A DNA stretch of 64,000 nt. Origin: Candidatus Binatia bacterium. Lineage in GTDB: Bacteria; Desulfobacterota; Binatia; Bin18. The translations under genes were made by a program, and so were the position numbers. Below are positions 1 to 64,000 of this stretch, one piece after another. Numbering within the stretch: position 1 is the first letter of the stretch; each line of letters begins with the position of its first letter. The notes beneath the pieces were generated by a model that was given only the letters and a program-made list of their open reading frames with translations, had not been told where the DNA came from and ran no database searches. The stretch is taken from contig CAXXHG010000018.1 in assembly GCA_963666315.2 (NCBI GenBank), positions 64,001 to 128,000 on the forward strand, given 5' to 3'.

Positions 1-832
1 TGAAGTTCAGCTGCTGGGCTACAACCGTACTGTCGTCGTGCATGCTATATGTCAGCACCCGGTACGGGAGCTGCTCGGCCAGCAGTTTCTGTCCCCATGT
101 ATCATCGGCATTCATAACCGCAAACCGGTTGGGCTTTGGGGAAACCGCGAGACACTCGCGGAATAAACGTGCCTTGGCAGCGAAATAGGCTTGTGTATCG
201 GAATGATAATCCAGATGGTCGCGGCCAAGGTTCGTAAACACGGCGCCCTCCCAACGACATCCCCACACTCGATCTTGGGCCAAGGCGTGCGAGGAAACCT
301 CCATCACCACATGACTGACGCCAGCCAAGACCATCGCATGCAGTAGCGCTTGCAGCTCAACCGCCTCAGGCGTTGTCAAAGGCGCCGACAATGTCTGATC
401 TCCATACCGATAGTTCACCGTTCCGATCACGCCGACAGACCAGCCTGCGGCTTTGCCGATCGCTTCCAGCACATATGTTGTCGTTGTTTTCCCACTCGTC
501 CCAGTCACGCCGATGAGGGTCAGCTGGCTACTCGGCCGCTGATAAAACTCGTCAGCCATAACCCCGAGTAAGCGCCGTGGCCGCGCCGCAGTAATAACAG
601 TCACACCGGCCGGCACCACCGTTCCCGCAGGGACAACAACGGCCCGGGCGCCGTGATCGAGCGCTTGCTCAAGGAAAGTCGCCCCCTGGGCCTTGGTTCC
701 CGGCAGAGCAAAGAACACCGCTCCAGCTTCGACCCGGCGGGAGTCGTAGGCAAGCTGTTCAACCGCCATATCGATCTTGCCTCGAACCTGTATCGAGGGA
801 TCCTTTGGGAGCAGATCACGCAGGCACGCCAC
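1..832 (-). CDS. murE: UDP-N-acetylmuramoyl-tripeptide synthetase MurE, 5' part (runs off the window)
   Basis: Not in the ORF track. Hand translation from GTG at 832: MACLRDLL...AYDSRRV...LIGVTGTSGKTTTT...LTTPEAVELQ...VMEVSSHAL...FTNLGRDHLDYH...YFAAKARLF. These are MurE motifs, and the gene follows ftsI in dcw order. Confidence 0.93.
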   Translation of the reverse strand, partial: MACLRDLLPKDPSIQVRGKIDMAVEQLAYDSRRVEAGAVFFALPGTKAQGATFLEQALDHGARAVVVPAGTVVPAGVTVITAARPRRLLGVMADEFYQRPSSQLTLIGVTGTSGKTTTTYVLEAIGKAAGWSVGVIGTVNYRYGDQTLSAPLTTPEAVELQALLHAMVLAGVSHVVMEVSSHALAQDRVWGCRWEGAVFTNLGRDHLDYHSDTQAYFAAKARLFRECLAVSPKPNRFAVMNADDTWGQKLLAEQLPYRVLTYSMHDDSTVVAQQLNF

Positions 833-840
833 ACTACACC

Positions 841-2781
841 TCACCAACCAGTCTCGAGAGTCAACTCATAGACGGGTTCTTCGGTACGCGGATCCGTGCG
901 CAGCACCTGACGCGTCACATAGCCACTCCCGTAGGCAACGACCCGCATGTCGCTCTGGGACGCTGTCCGCATGGCCTCACGTAGACTGAGCCCGATAAAA
1001 TTCCTACCATCGCGCTGGCCCGGCAACATAGTCGCCTGCTGCTCCGCTATTCTACCCTGCCCACCCCGGTCGCCAAACGAGAATGGCGCATACGGCAAGA
1101 CGCGGGAAGGCTGCTCCTGACTTCCCGCAATACCGAGCTGGGCTAGGGCCTGCTGGGCAATCGTCTGAAAAACAGGCCCAGCGACTATACCGCCATAGAC
1201 CGCTGTCTTCGGTTCATCAATCACAACCAATATCACGAGCTGAGGCCGATCCGCCGGAACAATGCCGATGAAGGAAGCTATCCGACCTGTTGCGGAATAC
1301 CCACCGCGCGGATCAACCTTTTGAGAGGTCCCTGTTTTTCCCGCCACACGAAAACCTTCAATCTGAGCACGCCAGCCGGTCCCGCCCGGCTCAACCACAT
1401 GTTCAAGGAGGGCAAGCATCTGCTGAGCCGTCTCAGGCCGGATGACTTGTCTCAGACGGAGGGGACTATTGGCATGCACCACGTCTCCTTTCGCGTTCAG
1501 GATTTCACTCACCACATATGGGCGCATCAGCACGCCGTCGTTAGCCAGGACCGCATAAGCACTCGCCAACTGCAGCGGTGTGACCGCCACGCCTTGACCA
1601 AAGCTCGCGGTGACAAGTTTGATACGTGACCAGTTCCGTAGCGCAGGGAGAATCCCAGCGCTTTCTCCAGGCAGATCGACTCCCGTCTTCTGTCCTAACC
1701 CAAATCCTTGCAGGTACTGATAGTAACGTTCTTTTCCGAGGCGCTGGCCGATTTTTGCCGCGCCAATATTGCTCGACTTGATCAGGATCTGGCCCACACT
1801 CAGATCCCCATATGGATGGACGTCATGAACAGTATGACGCCCAACCCGGTAGCCGCCGTATTCACAAAAGATCCGATCCTGTAGACGAACCTGCCCAGAG
1901 TCTAAAGCAGCGGCCACTAACAGCGCTTTCAGCGTTGAGCCAGGCTCATAGCAATCACTAATGGCCCGATTCCGCCGCGCGTCTGGTGCGGAATCGCCAG
2001 GGGTATTGGGATCGAATGTCGGCACTTGAGCCAGGGCAAGAACGGCGAACGTACGCGGATCAAGTATGAGCACGGTTCCAGCCCGTGCTCCGCTCATTTG
2101 TACGGCGCGCTCTAACTCTCGTTCGGCTAGGTATTGGAGTTTGGCATCCAGCGTCAAGCGGGCCTGGAGCGCGTCCGGTCGCCGTGGGCTGCCATGAATG
2201 AAGATCGTGCGTCCGAGCGCATCCCGCTCGCCCAGTGTCCTGGCCGCCTTGCTATACAGGTATCGATCATAGGCATACTCCACGCCGGCTAAGCCTCTGG
2301 CATCAACATCAGCAAAGCCGAGCAGCGGGGCAGCTAAGCTGCCTTGTGGATAGATCCGTCGCTGTGTTTCCTCACTGTCTATGCCTGACAAACCGAGCGC
2401 TTTGACTCGATCAGCTTCCCGAGGCGAGACGCCTCGTTTCAACCACACAAACGGGGTAGATGAGTGCAAGGTATGATTAACCTGCTGTACCGACAGCGAA
2501 AGCTGCTCTGCCATAATCGGAATAGTGACGTCAATATCGGCAGGCAGTTTTTGGGGACGAACAAAGAGGGACTGCGCGCCTACACTGAACGCCAGCAGAC
2601 GATCATTGCGATCAACAATGGCCCCTCGATACGGTTGTACCGTCACACTTTGGCGGTGCTGGACGGCCGCCCGCTGAGCGAGGAAGTCTCCCTCGACAAT
2701 CGTGAGCTGGACGAGACGAGCCAATACCACGAGTAACCCCACCCCCAACACCCCTGCAACTATTCGCAGTCGACCCGCCAT
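841..2781 (-). CDS. ftsI: Cell division transpeptidase FtsI (PBP3), with C-terminal PASTA-like segment
   Basis: N-terminal TM helix, RGAIVDRN, RRIYPQG, EPGSTLK (SxxK), KSSN (SxN), KTGT; dcw context. Confidence 0.95.
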   Translation of the reverse strand: MAGRLRIVAGVLGVGLLVVLARLVQLTIVEGDFLAQRAAVQHRQSVTVQPYRGAIVDRNDRLLAFSVGAQSLFVRPQKLPADIDVTIPIMAEQLSLSVQQVNHTLHSSTPFVWLKRGVSPREADRVKALGLSGIDSEETQRRIYPQGSLAAPLLGFADVDARGLAGVEYAYDRYLYSKAARTLGERDALGRTIFIHGSPRRPDALQARLTLDAKLQYLAERELERAVQMSGARAGTVLILDPRTFAVLALAQVPTFDPNTPGDSAPDARRNRAISDCYEPGSTLKALLVAAALDSGQVRLQDRIFCEYGGYRVGRHTVHDVHPYGDLSVGQILIKSSNIGAAKIGQRLGKERYYQYLQGFGLGQKTGVDLPGESAGILPALRNWSRIKLVTASFGQGVAVTPLQLASAYAVLANDGVLMRPYVVSEILNAKGDVVHANSPLRLRQVIRPETAQQMLALLEHVVEPGGTGWRAQIEGFRVAGKTGTSQKVDPRGGYSATGRIASFIGIVPADRPQLVILVVIDEPKTAVYGGIVAGPVFQTIAQQALAQLGIAGSQEQPSRVLPYAPFSFGDRGGQGRIAEQQATMLPGQRDGRNFIGLSLREAMRTASQSDMRVVAYGSGYVTRQVLRTDPRTEEPVYELTLETGW

Positions 2782-2790
2782 CTTCTTCTC

Positions 2791-3063
2791 CTACGGCAGT
2801 ATAATAATTTGCTCGGAGCGTGGCATATGCAGACCAATCCGTTTGCCAGCACTCTGCGTCAGACGGCCTGGGGCTGTAATGGCTTCCCACTCAACCTTGA
2901 ACGCCTGCTGTTCCTCTTCCAGTGTGTGGACGAGTTGACGTGTATTTGCGAGCGCATATCCGACGGAAACCACGCGCAGACGAATCCAGACGTGGGTCAG
3001 AATAAGAGTCAGTCCAACCGCGGCAATCATGATATAATGCCCCCAAACGGTCCCTCTTCGCAT
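2791..3063 (-). CDS. ftsL: Cell division protein FtsL
   Basis: 90 aa with one TM helix then a coiled coil; lies between rsmH and ftsI. Confidence 0.85.
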   Translation of the reverse strand: MRRGTVWGHYIMIAAVGLTLILTHVWIRLRVVSVGYALANTRQLVHTLEEEQQAFKVEWEAITAPGRLTQSAGKRIGLHMPRSEQIIILP

Positions 3064-4050
3064 CTATCCTTCTCCCTCTGCACGTTTCTCCACCGCTCGC
3101 AGTCGTACACTCCGGGCACGTGAATTTGTCAGCACTTCCTCCGGCGTTGGAGTGAGCGGTTTGGTCGTCAGCAGGCGCACCTGCGATGTCCAGCCACACG
3201 CGCATACTGGCAGCTGGGGTGGACAGATGCAGGTCGACGCCCAGCGGCGAAATGCCCTTTTCACCAATCTGTCCTCTAACGAATGATACGAGAGGATCAG
3301 CATGCGTCCCATCGGTCGCAACAGCCGATAGCCCTCGCTCAGGAATGTTTCCAGATGCTGGAGTTCTTGATTCACCGCGATGCGTAGCGCTTGAAAAGCC
3401 CGTGTTGCGGGATGCATCTGAGTCCGGGACGTCCGTCGGATAACGCGCTCAATAATCTCGACCAGGGCAGTCGTGGTCGTTATGGGGTTTTCTGACCGTG
3501 CCCGGATAATCGCACGCGCGAGCGCTCTCGCGGCACGCTCTTCACCGAATTCTCGGAAGATGCGCTGCAATTCGTCTTGGCTGCCATGATTGACGATGTC
3601 TGCCGCGTCATGCTCTTCGTGTTGGTTCATGCGCATATCAAGCGGGCCAGCGCGTAAAAAACTAAACCCGCGGTCCCCAGCCTCGATTTGCAGGGATGAA
3701 AAGCCAAGATCAAGCAGCACTCCGTCTACCCCGCTCCATCCCAGTTCCCGCAGCACGTCAGGCGTTTGACTGAAATTCGCATGTACGAAGACACACTGTG
3801 ACGCAAACGGGGCCAGCCGCCGTCGGGCCACTGCGATCGCATGCTGATCCCGATCGAGCCCAAGTAGTCTTCCGCCTCCAGCGCCTGCTTCTAGCGCGGC
3901 AATAGCGTGTCCGCCGCCGCCCAGTGTTCCGTCAAGGAGGTCTCCTCCAAGGCAAGGCCCAAGGAAAGATACTACTTCCTCCAGCATCACTGGGATGTGT
4001 ACACCAGCCGGTATCACGTCGGCAGGGTCAGAAGCGGAGACTGTTTCCAT
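3064..4050 (-). CDS. rsmH: 16S rRNA m4C1402 methyltransferase RsmH (MraW)
   Basis: HIPVMLEEV, DGTLGGGGHA, DLGFSSLQ, RGFSF..GPLDMRM, FQALRIAVN, SYHSLEDR. Confidence 0.97.
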   Translation of the reverse strand: METVSASDPADVIPAGVHIPVMLEEVVSFLGPCLGGDLLDGTLGGGGHAIAALEAGAGGGRLLGLDRDQHAIAVARRRLAPFASQCVFVHANFSQTPDVLRELGWSGVDGVLLDLGFSSLQIEAGDRGFSFLRAGPLDMRMNQHEEHDAADIVNHGSQDELQRIFREFGEERAARALARAIIRARSENPITTTTALVEIIERVIRRTSRTQMHPATRAFQALRIAVNQELQHLETFLSEGYRLLRPMGRMLILSYHSLEDRLVKRAFRRWASTCICPPQLPVCACGWTSQVRLLTTKPLTPTPEEVLTNSRARSVRLRAVEKRAEGEG

Positions 4051-4129
4051 ATGGGATTTTCGGTATCGCCGGACGCGTTCGTGTGCTTTCTATCGACATA
4101 TATGCTGCTGGCATGTATGCCGCTGGCAC

Positions 4130-4591
4130 CTATGCCGCACTTGCATTGAGGTTACTGAATAATCTTGGGTCTTGAGCAAGCTCTTTTTCAGATTCTTCAT
4201 TGAACTTCCGCCATGTCTCCGTGTCCCAAATCCGGAACTTCTCAAGGGCAGCAGCAAACATGACATCTTTCCCCAAGCCGGCATAGTCTCTCAGAATCGG
4301 GGGAATCAGAATGCGGCCTTGTTTATCGACCGAACATTCCTGAGCATTTGACAGGTAAAATATTTCGAGTTTCAAGAAATTCGGATCAAACCGCGGCTTT
4401 TTACTCAACTCTTGCTCAAAATGCTCCCATTCTGCATACGGGTAGACATCCAGACAGCGAAAGGAGTCCAGGATGAATTTCGTGACAATAAGCCGGGCAT
4501 CGTTCCTTCCAACCAAAATTTCTCGGAACTTCGACGGAATACTGACCCTGCCTTTCTCGTCGATGGTGTGCTCAAAGCTGCCCCGAAACAC
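4130..4591 (-). CDS. mraZ: Transcriptional regulator MraZ
   Basis: MFRGSFEHTIDEKGRVSIP and a second DKQGRILIP repeat; first gene of the dcw cluster. Confidence 0.97.
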   Translation of the reverse strand: MFRGSFEHTIDEKGRVSIPSKFREILVGRNDARLIVTKFILDSFRCLDVYPYAEWEHFEQELSKKPRFDPNFLKLEIFYLSNAQECSVDKQGRILIPPILRDYAGLGKDVMFAAALEKFRIWDTETWRKFNEESEKELAQDPRLFSNLNASAA

Positions 4592-4594
4592 GAC

Positions 4595-4631
4595 TTTCCC
4601 CTATTCCCCACTTTCTCCCACTTTCTCCCAC
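4595..4631 (-). promoter_or_regulatory. MraZ-binding direct repeats (GTGGG at 10-bp period)
   Basis: Minus strand GTGGGAGAAA-GTGGGAGAAA-GTGGGGAATA-GGGGAAA between the -10 box and the mraZ start; matches the known MraZ operator architecture. Confidence 0.85.
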
Positions 4632-4632
4632 G

Positions 4633-4661
4633 ACTATATTACGCAGTTTTTTGGGTGTCAA
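4633..4661 (-). promoter_or_regulatory. sigma70-type promoter of the dcw operon
   Basis: TTGACA (4661-4656), 17-bp spacer, TATAGT (4638-4633). Confidence 0.85.
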
Positions 4662-4707
4662 GCGAAAACTAAAGATATTGAGGAGGTTTAGGCCCACAAC
4701 CACCATT

Positions 4708-4741
4708 ATTGACTCGCCTTCTTCATTGACTCGCCTTCTTC
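4708..4741. repeat. 17-bp perfect tandem duplication
   Basis: ATTGACTCGCCTTCTTC x2 (4708-4724, 4725-4741); each copy contains a TTGACT -35-like hexamer. Confidence 0.9.
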
Positions 4742-4838
4742 GCTTCGATACACCATTCCTTTGTTAAGGAGGATGATACTGTTGTAGGCCTGGGCATGGG
4801 GAGTTCGTCCGGGTTTTTTATGGAGTCTAAACAGCGAG

Positions 4839-5993
4839 ATGTTAAAACGATATCTACTCACCCCAGGGCCGACTCAAGTACCACCCGAGGTGTTGCTCCG
4901 TATGTCGCAGCCCCTTATTCACCATCGCAGCCCTGAGTTCAGCCAGATCTTTGCCGAAGTTAAAAGCGGTCTGCAGTGGCTTTTTCAAACACGACACGAT
5001 GTCCTGATCCTTGCGGCTTCGGGCTCTGGCGCAATGGAGGCCGCGGTCACCAACACCTGCTCTCCAGGCGACTCGGTGACCGTGGTCAACGGAGGAAAGT
5101 TTGGTGAGCGGTGGCTCAAAATATGCGCTGCCGTTGGCGTGCATCCACAAGAGATCAAAGTCGAATGGGGCCACGCCGTTTCGGTTGAGCGTGTGGCACA
5201 GGCACTCCGTCGTCAGCCCAACACGAAAGCCATTTTGATGCAGGCCAGCGAGACCTCCACCACGGCTCTCCATCCAGTCAAAGAGATTGCCGCCCTCACC
5301 CAAGACACCGCAACCTTGCTCATAGTCGATGGCATTACCGCAATAGGCGCGATGGATATTCCCATGGATCGGTGGGGTATTGATGTCCTCATTACCGGTT
5401 CGCAAAAAGCGCTTATGCTGCCCCCCGGACTTTCCTTTCTCGCCCTGAGTCCGAAGGCGTGGCGGCAGACTGAACAGGCCCAGCTTCCCCGTTTCTACTT
5501 CGATCTACATAAAGAGCGCAAGGAACAAGCCAAACATACTACGGCCTATACCCCTGCCATTTCCCTCATCAATGGACTGCATGAAGTCCTGCGCTTACTC
5601 AAAGAAGAGGGCCTAGAAAATGTGTTTACCCGCCACGTCTCATTAATGAACGCGACACGCGCAGCCGTACAGGCACTGGATCTCACCCTCCTCGCAGCCG
5701 ATCATCCAAGCCCGGCCGCGACTGGCGTTTGGCTTCCGCCTCAGGTCGACGGCGTCCAATTACTCACCTATATGCGCGACCGGATGGGCGTTGATATTGC
5801 CGGCGGCCAAGATCACCTGAAGGGCAAGATTGTCCGTATCTCGCATATTGGCTATGCTGGCCCGTTTGACGTCATCACAGCGATCAGCACCCTGGAGATG
5901 GCCCTCAGCCGTTGGGGAGTCCCGATCGAGCTCGGTCAAGGAATCCGGGCCGCCGAATCCGTCCTGCTCCCGACATGGCCGCCAGTCGAGTAA
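4839..5993 (+). CDS. Class V PLP aminotransferase (serine-glyoxylate/alanine-glyoxylate family; possibly phosphoserine aminotransferase)
   Basis: LLTPGPT, HHRSPEF, SGSGAMEAA, GGKFGERW, VDGIT, TGSQKALMLPPG (PLP Lys); directly upstream of serA. Confidence 0.92.
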   Translation: MLKRYLLTPGPTQVPPEVLLRMSQPLIHHRSPEFSQIFAEVKSGLQWLFQTRHDVLILAASGSGAMEAAVTNTCSPGDSVTVVNGGKFGERWLKICAAVGVHPQEIKVEWGHAVSVERVAQALRRQPNTKAILMQASETSTTALHPVKEIAALTQDTATLLIVDGITAIGAMDIPMDRWGIDVLITGSQKALMLPPGLSFLALSPKAWRQTEQAQLPRFYFDLHKERKEQAKHTTAYTPAISLINGLHEVLRLLKEEGLENVFTRHVSLMNATRAAVQALDLTLLAADHPSPAATGVWLPPQVDGVQLLTYMRDRMGVDIAGGQDHLKGKIVRISHIGYAGPFDVITAISTLEMALSRWGVPIELGQGIRAAESVLLPTWPPVE

Positions 5994-5998
5994 GCCCT

Positions 5999-9819
<3,821 letters not shown>

Positions 9820-9875
9820 CAGGCTGCAACCTTACAAGCAAAAAAGCTGTGCGTGCACCATCTCAGCCTTGCAGT

Positions 9876-10532
9876 CTAGGCATCTACCGTCTCGCCACAC
9901 AGAACGACCCCATCGAGATGCGTCATCGTGTTTACCGTATGGATAGTCGTCTCCCCATTCGGCAAGACGGAGACTTCACTCACCCCAGTGTTGCCGATTT
10001 TCTCGATCTGACGAAATCGGCTTACATCCAAACCGCGGCAGTGGAGCAAGAAGGCCCGAACGGCCCCGCCATGGGTAATAATCACGATTTGTTCTCCTCT
10101 ATGTTTGAGCACGAGTTCTTCGACAGACTGCAGCAGACGCCCTTGGAAGTGGGCAAAAGTCTCTCCCCCTCCGCGCGGCACATCCTCACCCGCTCGCAGC
10201 CGCTCCCACTCCTCGGCATGCTGGGCAACAACCTCAGCCGTGGTGAGCCCACTCCATGTTCCTATGTCCATTTCGCGCCACGCTTCTGTCGTGCGGGGGG
10301 TTATTCCGAGCACTGCCCCCAGAATCTCTGCGGTCTGGTGGGCGCGACTCAGATCACTGGTATAGAGAGCCTGGATGCGGCGGCCTTCAACACGGAGTTG
10401 CCGCGCGAGCTGGCGTGCTTGGCCATGGCCCGTTTCGCTCAGAGGCGTGTCAGCGTGCCCCTGCCAACGGTTCTCTTGGTTCCAGACGGTCTCCCCATGT
10501 CGAACCAAGAGCAATCGAACGCCAGCGTGCAT
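9876..10532 (-). CDS. Histidine phosphatase family protein (phosphoglycerate mutase/CobC-like)
   Basis: LLLVRHGETVWN, YTSDLSRAHQTA, REMDIGTWSG, GGETF, ITHGG. Start taken at ATG 10532 (10547 is possible). Confidence 0.92.
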   Translation of the reverse strand: MHAGVRLLLVRHGETVWNQENRWQGHADTPLSETGHGQARQLARQLRVEGRRIQALYTSDLSRAHQTAEILGAVLGITPRTTEAWREMDIGTWSGLTTAEVVAQHAEEWERLRAGEDVPRGGGETFAHFQGRLLQSVEELVLKHRGEQIVIITHGGAVRAFLLHCRGLDVSRFRQIEKIGNTGVSEVSVLPNGETTIHTVNTMTHLDGVVLCGETVDA

Positions 10533-10697
10533 CCCGATCTCTCTCATAGTATGGAGGAAGGTTTTCCAGACGAGCAGTCGGGTCTGGCCAGCCTCGGTAC
10601 AGCTCCGTAGCACGTCCGTCTGGGGATTACTATGGTCCGTTGGCGTTTCGGGTCGGATATGGTAGCAGGAGGCCAGCGTATTTGCGCGGAGGAGAGT

Positions 10698-10823
10698 ATG
10701 CAGTACGGCGCGTTTTTGCCCCGTCTCAGGCCGCTCGCCCAGCGAGATGCCCGAGATCGTATGAAGACAACGGCGCGAGCGCGCTCCCTCAAGAGAAAGG
10801 ACAGGACTTTCGTATGCAACTGA
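10698..10823 (+). pseudogene. 5' remnant of an LLM/F420-dependent oxidoreductase
   Basis: GGAGGAG RBS + ATG; MQYGAFLPRLRPLAQRDARDRMKTTARA aligns without gaps to the N-terminus of 58069..58965 (MDYGVVLPHLGAFARENVVERVRIVAQQ), then similarity stops. Confidence 0.55.
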
Positions 10824-11773
10824 AGAAAAGAATCCCCAAAATCCGCCCCTCTCAACGCTGGATGGCACTCCTTGTCGTATGCTTCTTCAGCCTGCCTGCC
10901 TGCTCCGAGCCGGAAATCTATAATCCTATGGTCGAGATCTCGAATGTCGAATTGACCCGTCCAGAGGAAAATGTCCTGCGCATCACGCTTGACTACGAGT
11001 TAGCACCTGAGTTCAGGATCCCGCTGCCGTATAAAGAAATCGTTGTCTCTCCACTGGAGCCGCGAGCCAAAATCCTCGTCGCTCTTGAAGAGTTCATCCT
11101 CTCGGTTGATACGGTCATCGTCAAAATGGGGATTCCTCCGGAGGCTGGTATTGATTGGGAAGATGTCAGCGACAAAGAGCAGTGCTGTATCGTGTCATTA
11201 AAAGGACTTGTGGAAGAAGATGGCAAAGAGCGCTATGAGCGGATCAGCAACGAACTACGCGTTCTGCCCCCACAGCTTTCTGAGTCGTCACAAGAGGGGG
11301 AACGTATCCAGAGAGGAGGCACTATGGCAACGATCATCAGTGCCGACGGGCATCTGCTTGAGCCGCCGAGCATTTGGGAAGAATATACTGAGCCCGCTTA
11401 TCGGGAGCAGGAGATTCAGATTGCCAAAGACCGAGAAGGCATCGACTGTCTAAAAATCAACGGCGAGCTGCAACGCGACCGCAATATGGCGATTGCCGTG
11501 GCCTGTACTCCCGGCAGCTTGTCTGACCCACACAAGGCGCGCACGATGTCCTGGGATGACATTGTGCCCGGGGGCTACGATCCTCACGTAGGCAGCAAAA
11601 AATTATCGGTGAGAACGCCAAGCGGTTGTACAATCTATAGGCCAACTCCCGGTCGCGACGCTGTCGGGACACCGCTTGTGGCTGCCCTTTTTCGGGCGGC
11701 CACGAGACCCGCTCCAACAGGAATACAAACAAGGAGAGCACAGAGTGGACTTAGCCTATTCCAAAGAAGATGA
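10814..11773 (+). CDS. Putative lipoprotein of unknown function, reading in-frame into an amidohydrolase remnant
   Basis: ATG 10814; basic N-terminus, hydrophobic stretch, lipobox-like FSLPA|C; no stop before the amidohydrolase ATG at 11324. Confidence 0.6.
   Translation: MQLKKRIPKIRPSQRWMALLVVCFFSLPACSEPEIYNPMVEISNVELTRPEENVLRITLDYELAPEFRIPLPYKEIVVSPLEPRAKILVALEEFILSVDTVIVKMGIPPEAGIDWEDVSDKEQCCIVSLKGLVEEDGKERYERISNELRVLPPQLSESSQEGERIQRGGTMATIISADGHLLEPPSIWEEYTEPAYREQEIQIAKDREGIDCLKINGELQRDRNMAIAVACTPGSLSDPHKARTMSWDDIVPGGYDPHVGSKKLSVRTPSGCTIYRPTPGRDAVGTPLVAALFRAATRPAPTGIQTRRAQSGLSLFQRR
11324..11640 (+). pseudogene. Amidohydrolase_2 gene with a large internal deletion
   Basis: GAGGAGG RBS + MATIISADGHLLEPPSIWEEY...GGYDPHV is joined directly, in another frame, to a typical C-terminus RQQKIIGENAKRLYNL* (11590-11640). 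Compare the intact paralog at 16835. Confidence 0.85.
11663..11718. repeat. REP-like paired palindromic element
   Basis: GTCGGGACACCGCTTGTGGCTGCCC-TTTTTC-GGGCGGCCACGAGACCCGCTCCAAC, a degenerate GTAG...CTAC REP doublet. Confidence 0.65.
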
Positions 11774-12935
11774 AGCCTTTCGCAAAACGGTTCGGACCTG
11801 GCTGAAGACGAATCTTCCCAAGAAACACAAAACCGCGAGTGACCTGCCACCGGACGATCCCCAGCGCGTTCAGCGCGCCAAGGACTGGCAACGCAAGCTG
11901 TGCGCGGCGGGCTATGTTGCCCTGAGCTGGCCCCAAGAGTACGGCGGCCAAGGCAACCCGGATATCATGCGCCAGACCATAGTGAATGAAGAGCTGGTCC
12001 TGGCACGGGCACCCGGGCTGATCGGCGCATCAGGTCTGACTATGCTCGGTCCCACCCTCTTACAGGTTGGTTCAGAAGAACAAAAGCGTCGCTATCTGCC
12101 TAGAGTCCTGACAGCTGAGGAAATATGGTGCCAGGGCTACTCCGAGCCGGGCTCGGGTTCTGATTTGGCCTCGCTGCGTACCAAAGCCGAACTCGTAGGC
12201 GATACATTCATAGTCAACGGTCAAAAGGTCTGGACCTCGGGCGCACAGTTTTCAGACTGGATGTTCTGTTTGGTTCGAACCGATCCCGATGCGCCCAAGC
12301 ACCGCGGCATTTCGTACATCCTGATTGATATGAAAACGCCGGGCATCACCGTCCGGCCGCTCGTCCAAATGACAGGGGATGCGGGCTTTAACGAAGTCTT
12401 TTTTGAAGACGTTCGCGTGCCACGAGAAAATCTAGTGGGCGAACTCAACCAAGGCTGGTTGGTCGCCAACGCGACACTTTTTCACGAACGCAATATGCTG
12501 GGCTCAACTACGCGCACCCAGCTCATGATGCAAAATCTCGTCCGCCTGGCACGCTCCCATCAGCGCTATGGCAAACCCGCCGCACAAGATCCCATCGTCC
12601 GACAAAAACTGGCTGACCTGACCATACGGGCAGAGGCCATGCAGTATCATTCCTACCGGCAGCTGACCGATGCCACAAAGGGCCGTGCGCCGGGGATCGG
12701 CGCCATGGTCAACAAACTGGTGGGAACCGAACTCAACCACGACATTTGCGCCCTGGCCTTAGAGATCATGAATTCCTACGCCCCGCTCAACCGCGGTGCC
12801 ACCCATGTCATCGACAATGGCATTTGGCCGTATGAGTTTATGTTTACGCTGGGGCTTATTATTGGTGGTGGGACTTCCCAGATTCAGAAGAATATTATCA
12901 GCGAGCGTGGGCTCGGCATGCCCAAGTCACGTTAG
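11745..12935 (+). CDS. Acyl-CoA dehydrogenase (FadE-type, catalytic subunit)
   Basis: AAGGAG RBS, GTG 11745; WCQGYSEPGSGSDLASL, NGQKVWTS, FNEVFFEDVRVP, IGGGTSQIQKNII. Confidence 0.93.
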   Translation: MDLAYSKEDEAFRKTVRTWLKTNLPKKHKTASDLPPDDPQRVQRAKDWQRKLCAAGYVALSWPQEYGGQGNPDIMRQTIVNEELVLARAPGLIGASGLTMLGPTLLQVGSEEQKRRYLPRVLTAEEIWCQGYSEPGSGSDLASLRTKAELVGDTFIVNGQKVWTSGAQFSDWMFCLVRTDPDAPKHRGISYILIDMKTPGITVRPLVQMTGDAGFNEVFFEDVRVPRENLVGELNQGWLVANATLFHERNMLGSTTRTQLMMQNLVRLARSHQRYGKPAAQDPIVRQKLADLTIRAEAMQYHSYRQLTDATKGRAPGIGAMVNKLVGTELNHDICALALEIMNSYAPLNRGATHVIDNGIWPYEFMFTLGLIIGGGTSQIQKNIISERGLGMPKSR

Positions 12936-12990
12936 CGAAACGAGGGGTTAGGGATTAGGGGCTGGGGGAGAACAGGGGTAGGAAGAGAGT

Positions 12991-14118
12991 ATGGATTTCG
13001 GTTTATCGGAAGAACAAGACTTGCTGCAAAGTTCAGCCAGAGCGTTTCTCGCCCAAGAATGTCCGCCACAGTTCGTGCGCGCCCTGCTGGACGACAAAGA
13101 CGGCTTCTCAGCTGAGCTGCATCGTAAGATGGCGGAGCTGGGCTGGACCGGCTTACTCATCCCAGAGAAATACAGCGGCCTGGGGCTCAGCATGCTCGAT
13201 ATGGCCCTGCTCCTGGAAGAAATGGGCAGAGCCGTTGTGCCCGGTCCGTTTCTCTTTTCGTCTGTGCTGGCCACATTCGCCATTATGCAGGGTGGCAGTG
13301 CGGAGCAGAAAAAAGCCTGGTTACCACGGCTTGCTGCGGGTGAAGCGATTGGCACCTTGGCATTTCTTGAAGCCAGTGATCGTCTTGACGCGGCTGGGAT
13401 CACGCTCAAAGCCAAGAAACAACACGGCGACTATACACTGAACGGCACCAAGATGTTCGTGCCGTTTGCCTCGGTCGCGGACGTGTTGGTCGTCGCCGTG
13501 CGGACCAGTGGCAAAGGTGAAAAAGGGGTGAGTCTGGTACTGGTGGAACGTGATGCACCAGGCTTGACCATCAAACCGTTAGACATTTTCGACAGCACCC
13601 GGCGTGTGTACGAAGTTTACTTCAAGAATGTACCGATCAGCGGTTTTCTCAGTAAAGAAGGAAAAGGCTGGAAACTGCTTGCTCGGCTTCAGGACATGGC
13701 GTGTATCGCGCTCGCCGCAGACAGTCTGGGCGGAGCGCAGCAGGCGCTGCACATGGCAGTCGAGTACACCAAGGTCCGCGAGCAGTTTAATAGCCCCATC
13801 GCCTCCTTTCAGGCCCTCAAACATATGGCGGCAGAAATGGTAAGCGACATTGAACCTGCCCGGTCGTTGGTATGGTACGCTGCCTACGCCTTTGCGACTC
13901 ACTCCCGCAAGACATCTCGCGCGGCATCTGTCGCCAAGGCACGGCTGTCTGATGTGTATTCGCGCACCACCAACCGCGCGGTCCAGATGCACGGCGGGAT
14001 AGGCTTCACCTGGGAGCACGACATGCACTTTTGGTTCAAGCGGGCCAAGTGGAATGAGTTTGCCTTCGGCGATGCCACCTACCACCGGGAACGCATCGCG
14101 CAATGGGATGGGTTTTAG
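12991..14118 (+). CDS. Acyl-CoA dehydrogenase (FadE-type partner subunit)
   Basis: MDFGLSEEQ, LGWTGLLIPE, VREQFNSPIASFQALKH, QMHGGIGFTWEH; adjacent to the previous ACAD as in heteromeric FadE pairs. Confidence 0.93.
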   Translation: MDFGLSEEQDLLQSSARAFLAQECPPQFVRALLDDKDGFSAELHRKMAELGWTGLLIPEKYSGLGLSMLDMALLLEEMGRAVVPGPFLFSSVLATFAIMQGGSAEQKKAWLPRLAAGEAIGTLAFLEASDRLDAAGITLKAKKQHGDYTLNGTKMFVPFASVADVLVVAVRTSGKGEKGVSLVLVERDAPGLTIKPLDIFDSTRRVYEVYFKNVPISGFLSKEGKGWKLLARLQDMACIALAADSLGGAQQALHMAVEYTKVREQFNSPIASFQALKHMAAEMVSDIEPARSLVWYAAYAFATHSRKTSRAASVAKARLSDVYSRTTNRAVQMHGGIGFTWEHDMHFWFKRAKWNEFAFGDATYHRERIAQWDGF

Positions 14119-14174
14119 TAGACTTTTCCGTCATTCAGGCTAAGTGTTGTCACGACGCCGAGAGAGGCATCCCT

Positions 14175-14897
14175 ATGTATATATCTTTGGTCTTTGCAAT
14201 CTTCTTTTGCTGTATCAGTCCACTCGTAACTGCCCACGCTCTGCCCGAACCCCACATTCCCATGGGTGCACTATGGCAGATGACGCTTGCGCAAACAGAG
14301 GGATTATCCAGCCTTGATCGGCAAATCGACGGGAGCCTCAAGGCAGCGGCAACGATTCGCTCTGGCGCAGAAATCGTCCTGTATGCCACGTGGAAGGAAC
14401 GGACCGTTACGTTTCGGATTGATCGCAACTTTGGTTTGCACGCCATTGGCATCGAGCTCGTACCTGAAACGATCCAGCATTCTCCAACTGCAGGCGATGC
14501 CGAATTACGCGATCTCCAGTACCGTGCCCCCATGCGGATTGCCGTCGTCAACAAATATGGCAAGCCACACGGTATCTCTCGCCTGTGGGACGCACTCGAC
14601 GTGAATGCGCTGCAGGCCTCCATGTGGAAAGAAACTCATGTGACCGATTGGTTCTACACCTTGTCCTGGCTGATTTGGGAAGGCCAGGCGACACGGATTG
14701 CAGTGGGCGAACAGGAAGTCTGGTATGTGAGCCAAGCGTGGCTCGAGCGGCGGAAGCAGGCCAGAGCCTTACTTAAACGGCATGCACTCGCGGCCCAAGA
14801 CAGCGATCTGGTACGCCAGGCCGAACGACAGGAACGCCTCGACCGGGCACGTGAGGCTATCCCCGCTCGGGCGGAGGAGTTCGAGCCGTTGCTCTAA
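14175..14897 (+). CDS. Hypothetical exported protein
   Basis: GAGAGG RBS, ATG 14175; signal-peptide-like N-terminus (…VTAHA); charged coiled-coil C-terminus. Confidence 0.7.
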   Translation: MYISLVFAIFFCCISPLVTAHALPEPHIPMGALWQMTLAQTEGLSSLDRQIDGSLKAAATIRSGAEIVLYATWKERTVTFRIDRNFGLHAIGIELVPETIQHSPTAGDAELRDLQYRAPMRIAVVNKYGKPHGISRLWDALDVNALQASMWKETHVTDWFYTLSWLIWEGQATRIAVGEQEVWYVSQAWLERRKQARALLKRHALAAQDSDLVRQAERQERLDRAREAIPARAEEFEPLL

Positions 14898-14955
14898 TCA
14901 ATTCAATGGAACGCTGCCCCTCTTTCCCGTATCTTATTGAGCAGAGGAACCTATC

Positions 14956-15714
14956 ATGACCTCCGTTCAACGGAATCATTTACCTCAGAGACAGCAGCAA
15001 CTACAAGTGTGGAGAGGGCAGCTGTGCCAACTCTTCCGGAGGCTAATCCTCTGGAGGATCCACTTGTCTCTGCTGTTCTTAATGGTCGCTTCCACTACAA
15101 GTTTGTTATGGGTCTCTTCAGTCCGCGTCTCGGCAAATACAGCTCAGTACCTCTTTGTTCAAACCGAGCCTGTGCCTGGACTGCAGCGCTGCAGCCTGGG
15201 TGGAGGCGGCAGTAATGGTAGTATGACCTCACGAACTCCCTTCAAGGTCAGACTGACCGGCTTCCTGCATACAAGCACCAAGCAGCAGGCAATCCTCGGG
15301 CTTGTAACGTTCGATATTTCTTCACTCAACAAATCATATCTATTCGCACTCGCCACCTTGGAAGCGGTCGACCAACCCCGGATATCTCCACGTAAAATTC
15401 TCCGGACGATTCGGAGGTACGAAAACAACTTCGACGTGGTCGGCTCCTCTCAGCTCCTTTCCAGGATCGCTAATGCAGAGCCAGGCACCTATATCACTCT
15501 GACCGGTTTCTTAACCCTGCGGAACAGGCGGCTGCAGATTGTGGCAGTAGAGACACAGCCGTATGGCGCCCAGAATGGGCTTTCCGCACACCCGCCCAGA
15601 AACCAACGCTATCCTGCGCACGTCCTCGCTGAACAACAGCGGAGGCGTCCCACATCGAGTGCGCCTTCACAGGCAGAGTCATCGGGGCCTTCAGACCAAG
15701 ACAAGCCGGTTTAA
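14956..15714 (+). CDS. Hypothetical membrane-anchored or exported protein
   Basis: GAGGA RBS; 252-aa ORF with one hydrophobic segment; no family recognised. Confidence 0.6.
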   Translation: MTSVQRNHLPQRQQQLQVWRGQLCQLFRRLILWRIHLSLLFLMVASTTSLLWVSSVRVSANTAQYLFVQTEPVPGLQRCSLGGGGSNGSMTSRTPFKVRLTGFLHTSTKQQAILGLVTFDISSLNKSYLFALATLEAVDQPRISPRKILRTIRRYENNFDVVGSSQLLSRIANAEPGTYITLTGFLTLRNRRLQIVAVETQPYGAQNGLSAHPPRNQRYPAHVLAEQQRRRPTSSAPSQAESSGPSDQDKPV

Positions 15715-15990
15715 TATTTGGCTTGCGAGCAAAGGGTTATACACGAAGGGCTGGGATACTCGAATCGCAGGAGAGAGCGTATGGCCGATCGGAGCGTGCA
15801 ATCAGAAAGATCGTGCAGAACGATCATGAAGTCGCGGATCGTCTCTTTCAGTGCCTGAGTTCTACAAGGCTGCCGCTGTAGACCGGATAAGGACGAACAG
15901 ACCACAGAGGTCAAATAGGCCCAGTCCCATCAGTATGCCCGGAGGAATAACGTCGGGCCCGTTCTTGCCACTTCTTAAAACGAGGGGAGG

Positions 15991-16212
15991 TTACTCCTCT
16001 TCCTCTTCGAGTCCAGCCCACTGGTCTGGAAGTGGCTGCGGACCAGGGCGAATACCGGCAATGTCCGGGTCCTCCTCGCCCTCAATGCGCGGAATCTCGA
16101 CTTTGCGTGCCTTTGCCTCGCGCCTCCGCTCAGCTTTCTCCTTTTGCTTCTGTTGGCGGTCCCGTTCCCGCTGGCGCTTGAGAAAACTTGTGGGTTTTGC
16201 TCTACCTGGCAT
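15991..16212 (-). CDS. Small basic/acidic conserved hypothetical protein, co-transcribed with the RRM protein
   Basis: MPGRAKPTSFLKRQRERDRQQKQKEKAERRR...EDPDIAGIRPGPQP; starts 1 nt after the RRM stop. Confidence 0.8.
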   Translation of the reverse strand: MPGRAKPTSFLKRQRERDRQQKQKEKAERRREAKARKVEIPRIEGEEDPDIAGIRPGPQPLPDQWAGLEEEEE

Positions 16213-16213
16213 C

Positions 16214-16477
16214 CTACCACCGTCGCTCGCGGCGCTCTCGGGGCCGGGCTTCGTTCACCGTTAAGGGACGCCCCATAAACTCATGTTCGTGGAACCGTTC
16301 AACCGCGGCCCTAGCCTCATCGTCGTTTTCCATTTCAATAAAGCCGAATCCACGAGATCGCCCACTCTCCCGATCCGTAATAATATTGGCCGACGTGACC
16401 GCTCCGACTTCACCGAACAACGCTTCGAGATCAGCCGGGGTTGCGTCCCACGAGAGATTTCCGACAAATAACTTCAT
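16214..16477 (-). CDS. RNA recognition motif (RRM) RNA-binding protein
   Basis: KLFVGNL (RNP2), RSRGFGFIEM (RNP1), GRPLTVNEARP; GAGGAGG RBS. Confidence 0.95.
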   Translation of the reverse strand: MKLFVGNLSWDATPADLEALFGEVGAVTSANIITDRESGRSRGFGFIEMENDDEARAAVERFHEHEFMGRPLTVNEARPRERRERRW

Positions 16478-16834
16478 CACAACAGTTGCCTCCTCTGGCA
16501 AGAAAATAGTCCCGGCGATCTATCGAGAGTTCGTCTGGGTACCATTCTTACAAATCATATAAATGCGCAGTCCGATAGGGGTATAAATTTTTCCGTACTC
16601 CTCTTTCACAGTGCACCCCTCTACTATCTTCACAACCGTATCATATCTGTCAGAGCAGAATCATCGAAAAGAGCGCCCCTGTCGCAAGCTTTGCTTTTCA
16701 GGACATATACCCCTCGTTGTCCTACAAACCCTCCCCTCCGACTTCAAGGGCGGCCAACTCTAGAGAATCTTTGCTTGCACTGCTCATGGGCAGTGGTATG
16801 ATCTGACTGAATTTTGCAGTATGGAGGGGGTCGT

Positions 16835-18004
16835 ATGCTCAGTCCCGAAAATCTACCCAGTCTCCCTATGTCGGGCGTGGTTGACGCCGACGGCCACATT
16901 CTTGAGGCCCCCGATTTATGGGAGCAATATTTAGAACCTCAGTACCGCGACCGTGCGGTACGTATCCGTAAAGACGCCGACGGTCTGGAATATCTTGAGG
17001 TGAATGGCAAGCCATCCAAAATGACGCGTAAGGGTGCCCCATCTGGACTCGGCGTGATGGATCGGCTCGGAGGCATTGAATACAAGCGCGAACCCACTGG
17101 TTCAGGCTATGTAGACAACGCGTCGTTTGGTTCTATGGACCCCAAAGAACGGCTGAAACGCTTGGATATCGAGAACATCGAGAAGGTATTTCTCTACCCG
17201 ACCATTGGCCTGCTGTGGGAACCTGAGTGTGAAGATCTTGAGTTGTCCATGGCCTATGCCCGAGCCTATAACCGTTGGTTGGTGGACTTTTGTTCGGACT
17301 CGGACGGCCGGCTCATTCCCATCGCCCATATTCCTATTGGCATTCCGGAGCTGGCTGAAGAAGAACTACGCCGAGCGGCCAAGGACGGTATGAAAGGTTT
17401 CTTTGTCGCGCCTTATATTTGGAGCCGCAAAGCGCATGGCCATCCTGACCATGATCGGGTATTTGCCGCAGCCCAAGAACTGGATATGCCGTTTGGCATC
17501 CACCCGTCTTTTGAACCACACTGGGCTGTCCCAACCCGCTTTGGCCGCATGACCAGCTTTTCTACGGCATTCTATCAAAACATCACTGGAGGAGATGCCA
17601 TCCGGGGCGGCTTCACCTCGCTGTTTCAATACGGCGTATTCGACAAATTCCCGGATCTCAAGGTCATTATACTAGAAATCGGTGCGGGCTGGATTGGCTA
17701 TTGGCTGGAGCGTATGGACGCGGTGTATGAATCGCCCCTCGGCAAGAGTGTCCCCCTCAAAAACAAACCAAGCGAGTACTTCCGCCGACAGTGTTGGATC
17801 TCAGGCGACCCGGATGAACGCTCACTGGCCGGCGTGATTCCTTTTGTGGGCAAGGATCGATTTTTCTGGGCGAGCGATTTCCCGCATGCCGACCATCCAC
17901 CGGAATACATTCCCAATTTGATTGAGTTAATAAATCTGATGTCCGAGTCGGTACGAGAAGGCATATTGGGCAAGAACGTGCTCACATGCTACGGCATGGA
18001 CTAA
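16835..18004 (+). CDS. Amidohydrolase_2 family protein
   Basis: GGAGG RBS; DADGHILE, LYPT, RAYNRW, GIHP, ILEIGAGW, WASDFPHAD. Confidence 0.92.
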   Translation: MLSPENLPSLPMSGVVDADGHILEAPDLWEQYLEPQYRDRAVRIRKDADGLEYLEVNGKPSKMTRKGAPSGLGVMDRLGGIEYKREPTGSGYVDNASFGSMDPKERLKRLDIENIEKVFLYPTIGLLWEPECEDLELSMAYARAYNRWLVDFCSDSDGRLIPIAHIPIGIPELAEEELRRAAKDGMKGFFVAPYIWSRKAHGHPDHDRVFAAAQELDMPFGIHPSFEPHWAVPTRFGRMTSFSTAFYQNITGGDAIRGGFTSLFQYGVFDKFPDLKVIILEIGAGWIGYWLERMDAVYESPLGKSVPLKNKPSEYFRRQCWISGDPDERSLAGVIPFVGKDRFFWASDFPHADHPPEYIPNLIELINLMSESVREGILGKNVLTCYGMD

Positions 18005-18132
18005 GGACGGGGACGACGTAGCCATACCAACACACAACAGGAGACGAGAGCGCGCGGTATCAGCCGGCGGTCAAAGAAGTCATTCAGTGCCGCTACGGCT
18101 TCTTTGATGCCCATCTGCCGCACGGCCGGATT

Positions 18133-18522
18133 TTGAAGACATATCAATATCCGCATGAGCGGGAGGGCCGGCCGGTCGCCCCTACAGCAGAGGTATACGT
18201 GCCCTCGTTTACTACGATTAAGCGGTACGCACTAGAATATATTGACCGCTACTTCGCTGCTGCTCTCTCAGCGACAAACCTCCACGACTGGGCACTCGCC
18301 CATCCAACCTTTACCAACCCCAAAGCGCTCGATAACGATGAAGACTGGGCGCTCAATAATACCCTAGCGTTAATGATAGCGCTGGCAGACACAGCTAAAG
18401 TACAAGCACAAGTCGAGGAGCAATTGAGACAGGCACGCCGGTTTCTGGCTGGAGAACAAGCACTACCAAAAGATCGTTGGCCCGTGGGTTTATTGAGCAC
18501 AAAGGATAGGGGCGGTTCATGA
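18133..18522 (+). CDS. Hypothetical protein (start uncertain, possibly 5'-truncated)
   Basis: The frame is open from about 18022 but has no ATG or RBS; the TTG start is weak. Confidence 0.45.
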   Translation: MKTYQYPHEREGRPVAPTAEVYVPSFTTIKRYALEYIDRYFAAALSATNLHDWALAHPTFTNPKALDNDEDWALNNTLALMIALADTAKVQAQVEEQLRQARRFLAGEQALPKDRWPVGLLSTKDRGGS

Positions 18523-18536
18523 AGAACCGCCCCTAT
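18506..18536. terminator. 13-bp perfect hairpin between convergent genes (REP-like or terminator)
   Basis: ATAGGGGCGGTTC-ATGAA-GAACCGCCCCTAT; no clear U-tract. Confidence 0.6.
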
Positions 18537-18560
18537 ACATCAAATCCAGGAAAATCAGCC

Positions 18561-19220
18561 TTATTTCGGCTGGGGAACGATACGCAGATATGGTTTCGGT
18601 GCTTTCCAGCCCCCGGGATACTTTTCCTTCGCCTCGTCGTCGGAAACGGAAGGCACGATGATCACATCGTCGCCCTGCTTCCAGTTCACCGGCGTCGCGA
18701 CTTTATGTTGCGCCGTCAATTGGCAAGAATCCAGCACCCGCAGGACTTCATCGAAGTTTCGCCCCGTGCTCATAGGATAGGTAATCATGAGTTTGATCTT
18801 CTTGTCCGGACCGACGACAAAAACCGACCGCACCGTTGCATTATCGACCGCCGTACGCCCCTGCGCTGTCCCACTCGCGTTCGGGTGGATCATGTCGTAT
18901 AGCTTGGCAACGGTGAGATCCGTATCGCCAATCAGCGGATACGTTACGGCATTGCCCTGAGTCTCTTCGATATCTTTGACCCATTCCGTGTGATCGGATA
19001 CGGGATCAACGCTCAGCCCGATAATCTTACAGTTACGCTTCTCAAATTCCGGCTTGAGGCCGGCCATATAGCCGAGCTCAGTGGTACAAACCGGGGTGAA
19101 ATCCTTGGGGTGCGAGAAAAGAATGGCCCAGCCATCCCCGACCCATTCATGAAAATTGATCATTCCCTGCGTCGTCTCCACCGTAAAATTGGGAGCTTCC
19201 TCACCGATATGTAGCGCCAT
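18561..19220 (-). CDS. 1-Cys peroxiredoxin (Prx6 family)
   Basis: FSHPKDFTPVCTTELG, YPMSTGRNFDE, ATPVNW, KPYLR. Confidence 0.96.
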   Translation of the reverse strand: MALHIGEEAPNFTVETTQGMINFHEWVGDGWAILFSHPKDFTPVCTTELGYMAGLKPEFEKRNCKIIGLSVDPVSDHTEWVKDIEETQGNAVTYPLIGDTDLTVAKLYDMIHPNASGTAQGRTAVDNATVRSVFVVGPDKKIKLMITYPMSTGRNFDEVLRVLDSCQLTAQHKVATPVNWKQGDDVIIVPSVSDDEAKEKYPGGWKAPKPYLRIVPQPK

Positions 19221-19345
19221 CGTTCACCTCCTTAAGGATAATACCGTTCATTGTTCATATTGAGATGAGATCATTCGATTAGACCGGCTCGTTTATAACG
19301 CCTTCCAGAACGAAGTGGAAGAGGGGTTTTGTCTCAACGTGAGCC

Positions 19346-19555
19346 TTACATATTCAGCCGAAAGCCGACTTTGATCTTGACCTGAAATTCATTCACCTTG
19401 CCGTCCTGGATCATCCCCCGCACCTCGATTACCTAAAACCAGTCTAAATTTTTTAACGTCTAGTTTGCCCGTGCGATCGCATTCTGAATAGCCTCTTCAA
19501 TCGAGTTTCCCGATACTCCGACTAACTCAATCAACTTATACGTCTTGTCTGGCAT
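19346..19555 (-). pseudogene. Dodecin (flavin-binding) gene with two in-frame TAG codons
   Basis: Not in the ORF track. MPDKTYKLIELVGVSGNSIEEAIQNAIARAN*TLKNLDWF*VIEVRGMIQDGKVNEFQVKIKVGFRLNM*, with TAG at 19462-19460 and 19435-19433; full length, no indels. Confidence 0.88.
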
Positions 19556-19606
19556 AGCTCTTCCCTTCCGTCGTGACACCGAGTGTTTGAGGGGCTTACC
19601 CCGCTT

Positions 19607-19846
19607 TTAGCCCTCTAGCCAGGCCTTCATCTCTTCGTCACTCAAATAGCGAAAGCCCACATCAAGCGTGACTTGATACTCCCCGACTGTGCCGCCGACA
19701 ACTGTCCCGCGGAGCGCCTTGACTTCAAACCAATTGAGCGCCTTGAGCGTCTTATTCGATTGCTCGATCGCATTACTCACCACAGCCGATATCGACTGCT
19801 CCGAAGTTCCTACAATCTCGGTAATAACATAGGTTTTATCCGGTAT
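19607..19846 (-). CDS. Dodecin paralog with ATA at the expected start
   Basis: AAGGAGGGAGG RBS then CAT-ATA-CCG-GAT; (I)PDKTYVITEIVGTSEQSISAVVSNAI...LNWFEV...EYQVTLDVGFR is collinear with the neighbour's MPDKTY. Confidence 0.75.
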   Translation of the reverse strand: MPDKTYVITEIVGTSEQSISAVVSNAIEQSNKTLKALNWFEVKALRGTVVGGTVGEYQVTLDVGFRYLSDEEMKAWLEG

Positions 19847-19975
19847 ATGCCTCCCTCCTTTCCGGTTATGACAGTGTTGATGCTCAGTCTGAGCTTCCAC
19901 TTGCCTCCGATCTACTCCGTATTCTCTGCCCCGCAGCTCTCCCCTGTCAACCATAGAATCTTTTCAATAGAACCG

Positions 19976-20389
19976 TCATTGGTCGAATTCACGATAATTC
20001 ACCACCCGCCAGCCGTCCGTCTGGCTGCGTACCGTCAACAGAATATTCTTCGTAAACCGGCCAGCACCATCAACATCGAAGTGGGCCTCATACAGGAAGG
20101 AAATGCTCGCTTCACCACGCGGAGTTTCCTCAACGAGCTGGTAATACACCCGCGGTTGTCGCGTTGCCGCATCAATGGGTTGTCCTGCGGTCAGCTGAAT
20201 TTCTTCCTCTAGCCGACTGCGGGCGAAACCAGTGCAATAGGCTTTAGCAGCCTGGAGATCAATCTGCACATAATGCGCATCGAGAAAGCGTTCAGCCGTC
20301 CCCCTGGCGGTATTGGAGTCAGGCTGACACCCACTGACAAGAAGGAGAACGGGGAAAAAGACACTCAAGACAAAATGAAACAATTGCAC
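19976..20389 (-). CDS. Putative lipoprotein
   Basis: AAGGGAG RBS; signal peptide with LVSG|C lipobox; C-terminus ends GWRVVNY. Confidence 0.75.
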   Translation of the reverse strand: MQLFHFVLSVFFPVLLLVSGCQPDSNTARGTAERFLDAHYVQIDLQAAKAYCTGFARSRLEEEIQLTAGQPIDAATRQPRVYYQLVEETPRGEASISFLYEAHFDVDGAGRFTKNILLTVRSQTDGWRVVNYREFDQ

Positions 20390-20404
20390 ATCACTCCCTT
20401 CGCC

Positions 20405-20695
20405 CTAGGATTTCTTTTTAAACAAGGCATCTAATTGCGCCCGGGCATCGCCTCCCATTGGACGTGAGGCAGGGAACGACGGCGGGGTGAGACTAAAGAA
20501 GTCACAAAAGTTTGCGGCTTCCTTATTTTGAACCAATTCGGCGTTCGGTTCACGGCACACATCGGCAGAACGAACATCATAAAAGGAACAGTTCCGACAA
20601 CACCGCAACTCCGCTCCGCATTCAGGACACGTCTCACGCCGCCCAATGGGACCTACCAGCGCAATCTCTGCTTGGCACTGATGACACACTCGCAT
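20405..20695 (-). CDS. Cys-rich zinc-ribbon hypothetical protein
   Basis: CHQC, CPEC, CRNC, CREP...ANFCDFF, and a C-terminal LDALFKK; divergent from xerC. Confidence 0.8.
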   Translation of the reverse strand: MRVCHQCQAEIALVGPIGRRETCPECGAELRCCRNCSFYDVRSADVCREPNAELVQNKEAANFCDFFSLTPPSFPASRPMGGDARAQLDALFKKKS

Positions 20696-20803
20696 GGCCG
20701 CCTCTTTTGCGCTGCTCATTCTATGCTCCGAGCTCTGCCCACGCACTCACTTTCTTAGAGTCCGACTTGTTGATACCATTGAGAAGGCTAGATTGAAATT
20801 CCC

Positions 20804-21742
20804 ATGACATCGGAACTCCACGATCTATGTGATCGCTATATGCTGTATCTACGGGTAGAGAAAAGTGTCTCCGCCCATACCTTGCGCAACTACCTCAGCG
20901 ATCTGCACCAATTTTTCATTTTTATTGAAAAGCCTCATGACCGGGCCGCATCCCGTCCGGTTGATGTGACACACATCACCCATCATATGATCCATGCCTT
21001 TCTGTCCACCTTGTATCGACGGCATACAAAAAGTTCGATAGGCCGAAAATTGTCAGCACTCAAGAGCTTTTTTCGCTTTCTAGTACGAGAAACGATTATT
21101 GAGCAAGACCCCACTCTGCAGGTGAGTTCGCCTAAGAAAGACCATCCACTGCCTAATTATCTGCCGGTCGACGATATGTTCCGTCTGTTAGACACCCCGG
21201 CACGTGATACTCCAGCGGGCCTACGCGACCGGGCTATCCTGGAAGCGCTCTATTCCTGCGGTCTGCGGGTCAGTGAGCTCACGAGTCTCAATTGGAATGA
21301 TATCGATGCAAACCTCGAAGTCCTGCGCGTGACGGGAAAGGGGCAGAAAGAGCGCATTGTCCCGATTGGGAGCAACGCACTCGCAGCGCTCCAACGCTAC
21401 CGCACCGAGATTCCAGCCTTGCTAGGCAATCACTACCAGCCCGGATCTCCGGAGGCACATGCGTCAACACCCATCTTTTTGAATCAACGCGGCGGCCGCT
21501 TGACAACCCGCAGCATTGCCCGGCTCGTGACGGCGTATGCCAAACAATGCGGCATAGCGCTCAAAACCAGTCCGCATGCCCTACGGCATACATTCGCCAC
21601 GCACTTACTAGATGCTGGGGCCGACCTCCGCGCCATTCAGGAACTGTTAGGACACGCCAGCCTCTCGACAACCCAAATATATACGCATGTCAATTTGGAC
21701 CGACTCACCCAAGTGTATGACAAGGCGCACCCCCGCGCCTAG
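20804..21742 (+). CDS. xerC: Tyrosine recombinase XerC
   Basis: SAHTLRNYLSDL, RDRAILEALYSCGLRVSEL, GKGQKERIVP, PHALRHTFATHLL, LLGHASLSTTQIYTH, HPRA; upstream of hslVU. Confidence 0.93.
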   Translation: MTSELHDLCDRYMLYLRVEKSVSAHTLRNYLSDLHQFFIFIEKPHDRAASRPVDVTHITHHMIHAFLSTLYRRHTKSSIGRKLSALKSFFRFLVRETIIEQDPTLQVSSPKKDHPLPNYLPVDDMFRLLDTPARDTPAGLRDRAILEALYSCGLRVSELTSLNWNDIDANLEVLRVTGKGQKERIVPIGSNALAALQRYRTEIPALLGNHYQPGSPEAHASTPIFLNQRGGRLTTRSIARLVTAYAKQCGIALKTSPHALRHTFATHLLDAGADLRAIQELLGHASLSTTQIYTHVNLDRLTQVYDKAHPRA

Positions 21743-21869
21743 CCTCACAAGCAGGACCGGTTCGAGTCCAATATTAAGGAAAAGCACGCACAGGTCGTCT
21801 ACATAACATTATCGCAGGAGCGTCCCGTCGGAGAACGGACGCGTAGTGAATACAACGATGAATACAACC

Positions 21870-22394
21870 ATGCACGGAACAACTATTCTTACGGTTCGTC
21901 ATGACGGTAAAGTCGCTATGGCTGGCGATGGCCAAGTCAGTATGGGAGACACGGTTGTGAAGCATGCAGCGCGCAAGGTGCGCCGTCTCCACAACGACCG
22001 TATTCTGGCTGGATTTGCAGGCGGCACCGCCGACGCCATCACCTTATGCGAAAAGTTTGAAGACAAGCTGGAAGAGTATAACGGCAATCTTCGACGGGCG
22101 GCGGTCGAACTCGCCCGGGACTGGCGGACGGACCGGGTCCTACGGCATCTCGAAGCCCTTATGGCGGTGGTCGATAACGAGTCGTCATTGCTGATCTCCG
22201 GGAGCGGGGATGTACTTGAGCCCGATGACGGGATCTTGGCCATTGGGTCCGGGGGCAACTATGCGCTTGCCGCCGCACGCGCGTTAGTGAGCCACACCGC
22301 GCTTGACGCTGTCACCATAGTCGAAGAAGCCATGCGCATCGCCAGCGCTATTTGCGTATATACCAACGACCAAATCGCAGTGGAGGAGTTGTAA
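21870..22394 (+). CDS. hslV: ATP-dependent protease subunit HslV
   Basis: MHG|TTIL (Thr nucleophile), [28 protein letters not shown]. Alternative starts at 21846 and 21858 arise from a 12-bp tandem repeat. Confidence 0.97.
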
Positions 22395-22395
22395 T

Positions 22396-23784
22396 ATGAC
22401 GGATGTCGTCGACAGGACTCCTACTCGTATCCAGGAAATTGGCGCCCAGGTCATGACCCCACGGGAAATCGTGTCCGAATTGGACCGCTATATTATCGGC
22501 CAGACGAAGGCCAAACGAGCGGTCGCCATTGCGCTCCGGAACCGCTGGCGCCGTCAGCAAGTCCCGGAAGATCTGCGCGACGAAATTGCACCGAAAAATA
22601 TTCTGATGATAGGCCCAACCGGCGTCGGCAAGACCGAAATCGCCCGCCGCCTCGCCCGTCTTGCCCAAGCGCCTTTTATTAAAGTTGAGGCTTCGAAGTT
22701 TACCGAGGTCGGCTATGTCGGACGTGATGTAGAATCCATGGTTCGTGATCTCACTGAGCTTGGTGTCAGCATGGTCAAACGCGAAGAGAAAGAGCGGATT
22801 CAAATCAAGGCCCAGGCCCAAGCCGAAGAACGTCTCCTCGACCTCCTCCTTCCCCCGACACCCTCGTCAGCTGGTCTTGACGAGAGTGCAACGAATAGTG
22901 CAAGCCTCAGCACGCGGGAAAAGATGCGCCGGATGCTGCATGAGGGCAAGCTCGATGAGCGCGAGGTCGAACTCGAAGTCACGCGTTCCGTTACCCCATT
23001 CGTCGAAGTCATGGCTCCCCAAGGTATGGAGGAAATGGAGAGCCAACTCAAAGAGATGTTCTCCCACATCATGCCCAAGCAAACCAAAAAACGCCACATG
23101 AAGGTGTCGGAGGCACTGGAGGTTTTGACGCTGGAGGAAGCTGACAAGCTGGTCGACATGGAAGCGGTGGTCCACGAAGCCGTCCGTCGGATCGAACAGA
23201 CCGGTATTATCTTTATTGACGAGATCGATAAAATCGCAGGCCGAGAAAACGTGCATGGCGCGGATGTATCCCGCCAGGGGGTGCAGCGCGACCTCCTGCC
23301 CCTGGTTGAAGGGTGTACGGTCAGTACCAAGTACGGCATAGTGCGCACGGATCACATACTGTTTGTCGCCTCAGGCGCCTTCCATACCGCAAAGCCGTCA
23401 GATCTCATCCCGGAATTTCAAGGTCGGTTTCCGATTCGTGTGGAGCTCGAATCTCTCACGCATGAAGATTTTGTCCGGATTCTGACCGAGCCGAAAAACG
23501 CACTCCTGACCCAGTACGTAGCGCTGCTTGGCACCGAAGATGTCATACTCAGTTTTGCGTCTGATGCGGTCGAAGAGATTGCGCGTATTGCTGCGGTGGT
23601 GAATGAACGCACCGAAAACATCGGGGCTCGCCGTTTGCACACCGTTGTCGAACGACTCATTGAAGACCTGTCTTTTGATGCTCCAGAGTTAAGCGGCCGT
23701 GAGATCCCCATCGATGCGAAATATGTACGGGATAAGCTGGATGCCATCGTGAAAGACCAAGACCTGTCGCGGTATATTCTGTGA
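22396..23784 (+). CDS. hslU: ATP-dependent protease ATPase subunit HslU
   Basis: [52 protein letters not shown]. Confidence 0.98.
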
Positions 23785-23842
23785 CAGGAAAGGACTTTTC
23801 CTGGAGAACACACAGCCTGCTCTCACCTGAGCGATAAACAGG

Positions 23843-23867
23843 AAAGGGCCGAGAATTCTGCCCTTTT
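23843..23867. terminator. Probable bidirectional terminator between hslU and minE
   Basis: AAAGGGC-CGAGAATTCT-GCCCTTTT hairpin with A/T flanks. Confidence 0.55.
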
Positions 23868-23899
23868 CTCCTGGCTCTTTTCGGGATACTCAGACTTAC

Positions 23900-24181
23900 T
23901 TACTTTGAGACACTCAGACTAGACCTGCCCACCTGTACCGGTGCCGACACGCGCATTTCATTCTGCTCAACCGAGTGATGTATAAACTCCATGTTAAATC
24001 CGTCCGGATCGATATCAATATGCTTCCGAATGGCAGCCAGGATATCTCTACGGAGCGCCTCTCTCTTTTTGGGTGTTAAGCCCAGCCGGTCTTCCTGCAA
24101 GACAAGCAGCAGCCGGTTTTTAGCGTCAGTCTTGCTTCCAGTTCCGCCTAAAAATCGCTGAATGATTTGTTCCCATGTCAT
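23900..24181 (-). CDS. minE: Cell division topological specificity factor MinE
   Basis: SKTDAKNRLLLVLQEDR...LRRDILAAIRKHIDID; follows minD. Confidence 0.92.
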   Translation of the reverse strand: MTWEQIIQRFLGGTGSKTDAKNRLLLVLQEDRLGLTPKKREALRRDILAAIRKHIDIDPDGFNMEFIHHSVEQNEMRVSAPVQVGRSSLSVSK

Positions 24182-24184
24182 GAC

Positions 24185-24979
24185 TTAGCTCCCAAAGAAT
24201 ATTTTACCGAGCCGCTGTGCCAAACCGCCATGCCCGTTTAGCTTGGGAATTGGAATTTCTTCCCCTAGCATCCTGCGGACAATACGATCGTACGCCTTGC
24301 CGGATGGCGAGCCACCGTTGAGGACTACCGGGGAGCCCTTATTGCCGGCAATGATGACCGCTTCGTCTTCAGGAACGATGCCCAAGAGCTGGATCGCCAA
24401 GATGTCAAGGACATCCTGTTGGTCCAACATATCACCCCGTCTCACCATAGCCATGGACATCCGATTGATGATGAGCTGGGGATCGCCCAAGGACGACTGC
24501 AGCAATCCGATGACTCGATCCGCATCGCGAACCGGAGAGACATCGGGTGTGGTCACTATAATCGCCTCGTCTGCCGCAGCAACCGCGTTTCGAAAGCCTT
24601 GTTCGATTCCAGCCGGACAGTCGATCAAGACAAAATCAAATTCTTCTTTGAGCTGAGCGGACAGCTCCCGCATCTGATCAGCGCTTACGGCGTCCTTTTG
24701 GTCAACTTGCGAGGCCGGGATCAGAAATAGATTAGAAATCCGCTTGTCTTTGACGAGGGCCTGTCTGGGCTGGCAGCGGCCGCTCACAACATCCACAATA
24801 TTATAGACGACGCGGTTCTCTACCCCGAGGATGAGATCGAGATTGCGTAACCCGATGTCCCCGTCAATCATGACGACCTTCCGGTCATGGCTGGCAAGGC
24901 CAAGGCCGATATTCGCGGTCGCCGTCGTTTTTCCCACCCCGCCCTTACCCGAGGTGACGACAATTGCTCGTCCGCTCAT
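24185..24979 (-). CDS. minD: Septum site-determining ATPase MinD
   Basis: VTSGKGGVGKTT, DIGLRNLD, ENRVVY, DCPAGIEQGF, VRDADRVIG, C-terminal amphipathic LAQRLGKIFF. Confidence 0.97.
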   Translation of the reverse strand: MSGRAIVVTSGKGGVGKTTATANIGLGLASHDRKVVMIDGDIGLRNLDLILGVENRVVYNIVDVVSGRCQPRQALVKDKRISNLFLIPASQVDQKDAVSADQMRELSAQLKEEFDFVLIDCPAGIEQGFRNAVAAADEAIIVTTPDVSPVRDADRVIGLLQSSLGDPQLIINRMSMAMVRRGDMLDQQDVLDILAIQLLGIVPEDEAVIIAGNKGSPVVLNGGSPSGKAYDRIVRRMLGEEIPIPKLNGHGGLAQRLGKIFFGS

Positions 24980-24990
24980 GGCGCGCCCTC

Positions 24991-25689
24991 CTATAGTTTT
25001 CCTTTGTATGGTTCAATCACAATTTGCTCATCAAAAATTCGAGCGACTTCCGGATGTACCGTCCCTCGATGGTTTTGCCCATCCTCCGGTATCGCGATCA
25101 GGGGTCCAATCCGGAGCTGTAGTGGCATAAAATTGAGCGCAACAACCACCGCTTTCGTGTTATCGGGATAGCCGGCATGGACCACCCCGCGCAACGTTCC
25201 CATGACAACCACATCTCCTCCAGCAATAATTTCTGCTCCCTGGTTTACATCACCAACCAGGACGACATCTCCGTCAAAGACTTTTTTCTGCCCACCGCGC
25301 ATGCCGCGCCGTAGGTAGAGTGCGCCATTCCCCTGCTGAGCGGTTTCTTGGTCTTTCTTACGCTCACGGGTTGACAGCAAATTTTGTCGAACGGGCAAGC
25401 CTTCTTTGTACAAGAGGTCTCGGCTTGCCGACGAGCTCGCCACTGCATAACGGAGGAGGAGGCCTTCACGGTGCAGCGTGTCTTTGAGCTGCCACCATTC
25501 TTCCTTATGCAGCACCCGCCCTCCAAAATGGAGAACAATAGGGGAGTCGCGGAAGAAGCCGTTCGCCCGCGTCAGTTCTTCTTCGACGGCCGCAATCACG
25601 TCACAGAACGACGCTTGATCATCGAAGAGGAATGTTGGCCCTCCCTTGAGCCCTTTTATTGAAAATAGCGGCACGCCTTCCTGAGGCAC
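24991..25689 (-). CDS. minC: Septum site-determining protein MinC
   Basis: IKGLKGG N-terminus; beta-helix RGGQ...GDVNQGAEIIAGGDVVVMGTLRGVVHAG; P.QLRIG...PEVA. Confidence 0.93.
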   Translation of the reverse strand: MPQEGVPLFSIKGLKGGPTFLFDDQASFCDVIAAVEEELTRANGFFRDSPIVLHFGGRVLHKEEWWQLKDTLHREGLLLRYAVASSSASRDLLYKEGLPVRQNLLSTRERKKDQETAQQGNGALYLRRGMRGGQKKVFDGDVVLVGDVNQGAEIIAGGDVVVMGTLRGVVHAGYPDNTKAVVVALNFMPLQLRIGPLIAIPEDGQNHRGTVHPEVARIFDEQIVIEPYKGKL

Positions 25690-25733
25690 TCACCACCTCC
25701 ACCCACACACTGACTTTGCCCACTTCGGACGAC

Positions 25734-25781
25734 CCACCACACCTTGTAGCAAAAAAATCGTCAGACTACAATATCTAGTGG
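25734..25781. promoter_or_regulatory. Tandem NrdR-box-like operators
   Basis: CCACCACACCTTGTAG (25734-25749) and CTACAATATCTAGTGG (25766-25781) against consensus acaCwAtATaTwGtgt; 32-bp start-to-start spacing. Confidence 0.65.
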
Positions 25782-25798
25782 GTAAGATTTTTGGGCAA
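25770..25798 (-). promoter_or_regulatory. Putative sigma70 promoter of minCDE
   Basis: TTGCCC (25798-25793), 17-bp spacer, GATATT (25775-25770); the -10 lies inside the stronger NrdR-like box. Confidence 0.5.
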
Positions 25799-25900
25799 GT
25801 ATAGACTTTTCCCTATCCCCGCCCTAGTTGCGAGCTGTGTTCAGACAGGTATAACAACAGCCTGAAGGATTATTGGTACTACGAAGGAGGTCAACGTAAT

Positions 25901-26020
25901 ATGCATAGAGAGAGAGATCAAGAAATCCGCCGGCGTCGCAAACGCCGTAAAGAGGCACTCAAACGTCGCATCAAAGAACTCAAGACACAGGCAAAGGAAC
26001 GCAAAGTGGCAGTCTCGTAG
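25901..26020 (+). CDS. 39-aa highly basic small protein (resembles DUF6800-type proteins)
   Basis: Below the ORF-track cutoff. AAGGAGG RBS at 25884-25890; MHRERDQEIRRRRKRRKEALKRRIKELKTQAKERKVAVS*. Confidence 0.75.
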   Translation: MHRERDQEIRRRRKRRKEALKRRIKELKTQAKERKVAVS

Positions 26021-26064
26021 CCCTGGCGCTGCAGTCTCCCAGAGAATGCGTACGCTCATGTGCA

Positions 26065-26901
26065 TTAGCGTACGTGCAGATCAAAGTGGGCCGTGCCGGA
26101 TCGGAGCGTGACCTTGCCCTGCTGAATCTCAACGACCGTGTAGCCACTGACGGAATCGCCCTCATGCACGAGGGTGAGGGGCCCATCCCCAACCCTCACA
26201 AAGGCCTTACGTCTTGCTGCTTCAGGCGACCACTGTAAAAAACTGACGGCAGAGCCAGCGGGTGCGGAAACGGAACCGTCTAGCGGCTTCGCTATTGCAG
26301 CGTACTCAGCTTGCTCGGCTCGTTCCTTGAGGTTATCTCGTTCGTCTAATGCATGGTGTACATCCCGCCCATCGTGCATATCCCGTCCATCCTGTCCATC
26401 CCGCACCCCCATGGGCTCGGAGGTGAGAGATTCCCTTTCTAGCTCCAGTTCATCATCAGACCTACGTCGCTCTAACAGGTCAGATTGGACCTGTGGTTCA
26501 CTGACAGGCTCAACTCGTGTGCGCTGGGGAGACGGGCGGCGGGCAGGGACGAAGGGAGAACCCTCAACAGAGGGTGATGCAGCCAAGGGGTCACGCTTAG
26601 GGGAGTCACGCCTGGAAACGAGAGGCGAGTGCAACGGAGCCCCCTCGCCAGGACTCTCTGTTGCCAGTGAAGTCCCCCCTTCAGACGTATCGAAGTCTTC
26701 ATCAGGTTGACGAGCAATCCACATTCCGGCCACAAAGCCTGCGAGAATAAAACTCGCACCGACAATCCAGAGCAATGATCTACGGGGAGAGGATGAGGAT
26801 GAACGCCGAGCGGAGAGCGTGAGAAGTCGGGTACGCGTATCCAGGCTCTGCACCCGACTTTGCTCTTCAATCTTTCGGAGTGCATCAAGGATGGTACTCA
26901 T
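26065..26901 (-). CDS. ExeB/GspB-like type II secretion accessory protein
   Basis: MSTILDALRKIE N-terminal signature, one TM helix, Pro/Ser-rich linker, C-terminal HEGDSV.G..VVEIQ...V.L domain; overlaps the exeA stop (ATGA). Confidence 0.8.
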   Translation of the reverse strand: MSTILDALRKIEEQSRVQSLDTRTRLLTLSARRSSSSSPRRSLLWIVGASFILAGFVAGMWIARQPDEDFDTSEGGTSLATESPGEGAPLHSPLVSRRDSPKRDPLAASPSVEGSPFVPARRPSPQRTRVEPVSEPQVQSDLLERRRSDDELELERESLTSEPMGVRDGQDGRDMHDGRDVHHALDERDNLKERAEQAEYAAIAKPLDGSVSAPAGSAVSFLQWSPEAARRKAFVRVGDGPLTLVHEGDSVSGYTVVEIQQGKVTLRSGTAHFDLHVR

Positions 26902-28751
26902 GACTCTCCCTCGACGTAAGATGCTCGGCTCGCGTCGGCTCGCTTGTCACCTTTCCCTGTGGCTACGCCGTTGTAAGGAGAGAGGGGACTCGCCGCCGCC
27001 CCGATGCTGCTCAGACTCGGGGGGGTATACTCAGGCTGGCCTTTATACAAAAGGATAAGCGTTCGCGGGCCAACAATCCCGTCTGCTACGAGACGCTGCA
27101 TGTGCTGAAATCGCGCAACTGCCTTTTGCGTGCGTTGCCCGAAAAATTGGGTGCGTCTCCCTCCAAGCTCTCCAAGTAAAAACGCTCCCTCGGCGTGTTG
27201 CCCAACGTTTGCCAACAAGTCCTGCAACTTCTCGACTGACTTCCCTACGCTGCCAACGCTGAGTAAGGATCCGATCTGTTCAAAATCTTTCCAAAACAGA
27301 TGGGCCTCGCCAAACCAGTTATTGGTAATGGATTCGAGCGGCAGCGTATACTCCTGCCTGAGCTGGACAAGACAATGAGTCTGCGCCATCTGACGGATCA
27401 GGACAAAACGGGTTTCTCCGGAAGGCGGAATGGTAATCCCTACCATCACAGGTAGATCGAGACGCGAGAGGAGTCTGGCATCTCCAGTCACCGAGAGGTA
27501 GTCAAGCTGGCGTGCCGCCGCAATCGCTTCAAGGTCAAGATTGCCCCCTTGCCAGTCGGCCTTCTGTAGAGCCGCACTGTGCCAAGCGGTGAGAAGATTC
27601 TGTGTCGCCTGGACCGCGCTGGCCATCATATCGACCTGCTGAAGCTCTTGGAAAAAGGCAGAAGAAGAAGCCGGACCTGGGATTTCAGGCAGCTGCGAGG
27701 CCGGAGCAGAGAGAGAAGCCCCCGCGTCTTCTTGCGAGGCAAGACCTCTCGGCGTCTCTCCTAGCAATGGCGTGACAGCCGCGGGAGCAACACCTGCAGC
27801 CTCTTCCGGGTGCGATACCATCCAAACCGGTCTCTTCCATGCAGTTGGTACACCAAAAATTGCCCACACAAGAAGGAATCCGCCCATCACCAGCGTAATC
27901 GACGCAGCAATCGGAGACCAACGATAGTGCCGCGCCCCAGTTGCATGCTGGCGTAGCTCCCGCGCGGCCTGCCGAACGATCTGTGGACTAATGCACGTCT
28001 CCTCTTGCGTATAGCCAATAAGGAGGGCGCGATGACACAGGGTATTGATAAGACGAGGTACACCGTGAGAAAACCGATGCACCTGACGAAGACCGCGAGC
28101 CGGAAAGAGTAGCGTTTCTCGTTCCGCTCCAGCAATGCGCAGACGATGGCGAACATACGCGGCGGTCTCTTCTGCATCGAGTGGCCCCAGATGCCAGCGT
28201 AACGTCACCCGCTGATCCAGTTGGGCAAGCCCCGACTGGGCAAGCATGTCGCGGAGTTCCGGTTGTCCCACAAGGATGATGTGCAGGAGTTTCTCTCGTT
28301 CAGTCTCAAGATTGGATAGGAGCCGGAGCTGCTCAAGAACGGACGGTTCAAGATCTTGGGCTTCGTCAACAATCACGACCACACGTCGGCCGGCAGCCTG
28401 TTGGTCAAGAAGGAAACGGTTGAGATCGTCAGTCAGATATTTTTTGCTTGGGGAGTCGGCGGGAAGTCCAAGATCGGCATTAATCGACTGTAAAAGCTCA
28501 ACAGATGAAAGAGCAGGATTAAAAATATACGCGACGGTGGTATGCTCATCAAAGTCGTTGATTAAGGTACGCAGGAGCGTTGTTTTCCCCGCACCGATCT
28601 CTCCAGTCAGCACCACCACGCCATTGCCTTCACTCACCCCAAACAGGAGGTGGCCAAGGGCCTCTTGGTGATTCGCGCTCAGGAAAAGATAGTGTGGATC
28701 CGGAGTGAGGCGAAACGGATTATCATCCAAACCGTAAAACGCTTCATACAT
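26898..28751 (-). CDS. exeA: ExeA/GspA-like AAA ATPase with peptidoglycan-binding domain
   Basis: MYEAFYGL..NPFRLTPDP, TGEIGAGKTT, IVDEAQ, LRLLSNLET, LVGQPEL, GVPRLIN, TM helix, AVARFQ...DGIVGPRT. Confidence 0.9.
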   Translation of the reverse strand: MYEAFYGLDDNPFRLTPDPHYLFLSANHQEALGHLLFGVSEGNGVVVLTGEIGAGKTTLLRTLINDFDEHTTVAYIFNPALSSVELLQSINADLGLPADSPSKKYLTDDLNRFLLDQQAAGRRVVVIVDEAQDLEPSVLEQLRLLSNLETEREKLLHIILVGQPELRDMLAQSGLAQLDQRVTLRWHLGPLDAEETAAYVRHRLRIAGAERETLLFPARGLRQVHRFSHGVPRLINTLCHRALLIGYTQEETCISPQIVRQAARELRQHATGARHYRWSPIAASITLVMGGFLLVWAIFGVPTAWKRPVWMVSHPEEAAGVAPAAVTPLLGETPRGLASQEDAGASLSAPASQLPEIPGPASSSAFFQELQQVDMMASAVQATQNLLTAWHSAALQKADWQGGNLDLEAIAAARQLDYLSVTGDARLLSRLDLPVMVGITIPPSGETRFVLIRQMAQTHCLVQLRQEYTLPLESITNNWFGEAHLFWKDFEQIGSLLSVGSVGKSVEKLQDLLANVGQHAEGAFLLGELGGRRTQFFGQRTQKAVARFQHMQRLVADGIVGPRTLILLYKGQPEYTPPSLSSIGAAASPLSPYNGVATGKGDKRADASRASYVEGES

Positions 28752-28772
28752 AGGCGTCTAGCAGACGGTAGC

Positions 28773-28828
28773 CGTCGCATAAATGCGGTTGGACTTATGC
28801 GGTTGCATAAATGCGGTCGCATTTATAT
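28773..28828. repeat. Four degenerate 14-bp tandem units with a quasi-palindromic core
   Basis: CGTCGCATAAATGC / GGTTGGACTTATGC / GGTTGCATAAATGC / GGTCGCATTTATAT, between the divergent exeA and purM. Confidence 0.8.
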
Positions 28829-28911
28829 TGAGCTGGGCTCAGTAGGGAGTCAAGGCCAAAGCCCATACGGATTGCCTTCACATCTCAGATTCGGTAGAAC
28901 GGGTCAGCATT

Positions 28912-30009
28912 ATGGACCAAGCGCGCGATACTCATTATGCAGCATCTGGTGTTGATAGCACCAAAGCTGAGGCAGGTTTAGATAGACTCCGCGCTTGGGT
29001 CGAGCAAACATTCCCCTTCAACCCCAGTGCTCGGCCGCATCTTCCCCTTGGATATTTTTCCAATATCATTCGTCTTGATGGTCTTACCCTCGGCATTGCC
29101 ATTACTACGGATGGAGTCGGGACCAAGCTCCTTGTTGCCGAGCTCATGGAGAAATACGACACGGTTGGCATTGATTGTATTGCCATGAACGTCAACGACC
29201 TGTTGTGCGTTGGTGCAACCCCGATCTCGTTTGTCGACTATCTCGCTGTTGAAACGTTGCAACCGGATGTGCTCGACGCGCTGGGTCAGGGCCTCTGTCG
29301 TGGGGCTGAGCTTGCGAGGGTTAATATTTCAGGTGGGGAAATCGCCCAGCTCAAAGAAATGATTCGGGGCATTCGAGACGGCAGCGGCTTGGACCTTGCC
29401 GGAACTGCCATTGGCACCGTTCCTCTTGACCGCGTCATTATTGGAAAGGATATCCAGCCTGGAGACACGGTCATCGGCCTGGCCAGCAGTGGTATTCATA
29501 GTAATGGTTTGACACTCGCGCGGCAGGTCTTATTGACGGATGCTCAGCTCACAGTCGAGAGCTATCTCCCAGAGTTCGGACGTACGGCGGGGGAAGAACT
29601 GCTCGAACCAACCCATATTTATGTGCCTGAAATTATCGCCATGTTTACGGCCGGCATCAATCTGAAAGCGCTCATCCATATCACGGGCGACGGCTTCTTT
29701 AATCTCACCCGGACCGAAGCTGCAATTGGTTATCATATTCACACCTTGCCACCACCGCTGCCGATCTTCACCGTGCTACAGCATGCTGGACAACTCACCG
29801 ATGCGGAAATGTATCAAGTCTATAATATGGGCATTGGCTTCTGCGTGATTGTAGCAGAAACAGATGCGGACCGAGTGATGCAGATCATAACCGAGCACGA
29901 CGGCCGTGCCTGGCAAATAGGAACGACGGTTGAATCGCCAGAGCGGACCATCACCATTGAACCACGACAGCTCCAGAGTCGTGAGGGTCATTTCGTTTCC
30001 CTCAAATAG
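28912..30009 (+). CDS. purM: Phosphoribosylformylglycinamidine cyclo-ligase
   Basis: YAASGVD, TDGVGTKL, GIDCIAMNVND, GGEIA, SSGIHSNG, HITGDG, YNMGIG. Confidence 0.96.
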   Translation: MDQARDTHYAASGVDSTKAEAGLDRLRAWVEQTFPFNPSARPHLPLGYFSNIIRLDGLTLGIAITTDGVGTKLLVAELMEKYDTVGIDCIAMNVNDLLCVGATPISFVDYLAVETLQPDVLDALGQGLCRGAELARVNISGGEIAQLKEMIRGIRDGSGLDLAGTAIGTVPLDRVIIGKDIQPGDTVIGLASSGIHSNGLTLARQVLLTDAQLTVESYLPEFGRTAGEELLEPTHIYVPEIIAMFTAGINLKALIHITGDGFFNLTRTEAAIGYHIHTLPPPLPIFTVLQHAGQLTDAEMYQVYNMGIGFCVIVAETDADRVMQIITEHDGRAWQIGTTVESPERTITIEPRQLQSREGHFVSLK

Positions 30010-30020
30010 CCGTTCCTACT

Positions 30021-30377
30021 ATGGCCGACCTCACCACGCTCAATAACGAGTCGCTCATTGAGCTTATCGTTGTGGGAAGAAAAACCGGACAACCACGTCG
30101 CGTCAAAATCTGGTTTGTTGCGACCAATGACAAGATCTATGTCACCTCCGGCAGAGGATCGGACGCGCAGTGGATTAAAAACCTGAAACACACCGCAACG
30201 GTCACGTGTCAAATCGGCTCCACCCAGTTGCAAGCAATCGCCACGTGGCTGGAGGGGTCATACGTTCAAGAAGACATATTTCCGCTGTTTTTTCGGAAGT
30301 ACTTTCTCGCCCGAATCTTCGGCTGGATCGGCTGGTATAGAGAAGCCTTTGCGTTTGAGATCACCCCCATTTCCTAA
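30021..30377 (+). CDS. Deazaflavin-dependent nitroreductase-like (DUF385/DDN) protein
   Basis: GRKTGQPRRVKIWF and QWIKNL motifs. Confidence 0.8.
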   Translation: MADLTTLNNESLIELIVVGRKTGQPRRVKIWFVATNDKIYVTSGRGSDAQWIKNLKHTATVTCQIGSTQLQAIATWLEGSYVQEDIFPLFFRKYFLARIFGWIGWYREAFAFEITPIS

Positions 30378-30473
30378 CCTCCTCCTGGGCACGTTTACCA
30401 GGACCAGCAGTGGCCTCTATATGGGGGGGACGTCACGCCCGCATAGTGTGCTAGAGGGGCTACCATCAGCACT

Positions 30474-30504
30474 GTAGCCTGGATGAAATGACGTGGAATC
30501 CGGG
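30474..30504. repeat. GTAG-class REP-like palindrome
   Basis: GTAGCCTGGATGAAATGACGTGGAATCCGGG. Confidence 0.55.
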
Positions 30505-30930
30505 GACTATGCGCGTAGGGGCCAGAATAGTAGAAGCAGGGGTGGAACGGTCACTGACTAATCCCCAAAACTGCTTTGATATTGGGAGGTTAGAATGGTT
30601 CTCTACAGTGAAGAGAGGGCTATGGCAACGAAACCGAGGAAACTGGGCCATTTGAGAACGAAAGGAATGTGATTTTCAATACTTGCCATAACTGACATAA
30701 CTGTAAGTGATATATGAAGTGAAGGCTGTTCCCCCCTCCTCTCCGTCTGGGTCACGATCTTGCCTGGCACCGGAATAATCTAGCGTTTCTTATCTCTTAC
30801 GGGCAATGCCGAGAACGGAGCGCAGTGGCTTAATCAGCCACGTCTATCGTCCCATCTCGTGAAATGGCCCAATTCCCAACGAATCGTTGCCGGCATCCTC
30901 TCCGACACAGCTCAATGGAAAGCGAGGATA

Positions 30931-30957
30931 GATTCTTCGCTATCGCTCAGAATGACA
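30931..30957. repeat. REP-like element (GATTCTTCGC...CTCAGAATGACA family)
   Basis: Reverse complement of the unit at 44478-44505. Confidence 0.7.
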
Positions 30958-31032
30958 GACAAAGACGATACTCGCTACGCTCCTCTTAGCGTAGTCGCTT
31001 GAATAGAGAGAGGCAAAATTCGGAATATTCCG

Positions 31033-31611
31033 CTACGTAAAGGTCTCTTTGACCTGAAGCGTGAATCCAGGCAGGGGTCGTGAACGGAGGGTATCGCGGA
31101 CGGTAAAGACTTTTCCACGACCGAAACGACGCCCCGAATGATGATAGACTGTGACTTCTTTACGTTTGGGGTCGACAATCCAATACTCTTCAACACCGTT
31201 CTCTTCGTACACAGACCTTTTCTCAGTCCTATCCTTCTGCGCGGTCGCAGGAGAGAGAATCTCGACAACGATATTTGGAACAAGACGGATAAATTGTTCA
31301 GGTTGAGGGGCCGGACCAGCCTTGATCTTAGAATCAGACAGAAAAGACACATCGGGTTCCACCGTATCCCCAGACGGCAAGTCGTAGCCCGCGCTAGAGC
31401 CGAGAATGAGTCCACGTTTCTGTGACCGCACAAAGACCGCCGGTGCGGTCACAATATTTGCTTCTATAGATCCGTGCGGCCAGCTCATCACAATCCTCCC
31501 CCGCAACAACTCATAGTGATTGAGATCACCGGCCGACCGCTCATCCAGCCAGTGCCTAAACTCTTTTTGAGTAAACGTCTCGGTTGAGACAAAAGCGGTT
31601 TGTACAGACAT
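31033..31611 (-). CDS. Uma2 family (PD-(D/E)XK) endonuclease-like protein
   Basis: YELLRGRIVM, EPDVSF, VPNIVVEILSP, KR.VYEENGVEEYWIVDP, LPGF. Confidence 0.9.
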   Translation of the reverse strand: MSVQTAFVSTETFTQKEFRHWLDERSAGDLNHYELLRGRIVMSWPHGSIEANIVTAPAVFVRSQKRGLILGSSAGYDLPSGDTVEPDVSFLSDSKIKAGPAPQPEQFIRLVPNIVVEILSPATAQKDRTEKRSVYEENGVEEYWIVDPKRKEVTVYHHSGRRFGRGKVFTVRDTLRSRPLPGFTLQVKETFT

Positions 31612-31634
31612 GGGGTTGCCCTAATACACTGGAC

Positions 31635-32288
31635 TCAATCTGTCATCACATCCAGCCGCAAACACATCTCGGTAAGTCCGGGATACTGCTCAACGGCCTC
31701 CTGTCCTTCAGGCACGATCTTATCGTGCAAAAAATGCAGCTTCCCGTAAACGGCCAGGTCCGCCATGCTGGGGTGGTCTAGCCCAAAGAAGAAGGGGCCC
31801 CGCCCCAGCATCTTGACTAAGGACGCCAGGTGGCTTTTGAGTTCGCGCACCAGTATGTCTGCCGGCAACCGCCCGGTTCCTTGCGCCCGAATCTGCGAGC
31901 GCATCATACGTGGTACCATGATCTTCACGATGGGTCGCAGAATCGGTGGAGCTGCGGAGACAAAGAGTTGTCGCACGCGTTTCGCATTGGCCGGAATCGT
32001 CCAACGCAACGCCATACCGTACCAATACAAGGACTCGTCTGCCCAATCCTCAATCAGACGTTGCTGCGCGGCAATCAGGTGATCAGCTGAAAGCAAAGGC
32101 GGGTCAGGCTGATAGTCGTCAAGCGCGGGCATTTTGCCTGTGGTCGGATTATTCCGACGCAGATCCTGAAACGTCTGTGGCTCGTGCAGCTCAAACGGCA
32201 GCCGCTTAAGCATGAGGCCCCGATAGACCTTTTCTACAAAAGGGGAGCGGCGCGAGCCGTGCAGAATGATCTTCTTTTGTCCTGGCAT
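31635..32288 (-). CDS. Glutathione S-transferase-like protein, apparently with an in-frame internal deletion
   Basis: SPFVEKV, NPTTGKMPAL, EDWADE, PSMADLAVYG; the segment that normally carries the (E/D)S motif is missing after KMPALD. Confidence 0.75.
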   Translation of the reverse strand: MPGQKKIILHGSRRSPFVEKVYRGLMLKRLPFELHEPQTFQDLRRNNPTTGKMPALDDYQPDPPLLSADHLIAAQQRLIEDWADESLYWYGMALRWTIPANAKRVRQLFVSAAPPILRPIVKIMVPRMMRSQIRAQGTGRLPADILVRELKSHLASLVKMLGRGPFFFGLDHPSMADLAVYGKLHFLHDKIVPEGQEAVEQYPGLTEMCLRLDVMTD

Positions 32289-32293
32289 GGTTC

Positions 32294-33448
32294 CTAGCGC
32301 AAGCCCCGGAAAAATTTTCGAATGTCTTCCGCCACGAGCTTGGGTTTCTCCATGGCCGCAAAGTGGCCGCCGGCCGACATGTCCGTCCAGTGCTGGACAT
32401 TGTACGCCCGTTCAGCCCACTCTCGTGGAGCGCGGGCAATTTCCTTGGGAAAGGATGCAATCCCGGTTGGCACAGTGACCTTTTCATCTTTCCCAAGTCG
32501 CCACGGGTGATGCCGCTCTTCGTAATAAATCCGCGAAGCCGAATGGAACGTCTGCGTTATCCAATAGATCATGACGTTGGTAAGGAGTTGATCTTTGGTG
32601 TACGAGTTCTCCGGATTGCCATTGCAATCGCTCCACGTCCGAAATTTCTCGACAATCCAGGCACACAGTCCGACCGGCGAGTCATTGAGCGCAAAACCTA
32701 AGGTCTGGGGCTTGGTGCCTTGAATCTCTTGGTAACCTCTTTCCTCTCGTTGCCACGCACCCATCCCTTTCAGGAACTCTTGTTCAGCCGCGCTCAAGTT
32801 TTGGCGGTTGGCAGGGTGAGGCGCGACCCCTATCATATTGAGATGGATACCAATAAGCTGCTCAGGACAGGCGTACCCCAGCCGTGAGGAAATCATCGAT
32901 CCCCAATCGCCCCCCTGTGCACCGTAGCGTTCATAGCCGAGCACGTCTTTCATTAAGACGGCGAACCAATCCGCCATGCGACTAATATTCACCTTACGCT
33001 CGTGTGGGGGATCAGAAAATCCGTAACCTGGCAGTGATGGTACGATCACGTCAAACGCATCAGCAGAATCACCACCGTGGGCCGCCGGGTCAGTCAGCGG
33101 CCCGATCACATCCATGAATTCATAAAACGACCCAGGCCATCCGTGCGAAATAATCAGCGGCAGCGGGTTCGGCCCTTTGCCGCGTTCATGGATGAAGTGA
33201 ATCCCCTGGCCATCAATCGTGGTTTTAAAATGCTGCCAACGGTTCATCTGCTTCTCCTGGGCCCGCCAGTCGTACTGGGTGCGCCAGTATTCGACCAACT
33301 GCTGGATATAAGACAGATTTGCCCCGTAATCCCAGTTTGAATCAGGCAGCTCTCCCGGCCAACGGACCTGATGAAGCCGATTTTTGAGATCATCAAGAAC
33401 GGTATCTGGGATATTGATCGTAAAAGGTTCCGGCGGGGTGTATTCCAT
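32294..33448 (-). CDS. Epoxide hydrolase (microsomal type, EHN domain)
   Basis: YDWR, IHFIH, HGWPGSFYEF, PSLPGYGFS, QGGDWG, GGHFAAME. Confidence 0.95.
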   Translation of the reverse strand: MEYTPPEPFTINIPDTVLDDLKNRLHQVRWPGELPDSNWDYGANLSYIQQLVEYWRTQYDWRAQEKQMNRWQHFKTTIDGQGIHFIHERGKGPNPLPLIISHGWPGSFYEFMDVIGPLTDPAAHGGDSADAFDVIVPSLPGYGFSDPPHERKVNISRMADWFAVLMKDVLGYERYGAQGGDWGSMISSRLGYACPEQLIGIHLNMIGVAPHPANRQNLSAAEQEFLKGMGAWQREERGYQEIQGTKPQTLGFALNDSPVGLCAWIVEKFRTWSDCNGNPENSYTKDQLLTNVMIYWITQTFHSASRIYYEERHHPWRLGKDEKVTVPTGIASFPKEIARAPREWAERAYNVQHWTDMSAGGHFAAMEKPKLVAEDIRKFFRGLR

Positions 33449-33510
33449 GGTTTTTTCTCCTTCGGGTTAGGCGCAATGCCGGAATTGTCTAGGCAATTCG
33501 TGAACCGCAT

Positions 33511-34881
33511 CTACTTTTGCTGCGACTGCTTTTTCCGTCGTGCACGCATCCGTTCCGCTATCACCTTCTCCTGTCCTCGCTCGCTCGGCTGATAATACTG
33601 CCGCTTTGACAACTTCTCGGGCAAGTGCTGCTGGTCTATCATGGCCTCCTCATAGTCATGCGCGTACTGGTAGTCTTTGCCATAGCCGAGGTTTTTCATC
33701 AATTTGGTAGGAGCGTTACGCAGATGCAGCGGCACGGGCAGCGGGCCATATTCTTTCACGTCTTCCTGGGCTGCCAACATGGCCTTGTATGAGGCGTTTG
33801 ATTTTGGCGCTGTGGCAAGATACGTCGCCGCTTGCGCAAGCGGGATGCGCGCCTCAGGCAGACCAACAAAATGGACGGCATCCTTTGTTGCTATGACGAG
33901 CGACAGGGCGTGCGGGTCAGCGTTGCCAACATCCTCGGCAGCGAAGATCACCATCCGTCTGGCAATAAACAAAATATCTTCGCCAGCCTCAAGCATGCGC
34001 ATCATCCAGTACACGGCGGCGTCAGGATCACTGCCCCGCAAGCTCTTAATAAAAGCGGAAATAACGTTGTAGTGTTCCTCGCCCCCCTTATCGTAGCGCA
34101 GGGATCTCTGCTGCGTCGCTTCTTTGACAAGAGGCAAGTCGAGACGCGTGGTCTTCTTTTGCCCAGCCAGCGTTGCCACAACTTCAAGCGTATTTAACGC
34201 CACCCGCGCGTCGCCGTGGGCATAGTGCGCAATCGTGCCAAGTACGTCTTCGTCAGCCGCCAGGTGCTGCGACCCGAGACCGCGCTCTTCATCCTGCAGC
34301 GCCGCCCGAAGAATCTGGACCAGATCCTCCGACTCTAAGGCTTCCAACACCACCACGCGTGCACGGGATAAAAGCGGGGCAATCACTTCAAAAGACGGAT
34401 TTTCGGTTGTCGCCCCAATCAGAATAGTCAGACCCTGCTCAACATGAGGCAGAAAAGCATCCTGCTGCGCCTTATTAAAACGATGGATCTCGTCAACGAA
34501 TAAGACCGTTGATAGCCCCGTCTGCTGCTGGTGTGCTTTCGCCTGTTCGATAATCAGACGGAGATCTTTGACCCCGGACAGAACAGCCGAGAAAGCCGCA
34601 AAGGGCAGATCCATAGCCTGAGCCAAAAGATGGGCTAAAGTGGTTTTCCCACTTCCCGGCGGTCCCCATAAGATCAGAGACGAGAGCGCCTGCTGCTCAA
34701 CCATTTGGCGCAACAGCCGGCCAGGGCCAAGAATACGTCTTTGGCCCACGTAGGCATCAAGCGTCTGCGGCCGCATGCGCTCGGCAAGTGGGGCGGTAGG
34801 AGAAGGAGGAGTTGGAGGGGCTTTCTTGGCTGTCTCCTTTACGGCAGTATGGGCGAATAAGTCAGGATGGCGTGTTGACAT
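33511..34881 (-). CDS. rarA: Replication-associated recombination protein A (RarA/MgsA)
   Basis: Start taken at ATG 34881; PLAERMRP, WGPPGSGKTT, DEIHRFNKAQQD, GATTENPSF, SAFIKSLRGSD, EDVGNADP, PLHLRNAPT. Confidence 0.96.
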   Translation of the reverse strand: MSTRHPDLFAHTAVKETAKKAPPTPPSPTAPLAERMRPQTLDAYVGQRRILGPGRLLRQMVEQQALSSLILWGPPGSGKTTLAHLLAQAMDLPFAAFSAVLSGVKDLRLIIEQAKAHQQQTGLSTVLFVDEIHRFNKAQQDAFLPHVEQGLTILIGATTENPSFEVIAPLLSRARVVVLEALESEDLVQILRAALQDEERGLGSQHLAADEDVLGTIAHYAHGDARVALNTLEVVATLAGQKKTTRLDLPLVKEATQQRSLRYDKGGEEHYNVISAFIKSLRGSDPDAAVYWMMRMLEAGEDILFIARRMVIFAAEDVGNADPHALSLVIATKDAVHFVGLPEARIPLAQAATYLATAPKSNASYKAMLAAQEDVKEYGPLPVPLHLRNAPTKLMKNLGYGKDYQYAHDYEEAMIDQQHLPEKLSKRQYYQPSERGQEKVIAERMRARRKKQSQQK

Positions 34882-34944
34882 GCGAACGTCATTATACCCA
34901 AGACAAAGCAAAAAGGGAGCGCCCGATCCTCCCCCGCAGCAACC

Positions 34945-35799
34945 ATGAAAACGATTGGTCTGGTGATCAAAGTCAACACGCCAGAAGCGGTTACTTTGGG
35001 CCGAACACTGATAGCTTGGTTGCAGAAACGGGGCAAAACCATCCTGCCTGAGGATAGGACCTGCGGAGAGCTGGGGCTCGACCGCGGCTGGCGGAAAGTT
35101 GAAATTCTGCAACAGGCCGACCTTGTGGTCGTGCTCGGGGGTGATGGGACCCTGCTGAGTGTTGCCCGCCGCGCGAATTCCCGCGAGGTACCGATTCTTG
35201 GTGTAAATCTGGGCGGATTCGGCTTTTTGACTGAAACCAGAACTAGCGAGCTGCTGGGTATGCTCGAGCAGGTTATGAGCGGTGAGTTTGAAGTTGAACG
35301 GCGGAGTTTGCTTGAAGCCACGCTGATCCGGAATGGCGGACACAGCCAGACCTTTCAAGTCCTCAATGATGCAGTCATTAATAAAAGTGCGCTCGCCCGT
35401 ATCATTGACTTGGAAACCTGGGTCGACGGCCAACACCTGTGTACCTACAAGGCTGATGGGTTAATTGTCGCCACTCCCACCGGCTCGACTGCCTATTCCT
35501 TAGCAGCAGGAGGTCCCATCATTGATCCAGCCGTCGGAGTAGTCATGCTCACCCCGATCTGTCCGCATACCCTGACCAACCGCCCCATTATCCTGCCCGA
35601 CTATGCGGACATTCGGGTTGTTCTGCGTACGGTTGACCAAGATGTTATTCTCACCCTCGATGGCCAAGAGGGCCATCCGCTCAAGAGCGGAGATACTGTC
35701 AGGATTAAGCGCTCTGGCATAACCGTCGTCTTAATCAAATCCCCTAATCGGACGTTTTTCGACGTCCTGCGCAGTAAACTGCGTTGGGGTGAACGGTAA
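34945..35799 (+). CDS. nadK: NAD kinase
   Basis: LGGDGTLL, GVNLGGFGFL, LNDAVI, DGLIVATPTGSTAYSLAAGGPI. Confidence 0.96.
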   Translation: MKTIGLVIKVNTPEAVTLGRTLIAWLQKRGKTILPEDRTCGELGLDRGWRKVEILQQADLVVVLGGDGTLLSVARRANSREVPILGVNLGGFGFLTETRTSELLGMLEQVMSGEFEVERRSLLEATLIRNGGHSQTFQVLNDAVINKSALARIIDLETWVDGQHLCTYKADGLIVATPTGSTAYSLAAGGPIIDPAVGVVMLTPICPHTLTNRPIILPDYADIRVVLRTVDQDVILTLDGQEGHPLKSGDTVRIKRSGITVVLIKSPNRTFFDVLRSKLRWGER

Positions 35800-35812
35800 G
35801 GAAAACAAGATT

Positions 35813-36778
35813 GTGAAAAAATATTGTCTCTCTATTATTACGGGTCTTGCAGCCAGCTTTTTCCTCTTGCCTGCCTCTGCGACTGCAAATCCTTGTCATG
35901 AAGGTCGAGATATTCTCGGGCTCGCCCTGCATCCCACCAAACAGGCAGACGACCTCGGCCTCTCTATTGCTGAGATCATACCGCTTACGCCAGGGGCTCA
36001 GGCCGGCTTGCGCAAGGGTGATGTGCTGGAGCAGGTCAATAGCTGGCCCATACGCGACTGTAAGAGCTACCGGAAGGCAGTCCGGGATGCGCAGAAAAAA
36101 CAAAAGGCCATCCTCCTCTTAGTGTCGCGCAAAGGAAAGCGAAAGCCTATCTTTTTTGAGCCGGAAATCTGGCGACGCATACAAGAGAAAAGAGAAGAGC
36201 AGCAAGCGGTCGCGAGCCTGCAATCCATGCTGTCTTCGCCATTACCAGAAGAGATCCAAAAAAAGACAGGAAAAGTCGGAGACCAGGCGTTGGCCACCTT
36301 ACGTGGATTGGAAACGATGACCTCACTTCCGAGTCTACTCCCGGTCTACGAAAAAGGCGTCAGAGAAGCCAGAATCCAACTCCGATCACTCGACCGGGGC
36401 AGCCAAGGCGAAGCAGAGAAACGCGTTGTGGCGGGCGCTAAAGTGCTCTTTGGGTATTACGAAACGGCACGCGCCATCCGTCAGTATAAGTCCGACTATG
36501 TGAGTCGTAAACGGTCGGATCTACGCAAAGAGCGGGCGGCAAGCTTTACCTCAGAAACTATGCCGTATTTCTACGATTCGCCGGTTACGGGTTGGGTCGA
36601 TAAATACCCATTCCTGCGCGCCAGCATCAAAGATTCTCCGGATAAACTCGGGTTTGACTTTATCGAGCGCCCTGGCGGTTGGGACCCGGACAAAGCGGTT
36701 CGGCTGCTGTGGCAGCGCGCCAGGAACGAGACAAACAAATTCGCCCAATGGATAAATGGGCAGGCAAGTACAAAGTAA
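35813..36778 (+). CDS. Exported PDZ-domain protein
   Basis: Signal peptide (…ASATA), PDZ core TPGAQAGLRKGDVLEQVN, then an unrecognised helical domain. Confidence 0.75.
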   Translation: MKKYCLSIITGLAASFFLLPASATANPCHEGRDILGLALHPTKQADDLGLSIAEIIPLTPGAQAGLRKGDVLEQVNSWPIRDCKSYRKAVRDAQKKQKAILLLVSRKGKRKPIFFEPEIWRRIQEKREEQQAVASLQSMLSSPLPEEIQKKTGKVGDQALATLRGLETMTSLPSLLPVYEKGVREARIQLRSLDRGSQGEAEKRVVAGAKVLFGYYETARAIRQYKSDYVSRKRSDLRKERAASFTSETMPYFYDSPVTGWVDKYPFLRASIKDSPDKLGFDFIERPGGWDPDKAVRLLWQRARNETNKFAQWINGQASTK

Positions 36779-36788
36779 TACGTGCTAA

Positions 36789-36949
36789 GAGGGGGTCCAA
36801 AATGTCCATTCTGGGTGTCGCCCGGCTGCAACCAGTGTGTCCAGCGTTCTCCTGCATCGCCATATCCCACGGATATGGCTGCTTCGGGCGCCTTGGTCAC
36901 ACCGTTTTCTCTCGGGCTTTGGCCACAGAGACACTTATTAGACACCCTC
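36789..36949. mobile_element. 161-bp MITE (IS5 family, IS1031-like ends)
   Basis: TIRs GAGGGGGTCCAA / TTAGACACCCTC (10/12 match), TAA duplicated at 36786-36788 and 36950-36952, internal hairpin GCCATATCC-CAC-GGATATGGC, no transposase. Confidence 0.7.
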
Positions 36950-37025
36950 TAAGGACTACGGCTTTGTCTTTTCACTCAGTCCTTATTGCGTTTCGCTCAT
37001 TATTGAGTACAGCTCCTTATTCACG

Positions 37026-38237
37026 TCAGAACGGCCACCAGCGTTCCCACACACCTGCTTGTGCCACATCCTGAGCGGCCGCAGCCTGCGTCTGCCCGAG
37101 CCGTGATCCATTCAGCGTCACCACAACAGACCCGAGAACCTGTCCAGCCGTAATCGGTGCAGGCACGCGCTCTGACACATCGATTTCAATCCGGATTTTC
37201 ATTATTTCGCTTTTTTTGACTAACGTCCGGATCTCTCCTACTGCTACCAAAGGAACACGTTCATGGACTCCGCCTTGCACGAAGGCGTGATGCGCAAGCG
37301 CATCACCCGGTTTGACGGCTACGACCATGCGATAATGGGCAAATCCACGATTGAGAAGACGCGTCGCACTTAAAAAGCACTGCGCCCGCTGCTCAGTCCC
37401 CAGCACAACGGCAATCAGTCGCAGATCACCACGCTGCGCACTGGCAGTGATACAATATCCGGCTTGACTGTGATAGCCGGTCTTAATGCCATCCGCGCCA
37501 CGATACTGCCGGAGCAACTGGTTGGGATTGGACAACAGAAAAACACCGTCTCGAAAGGGTGCCTCGCTGGTCGCCGCCCACTCCGCAGCTTCAGGAAACC
37601 GGAGGAGTTCACGACCCAACATCGCAAGATCGTAGGCACTCATACGATCCTCTTCCTGTCCTGGGTCGGGGGGGAGGCCGTGGACACTATTATATTGCGT
37701 TTCCTTGAGTCCAAACTGTTCGGCCTTGTCGTTCATGAAGTCGACGAAAGCCTCGGAACTGCCGGCCACATATTCAGCCAACGCGGTTGCGGCATCATTC
37801 GCAGAGTGGATCATCACGGCTCGTAACAGTTCTCTCACGGTGAAGATTTCACCTTCTTTGAGATACACCTGCGAGCCACCCATGCGGGCCGCCCAGCGAG
37901 AAGTGGAGACCTTCTCATCCATGCCAAGCTGTCCATCTCTGATTTGCTCTAAGACAACGAGCGTTGTCATCATTTTGACCATTGAGGCCGGCTGCCACGG
38001 AATATGAGCGTCTTTCTCAAACAGAATGCTCCCGGTTTCCGGCTCCATCAAAATGGCAGCTTTGTAGGGGGCGGATTCTTCACTGGCTGCATCAGCTGCC
38101 GGCACGAGGTCCGCCGCACCGATTCCGACAGGGACACGCAGAACCACGAGGAAGACTGAGAGCAGCACCATCCCGAGCCTCCCAGAAACCGACCACTCAT
38201 CCCGTCGCAGCCACCCGCGCTGAGAAACAATACCCAC
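37026..38237 (-). CDS. dacA: D-alanyl-D-alanine carboxypeptidase (peptidase S11)
   Basis: PASMVK (SxxK), GGSQVYL, SANDA (SxN), IKTGY; C-terminal PBP5_C-like domain. The start may be at the downstream Met (MVLLSV). Confidence 0.92.
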   Translation of the reverse strand: MGIVSQRGWLRRDEWSVSGRLGMVLLSVFLVVLRVPVGIGAADLVPAADAASEESAPYKAAILMEPETGSILFEKDAHIPWQPASMVKMMTTLVVLEQIRDGQLGMDEKVSTSRWAARMGGSQVYLKEGEIFTVRELLRAVMIHSANDAATALAEYVAGSSEAFVDFMNDKAEQFGLKETQYNSVHGLPPDPGQEEDRMSAYDLAMLGRELLRFPEAAEWAATSEAPFRDGVFLLSNPNQLLRQYRGADGIKTGYHSQAGYCITASAQRGDLRLIAVVLGTEQRAQCFLSATRLLNRGFAHYRMVVAVKPGDALAHHAFVQGGVHERVPLVAVGEIRTLVKKSEIMKIRIEIDVSERVPAPITAGQVLGSVVVTLNGSRLGQTQAAAAQDVAQAGVWERWWPF

Positions 38238-38371
38238 CCCGAGACCTCCTTCTCCTACTCATCGTTTCCGCTAATTATGATCGGGCACGCGGGGGAGCGA
38301 GTCAAGCGACACCGAGACAGACAACGCTCATGGCCGGTCGTCGTACGAGGTGTCATGCCTATGGACTCTCT

Positions 38372-40066
38372 CTATAATTGCCGCAACTGACGGGTCTGTG
38401 CCCAGTTAATCTCACACGTTTCAGTTAAGACGACGCGATACTCTTCTTCGGCCGCTCGGCGTGAAACATAGCCATCCAGCACATCCTGCCTGACCCGCTC
38501 AGGGTCGCGCTCAAACGGCGAAAAGAATCCCGCACCGCCAGGCAGACGAAGCGTCACCTGCTCGTCCGGGGCCAGCCGGTATTGTGCTTTCGGATGCGGC
38601 CGGGTCCCATCCGACAGCACAAAGTCCCCTAGTCCGCCCGGCTTTCCCCCGGAAAAACCTTGGGCCGGAAATTTTATACGGTCATACATGGCCGAGTGGA
38701 TAACCGGCTCGTTTGACCGCACAGACAAGACCATCTCTTGACCAAGTCCACCACGATACTTTCCCGGACCACCAGAGTCGGGCACCAAAGCACGCTTATG
38801 CATGACAAGGGGAGAGACGTTTTCAATAATCTCTGCAGGCACGCCTTGGATACCACTCGGGAAGGCAGTCGCGGAGATCCCGTCCTTATCCGGCCGCGCA
38901 CCCATACCACCTGCAGAGAAAAACACATACGTGAACCGATTCGCTGCACGATCTTTACCCGTGAACTGCGTAATCCAGATATTCGCCGCTCCATCAGCCA
39001 AGACTCGGTCCGGCACAGCGTGGGCTAACGCGCCAAATACTGCGGTTGAGAGAAAATGGCCGACAATATGACGGCCGCCCACAGGTGCCGGGAACTGGCA
39101 GTTTAAAATCGATCCTTCCGGCGCGGTAATGTGGATGGGCCGGAAGCTGCCCTCATTATTCGGTATATGGGGAGAAATCGCACATTTGAGGGGATAGGTC
39201 GTATACGCAATGCAATACGCCAACGGCACATTAATGCCACGCTCACACTGCGGCGACGTGCCGGCGTAATCAATTTTCAAATCAGATCCATCCACGGTTA
39301 CGGCAATCTTGACCGTGATGGGTTCATCAAAGCCGTCTATCTGGATTGTGTGCTGATAGGTTTCTTGCGGCAGCTCGGCAATGGCCTTACGCATGGCCGT
39401 CTCTGATGTACGGAGAATGGCTTCAGCCAAGGGATCGAGCGAAGCAAAATCATACTCGTCCATAAACTCCAGTAGCTTAGCCCCACCCACTTCGTTGCCG
39501 CCCACCTGGGCCATCAAGTCGCCTTCCACAAGACCGGGGGCACGCACGTTTTGTTTGATCAAGCGAAAAATGTCCTGGTTAGGCTGTCCGGCGCGAAAGA
39601 GTTTGAGGATCGGCACATAAATACCTTCTTCATACACCTGGCGCGCATCCGCCCCCAGCATCCGTCCGCCAACGTCAACCGCGTGACACGTACTCGCAAA
39701 AAGCGCGACCGGCTTGCCGCGCCGAAAGATTGGGGTGACAACGGTAAAATCGTTGAGATGGCCTGAGGTCAGCCAGGGATCATTACTGATCAGGCTGTCC
39801 CCCTCAGCTAATGTTTCCAGTGGATATTCGGTCAGAAAATGTCGCACGGCTAAGGCCATGGTGTTGATATGGCCGGGCGTGCCGGTGACGGCTTGGGCGA
39901 TCATATTGCCTTGGGTATCGAATACTCCTGCGGAAAGATCACCCGCCTCGCGCACAACCGTCGTGAATGAGGCGTTCTGCAGGGCTGTGGCTTGTTCGTT
40001 GACAATGGAAATCAAGCGGTTCCACAAAATTTCTAACCCAATGGGATCAAGCTCTTGAGTGTCCAT
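38372..40066 (-). CDS. Hydantoinase B / oxoprolinase family protein
   Basis: AAAGAAG RBS, ATG 40066; LEILWNRL, REAGDLS, NDPW...HLND, HAVDVGG, EEG, DSGGPG.YRGG, PGGAGF. Confidence 0.93.
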   Translation of the reverse strand: MDTQELDPIGLEILWNRLISIVNEQATALQNASFTTVVREAGDLSAGVFDTQGNMIAQAVTGTPGHINTMALAVRHFLTEYPLETLAEGDSLISNDPWLTSGHLNDFTVVTPIFRRGKPVALFASTCHAVDVGGRMLGADARQVYEEGIYVPILKLFRAGQPNQDIFRLIKQNVRAPGLVEGDLMAQVGGNEVGGAKLLEFMDEYDFASLDPLAEAILRTSETAMRKAIAELPQETYQHTIQIDGFDEPITVKIAVTVDGSDLKIDYAGTSPQCERGINVPLAYCIAYTTYPLKCAISPHIPNNEGSFRPIHITAPEGSILNCQFPAPVGGRHIVGHFLSTAVFGALAHAVPDRVLADGAANIWITQFTGKDRAANRFTYVFFSAGGMGARPDKDGISATAFPSGIQGVPAEIIENVSPLVMHKRALVPDSGGPGKYRGGLGQEMVLSVRSNEPVIHSAMYDRIKFPAQGFSGGKPGGLGDFVLSDGTRPHPKAQYRLAPDEQVTLRLPGGAGFFSPFERDPERVRQDVLDGYVSRRAAEEEYRVVLTETCEINWAQTRQLRQL

Positions 40067-40202
40067 ATCTTCTTTCGTAGCCGGGCTTTGACAAGACAGC
40101 AAGTCACTTTCCTACTCCTCCCTCTTGAAAAGTACTGCCAACCCCAGATAAACACGTTACTTCAGTTCTTGTGTGGATACGAAATCAATTAAGGAGGAAA
40201 CC

Positions 40203-41129
40203 ATGCCCCTAGGTGAACAAGAAAAAGGGTTTATTGCCCAACTCGAGGCGGCCGGCGGTGGCGGCTTCAATGAGATGTCGGTTGAGGAAGCCCGACTAGC
40301 TATTTTGCAATTATTCAAAGTCGAGAACCCGGAACAGGTCGCAAGTGTCGAAGACAGGAAGATTCCGACCGTCAATGGAGATCTTCCACTCCGCATCTAT
40401 ACCCCTACAGGTGACGGCCCCCACCCCATTCTCATGTTCTTCCACGGGGGAGGCTGGGTTGTCGGCAACCTCGAAAGCCATGATGCCATGTGCCGCGTCC
40501 TGACCAATGCCGCCCAGTGTATGACGATTTCGGTCGATTACCGCTTAGCACCGGAACACAAATTTCCGGCGGCACCAGACGATTGCTATGAAGCCACCAA
40601 ATGGGCCGTGCTGAATGCGGCTGCTCTTGGAGGAGATCCGCAACGGGTCGCCGTGGGCGGCGATAGCGCCGGCGGCAACCTGGCTGCCGCGGTGGCATTG
40701 ATGGCCGGAGATCGAGGCGCTCCGTCGTTGGCCTATCAACTGCTGCTCTATCCGGTCACCAACCATGCCTTTGACACCGAGTCGTGCAAGCAGAACGGCG
40801 AGGGGTATTTGCTGACCAAAGACGACATGGTCTGGTTCTGGGATCACTACCTGGAAAATGACGAGGCCGGGAAGGCCCCGTATGCCTCGCCGTTACAGGC
40901 TAAGTATATCAATAGCCCGGCGCCAGGGTTAGTGATGACGGCCGAGTTTGACCCGCTGCGCGATGAAGGCGAAGCGTATGGCAAGAAGCTCCAAGACGCC
41001 GGCGCAGATATTACAATCTCGCGTTACGCGGGAACAATTCACGGCTTCTTCGGGCTCTTTCAGCTTGACGCTCAGAAGAAAGCCTTGGCCGAAGCGGCTG
41101 AGGGGTTGAAAACCGCCTTCGCGAAGTAA
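40203..41129 (+). CDS. Alpha/beta hydrolase, HSL (family IV) esterase/lipase
   Basis: AAGGAGG RBS; [29 protein letters not shown]. Confidence 0.95.
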
Positions 41130-41170
41130 AGACGAACGGCTTTTACCATTCAACATTGACCGTTTATAGG

Positions 41171-41197
41171 GGGCAGTCTGGTGTGGCTGCCCTTTTT
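41171..41197 (+). terminator. Rho-independent terminator
   Basis: GGGCAG-TCTGGTGTGG-CTGCCC-TTTTT downstream of the esterase. Confidence 0.75.
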
Positions 41198-41398
41198 CAG
41201 GGTTTCGTCTTCTCTAACAGCTCAATATCTCCGCGGTCTTCATAACTTGTATCCCTAAGCGACTCTTGCATACTACCATGCTGAGCTCGGAACACCCAGC
41301 CGTTTCTCTCTCACTTCAAGAAAATGCTCAACATTGACTCTCCTCCTCCCCCACCTTAATTTAAGAAGAGATCTTTTCAACCCAACGGAGGCAAAACC

Positions 41399-42106
41399 AT
41401 GGCTACAACGATGACGTATTCCCAACCTGTTGCACGTGCGGGTGAAGGTGTACGCGCGGAGTTTATTCGCCGCACCTACACCCATCTCGCGTTGGCAATA
41501 CTGGGCTTTATTCTTGTTGAAAATCTTCTCTTGCAATCATCTTTTGCCCCAGCGCTCGTGCAGACCATGGTTGGTAGCTACGGCTGGTTTGTTGTTTTGG
41601 CTGCGTTTATGGGTGTGTCGTGGCTGGCCGACCGCTGGGCGCAGTCTGATGCCTCGCCCCAGATGCAATATCTTGGCCTCGGGTTGTACGTTGTGGCAGA
41701 GGCGGTCATCTTTTTGCCCATGCTGTATATTGCCACCTACTATAGCTCACCGGATGTCATTCCCACGGCGGGTCTGATGACCTTACTCTTGTTTGGCGGG
41801 CTGACATTCACCGCTTTCACCACACGCAAGGATTTCTCATTTCTGCGCGGCGTCCTCTCTATCGGCGGGTTCGTCGCTCTTGGTGTAATCTTAGCCGGCA
41901 TGCTGTTTGGATTCAGTCTAGGCTTATTCTTCTCAGCGATTATGGTCGCCTTTGCTGCGGGCTCTATCCTCTATACGACTTCAAACATCATTCATCACTA
42001 CCGACCCGATCAGCACGTGGCCGCCTCACTTGCGCTGTTTGCCGGCGTGGCCCTGATGTTTTGGTATCTGCTGCAAATCCTGCTCGCGCTGGGCGGTGAC
42101 GATTAG
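41399..42106 (+). CDS. Bax inhibitor-1/YccA family membrane protein
   Basis: FIRRTYTHL, seven TM helices, TRKDFSFL, ILYTTSNI, HVAASLALF; GGAGG RBS; TTGACT-N17-TAATTT upstream (41334-41362). Confidence 0.92.
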   Translation: MATTMTYSQPVARAGEGVRAEFIRRTYTHLALAILGFILVENLLLQSSFAPALVQTMVGSYGWFVVLAAFMGVSWLADRWAQSDASPQMQYLGLGLYVVAEAVIFLPMLYIATYYSSPDVIPTAGLMTLLLFGGLTFTAFTTRKDFSFLRGVLSIGGFVALGVILAGMLFGFSLGLFFSAIMVAFAAGSILYTTSNIIHHYRPDQHVAASLALFAGVALMFWYLLQILLALGGDD

Positions 42107-42148
42107 AGGCGCGTTGGGCAATACCCAAGGAGCTATGCTTAATCTGTC

Positions 42149-42883
42149 GTGTTTTCCCGCTTAGTGAAAGGCCTGGTGCTGCCTATCAGAGGCGGCACCT
42201 TCCTCCTCCGCCATCGTCGTCTCCTCCCGCTGGCAATCGCGCCATTCGTACTCAATACACTGCTGTACGCGGGAGCGGTGTTTGCCTTTTTTCATTACTA
42301 CGACAACTGGTTCAGTTTCATCGTGCAGCGTCCCGAAGCGTGGTATTGGCTCGGCGTGTATTACATCCTGCGTGTGCTGGCGTTTCTCATGGGTGTAGCC
42401 GTTTTTGTCTTCTCCTTTGTCTTTGTCGGTACTGTGCTGGCGTCTCCATTCCTTGACCTGCTGTCCGAACGAACCGAAGCTATCGTGCAGGACAGAACGA
42501 GCGACCAGCCCTTCAGTCTTCCGCAATTGCTCCGCAACGTCCTGCGCTCTGCCGGACATGCATTCTTGATTATCGGGATCCTGGCGCTCACCTTTCCGGT
42601 CAACTTTCTTCCCGTTATTGGACATGCGCTGTGGCTCGGCCTGGGCTGGCTGCTCTTAGCCTATGATATGAGCAGCTTTGCTATGGACCGCCGGCAGCTT
42701 TCTTTTCGGAAAAAATGGCGCTTGCTGCTCAGCAATAAGGCCGGCGCACTCGGATTTGGGGCAACCACGTTTTGCCTGACCGTCGTCCCGTTTATTGGTT
42801 TTGCTATGCTACCGGCAGCGGCGGTGGCGGGGACGTTATTGTTTTTGGATATTGAGACACAACAAGCCTCGCATAGCTCATAG
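42149..42883 (+). CDS. EI24/CysZ-domain membrane protein
   Basis: LAIAPFVLN, LASPFLDLLSERTE, PVIG, MDRR, PAAAVAGT. Confidence 0.85.
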   Translation: MFSRLVKGLVLPIRGGTFLLRHRRLLPLAIAPFVLNTLLYAGAVFAFFHYYDNWFSFIVQRPEAWYWLGVYYILRVLAFLMGVAVFVFSFVFVGTVLASPFLDLLSERTEAIVQDRTSDQPFSLPQLLRNVLRSAGHAFLIIGILALTFPVNFLPVIGHALWLGLGWLLLAYDMSSFAMDRRQLSFRKKWRLLLSNKAGALGFGATTFCLTVVPFIGFAMLPAAAVAGTLLFLDIETQQASHSS

Positions 42884-42909
42884 GGTGTCGGGGCGAGGTT
42901 CCCGCACCC

Positions 42910-43779
42910 TTATTGTTTCTGCCCCATCACAATCCCAGTCAGAAGACATCCCGCACCAAGACCTTGGAGCCATACGACCGGCTCGTTGAGAAATACCCAG
43001 GCTAGCAACGCAGCCCCAATGGGCTCACCAAGAATCGCTAGCGCCACGAGCGTTGGAGACATATAGGCCAGCGCCCAGTTCAAAATGGTGTGCCCTAGAA
43101 TCTGAGGGATCAGTGCCAACAAGATTAATATGCGATAGTCCGGTGTCGCAAATCCAAACAGCTGTAACTGAAAGAGCAAGCAGCCGGTTATCAAGACCAA
43201 GGCTGCGCACCCATACACGAGACCAACATATACACTCAGGCTGAGGCGTGCGCGGGCAAATCGTCCACACAGAAGATAGGCGGAAACCATCACCGCTCCG
43301 CACACGGCTAAGATATCGCCATAGACCGCTGACTCCATAGCTGGGCCTGACTGTTGAAAATCGTTCCAGCCTATGCACAGGCCGCCCAGCAATGCCAAGC
43401 CGATGCCTACCCACTGGCGGCGGACGAGGCGCTCATTCCAGATCAGGTACCCGGCTAGAGCGAGCAGTAAAGGATTCATGGTCACCAAGACCACAGAACT
43501 GGCCACGGACGTGTAACGGAGCGAGGCAATCCAGGCCGCAAAATGGAGCGCCAGACACACCCCGGCTCCAGCCACTATCCAGAGGTCACGAACCGATATG
43601 GAAACGCGTTCGGTTCGGAGTCGGATCAGACTCAGCGGGGTGAATATCAGCGCAGCCAGACTGAGGCGGTAGGCTGCCACAACGAGCGGAGGCACGTCTG
43701 GGACCAGTTTGATCAATGGCGCGGCAGTCGAAATGGCGAAGATACCAACACCGAGGACAGCCAGTGTTCCGCGCGGCAT
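42910..43779 (-). CDS. DMT/EamA family transporter
   Basis: About 10 TM helices; LALHFAAWIASLRYTSVA, GDILA, PQILGHT..NWAL, LGEPIGA. Confidence 0.92.
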   Translation of the reverse strand: MPRGTLAVLGVGIFAISTAAPLIKLVPDVPPLVVAAYRLSLAALIFTPLSLIRLRTERVSISVRDLWIVAGAGVCLALHFAAWIASLRYTSVASSVVLVTMNPLLLALAGYLIWNERLVRRQWVGIGLALLGGLCIGWNDFQQSGPAMESAVYGDILAVCGAVMVSAYLLCGRFARARLSLSVYVGLVYGCAALVLITGCLLFQLQLFGFATPDYRILILLALIPQILGHTILNWALAYMSPTLVALAILGEPIGAALLAWVFLNEPVVWLQGLGAGCLLTGIVMGQKQ

Positions 43780-43785
43780 GGGTCA

Positions 43786-44160
43786 TCACAGCCGCGTGGC
43801 AGAATCCGTAGAAGACGCAGCGCACGAAGATTTAAGCACTACCGGCAAACCATCGCGCCAGTCGTATTTCTCGCGGAAAAACTGGGCAACGATCTGCCAC
43901 TCCTGGCTGTCTCGCTCAGTATCCAGTATCCGTGCCCGGACAGGAAACTGTTGCTCGGCAAGGGCCATATCTGCGCGAGAGTGCTTCTTCAGATTCTTTA
44001 CCCAGCCGACTTGGTGGCCGCGCTCGGCCATGACATACAACCGATGACAATGTACGATGAACCAAAGTTCTACATCACGTTGCGTACCGGAGCGGCGACC
44101 AGTCGTAGTGAGACTGAGGACTTGGACATCTCGGAGTGGGTGGAGATCGGCAATCTGCAT
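43786..44160 (-). CDS. Deazaflavin-dependent nitroreductase-like (DUF385/DDN) protein
   Basis: LTTTGRRSG..RDVELWF, WVKNL, FREKY. Confidence 0.82.
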   Translation of the reverse strand: MQIADLHPLRDVQVLSLTTTGRRSGTQRDVELWFIVHCHRLYVMAERGHQVGWVKNLKKHSRADMALAEQQFPVRARILDTERDSQEWQIVAQFFREKYDWRDGLPVVLKSSCAASSTDSATRL

Positions 44161-44184
44161 ACACTTTGAATCAATGCAACGCCG

Positions 44185-44470
44185 TCATTGGAGTTGCTCA
44201 AGAACAGCCTTTGCGTCTTGCAAATCCGCTGTCTCAAACCCTTGCGTAAACCAGGCGTACACTCCGCTGAGGAGATCATACGCCTCATCCGTTTTGCCCT
44301 GCTGTTGCCACTGTTAAGCTAAACTTGTCGCTGCCCGTAGCTCCAACGACTTGGCCTCATATTGTCGGGCAATAGTCAGCGCCTTCTGAAAACACTCCTC
44401 AGCTTTTTCCTCGCCGTTGAACTCAGAATCTCGAACTTTGAACTTCTGCAGCGTCAGTTCTCCCTTACGG
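44185..44470 (-). pseudogene. C-terminal remnant of an adenylate cyclase/ATPase-TPR (STAND-like) protein
   Basis: KGELTLQ...AEECFQKALTIARQYEAKSLELRAATSLA*QWQQQGKTDEAYDLLSGVYAWFTQGFETADLQDAKAVL; internal TAA at 44316-44314; 5' part absent. Confidence 0.85.
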
Positions 44471-44477
44471 GATAGGC

Positions 44478-44560
44478 TGTCATTCTGAGCTGAAAGCGAA
44501 GAATCTCTCAGGCGGTACACAACGAAGAGATCCTTCGTCACGGAGCCCCTCAGAATGATA
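44478..44560. repeat. REP-like inverted doublet
   Basis: TGTCATTCTGAGCTGAAAGCGAAGAATCTC...GAGATCCTTCGTCACGGAGCCCCTCAGAATGATA. Confidence 0.75.
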
Positions 44561-44583
44561 CGCGTCGGATTTGCATTGACAAA

Positions 44584-45405
44584 CTATGAGAGTTGAAACT
44601 GCATCATGCCGAAGCCTACGACCATGGCTTCTTCATACATGACCACTTCACCCTTTGCGCCTTCGACGGCGCCGGCCACCGCAATCCAATTACGAATCTC
44701 GTGCGTGCCGTTGCCGATGGCCTCCATCTCGGCATCCGTAATATCGAGCATGGCAGGATCCTGCCTGCACAGGAGATCGAGAAATCTCTTATCGAACTGT
44801 TCATCGACCTTGCCCATGTCCGGCGTACCGACCGCGTGCGACAAGCCACCCGTGCCCAGAATCGCCACGCGTCCGGAACTGTCCCAGGACTGAATCGCTA
44901 GACCAACCATCCGGCCGAAATCATAGCAGCGTTTCAGGCTGGGCAGGGGCGGCAAGACGCAGTTCTGGATCAGCCACAGATAGGACATATCCCATTGCGG
45001 CGTCAGAAAATTAAGACAGGTCAGAAAGCCGTGCTCCAGGCCGACTTCTCCAATCCGGGTGAGGTCAAAGCCCTGGCGGACGCCTGTATCAAGAACGACC
45101 TCAGCCAGATCCGACTCAAAATTTACGGAAATGCTGCCGCACGGAATGCCCAGCCAGTTTTCCACCGGACCGACCCCAGTCTCCGCCGTCACCACTCCGA
45201 ACGATGGATAGCGCCGCGGATCGAGCGCGTTAAAATGCTCGTCTGAAATGACTACGATGGTATCGGCTCCAGCCGAGGTGAAGGTGTCTCGCAGGGTGTC
45301 GAACCCGTTATGAATTCTGCCCCACGTGGCTTCATCCGCCATCTGCGGAGCACTCATCATCAATGGACTGTGGACCGACGACATAGCTGCAACGATTTCC
45401 GCCAT
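44584..45405 (-). CDS. LigB-family extradiol ring-cleavage dioxygenase, catalytic subunit
   Basis: IVAAMSSVHSP, SDEH, LEHG, GTGGLSH, FDKRFL, GNGTHEIRNW. Confidence 0.9.
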   Translation of the reverse strand: MAEIVAAMSSVHSPLMMSAPQMADEATWGRIHNGFDTLRDTFTSAGADTIVVISDEHFNALDPRRYPSFGVVTAETGVGPVENWLGIPCGSISVNFESDLAEVVLDTGVRQGFDLTRIGEVGLEHGFLTCLNFLTPQWDMSYLWLIQNCVLPPLPSLKRCYDFGRMVGLAIQSWDSSGRVAILGTGGLSHAVGTPDMGKVDEQFDKRFLDLLCRQDPAMLDITDAEMEAIGNGTHEIRNWIAVAGAVEGAKGEVVMYEEAMVVGFGMMQFQLS

Positions 45406-45520
45406 AGGATCCTCCTTTTTTTTGAAAGGTAGAGTGCGTCCTACGCACCAATAGATAGTGGGCTAGTGGGCAAAACCCATCTCACAATTTTTCAAGTTCT
45501 ACTTCCCCGGTTGCTGCCCC

Positions 45521-45778
45521 TTACCCGGTCGCCTTTTTGAGTTGCTGTATATACTGCGGAATTTCGAGCCCAACAGCTAGCGCGAACTGAACCAGAATGT
45601 AGGGATGAATGCCGTGCGTGTAGAGCCAGCCCATATCGTGGGCCTTGAGCCGCTGCCGTTCTTCATCGGTTACATCGTAGTTTGCCAAGATCGTATCCGG
45701 CTCTTTGGCATACTGGGCTAAGTCTTGCTCAGACCGAAACAGGTCGACCAGCATAATATTGACGCTTTGTGCACTCAT
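45521..45778 (-). CDS. LigA/CarBa-like small subunit of the extradiol dioxygenase
   Basis: AAGGGAGG RBS, ATG 45778; EP..ILANYDVTDEER...D...LY..GIHPYIL; upstream of the LigB-like gene. Confidence 0.85.
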   Translation of the reverse strand: MSAQSVNIMLVDLFRSEQDLAQYAKEPDTILANYDVTDEERQRLKAHDMGWLYTHGIHPYILVQFALAVGLEIPQYIQQLKKATG

Positions 45779-45923
45779 GATTCCTCCCTTAATACCCTGT
45801 CCCTCGTATACTCGGCTCAAACACGGCTTGTCAATGCACGCAAACCGGTATCTACTGGAGCAGGAGCACGGCGGAGGACAAATCGGTTGTAGTAGAATAA
45901 GAGTCGCATACGGAGGCAGCAGC

Positions 45924-47180
45924 ATGAGCCTTGCACCCATGGAGAATAATCTCGCTGATTTTACCTGGCCGGAGGCGGGCATGACCTCGGTTCCGTACCA
46001 AGTGTTTTGTGACCCTGCTGTGTACGCGCGCGAACAAGAGCGCATTTTTCGGGGCAGAACCTGGAGCTATCTTGCGCTCGAAGCCGAGGTCCCCTATCCC
46101 GGCGACTTCAAGGCGACTTTTGTTGGCGACACACCCATCGTCGTATCACGCGATAAAGAAGGGGTACTGCACGTCTTTGTGAACCGCTGCGCCCATCGTG
46201 GTGCGATGGTATGCCGCGAGACTCGCGGCAACCGTACCAGCCATACCTGCATTTACCACCAGTGGAGTTATAACCTGCAGGGCAAGCTGATCGGCGTACC
46301 GTTCCGCAAAGGCATTAATCAGCAAGGCGGCTACGGCGAGGACTTCGACCTAGCGCAGCACTCGTTACAAAAACTCCGAGTGGCCGTGTATAACGGGCTC
46401 ATCTTTGCCTCTTTTGCGACCGACATCGAATCCCTCGAAGACTATATCGGTCCTGCCATGCGGCCCTGGCTGGACCGCGTTTTTAACCGCCCGGTTCAGA
46501 TTCTCGGTTACGCGCGCCAATTCATCCACGCGAACTGGAAGCTGTACTCAGAGAATGTGAAAGACCCGTATCACGCCAGCCTGCTGCATCTCTTTCACAC
46601 CACCTTTGGGATTTATCGTTCGTCACAAGGCGGCCGGATCATCATGGATGAGACCGGCCGACACAGCATGCTACGCGCCTATAAAAAGACCGAGGCAGAA
46701 GAAGTGGCTGCCTACGACGGGAAAAACATCCGCAGCTATCAGACGGACTATACCCTGGCCGACCCATCACTCCTGACCTCACGCAAAGAATTTGATATTG
46801 AGTTGACCAATCACATCCAGACCATCTTTCCCTGTCTGGTTGTCCAGCAGATCCAAAACACCCTCGCTACGCGCCACATCCTGCCCAAGGCGCCGGATAA
46901 GTTTGAGCTGCTGTTCACCTTCTTTGGCTATGAAGACGACGATGAGGAGATCCGCGGTATCCGGATCAAACAGGCCAACTTGGTTGGTCCGGCCGGCTAT
47001 ATCTCTATGGAAGACGGCTATGCCACGGAACTGGTCCAGCAAGCTATCCAGCGTGAGCAGAGCGCGTGTTCAGTCCTCGAATTCGGCGGGACGGATAGGG
47101 CGGATCAGGAGAATCTTTTAACTGAGGCCGCGGTTCGGGGCTATTGGAATTATTATCACGACGTTATGGGCTTCCATTAA
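45924..47180 (+). CDS. Rieske aromatic ring-hydroxylating oxygenase alpha subunit (salicylate/anthranilate/terephthalate type)
   Basis: GGAGG RBS; NRCAHRG...CIYHQW Rieske motif; ANWKLYSENVKDPYHASLLH; GPAGYISMEDG. Confidence 0.93.
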   Translation: MSLAPMENNLADFTWPEAGMTSVPYQVFCDPAVYAREQERIFRGRTWSYLALEAEVPYPGDFKATFVGDTPIVVSRDKEGVLHVFVNRCAHRGAMVCRETRGNRTSHTCIYHQWSYNLQGKLIGVPFRKGINQQGGYGEDFDLAQHSLQKLRVAVYNGLIFASFATDIESLEDYIGPAMRPWLDRVFNRPVQILGYARQFIHANWKLYSENVKDPYHASLLHLFHTTFGIYRSSQGGRIIMDETGRHSMLRAYKKTEAEEVAAYDGKNIRSYQTDYTLADPSLLTSRKEFDIELTNHIQTIFPCLVVQQIQNTLATRHILPKAPDKFELLFTFFGYEDDDEEIRGIRIKQANLVGPAGYISMEDGYATELVQQAIQREQSACSVLEFGGTDRADQENLLTEAAVRGYWNYYHDVMGFH

Positions 47181-47231
47181 GTTCCCCAACGCCTTCTCAA
47201 CGCGTTGTTCACATTCTGTTATAAAAAAAAG

Positions 47232-47264
47232 AAAGGGGCGGTCTTTTTGGGAACCGCCCCTTTT
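47232..47264. terminator. Bidirectional Rho-independent terminator
   Basis: AAAGGGGCGGT-loop-ACCGCCCCTTTT with an A-run on the left, between convergent genes. Confidence 0.8.
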
Positions 47265-47287
47265 ATGTGTCGATGTCTCTCAATCAA

Positions 47288-48588
47288 TTAGGCGGCTGCA
47301 ACGTCAGGGACGATCTGGTCGCGTTTACCAGATGCCGGCAGCGGCCGCGAGCCTGGCGCCTTTTCAAATGGCCCCGGCAGATCGAACTCTTTGGCCATTT
47401 CACGCATGGCGGGCAGCACTTCCGTACCCAGCAAACGCAAACAGGTTTTGCGTTGCTCAAAAGTCATCGGGCCATGATGGTACCACAGGCCCATGATGCC
47501 CGGCCGGAGTGTCTCACACATTTTTCGAATCTTTTTGATAATAGTATCCGGCGTTCCCGCCATAATCAGATCACTATCCAGCGATGCTTGGAAATTCTCG
47601 CCGATACTCCGCTTGACTTCCCCAACATCAATGTCTCCTCCTTGCGAGAAGGAGATGATTTCTGTACCTGTGCGCGGATCAGTCAGCGCCTTGGCCAAGC
47701 GCTTGGTCGCCGCCTTGGAGTTATAGCCCGGAGGGAACATCCACTCAGCTCGGGCAAACGCACCAAAACCGCCGCCGAATACAAAGCCTCGGGCTAACTC
47801 GCGAGCCTTCTCTTCTGTTTCAGCCACACACACATTCTGCAAGTAGCCAAAGTTCTCTGGTCCGGCCTGATAGCCCTCTTGCTCCGCTGCATCGGCATAC
47901 AAGTTCACCATCTCGATCGTCGATTCGGGATTGGTACCCAGAGCAACATAAGGATAGCGGTGTTTGGCACTCCAGATGACCGTTTCCGGACTAATCAACC
48001 CTGGAACCCATTGTTGAGGCACGGGCTTCTGGATCGGCAACTGCCAGGGATTCACATTCCGGTAATGGTAGTGTTTGCCCTCATACCGCCACGGTCCCTT
48101 TCTCGTCCACGCCTGTTGGATAAAGTCATGGGCTTCGTTGAAGCGCTCCCGGTTATAGGCGGGATTGATGTTATTGGCGAGCTGTTCCGTACCAGCGCCA
48201 CGCACCCAGCCCGGGACCAGCCGACCACCGGAAATCATATCGATGGTGGCCAACTCTTCGGCCAGCCTTAGCGGATCGGCCACTGGGAGTGGATTGCCCA
48301 GCAGCACGATCTTCACCCTCTTGGTAATGCGGGCGAGAATCGCGGCTTCAACATCCATAACCCCACCGCCACAAAACGGCGTCTGGTGGTGCTCGTTCAG
48401 CATTCGATGCCGTCGAAGCCTAGCTCTTCTGCATAGACGCGCTCGTCCAGATACTCATTCAAGAGCTGGCCGCCTCTCTTGGGATCAAACAGTGTATTCG
48501 GGAGGCCAAAATAGCTGCTTCCATTTTCGATAATTGCATCCTCAGAGATATCCACGTATTCGCGTTCCGAGAAAGACATAATATGCAT
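47288..48588 (-). pseudogene. LLM-class flavin-dependent oxidoreductase, frameshifted
   Basis: The ORFs 48397..48588 and 47288..48403 join into ...ELGFDGI|MLNEHH... if 2 nt (GA, 48405-48404) are removed; collinear with the intact paralog 60974..62311 (GFDALMLNEHH). Confidence 0.88.
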
Positions 48589-48695
48589 ACAAAGCCCTCC
48601 TTCTTCTTTTCTTCACATCAGTGAGTAACTGACTTGTGCTCGAGATTTACCACGAGCCACTAAACACAGACTTTTTCATACTTGAGGGGCATGTG

Positions 48696-48725
48696 GCAAG
48701 AGACAGCAAGAGACAGCAAGAGACA
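48696..48725. repeat. 10-bp tandem repeat x3
   Basis: GCAAGAGACA x3. Confidence 0.9.
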
Positions 48726-48778
48726 GACTGAGAAGAGGCCTGCTCATTCCAACGCTAGCCTGCGGAGCCGATCATGCT

Positions 48779-49195
48779 TCAGCCCTCAGCCAGCCCACTG
48801 CGCAATAATTCCGTATCCAAATATTCCACAACCGACCGGACTTTGCCATCCGTAATGCGCCACACCCGGCAATAGGTATTGTTATAGTCTTTGCCGGTCT
48901 TAGTCCGAGCTCTCCCATGCGCCTGCTCGGCAACGTATTCCCCTTCAGCGATTAAGTTCTCGATGGTCATCTCGATCCGGCCTTCTTCCAGTCGTGCACT
49001 CAAGGCTCTTTTCAGCCCTTTGAGGAGTACGTCCTTGCCTTGAATACGTCCGGAGAAACGCGGGACCGTGCCGATCGGTGTAAAGGTGACATCATCGGCC
49101 GCATCCGCCAGGAAACCGTCCATATCCCCTCGGCTCATCGCCGCAATCGCCCGGCGAACTATGTCTTTATTGTGTTCGGTATTTTCGACGGCCAT
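48779..49195 (-). CDS. NTF2-like / SnoaL-like protein
   Basis: NKDIVRR, ADDVTF, IENLIAEGEYVA, GKDYNNTYC.V.RI.DGKV...EYLDT. Confidence 0.9.
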   Translation of the reverse strand: MAVENTEHNKDIVRRAIAAMSRGDMDGFLADAADDVTFTPIGTVPRFSGRIQGKDVLLKGLKRALSARLEEGRIEMTIENLIAEGEYVAEQAHGRARTKTGKDYNNTYCRVWRITDGKVRSVVEYLDTELLRSGLAEG

Positions 49196-49281
49196 ACAGT
49201 CTCCTCTCTCACCTATAGAATTTCTTTTCTATTCCTACACGCAAGGGCTGATTAAGAAAGATGTTCTCCATTGACTTCCAT

Positions 49282-49308
49282 GACGAGCTGGACGAGCTGG
49301 ACGGGCTG
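49282..49308. repeat. 9-bp tandem repeat x3
   Basis: GACGAGCTG GACGAGCTG GACGGGCTG. Confidence 0.8.
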
Positions 49309-49322
49309 TATGCAAAGGTAGA

Positions 49323-51014
49323 TTACCGGTTAGCCCGCAACATCTGGCCCGGCAGTGCGCCGGAATGTTCGCCCTGATTGAGCACGATCTGCCCATTCAC
49401 AATCACATACTGAATCCCCTCAGCGTGCTGAACGAAGCGCCGCTCCCCACCCGGTAGATCGTTCAGCATGACCTTTTCCCCTGCAGCAACCGTGTGCCGA
49501 TCAAAGACAACAAAGTCTGCGGCTTTTCCTGTTACAATCAGACCTCGATCATTGAGACCAAACAGCCGGGCGGGCTCAGACGTAATACGCTCGACTGCGC
49601 GTTCCAGGCTCATGGCTTGGCGTTCACGCACCCAGGTGCCGAGCAGATAGGTGGGATAGCCGGCATTACACAACATATCGACGTGCGCCCCACCGTCAGA
49701 CAGACCGATCAACACCCGCGGGTCGGTAATCACTTCCTCAACCAGATCGAGATCAAAATTCAGCATGGCCAAAGAAAATTCAGTCGCCAAATCGCCGGCC
49801 AAAGCCAAATCAAAAAAGGTGTCGAACGGATCTTTGCCTGTCTGCTGACTGAGTTCGGCAATACTTTTCCCCAGCCAGACCTGATGCTCGGGTTTGCCAA
49901 CTTTACACACTTCGGTTTGCTGCCACTGGCCGCTGAACGCTTTCGGCGTGGCGGTGCACGCCGCACGAAATTGCGCGCGGAATAGAGGGTCGGCATAGAT
50001 CCGCGCCTGTTCCTCGGCAGAGCAGTTGAACAACGCATGGCACACGTCATACGCGCCTAAAATAAAAGGGGTACGCAGATTAAACTGGAGCTCTGTCGGT
50101 TGGCAGCTCGCTTGGGGAATACCGCCGCGTTTAATCAACCCATCGGTATTGGCCAGCAACTCGGTGTGCGCCGTAGGCTGGTCGCTACGCGTCTGCACCG
50201 ACAGCCAGGTGACCGGACGTTGGCTTTCGACCAGCAGGAAGTCAATCAGCTCAAGGCTTCCGGACGGCAGGATGGATGACCCAGCGCCGCCCAGATTCAC
50301 CTCAATCGTGCCACTGCCGAGATCGCGCAACACATTCGCATAGACGCGCAGCTCGTCCCGACCGGCGAGTCGACACGCCAGCGGACGCCCCTTGAAACCC
50401 ACATGTTGGGTCGCGACTGTGGTGGAAAAGCCTAACGCACCGGCTTGCATGCCCTCTCGTAGGAGCACGGCAATGCGCTGCGTTTCATCCCGAGTGGCTT
50501 CCCGCTCTTGGGCGGCCTCGCCTATAACATAGGACCGGATAGGCGACAGCGGCATCAAAAAACCAAGATTAATTCCCATGCCCGTCTTGAATGGAGCCGC
50601 CATAAAATCGCTAAAGCTCTCCCACTCCCAGGTCACGCCTTTGGACAACACCTCGAACGACATGCCCTCAACATTGACCAGATCCCAGGCAAGCGTTTCT
50701 CGCTTGTCAGGCAGACAGGGTGCAAGACCCACTCCACAATTGCCCATCACCACGCTGGTCACACCGTTCCATGAAGAACAGGAAACCAATGGGTCCCAGC
50801 AAATCTGGGCGTCGTAGTGGGTATGTGGATCAATAAAGCCGGGGGCGACAACCAGATCAGATGCATCGATCACACGTTTGGAACTCGCATTGAGTTTTCG
50901 GGTTGGATCGATTTCAACGATGTGGCCATGCGCGACAGCAACGTCTGCCAGATATTGGGCTGCGCCTGTGCCGTCCACAACGGTTCCGTTTTTAATGAGC
51001 AGATCGTAGGCCAT
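49323..51014 (-). CDS. N-acyl-D-amino-acid deacylase family amidohydrolase
   Basis: DLLIKNGTVVDGTG, APGFIDPHTHYDAQ, VMGNCG, GLSDGGAHV, DRG...GKAAD, GALPG. Confidence 0.92.
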   Translation of the reverse strand: MAYDLLIKNGTVVDGTGAAQYLADVAVAHGHIVEIDPTRKLNASSKRVIDASDLVVAPGFIDPHTHYDAQICWDPLVSCSSWNGVTSVVMGNCGVGLAPCLPDKRETLAWDLVNVEGMSFEVLSKGVTWEWESFSDFMAAPFKTGMGINLGFLMPLSPIRSYVIGEAAQEREATRDETQRIAVLLREGMQAGALGFSTTVATQHVGFKGRPLACRLAGRDELRVYANVLRDLGSGTIEVNLGGAGSSILPSGSLELIDFLLVESQRPVTWLSVQTRSDQPTAHTELLANTDGLIKRGGIPQASCQPTELQFNLRTPFILGAYDVCHALFNCSAEEQARIYADPLFRAQFRAACTATPKAFSGQWQQTEVCKVGKPEHQVWLGKSIAELSQQTGKDPFDTFFDLALAGDLATEFSLAMLNFDLDLVEEVITDPRVLIGLSDGGAHVDMLCNAGYPTYLLGTWVRERQAMSLERAVERITSEPARLFGLNDRGLIVTGKAADFVVFDRHTVAAGEKVMLNDLPGGERRFVQHAEGIQYVIVNGQIVLNQGEHSGALPGQMLRANR

Positions 51015-51051
51015 GGATATCCTCTTTTTGCTCTCGTTTTTTCACCCTCAC

Positions 51052-52527
51052 TTAGGCAGCGCCATTTGCCAGCAACTTGCCGACCGCATCCTCGACCACT
51101 GTCCCTTTGAAAAAATCAGGATTTGTCCCCGTCCACAACGTCGTCGGATTGGTGAACACAAAGTCCCGAAAGTCATCTTCAGTAATTAGTCCATGTTCGA
51201 CCATTTCGTACGCTTCTTCCAAGACTTCTTCCATGTCGGGCACATCCCAGTGGCCGATGTCCGAGCTGAATATGGCCTTGAGCCGCGCACCAAACGGATT
51301 CATCTTGGCATTAAACGCGGTAGCATTAATCGGGTCGTCGGCTTCGCAGCCGAAATAAAAATTCCGGACAAACAAGTCCTTAATATCCTCGGCTTTTTCA
51401 ATTCCACAGCGCGCCCAGTCATCCAGCGCATTCGGATCTTCCCGTGTACCGCCCATCAAGCTTTTTCCACCGGCCAGGTGGTCGAGATGTTCTTCTGCCC
51501 ATTTACCGCCGTAGCGCTGGTACAGGTCGAGCAACTGTTCTTGGTTCAGATTGGCCGGATCGTAGTTGCCCATTTTTTTGATATTGCGCTTCTCCCAGTG
51601 ACCGATCATGTCCGCGTACAGATTGCACGCCCAGCCAACGCCGCTTTCTAAGAATCCAAACTTGAGCGTTGGGAATCGACGCGTCACTCCGCTCATAAAC
51701 ATAGCCTTACACAGCGCCTCGCCTGACGCGGCAAAATGCCCGATGTGGTTATACATATAGTTTGAGACCGAGGTCCGGCTGCCCCAGCCCATGGCCGGCG
51801 AATGGAACGTCGGCGCGATCTTGAGTTCTACACATTTTGCCCACACCGGGTCATAGTCATACGCGCTATCCAAGCAGAAGGTATCCAGCCAAAAGGCATG
51901 CTGGGCAACTTCCGGAGCCACGCGCTGTACGACGGGAATCGGCCGCTGCACATGACCGGCCATCATAACAACTTTGAGGCCGAGCTCGTTCACCACAAAC
52001 TCAAGCTCTTCAATTGCCTCTTGCGGCGTATGCATGGGAATAGCGGCAGCCGGAGTCATCTGGCTGGCATACTCCTTAAAATACTCGGCATGAAACGTGT
52101 TGAGCGCCCGACACGTTGCCCGGCGGAGTTCGTCACTGTCGATATGCGGGAAGAGTAAGCCCAGCGTAGGATACAGGACGGTGAAGTCCAAGCCGATGAC
52201 CTCCATGCGTTCGGACAAGAGCTGAGGCAAAATGGCGGTTGCGCGATCCAGCGTATTCTTTGTAGGCAAGGCCCACCACGGTGAACGCGTCACACGCTGA
52301 TCCAGGCGTTCTTCAGGCGACAGCGAATACCAGCGAAACATCCGTCCCCAGCCACCGGAGTTGCGCTCGGGTGAGAGGAAACGCTTGACCATAGACTTGC
52401 CCCCGACCCGTTCCAGATAGTCGAAGAAGCCAGGCTCAAACTCAATCATATGTCCGTCCGAATCAATCACAGGATGATCCAGCTTGGCGCGGACTTCAGC
52501 GGATTTTGATGGGTATGTTGCTGGCAT
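51052..52527 (-). CDS. Amidohydrolase_2 family protein
   Basis: GAAGGAG RBS, ATG 52527; VIDSDGH, LYPT, PTFH, YNHIGHFA, FLESGVGW, FSSDIGHWDV. Confidence 0.92.
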   Translation of the reverse strand: MPATYPSKSAEVRAKLDHPVIDSDGHMIEFEPGFFDYLERVGGKSMVKRFLSPERNSGGWGRMFRWYSLSPEERLDQRVTRSPWWALPTKNTLDRATAILPQLLSERMEVIGLDFTVLYPTLGLLFPHIDSDELRRATCRALNTFHAEYFKEYASQMTPAAAIPMHTPQEAIEELEFVVNELGLKVVMMAGHVQRPIPVVQRVAPEVAQHAFWLDTFCLDSAYDYDPVWAKCVELKIAPTFHSPAMGWGSRTSVSNYMYNHIGHFAASGEALCKAMFMSGVTRRFPTLKFGFLESGVGWACNLYADMIGHWEKRNIKKMGNYDPANLNQEQLLDLYQRYGGKWAEEHLDHLAGGKSLMGGTREDPNALDDWARCGIEKAEDIKDLFVRNFYFGCEADDPINATAFNAKMNPFGARLKAIFSSDIGHWDVPDMEEVLEEAYEMVEHGLITEDDFRDFVFTNPTTLWTGTNPDFFKGTVVEDAVGKLLANGAA

Positions 52528-52541
52528 GGGGTGCTCCTTCA

Positions 52542-52638
52542 CTGCCGCCATAGCACTTTGTTGGTGGGTAAAAAAGCCATCTTATCCCGTCTTCTGATTT
52601 ATCTATCGTAGGTCGGATTAGCGGAGCGTAATCCGACA
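52542..52638. repeat. Promoter-plus-REP module, copy 1
   Basis: Shares CTGCCGCCATAGCACTTTG, GGTAAAAAAG, CTTAT.CCG and ATCTATCGTAGGTCGG.TTAGCG.AGCGTAA with 57262-57349. Confidence 0.85.
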
Positions 52639-52686
52639 GAGAATTGGGCGAGCAACCTCGCCCCTCCACCCTCGTTGTCATTATCC

Positions 52687-52782
52687 TCACCACAACGGCT
52701 CGGACGCTAAACACGCGCCCTCGGACATTGCTCGCAGCTAGGCCCAGGCAATCTTAGGATCAGCCCAATTCAGACCGGCATC
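52687..52782 (-). pseudogene. 3' remnant of a cobalamin-independent methionine synthase II-like gene
   Basis: DAGLNWADPKIAWA*LRAMSEGACLASEPLW* resembles the MetE-like C-terminal motif (..DP.IAWAKL..M.EGA.LAS..LW); the Lys codon is replaced by TAG (52740-52738). Confidence 0.7.
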
Positions 52783-52828
52783 TATCAAACTCATAGGGGA
52801 TACGCACCAGACACGGGCAAACACCCAC

Positions 52829-53782
52829 TTACGCGACGCGGTGCAATAATGGCTCCCCAGCTCGTAAACGCCGGCAGTTCTCGAATGCAATCGCACAACT
52901 GCGTTCGAGTGTTTCAGGTGTGAGCCACGCAATGTGGGGTGTGACCACGACATTATCAAGTGTCAGCAGGGGGTTGTCCGTGTGAATGGGCTCGTCCGCG
53001 AACACATCCAGGCCGACCGCGCGGAGATGGCCTGACTGAAGGGCTGCGATCAGTGCGGGTTCGTCCACCAATCCACCCCGAGCGGTATTGATAAAAACAC
53101 TGCCCGGCTTCATGCGCGCAAAGGCAGCCGCATCCATCAGGCGCGTGGTTTCAGGCGTGAGCGGAACGTGGAGTGAGATAATATCTGAAACACGAAGCAG
53201 TTCGTCAAAGGAACACGGCTTCCCCACAACCTGCGGCTTGGCTCGGCGGGCTGTATAGACCACGGTGGCGCCACAGGCATGCAGAATGGGAGCAAGATGC
53301 GCAGCCACCGCGCCATAACCAGCAAGACCAACGACCCGACCGTTCAGTTCACCCAGCGTATCCAGCACAGCATGAACCTGCGGTTCGGCCTCCCAGCCCT
53401 TTTTCTGTCGCGTTGTCGTATCCCAAAAGGTAACCCGGCGCAGCGTCGCAAGCATGAGCAGCAGGGTCAGTTCGGCCACTGCCGGTGTGTTGGTTCCCGG
53501 CATATTGGCAACGGCAATGCCGCGCTGCCGGGCAGCGTCTAGGTCGATCGTATTCACCCCAACTCCAATCTTGTGTATGAGCCGGAGCTGTGGGGCGGCC
53601 GCTATCACCGCAGCCGTAACTGGCTCCAGCACGTGCAAGAGGACGTGAGCGTCTTGCATGGCCTCAGTAAAGGTCGCGGTATCGGCTTCATCCACAATGA
53701 CAATATCGAGCCAGGCGGGCGCGTGCTGTTCCAACTGACGCTGGAAACCAGGACTCGCTCGGTATTGGAGGACGGCCTTCAT
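52829..53782 (-). CDS. D-isomer-specific 2-hydroxyacid dehydrogenase
   Basis: GVGVNTID, ANMPG.N..AVAE, GYGAVA, SLHVPLT.ET, NTARGGLVDE, GLDVF..EP, TPHIAW. Confidence 0.93.
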   Translation of the reverse strand: MKAVLQYRASPGFQRQLEQHAPAWLDIVIVDEADTATFTEAMQDAHVLLHVLEPVTAAVIAAAPQLRLIHKIGVGVNTIDLDAARQRGIAVANMPGTNTPAVAELTLLLMLATLRRVTFWDTTTRQKKGWEAEPQVHAVLDTLGELNGRVVGLAGYGAVAAHLAPILHACGATVVYTARRAKPQVVGKPCSFDELLRVSDIISLHVPLTPETTRLMDAAAFARMKPGSVFINTARGGLVDEPALIAALQSGHLRAVGLDVFADEPIHTDNPLLTLDNVVVTPHIAWLTPETLERSCAIAFENCRRLRAGEPLLHRVA

Positions 53783-53794
53783 CTCGTACTTGGG

Positions 53795-55108
53795 TTATAT
53801 CCGGGTCGGCAGGACGCTCCGACCGGCAAAGCGAGCCGCGTCTCCGAGCGCTTCTTCAATCCGAATGGTTTCGTTCCATTTGGCCGTGCGCTCAGAGCGG
53901 GTGATAGAGCCGACTTTGAGCTGTCCCGCGTCCCAACCGATGGCTAGATGCACAATGGTTAGGTCTTCGCTTTCACCCGACCGAGCAGACACAATCGTCC
54001 CCCACCCCGCCACTTTTGCAGCATCCAATGCGGCTTTGGTCTCAGTCATGGTGCCGGCTTGGTTGGGCTTAATGAGGGCGGCGTTACACGCGCCATGTCT
54101 CACTGCTTCAGCGATCCGGTCTGCATTGGTGACAAGATAATCGTCGCCAATAACCTGGATATTTTCTCCCACGGCTGCGGTGAACCGGGCCATACCTGTG
54201 TCGTCATCTTCGGCAACCGGATCCTCCATGGACACAATCGGGTAGCGGTCGATCCATTCCAGCAACATTTCGATCAAGCCGTCGCTATCCAGACGACGCT
54301 GTTCCAGTCCAAGGGTATACCCAGCGGCGGAACCAAATTCGGATGCAGCAATATCGAGCGAGATGCCAACCTGATCGCCTGGGATATAGCCGGCAGCCTC
54401 AATTGCCCGCACCAGCATTTCGAGCGCCTCTTCGTTTGAGTCGAAAACGGGCCACCAGCCACCCTCATCAGCCACCCCTGCCAGGCGGTCGCTTTTGGCC
54501 ATGAGTGAACCAGCCGCAGCATAGATCTCAGCAGTCATGAGTACGGCTTCATCAAAGCTGCGTGCGCCGAGTGCCATCACCATACAATCTTGGATATCAA
54601 TCCGACGGCCGGCATGCGCGCCGCCGCCAAAAATCTGGATCTCTGGCAAAGGCAGTCGAACCGGGTTGTCGCCGGCCAGCATGCGCCACACGGGCAGACC
54701 CGCAGCCTGGGCCGCCGCGTGGAGCACGGCCATAGACACGGCGATGGTCGCGTTGCCACCCAGACGCGCCTTGTTCGGGGTTCCATCCAGCGCAATCAAT
54801 GTTGCATCAACGCTCGCCTGCTGTGTCGCGTCCAGGCCATGCAGGCTGTCGGCAATCTCAGTTTGCACAGCCTGGACTGCACGCGATACACCAAACCTGC
54901 CGAGCCCGCCGAGCTCTGCTAACAGGCTGTCAGCCCTGTCTCCGTCACGCAGATCAATCGCTTCGTGACTCCCCCGCGAGGCACCGGCTGGCGCAATGGC
55001 GCGGCCGATCGCCCCGCCGGCCAGGGTCACCTCGGCCTCAACGGTTGGTCGGCCACGCGAGTCCCATACGCGACGGCCGGTGACATGGGTGATGCTTGTT
55101 GCGCTCAC
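53795..55108 (-). CDS. eno: Enolase paralog with active-site substitutions
   Basis: DSRGRPTVEAEV, DGTPNK, DEGG, DIAASEF, EDP, GDD, LIKPNQ; GTG start overlaps the kinase stop. SARS replaces SHRS and QDCM replaces QEFM. Confidence 0.85.
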   Translation of the reverse strand: MSATSITHVTGRRVWDSRGRPTVEAEVTLAGGAIGRAIAPAGASRGSHEAIDLRDGDRADSLLAELGGLGRFGVSRAVQAVQTEIADSLHGLDATQQASVDATLIALDGTPNKARLGGNATIAVSMAVLHAAAQAAGLPVWRMLAGDNPVRLPLPEIQIFGGGAHAGRRIDIQDCMVMALGARSFDEAVLMTAEIYAAAGSLMAKSDRLAGVADEGGWWPVFDSNEEALEMLVRAIEAAGYIPGDQVGISLDIAASEFGSAAGYTLGLEQRRLDSDGLIEMLLEWIDRYPIVSMEDPVAEDDDTGMARFTAAVGENIQVIGDDYLVTNADRIAEAVRHGACNAALIKPNQAGTMTETKAALDAAKVAGWGTIVSARSGESEDLTIVHLAIGWDAGQLKVGSITRSERTAKWNETIRIEEALGDAARFAGRSVLPTRI

Positions 55109-56133
55109 CGGGTTTCCTTTTGCCAAACGTGGAGTAGGTCGACCAAGGTCTCGACAGGCTGCTGGAGCAGGCTAATAGCAACGCGCCGGACCTGAGCCCG
55201 ATCTGCTTCTACACTCAGATATTCAACCGGGGACTTGCCATCAATACGACCCAAAAGCAGGCCGGGCAACAGATGCGCAACCCGCCGTTCGAACGCAGCC
55301 CAGGGCTCCCACCTGACGGCTTGAGCATAGGTCTGGGTAAAGACTTCGAAACACTGCATATACTGCTCGCTCCACTCAGGTCGCCACACGCATTTCAGCA
55401 GCAGATGATTCAGACAAAACGCCACGTCAAAGGCGGGGTCTCCATACCAAGCACATTCCGCATCGAGCAGCAGCGGCCCCTGGGGTCCAACCAGAATATT
55501 TTTGGGACTGACATCGCCGTGTACTAAGGCGCACTTTGTGGCCGCCGTTCTGTCTGCTAGCAGGCGCAGGCGATCGGCACACTCAGGATGCACCTGAGCG
55601 GTTGCCAACAAATAGGGTTCTATGCGTATGGAATAAAAGATATGGTCGGTCGCGAAACGGTTAGCAACATCGTCGTTATGAGCTGTCCCAGCATGAATCT
55701 GGACCAGACAGGCAGCCACGGCTTGTGCCGTCTCCGGGTGAATCACGCCGTCACGCAGTTGCTCTTTCCAGACTGGATAGGTGTGCGGATCGAGATAGGT
55801 CATCGCAAACAGACCCACTTGGGTATCGACCCCCACGAGAGAAGGAACGGCCTGGGGAACGATACCGGCGGCCACACGGATCCACTCGACTTCAAAACTG
55901 TTGCGCTCGACCGGAGCATACCAGGTTGCGGCCACACGGAGCTGAGGCAGTGCGCGTTTGAGACAGATGGACCCGGTCGCTACATCTACGCGGACGATAT
56001 CGGACGACACACCGCCGGTGAGCGGTGTGAGTCGTGGCCTCTCCCCTTCCTCTATCAGACCCATCCGGACTAAGGCTGCATAGAGTTCGTCTAGCTCATC
56101 TAGTTCGTTTGGGGATATGGTGCTGGCTCCCAT
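55105..56133 (-). CDS. APH-fold / methylthioribose-kinase-like phosphotransferase
   Basis: GGVSS loop, LKRAL, HGDVSPKNIL catalytic loop, LDAECAWYGDPAFD, RIDGKSPVEY. Confidence 0.88.
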   Translation of the reverse strand: MGASTISPNELDELDELYAALVRMGLIEEGERPRLTPLTGGVSSDIVRVDVATGSICLKRALPQLRVAATWYAPVERNSFEVEWIRVAAGIVPQAVPSLVGVDTQVGLFAMTYLDPHTYPVWKEQLRDGVIHPETAQAVAACLVQIHAGTAHNDDVANRFATDHIFYSIRIEPYLLATAQVHPECADRLRLLADRTAATKCALVHGDVSPKNILVGPQGPLLLDAECAWYGDPAFDVAFCLNHLLLKCVWRPEWSEQYMQCFEVFTQTYAQAVRWEPWAAFERRVAHLLPGLLLGRIDGKSPVEYLSVEADRAQVRRVAISLLQQPVETLVDLLHVWQKETR

Positions 56134-56146
56134 CGTCAGTAGAGCG

Positions 56147-57226
56147 CTAATAGGCTTTCATCACGTGCTCAGCAAAGTCTGCAAATACTTTCCGCGCAGA
56201 CGCCATGGGCGGCAGCAGCGTGATCTCTTGTAGACCGGCTTTTTCAGCTTGACGAATCTTGTCAATAATCTCAGCCGGCTCTCCCACCAGGCATGAACCC
56301 TGAATCGCCTCAGGGGTGATGAAGCGGCGCTCTTCCGGGACTAAGAATGTACAGTGGCCGTTATGCACTTGCAGATAACGCTTGTCTGGCGGCGTCTCCA
56401 TGGCATCTACATAGGCACAATACTCTTCCCAGACCGGCTTAAAATACTGGGGCACAACTTCTTCGCTCGGTGTTTTGCTATAGATCTCATAGACATAATG
56501 GAGAATGCACGACACCATCGAGCCACACTCGTCAATGACGCGATCTGAGTTCACGGCCTCCCCAGGCTGAAGCACGACCGAGGTGTTGAACGTCGCCATG
56601 CGAAAATCTCCACTCAGGCTACGTCCCGCCTTTTCAGCACCTTCACGTATCAAAGGCAGATGATAGCTCTCGACCCTGTCCGGTTGCTCGCCAAAAAAGA
56701 CCAAGCCGTCCCCAAACTCGCCAACGGCTTTGAGCGCCCGGGGTGCATTGGCCGCAACATAGATGGGAATGGCGTCATCAAGATTAATAAAACCCAGATC
56801 AAGATGCAGGAAACGGATGGTCCGCGTTTCCCCGTCTCGGGTATAATCGACTTCCTCTCCGTTCAGGAGCGTTTTGATAACACGCAAATATTCCCGAAAG
56901 TCTCGAATTTTCATCGGATCCATGCCCATGACCCGCATGGCAGTATGGCCGGTGCCAATGCCGAGAAAGACCCGTCCGGGGGCAATGCGGTTAATCGACG
57001 CAATGGAATGGGCGGTGACCGGCGCAATTCGAGTACCGGGGATGGCCACACCTGTCCCGAGCCGAATGCGCGACGTGTTGTGGGCGGCCAGGGCGAGTGT
57101 GGCATAACAGTCCGACCAGATCATCTGCGAGTCGGGTATCCAGGCGCGGTCATAGCCGAGGTCTTCGGCCTCTTTGATCAACTGCCAATCATCAATTTTG
57201 GTGGCAACACAGATACCAAATTCCAT
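56147..57226 (-). CDS. LLM-class (Mer-like) flavin/F420-dependent oxidoreductase
   Basis: AAAGGAG RBS; AEDLGYDRAW.PDSQ, TSRIRLGTGV, APGRVFLGIGTG, PIYVAA. Confidence 0.92.
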   Translation of the reverse strand: MEFGICVATKIDDWQLIKEAEDLGYDRAWIPDSQMIWSDCYATLALAAHNTSRIRLGTGVAIPGTRIAPVTAHSIASINRIAPGRVFLGIGTGHTAMRVMGMDPMKIRDFREYLRVIKTLLNGEEVDYTRDGETRTIRFLHLDLGFINLDDAIPIYVAANAPRALKAVGEFGDGLVFFGEQPDRVESYHLPLIREGAEKAGRSLSGDFRMATFNTSVVLQPGEAVNSDRVIDECGSMVSCILHYVYEIYSKTPSEEVVPQYFKPVWEEYCAYVDAMETPPDKRYLQVHNGHCTFLVPEERRFITPEAIQGSCLVGEPAEIIDKIRQAEKAGLQEITLLPPMASARKVFADFAEHVMKAY

Positions 57227-57261
57227 CTCATTCTCCTTTCACAGGTTCGGCGTTTACTACC

Positions 57262-57349
57262 CTGCCGCCATAGCACTTTGGCGATAGGTAAAAAAGGCTG
57301 CTTATTCCGGCATCTATCGTAGGTCGGGTTAGCGTAGCGTAACCCAACA
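57262..57349. repeat. Promoter-plus-REP module, copy 2
   Basis: Direct-repeat homolog of 52542-52638; REP GTAGGTCGGGTTAGCGTAGCGTAACCCAAC. Confidence 0.85.
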
Positions 57350-57514
57350 CTGAACGCTAACTCCGTGCGGAGAGTGCAGTTTTGTAAGGAAACCAGGGGA
57401 AACGAGCAGCAAGGAGGAGCGCGTTAATCTGATCCATTCTGCGCTTGGCACAAGATTCAGGCACCGGGACCTACCAACTCCAGCATCTGCCCGTTTGTCC
57501 GAGCGGCTTTAGTC

Positions 57515-57610
57515 GCCTAACGCTCCGCCTCAGCCACCGTGGCCCACCCCTATCCTTTCGGCTTCAGTCAGAGCCGCTAGCGCCACGCTGCCCAGGCTGG
57601 AGCGTCAAGC
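57515..57610. mobile_element. Degenerate attC-like integron recombination site
   Basis: GCCTAAC-GCTCC-GCCTCAGC-CACCGTGGC...GCCACG-CTGCCCAGGC-TGGAGC-GTCAAGC: an imperfect palindrome with one intact R box and one with a single mismatch; next to the intI remnant. Confidence 0.55.
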
Positions 57611-57677
57611 GCGTTTTCGCCTGTCCGATACCCATTTTGTTGGTGGTCTGAGAGTGCATGGTAATCCCGCCCACAGT

Positions 57678-57791
57678 CAGATCCGCTAGGCTGTATACCT
57701 CTTGTCCCCTCCGATTCAACAGGTGAGTAGTGACTATCGTCGTGCTCACGTCACGATGGCCGAATAATTCCTGAATGGCAAATCGGATTCC
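57678..57791 (-). pseudogene. intI: C-terminal remnant of an integron integrase (IntI)
   Basis: GIRFAIQELFGHRDVSTTIVTTHLLNRRGQEVYSLADL compared with the IntI pattern DIRTVQELLGH.DVSTTMIYTHVLN.G..GV.SP.D; catalytic Tyr lost. Confidence 0.75.
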
Positions 57792-57873
57792 CAAAGAGGT
57801 TGACTGCTTTTGCACTAGGCTGAACCGATAGTGAAAGGGTCAGGCGGAGAAAAGTGTGGATGTGCCGCAAGAA

Positions 57874-57912
57874 ACCCACCCCGGCGCTAAGCGCCACCCT
57901 CCAAGGAGGGGA
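57874..57912. repeat. REP-like palindromic element
   Basis: ACCCACCCCGGCGCTAAGCGCCACCCTCCAAGGAGGGGA, two short hairpins. Confidence 0.6.
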
Positions 57913-58068
57913 TAGTAAAATGGGCGGGTGATCAGCCTAGGGGAAATACGTAGAGAGTTACTCCCTGGAGCAAGAAGACGGCAGGCTGCACCGACCTTGA
58001 CGCCTCCCCCATCGGGCGCCTAATAAAAAACACCAGAAAGCAGGGGGCAAGGAGAAGGAGGAGGAGTC

Positions 58069-58965
58069 ATGGACTACGGTGTTGTGTTACCCCACCTCGG
58101 GGCGTTCGCGCGTGAGAATGTCGTTGAGCGCGTACGCATTGTCGCGCAACAGGCAGAGGCTCTGGGCTTCAATTCGCTGTGGGTAGGCGATCATCTGATT
58201 GTGCCAACCAAGCTCAACTCCAAATATCCCTACCACCCTGAAGGCCGCTTTCCCCTTGACCCGGCGGACAACTTCCTCGAACCGCTCACAGTGCTGAGCT
58301 ATGTGGCCGCCCAGACCACCACCATCCGGCTGGGCACCGGGGTGCTCATTATTCCGTACCGTAACCCAGTCGTCACGGCCAAGATGTTTGCCACCCTTGA
58401 TGTGTTGTCTGGGGGACGCACCATTGTCGGCGCAGGCGTGGGCTGGATGGAAGAAGAGTTCGAGATTTTACATGCCCCGTACCATGAACGTGGGGCGCAG
58501 ACGGACGAGTATCTCCAGGCTATGAAGATTCTGTGGACCGAACAGGAGCCACAGTTCGAGGGACGCTATGAAAAGTTTGCCGACATCAGATGTGAACCGA
58601 AGCCTGTGCAAAAGCCCCATCCACCGATTTGGATAGGCGGTCATAGCAAAGCAGCCCTACGCCGGACGGCAACACTAGCCGACGGCTGGTATGGACACGT
58701 GCTGTGGCGCAATCCAGATGCCCTGCCGCGTGAGATTCAGACCATCAGACAATTTGCAGAGCAGGCCGGTCGAGACCCCGACGCTCTGACCTATGCCGCA
58801 CTCGCCTACGAGCAAACGCCAGAAGACGTCCTCCGTGCCTTACCGCGTTATCAACAGGCCGGCCTTGATCATGTGGTATTGGCCTTCTTCATGTGGACAC
58901 AGCACTTTGACGACATGCTGAAACTTATGGAACGGTTTGCCAAAGAAGTCGGGCTTAGAAATTAG
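58069..58965 (+). CDS. LLM-class F420-dependent oxidoreductase (Rv2161c-like)
   Basis: GGAGGAG RBS; AEALGFNSLWVGDH, LEPLTVL, IRLGTGVL..PYRNP, LDVLSGGR, GVGWMEEEF, PKPVQKPHPPIWIGG. Confidence 0.93.
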   Translation: MDYGVVLPHLGAFARENVVERVRIVAQQAEALGFNSLWVGDHLIVPTKLNSKYPYHPEGRFPLDPADNFLEPLTVLSYVAAQTTTIRLGTGVLIIPYRNPVVTAKMFATLDVLSGGRTIVGAGVGWMEEEFEILHAPYHERGAQTDEYLQAMKILWTEQEPQFEGRYEKFADIRCEPKPVQKPHPPIWIGGHSKAALRRTATLADGWYGHVLWRNPDALPREIQTIRQFAEQAGRDPDALTYAALAYEQTPEDVLRALPRYQQAGLDHVVLAFFMWTQHFDDMLKLMERFAKEVGLRN

Positions 58966-59360
58966 AGGTCACGACGATTTGACTCTTGCGCTTGGCCCAC
59001 TTGCGCGAGCACCAATCGCATCGGAGAGAGTGTTCGGCTCAAAGGATTTACCATTAAGCCCACCGTCTCAAGAGTGACTGCTCCTAATAGTGGACCATCG
59101 TCGGCTTCTCCGAGCACGACTGGAGAAGTTGCACTGTATCCCTCAAGAGTAAAACGACACTCAGACACTCCCCGGGTGATAGTCGTTCCATCGGCAAGGG
59201 TAAATTCCACACTCCGTTGGGGCTTCAGTTTCAGGCTACGCCATAGATGAAGAGGAAGCACAGTGTAGACCGCCCCTGTGTCAACAAGGAAGCGAACATC
59301 TATGGAGCGACCTCGTCCGCTGGGTTTGGCTACCGTAGCACGGACATATGTGAGACCCAT
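58962..59360 (-). CDS. Clan AA (retropepsin-like) aspartic protease
   Basis: MGLTYV, FLVDTGA, LADG, PLLGAVTLE. Confidence 0.9.
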   Translation of the reverse strand: MGLTYVRATVAKPSGRGRSIDVRFLVDTGAVYTVLPLHLWRSLKLKPQRSVEFTLADGTTITRGVSECRFTLEGYSATSPVVLGEADDGPLLGAVTLETVGLMVNPLSRTLSPMRLVLAQVGQAQESNRRDL

Positions 59361-59400
59361 TCTCTTTTCTCCTCAGACACGATTTCCGCTCGGTTCATTC

Positions 59401-59955
59401 TTACTCGGAGTAGGCCTCAGGTCGCAAGACAGCAATGTAGGGCAGGTTGCGATAGTGCCCGGCAAAGTCGAGGCCATAGCCGACTACAAAGACATCTTCT
59501 ATGACAAAGCCGCGAAAGTCGGCTTCACTGTTCACAGCTCGCCGGGCGGGTTTGTCGAGCAGCACACAGGTTTTGACTTCGCTCGCGCCATGCTCGAACA
59601 GTGCTGCGCGGAGAAACTCCAAGGTCCGGCCCGTGTCGAGGATGTCATCAACCAGGAGAATACGGCGTCCCTGGATTTCTTTCTCAGCAGGAAAGTATTC
59701 AAGGCTGAGAGTTCCGGCCGCCGTCTCGTCTCGGTAGCTCGACACCGCGGCAAAGGTTAGTGCAAGCGGGAAGGACAGGCGCCGGATCAAGTCAGCCGTA
59801 AAAACACAGCCGCCTTTGAGCACGGAAACGACGGTGCATGCATCATCGCGGAAATATGCCCTGACTTCGCCTCCAATCCGGTCAACACCGGCTCGGATTT
59901 CTGCTTCCGTGAATAGGATGCGCTCAATATCTTTTTCCAATTCCGGCGTTCCCAT
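59401..59955 (-). CDS. hpt: Hypoxanthine phosphoribosyltransferase
   Basis: VLKGG..F.ADL, SSY, LLVDDILDTGRTL, LLDKP, FVVGYGLD...YRNLP. Confidence 0.95.
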   Translation of the reverse strand: MGTPELEKDIERILFTEAEIRAGVDRIGGEVRAYFRDDACTVVSVLKGGCVFTADLIRRLSFPLALTFAAVSSYRDETAAGTLSLEYFPAEKEIQGRRILLVDDILDTGRTLEFLRAALFEHGASEVKTCVLLDKPARRAVNSEADFRGFVIEDVFVVGYGLDFAGHYRNLPYIAVLRPEAYSE

Positions 59956-60033
59956 CCCTTTTTGACCCTATCTCCGATTGACTCGCCACCAAGAAGCTTT
60001 TAGCACAAGACAAGAGAGGAAAGGAGAATAGTA

Positions 60034-60777
60034 GTGCGCCAAAAATTATTAACAGTCCTGTTTGGGGTTCTTTGTATCGGCCTGCTGACATTCCCTTCGC
60101 AAGCGGCAGACTGGGCAGCAGTCTTAGCCGACCCGGATCGTCCCGAGGCAGACCGGGCACGAGATGGCAATCGGAAGCCCGATCAGGTCTTGCAGTTCTT
60201 GGGTATCGGCCCAGGCAAGAAAGTCGCCGACCTGCTTGCCGGTGGAGGGTATTACACCCGTATCCTGGTCAAAGCCGTAGGGGAAGAAGGCGCGGTCTAC
60301 GCAGGCAATAACCCCTTCTATATGCGTTTCGTAGCAAAGCCCTGGAGCGAGTTATTTGCCACACCAGCCTTTCAGCACGTGCACCGTATCGACGGACGTG
60401 CTGAGCAGATGGCTCTGCCCCAAGACGGATCACTCGATGCCGTCATCATGGTCCTGGCTTATCATGATCTTTTTCTGACGGATGAAGATCGAACAAAAAT
60501 GAACGCGCGTATCTTTGCTACGCTCAAGCCGGGTGGCGTATACGGAATTATCGATCACCACGCTCAAGAGGGTAGTGGTACGACAGCGGTGAAGTCGCTC
60601 CACCGCATTGAGGAGTCGGTGATAACGAAAGAGGTTACGGCGGCAGGTTTTGTCTTAGCCAAAAAGGGTGATTTTCTGCAAAATCCCAAGGATGACCATA
60701 CCAAGATCGTCTTTGATCCAGGCATCCGAGGCAAAACAGATCGATTCGTACTGCGCTTTGAAAAGCCAGCGGAATGA
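60034..60777 (+). CDS. Exported SAM-dependent methyltransferase (COG4798-like)
   Basis: Signal peptide; DRARDGNRKP, VADLLAGGGYYT, YHD, LKPGG..GIIDH, LHRI, NP.DD, IRGKTDRFVLRF. Confidence 0.88.
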   Translation: MRQKLLTVLFGVLCIGLLTFPSQAADWAAVLADPDRPEADRARDGNRKPDQVLQFLGIGPGKKVADLLAGGGYYTRILVKAVGEEGAVYAGNNPFYMRFVAKPWSELFATPAFQHVHRIDGRAEQMALPQDGSLDAVIMVLAYHDLFLTDEDRTKMNARIFATLKPGGVYGIIDHHAQEGSGTTAVKSLHRIEESVITKEVTAAGFVLAKKGDFLQNPKDDHTKIVFDPGIRGKTDRFVLRFEKPAE

Positions 60778-60812
60778 ACGGGAATACGGTTTCCATTTGA
60801 TCACTGTCCATT

Positions 60813-60871
60813 CCCGTTCATGCTTCGACAGAGCCAGTCCTGAGCTTGCCGAAGGGCTCAGCACAAACGGG
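60813..60871. repeat. Nested REP-like element
   Basis: CCCGTTCATGCTTCGACA-[GAGCCAGTCCTGAGCTTGCCGAAG]-GGCTCAGCACAAACGGG. Confidence 0.7.
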
Positions 60872-60917
60872 GACCCCTCGCACTTTACTGCGATACAGAC
60901 ACATCCCGCGTAGCAAC

Positions 60918-60948
60918 AAAAAAGGGCAGCCTGAATAGACTGCCCTTT
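60918..60948 (-). terminator. Rho-independent terminator
   Basis: AAAAAAGGGCAG-loop-CTGCCCTTT; U-tract on the minus strand after the LLM gene. Confidence 0.75.
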
Positions 60949-60973
60949 CCTCCATCACAAGTCTGGTGAAGAA

Positions 60974-62311
60974 TTACTTCAGCATGCCCAAATCTTTGAG
61001 AGGCGTACGGTCCACCACAGGCAGTCGTCTTGTCCCTGGCTGGAGCTTGTTCGAGCCTGGACGGCGTTCAAACGGATCGACCAGCCCAAGTTCCTTGGCG
61101 TAGTCCTTCACCGCGGGACTCACCTCTTGTCCGAGCAACCGGATGCTGGTCATCCGATCTTCGTTGCCGACCTGGCCTTGAACGCTGAAGACTGTAAAAA
61201 TACCCGGACGCAGGACACGCATGAGAATTTTAATCTTCTCGATCACGGTTTTGGGTGATCCTACAAGCAGCAGCAGATCTTTCTGCGCTCTATCATACGA
61301 CTTAAGCAGTTTCCGGCGCACCTCGTCAAAATTGTCTCCGCCCGTTTCATCTTTGCCGGTCTGGGCCTGTTTGAGCCGCTCCTTACTCACACCCACCCAT
61401 CCCCCGCTCGGACGCTGGGCCAGCAGACGAATGGCGTTCTTTGAATTATAGCCCGGCGGCAACGTATGCTCAGGCCGGGAAAAAGCATTTGCGCCACCGC
61501 CAAAGACAAAACCTTTTCCTAACTCCTGGGCTTTCTCATCGGTCTCGGCCACAAACACGCCCAGCAAATAGCCGAAGTTTTCCGAACCAGCCTGATAGCC
61601 GTTGTCGGCGGCTATATCCGCATAAATATCCCACAGATCACAGGTCGGGCCGAGCGACGTCACCAGCCCCAGATACGGATAGCTATGCTCAGCGCTCCAG
61701 CGCACAGTTTCCGGGCTGAGCACCCCGGGAATCCACATTTGCGGATGCGGCTTTTGATACGGCAAGACCCACGGATTGACATGCCGGTAGTGAAAATGTT
61801 TGCCTTCGTAGCGCCACGGGCCCGGCTTCGTCCAGGCTTGAATAATGAAATCGTGCGCCTCGTTGAACATCTCTCGATTATAGGCCGGGTTGGCATTATT
61901 AAAGAACTGCTCACTGCCGGCGCCACGCACCCAGCCGGCCACCAGACGACCGCGTGAGATCAGATCGATCTCGGCCAGCTCCTCTGCCATACGCAACGGA
62001 TGTTTGATCACCGGCAACGGGTTTCCAATTAAGACGATCTTGGCTTTACTGGTAATGTGGGCCAAGATCGAAGCCTCAACATTCATCACGCTGCCCATAC
62101 AGAAGGGGTTGCCATGGTGCTCGTTGAGCATAAGGGCGTCAAAGCCCATTTCCTCGGCATAACAATATTCGTCGAGGTAGTAGTTATAGTCGTCGGCCGC
62201 TTTTTCACGGTCAAAGTGCGAATTCGGAACGGCAAAGAAAGCCCTATTCTCCAGCACCGTGTCTTCGTCCAGATGGCGGTAGGGCCGTTCGGTAAAATAT
62301 CCAAAGATCAT
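60974..62311 (-). CDS. LLM-class flavin-dependent oxidoreductase
   Basis: AAAGGAG RBS, ATG 62311; AEEMGFDALMLNEHH, PLRMAEELA.IDLISRGRL, PYQKPHP. Confidence 0.93.
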   Translation of the reverse strand: MIFGYFTERPYRHLDEDTVLENRAFFAVPNSHFDREKAADDYNYYLDEYCYAEEMGFDALMLNEHHGNPFCMGSVMNVEASILAHITSKAKIVLIGNPLPVIKHPLRMAEELAEIDLISRGRLVAGWVRGAGSEQFFNNANPAYNREMFNEAHDFIIQAWTKPGPWRYEGKHFHYRHVNPWVLPYQKPHPQMWIPGVLSPETVRWSAEHSYPYLGLVTSLGPTCDLWDIYADIAADNGYQAGSENFGYLLGVFVAETDEKAQELGKGFVFGGGANAFSRPEHTLPPGYNSKNAIRLLAQRPSGGWVGVSKERLKQAQTGKDETGGDNFDEVRRKLLKSYDRAQKDLLLLVGSPKTVIEKIKILMRVLRPGIFTVFSVQGQVGNEDRMTSIRLLGQEVSPAVKDYAKELGLVDPFERRPGSNKLQPGTRRLPVVDRTPLKDLGMLK

Positions 62312-62453
62312 GCACAACTCCTTTTTGTGTAACTCCTATGTGAATGACGCTCTGTCATAGCAGAATCCCAAACAGGGTTGAACCGTCTTGCATACAACAA
62401 AGAACAGATTCCTACTTAGAATCACTAACAAAACTTCGTCTTATCCCTCTGGC

Positions 62454-62518
62454 CTGGATGCCTGCTTTCGCAGGCATGACACAAACAGGCCGTCATTCCC
62501 GCGTACGCGGGAATCCAG
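62454..62518. repeat. REP-like inverted doublet
   Basis: CTGGATGCCTGCTTTCGCAGGCATGAC...GTCATTCCCGCGTACGCGGGAATCCAG. Confidence 0.8.
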
Positions 62519-62586
62519 AGAAGCAGGGCTACACTTCGGGGACTGGCTTCAGCCCGTTTTGTTAGGCGCTCTTTAAAAGACCCCAT

Positions 62587-63771
62587 TTAAAACGATCGCG
62601 GCAAGCCTATCTGCTCCCCAATAAAATTCAGGACCATCTCGTCCGTAATGGGAGCGATCCGATACAAACGCGAGTCTCGCCAGTAGCGCTGCATGTCAAA
62701 CTCCATGCTGTAGCAATACCCGCCCAGCACTTGCATGCCGCGGTCGGCCGCCTGACAGGCTGTGTTGGCCGCGACGAGTTTGGCCATATTCGCCTCCATC
62801 CCGCACTCTCGTCCGAGCGACTGCAGCCAGGCGGCTTTATACGTAATCAGTGTGGCTAATTCAATATCCGTGCGCGTGCGCGCCAGCTCATGTTGCAGGG
62901 CCTGGAACTGGCCTATGGGGCGACCGAAGGCCTGGCGCTGTTTGGCATACTCTAGGGCATCGTGAAAGGCCGCCTGGGCCAACCCGAGACAAATGGCGGC
63001 GACAAGAATGCGTTCATTATTGAGCATAGGCAGCAAATCGTAAAAGCCATAGTCTTGACGGCCAAGAATGCTGCTGCGTGGCACGCGTACATCGGTATAA
63101 AACACTTCGAACGAACTGGTTGCCCGGATGCCCAGTTTATTGATTTTACGAATCTCAATGCCCTCAGTCTTGGGATCAACCAGAAAGATGGTGATCCCGT
63201 GCGTTTTTTTTGTGGCCTGCGGATCGGTGCGGGCATAGACCACCATATAGTCTGCCAGGTGGGCACACGTCGTCCAGACTTTTGAGCCGTTGATAATAAA
63301 GTCGTCCCCTTCGGCGCGAGCGGTTGTTTTCATCACATTGAGTATATCCGTCCCACCGTCGGGTTCTGTGACAGAAATAGCAAACATGGCCTCACCGCGC
63401 GCCAGACGCGGCAGCAGTTCCTGTTTTTGCTGCGTGTTCCCGGCAAAGGCTAAGGCTTTTGCACCAAAGCAGCTGGACATCATAAACGTCAGCGCAATCG
63501 AAGCACTCTTCTTTGCCATTTCCTCGACCACAATCACCATGTCGAGAATGTCCCCACCCGTTCCCCCATACTCGGGATCAATAGGAATCCCCAGGTAGCC
63601 GGCCTCGGCCAGCTTGTCCCACACGTGGCGTGGGAATTCTTCCTTCTCATCCATTTCCCGCACATACTCGGCCGGACACTCCTTTTCCACGAGTTTCTGA
63701 ATGCCCTGGCGCAGCAAGTCTTTCTGCTCGCCCAGGTCGAAATTGAGATCAGTCTGCATATCCGTTTGCAT
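62587..63771 (-). CDS. Acyl-CoA dehydrogenase
   Basis: ISVTEPDGGTD, INGSKVWT, LNNERI, RQAFGRPIGQFQALQH, QVLGGY, RYWRDSRL.RIAP. Confidence 0.94.
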   Translation of the reverse strand: MQTDMQTDLNFDLGEQKDLLRQGIQKLVEKECPAEYVREMDEKEEFPRHVWDKLAEAGYLGIPIDPEYGGTGGDILDMVIVVEEMAKKSASIALTFMMSSCFGAKALAFAGNTQQKQELLPRLARGEAMFAISVTEPDGGTDILNVMKTTARAEGDDFIINGSKVWTTCAHLADYMVVYARTDPQATKKTHGITIFLVDPKTEGIEIRKINKLGIRATSSFEVFYTDVRVPRSSILGRQDYGFYDLLPMLNNERILVAAICLGLAQAAFHDALEYAKQRQAFGRPIGQFQALQHELARTRTDIELATLITYKAAWLQSLGRECGMEANMAKLVAANTACQAADRGMQVLGGYCYSMEFDMQRYWRDSRLYRIAPITDEMVLNFIGEQIGLPRSF

Positions 63772-63833
63772 TGAGTGGGTACTCCTATCTGAATCACTTC
63801 TCGGCGATACTCAGCGATAAATAATCCGAACGC

Positions 63834-64000
63834 CTACAACCCAATTTTTTGCGCAAAGTCTTCGAGTACGTCTAATACGTGCTCGCGATCTTTACTCCAG
63901 TACGGCACTGGAGCCATGAAAAAGTCATAGCCTAAATCCTGGTATTTCTTTATCTGATCGAAAAACGAGTCCATAGTCGGGGCATAGCCCGGACCGATCA
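63834..64000 (-). CDS. 3' end of a probable LLM-class oxidoreductase (partial)
   Basis: ...IKKYQDLGYDFFMAPVPYW...VLEDFAQKIGL* parallels the C-terminus of 58069..58965 (YQQAGLDH...FMW...MERFAKEVGL). Confidence 0.6.
   Translation of the reverse strand, partial: IGPGYAPTMDSFFDQIKKYQDLGYDFFMAPVPYWSKDREHVLDVLEDFAQKIGL

Follow-up and report, generated by a model that had tools for sequence, protein, structure and literature searches.

NrdR is a zinc-ribbon plus ATP-cone repressor of ribonucleotide reductase (RNR) genes. The operators described for it at RNR promoters, those of E. coli nrdAB, nrdHIEF and nrdDG and of S. coelicolor nrdAB and nrdRJ, have in common two partially palindromic 16-bp boxes separated by a 15- to 16-bp linker (PMC13584703, PMC12051234). 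According to the operator rules set out in PMC13584703, two boxes are required, a single box giving no binding in the experiments described there, and the linker measures 15–16 bp (or 26–27 bp) and is not conserved in sequence; C4 and G13 are present in both boxes, position 6 is A (or T), and position 11 is T. The same source reports that the outer bases of the box are unimportant for binding, that G6 in both boxes costs 4- to 10-fold in affinity, and that NrdR proteins bind heterologous sites, with Asp15 and Arg17 of NrdR said to contact C4 and G13. According to PMC4409342, regulation by NrdR had been described only for RNR genes until topA of Pseudomonas aeruginosa.

Here we examine a pair of NrdR-type boxes upstream of minCDE in a Binatia genome, within a window (the whole stretch of DNA that was analyzed) of 64 kb. 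The genes of this MinCDE division-site system adjoin on the minus strand as a single operon: minC (24991..25689, GTG start; TIGR01222, 114 bits, cut-off 95.25), minD (24185..24979; TIGR01968, 366 bits, cut-off 213) and minE (23900..24181; TIGR01215, 42.9 bits, E 3.7e-11, slightly below the cut-off of 49.3), all matched with NCBIfam models. Across a shared intergenic region of 211 nt, minC faces a divergent small gene on the plus strand (25901..26020), which encodes an arginine/lysine-rich peptide of 39 residues that is kept upstream of minC in 40 of 40 Binatia loci. A Pfam search of the small gene returned no family, and the atlas offered a lead only, DUF6800 on 12% of one cluster. The NrdR regulon is usually described by its target, an RNR operon; at this locus, the genes downstream of the boxes are instead minC, minD and minE, and the RNR genes lie on contigs other than the minCDE contig. 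Indeed, the window holds no RNR large-subunit gene, in agreement with the earlier note on this DNA, and PF02867 matches only contigs C24 and C6; a profile search of the genome's contigs with PF13597 gave zero matches.

The strong box (box 1 in the minC direction; CTACAATATCTAGTGG, 25766..25781) and the weak box (box 2; CCACCACACCTTGTAG, 25734..25749) flank a 16-bp linker (25750..25765), none of the three being assigned to a strand. The box starts are 32 bp apart and the pair lies 45–92 nt upstream of minC on the minus strand; boxes, positions and spacing are all exactly as first described. As judged from its bases, the pair fits most published requirements of an NrdR binding site. Both boxes are partially palindromic 16-mers with C4 and G13 eight bases apart, A6 and T11. 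The strong box carries all six of the highly conserved positions of PMC13584703 (C4, A6, A8, T9, T11 and G13), which bears out what had been said of it, and differs from the high-affinity synthetic box of that work at positions 1, 2 and 7 only. Position 7 of the synthetic box was changed without loss of binding, and positions 1 and 2 lie outside the conserved set (PMC13584703). The weak box retains five of the six (C4, A6, A8, T11 and G13), with C at position 9. Between C4 and G13, A/T bases fill seven of eight positions in the strong box and four of eight in the weak one, compared with five of eight in the commonest form of box 2 among relatives. At 50% A/T, the weak box thus falls below the reported lower limit of 63% and below every natural box listed in PMC13584703.

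More likely, the boxes overlie a putative minC promoter at its −35-like hexamer and its extended −10-like element. The tentative −35-like hexamer, TTGTAG (25766..25771, minus strand), is contained in the strong box and is conserved in all aligned loci, even those without the rest of box 1. After a 17-bp spacer follows a tentative extended −10, TG plus one base plus TACAAG (25743..25751, minus strand), inside and adjoining the weak box; nearly all 41 loci keep the form TG-n-TAYAG after a T-run. A consensus promoter and terminator scan of 25600–26000 gave 0 sites, the extended −10 escaping it for want of a final T in the hexamer, and a search for sequencing runs listed no RNA runs. The earlier note had instead drawn a TTGCCC-N17-GATATT promoter and placed the weak box in the leader. 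Those hexamers are present in the sequence, but they fail the consensus scan and the −35 is not conserved in relatives; by the conserved elements, the weak box would fall not in the leader but over the −10 and the start site.

The gene for NrdR itself was not found in this assembly (G000, completeness 92%), although 23 of 24 genus relatives have it, as do 39 of the 41 relatives searched overall. Because the entire housekeeping neighborhood is also missing (the block plsX-fabD-fabG-glyA-nrdR-ribD-ribBA-ribH-nusB of relative G024 has no orthologue in G000), an assembly gap seems a likelier cause of the absence than gene loss. The NrdR of G024, encoded at L220:5001-5525, carries Asp15 and Arg17. 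In the nrdJ promoters of the clade, a strong box sits between the −35 and −10 and a weaker box 31 bp upstream; the weaker one starts with CTAC, as do the minC boxes, and the nrdJ box of one relative (L058) is identical to the strong box of the window at 14 of 16 positions.

A scoring matrix was built from 13 unique nrdJ boxes of this clade. With it, the strong box scores 16.6 bits and ranks 12th in the 5-Mb genome (~5 million positions). The earlier note had called for a matrix of this kind. Three Markov-simulated genomes held 3, 3 and 6 sites of at least 16.6 bits where 12 were observed, and, with 3–6 such sites expected by chance, one genome alone is weak evidence. The 12 sites comprise two at nrdJ, five inside long open frames and five intergenic ones, including those of smc, guaB and minC. 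The smc and guaB sites are both on contig C8, at 32827 and 59804 respectively. Taking any open frame of at least 150 residues as coding proved too crude and was abandoned; by that measure smc, guaB and one nrdJ site came out as coding. Two other intergenic high-scoring sites (L150 and L151) gave zero Rfam matches at E up to 0.01, and the open frames adjoining L151 matched no Pfam family.

Within the pair, the weak box scores 7.3 bits and, at 32 bp, is the best partner found among all 25 sites of at least 14 bits. The genome has ~815 sites of at least 7 bits (counted with the first version of the nrdJ matrix), and we estimate that a strong site would have a partner of this kind, at any of the four offsets permitted, with a chance of ~6e-4. 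Under a partner rule allowing at least four of eight A/T, a partner with C4 and G13 at 31–32 bp accompanies 6 of 139 sites of at least 10 bits, by rough estimate about the chance level. A strict rule (C4, G13, W6, W11 and at least five of eight A/T) passes both nrdJ sites and one site on contig C10; the minC and smc sites of this genome fail it. The C10 site, at the start of that contig, lies upstream of a putative alpha/beta hydrolase, a label read from sequence.

Comparison with relatives gave a clearer picture, and the conservation of paired boxes upstream of minC for which the earlier note had proposed a test is indeed seen. The strong box reaches at least 12 bits in 34 of 41 Binatia minC upstream regions, compared with 3 of 383 windows of 300 nt taken elsewhere in these loci, the three probably including true minC boxes whose minC start fell outside the masked stretch, and with 2 of 39 Chloroflexota minC upstream regions. 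C4 and G13 are present in both boxes in 31 of the 41 Binatia loci (five lack them in both boxes, four retain them in box 1 alone and one in box 2 alone, a correlated loss), and the linker is 16 bp long in 40 of 41. Over this set of loci, MinC proteins share as little as about 65% identity. The flanks have diverged, as has the linker in its 5′ half (in the orientation of minC); its 3′ half, the T-run and then TG, is conserved. Few intergenic columns are as well conserved as those in the 5′ half of box 1, which lies upstream of the −35-like hexamer and completes the dyad. In box 2, the interior varies more than C4, G13 and T14 do; under the nrdJ matrix, the box 2 copies of most relatives reach about −8 to +4 bits, and their position 6 is G. 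Conservation next to minC, at the same position in 34 of 41 genomes, makes it improbable that the site is left over from a lost nrd gene. Part of the conservation has another cause: promoter-like elements overlap box 2 over much of its length and box 1 in its 3′ half, and these elements persist where the boxes are lost.

Collectively, these data make it fairly probable that the two boxes are an NrdR operator on the minCDE promoter, and we treat them as a candidate operator. One alternative is that no operator exists and that parts of the minC promoter (−35, T-run, extended −10 and start) merely resemble NrdR boxes, both being A/T-rich with TTGT and ACAA arms. The single-genome statistics, the retention of the −35-like hexamer, T-run plus TG and TAYAG in box-less loci, and the conserved 3′ linker half, which is unexpected for NrdR given the linkers described in PMC13584703, are all in its favor. 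However, promoter resemblance does not account for the conserved 5′ half of box 1 outside the hexamer, nor for G13 and T14 of box 2 staying fixed while its interior varies. Moreover, in the loci where box 1 is lost or weakened (L090, L097, L102, L105 and L106), C4 of box 2 has become T and the −10 is nearer consensus, as if this base were otherwise constrained, and the same type of box recurs at smc, retained by 23 of 25 loci at genus and order level, and at guaB, retained by 22 of 24. We therefore regard this explanation as improbable. Inspection by eye also led us to drop LexA-type, sigma-54-type and DnaA-box readings, to which the conserved bases do not correspond in spacing or at key positions.

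The dyad could also be the operator of another regulator, either the 39-residue basic protein, whose gene adjoins minC in every locus compared, or a factor common to minC and smc. When a matrix was made from the relatives' minC boxes, a reciprocal check that came out partly positive for NrdR, smc ranked 3, guaB 21 and one nrdJ promoter 22, the other nrdJ promoter scoring less than 11 bits; by these ranks the minC and smc boxes are nearer each other than they are to the nrdJ boxes, and they share outer bases, CYAC ... GTRG, that are absent from the strong nrdJ boxes. Yet such bases matter little for NrdR binding (PMC13584703), and the weak nrdJ box has the same CTAC start. Another regulator would have to mimic C4 and G13 eight apart, an A/T-rich center and a second box after 15–16 bp, and in G013 and G016 the small gene is kept whereas the boxes are lost, so that we hold this possibility, too, to be unlikely. 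Less probable still is a real NrdR operator whose main target is the divergent small gene, or both genes. The site is palindromic, it lies in the region that the two genes share, and the small gene is always present, which leaves it as a possible second target; it is less well placed, however. Its tentative promoter (25829..25856, plus strand; TTGCGA, 16 bp, TATAAC, the −10 part conserved in the alignment) lies past the strong box by ~50 nt and is free of overlap with either box; the boxes sit directly on the minC-facing hexamers. In G013 and G016, where an insertion parts the small gene from minC, the box-1 hexamer stayed on the minC side and no box was found near the small gene.

If the boxes are an NrdR operator on the minCDE promoter, NrdR loaded with dATP plus ATP would bind both as a tetramer; with three helical turns between them, the boxes would lie on the same face of the DNA. 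Bound NrdR would then lie over the −35-like hexamer, the extended −10 and the start region and keep minCDE transcription low. As dATP falls, NrdR would leave the DNA and minCDE would be derepressed together with nrdJ, with smc and guaB probably derepressed alongside through their similar conserved boxes. The direction proposed in the earlier note, derepression at low dNTP, agrees with the published behavior of NrdR, since the protein needs dATP together with ATP for DNA binding, ATP by itself being insufficient (10.1101/2024.05.27.596032). The sequence shows the anatomy of the site, its fit to the published binding rules, its likeness to the nrdJ operators of the clade and its conservation; NrdR binding at the minC boxes, the position of the transcription start and any effect on division are inferred from these. 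That the rise in MinCD would suffice to delay FtsZ-ring formation we purely infer. It is a speculative and rather doubtful extension that the Binatia NrdR regulon has widened from RNR to a chromosome-cycle set of nrdJ, guaB, smc and minCDE, in which the dATP/ATP balance would jointly set precursors, condensation and segregation, and the level of MinCD, and so act as a nucleotide-pool division checkpoint that operates without DNA damage. Since NrdR proteins accept heterologous sites, a purified NrdR and a short piece of DNA should be enough to test the coupling to minCDE; proof in vivo would call for a surrogate host, as the Binatia considered here have not been cultured.

Our literature search, which covered sources other than Rodionov and Gelfand 2005 (cited in PMC4409342) and RegPrecise, where an earlier prediction is possible, found no description of NrdR with minCDE. 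In the sources cited here NrdR is treated as an RNR-specific repressor, the tested exception being topA of P. aeruginosa. The minC boxes share with the known operators at RNR promoters C4 and G13 in both boxes, an A/T-rich center in the strong box and a probable overlap with promoter elements (PMC13584703, PMC12051234), and E. coli nrdAB resembles minC further in pairing a strong box with a more degenerate one, the second box of nrdAB also having central G's (PMC13584703). In contrast to these operators, the target here is minCDE rather than RNR, and the site is a predicted one. The topA promoter likewise carries an NrdR site at a non-RNR, DNA-transaction gene, but it has a single box and is activated (PMC4409342), whereas minCDE has a full pair placed for repression, at a division-site system.

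It has long been asked how bacteria, without the SOS response, couple their capacity for replication to division, and the conserved NrdR-like pair hints at a link between DNA-precursor supply and cell division. If true, at least one phylum would tune segregation and division-site genes, minCDE with its companions smc and guaB, by a dNTP sensor. Division inhibitors of the SulA, YneA and ChiZ types are controlled by LexA. The likeness of minCDE to these would be one of working only, that of a repressor that senses DNA metabolism acting on an inhibitor of FtsZ assembly. No LexA-type box is involved at minC, and MinCDE is an ordinary Min system rather than a dedicated inhibitor as in the LexA cases; the signal, in addition, would be the dATP/ATP balance and not DNA damage.

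On the minus strand of the window, minC (25689-24991), minD (24979-24185) and minE (24181-23900) form a consecutive series, with a putative hslU, named from reading of its translation, downstream on the plus strand. The assembly (G000) comprises 5.0 Mb in 47 contigs and is 92% complete, with the window at 64001-128000 of its contig C18. The GTG start of minC is preceded, at a distance of 45-92 nt, by two NrdR-type boxes with a 16-bp linker, a strong box (box 1, 25766-25781) and a weaker partner (box 2, 25734-25749); here the sequence matches the description in the earlier note exactly. Divergent from minC is a small plus-strand gene (25901-26020), which encodes an arginine/lysine-rich peptide of 39 aa. 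The peptide is conserved throughout the Binatia loci compared (40 of 40); it matched no Pfam family, and its one faint lead in the Atlas is to DUF6800. The best supported reading of the boxes, and one we consider moderately probable, is that they constitute a predicted NrdR operator on minCDE.

The main evidence for reading the pair as a candidate NrdR operator is its conservation. We compared 41 distinct minC upstream regions, from the window and 40 Binatia loci, with MinC identities from 97% down to 59%. Conservation of the paired boxes upstream of orthologous minC, which the earlier note had left to be established, was borne out: box 1 reaches at least 12 bits in 34 of the 41 regions, and 40 have a 16-bp linker. 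C4 and G13 are present in both boxes in 31 loci, in box 1 only in four, in box 2 only in one and in neither in five, counts that are only descriptive because the genomes are related. Of all blocks in the aligned intergenic region box 1 is conserved best, while the flanks and the 5′ half of the linker are unconserved; box 2 is conserved at its first five bases, T11, G13 and T14, with positions 8-10 free to vary. Seven loci are missing box 1, through a short deletion within it in L090 and with an insertion ending at it in L097 and L106, the others being L101, L102, L104 and L105. The box losses occur in three or more distinct sections of the set. In five loci with a missing or weakened box 1 (L090, L097, L102, L105 and L106), C4 of box 2 has become T, which converts TACAG to TATAG, nearer to a consensus −10; promoter strength may here be traded against repressor binding. 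As controls, 12 bits is reached by 3 of 383 other 300-nt windows from these loci, some of them probably being true minC boxes from loci whose minC start fell outside the masked stretch, and 12.6 bits by 2 of 39 regions upstream of Chloroflexota minC. With the window MinC itself as query, minC was found in 25 of 41 genomes (the studied one counted), confined to the genus and one order-level relative, and in none of the 15 genomes of other families searched (G026-G040).

The main weakness of the operator case is the overlap of the boxes with promoter elements. Three elements are retained even in loci devoid of the boxes: TTGTAG or TTGTGG in the 3′ half of box 1; the T-run and TG that close the linker; and the opening bases of box 2 (TACAG, in those loci TATAG or TATAC). 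With a 17-bp spacer, they tentatively resemble a −35 and extended −10 directed towards minC. Given this candidate promoter, the boxes would span roughly −47 to −32 and −15 to +1. The candidate −10 hexamer is without the usual final T, and a consensus promoter scan finds no promoter here. The TTGCCC-N17-GATATT promoter proposed in the earlier note is not conserved: outside the window the place of its TTGCCC is held by unrelated bases, the three nearest relatives having CTGCCC or CTGTCC. That the conserved bases are plain promoter elements would account for part of the conservation in both boxes, but it leaves unexplained the conserved 5′ half of box 1, the G13-T14 pair in box 2 and the replacement of C4 there by T wherever box 1 is gone, and it is less well supported than the NrdR operator. 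Less probably, the predicted operator acts on the small gene with which minC shares its intergenic region. The boxes, however, coincide with the elements that face minC and lie upstream of the promoter-like hexamers of the small gene, at a distance of about 50 nt. In the relatives G013 and G016, the two genes are parted by an inserted stretch of several hundred bases; the −35-like hexamer remained beside minC, and no box was found anywhere in the region. From the box position and this insertion, minCDE is taken as the target of the predicted operator.

The studied genome carries a class II reductase gene of the nrdJ type on contig C24, and another copy, cut off at the contig edge, on C6. In 30 relatives' loci the nrdJ promoter runs from TTGACA through a strong box to a −10-like element, with a weaker box, usually beginning CTAC, 31 bp upstream of the strong one. 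The C6 copy (G000:C6:2-700, L011) is read by the search through two TGA and one TAG codons, and its promoter region is closer to those of other species of the genus than to that of the C24 copy; it could be a decayed paralogue or belong to a contig of a co-binned relative. Scoring against nrd promoters, as the earlier note had suggested, used a matrix from 13 unique strong nrdJ boxes, chosen by program. It gives 27.0 and 24.6 bits for the nrdJ promoters of the genome and 16.6 bits, rank 12 in the genome, for box 1; three Markov-simulated genomes contain 3, 3 and 6 sites of at least 16.6 bits, so by itself a single box of such quality does not exceed chance. Five of the 12 genomic sites lie inside long open frames, about the chance expectation, and the remaining five non-nrd sites are intergenic, upstream of guaB, smc, minC and two positions with no recognizable downstream gene. 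Intergenic boxes of 19-20 bits stand on promoter-like sequence at G000:C44:8055 (L150) and G000:C11:6926 (L151), with neither a recognizable gene nor an Rfam family downstream; the C44 site adjoins a putative toxin-antitoxin type gene, judged from its translation. Box 2, at 7.3 bits, is the best partner among all 25 sites of at least 14 bits. Under looser rules (C4, G13 and at least four of eight A/T), 6 of 139 sites of at least 10 bits have a partner, a total close to chance by a rough estimate; four of the six are nrdJ twice, smc and minC, and it is notable that these four sit within the 12 top-scoring sites.

The smc box (G000:C8:32827-32842, L154:2001-2016), a strong NrdR-type box outside the window, precedes smc by 52-67 nt, and 15-16 bp beyond it comes a second box that has C4 and G13. 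Of 25 genus- and order-level loci, 23 keep the smc box at 14 bits or above, against none of five more distant ones. The guaB box (G000:C8:59804-59819, L152:2001-2016), also outside the window, lies 94-109 nt upstream of guaB (IMP dehydrogenase) and scores at least about 12 bits in 22 of 24 genus- and order-level loci; a second box there is doubtful. Some other Binatia families have palindromic variants at the same distance from guaB, with C4, A6, A8, T9, T11 and G13 and low matrix scores. G013 and G016, which have lost the minC boxes, still have an nrdJ box and a weaker smc box. A matrix from the relatives' minC boxes, the window left out, ranks minC 1st, smc 3rd, guaB 21st and the C6 nrdJ promoter 22nd in the genome, and scores the C24 nrdJ promoter below 11 bits. 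This ranking clearly points to a motif common to minC and smc. That it is the nrdJ motif as well is predicted from critical positions and architecture in common, not from overall score; use of the site by another regulator is less well supported than the NrdR operator.

The nrdR gene, whose presence in the genome the earlier note had wished confirmed, is absent from the assembly: a profile search with TIGR00244, the NrdR model, gave no match, and an ATP-cone model gave only a 14.9-bit match. TIGR00244 detects nrdR in 39 of 41 genomes searched (this one counted) and in 23 of 24 of the same genus, every one above the cut-off. In the relative G024 the neighborhood is plsX-fabD-fabG-glyA-nrdR-ribD-ribBA-ribH-nusB (compare locus L220). 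When the 10.4 kb surrounding nrdR in two relatives was compared with the assembly by blastn, no orthologues of this block were found, and tblastn with the G024 open frames of the block found an orthologue of none of its genes. Because several of these genes are normally indispensable, the block appears to be unassembled rather than lost, which leaves at least about 9 kb of core genes missing from the assembly.

Among the papers listed by full-text searches on NrdR and its targets, control of minC, smc or guaB by NrdR was not found proposed. According to PMC4409342, the genes until then described as NrdR-regulated were all RNR genes, to which it adds topA. At low dNTPs, MinCD would be derepressed and division delayed, an idea that agrees with the published direction of NrdR action. 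By the published accounts, a single box is insufficient (PMC12051234) and binding needs two boxes with a linker of 15-16 bp, the central AT is dispensable given at least about 63% A/T between C4 and G13, and the outer positions and positions 7 and 10 are unimportant (PMC13584703). Asp15 and Arg17, given in PMC13584703 as the NrdR contacts to C4 and G13, are present in G024 NrdR. Box 1 agrees with all of the PMC13584703 rules, and box 2 departs from them only in A/T content, which is four of eight.
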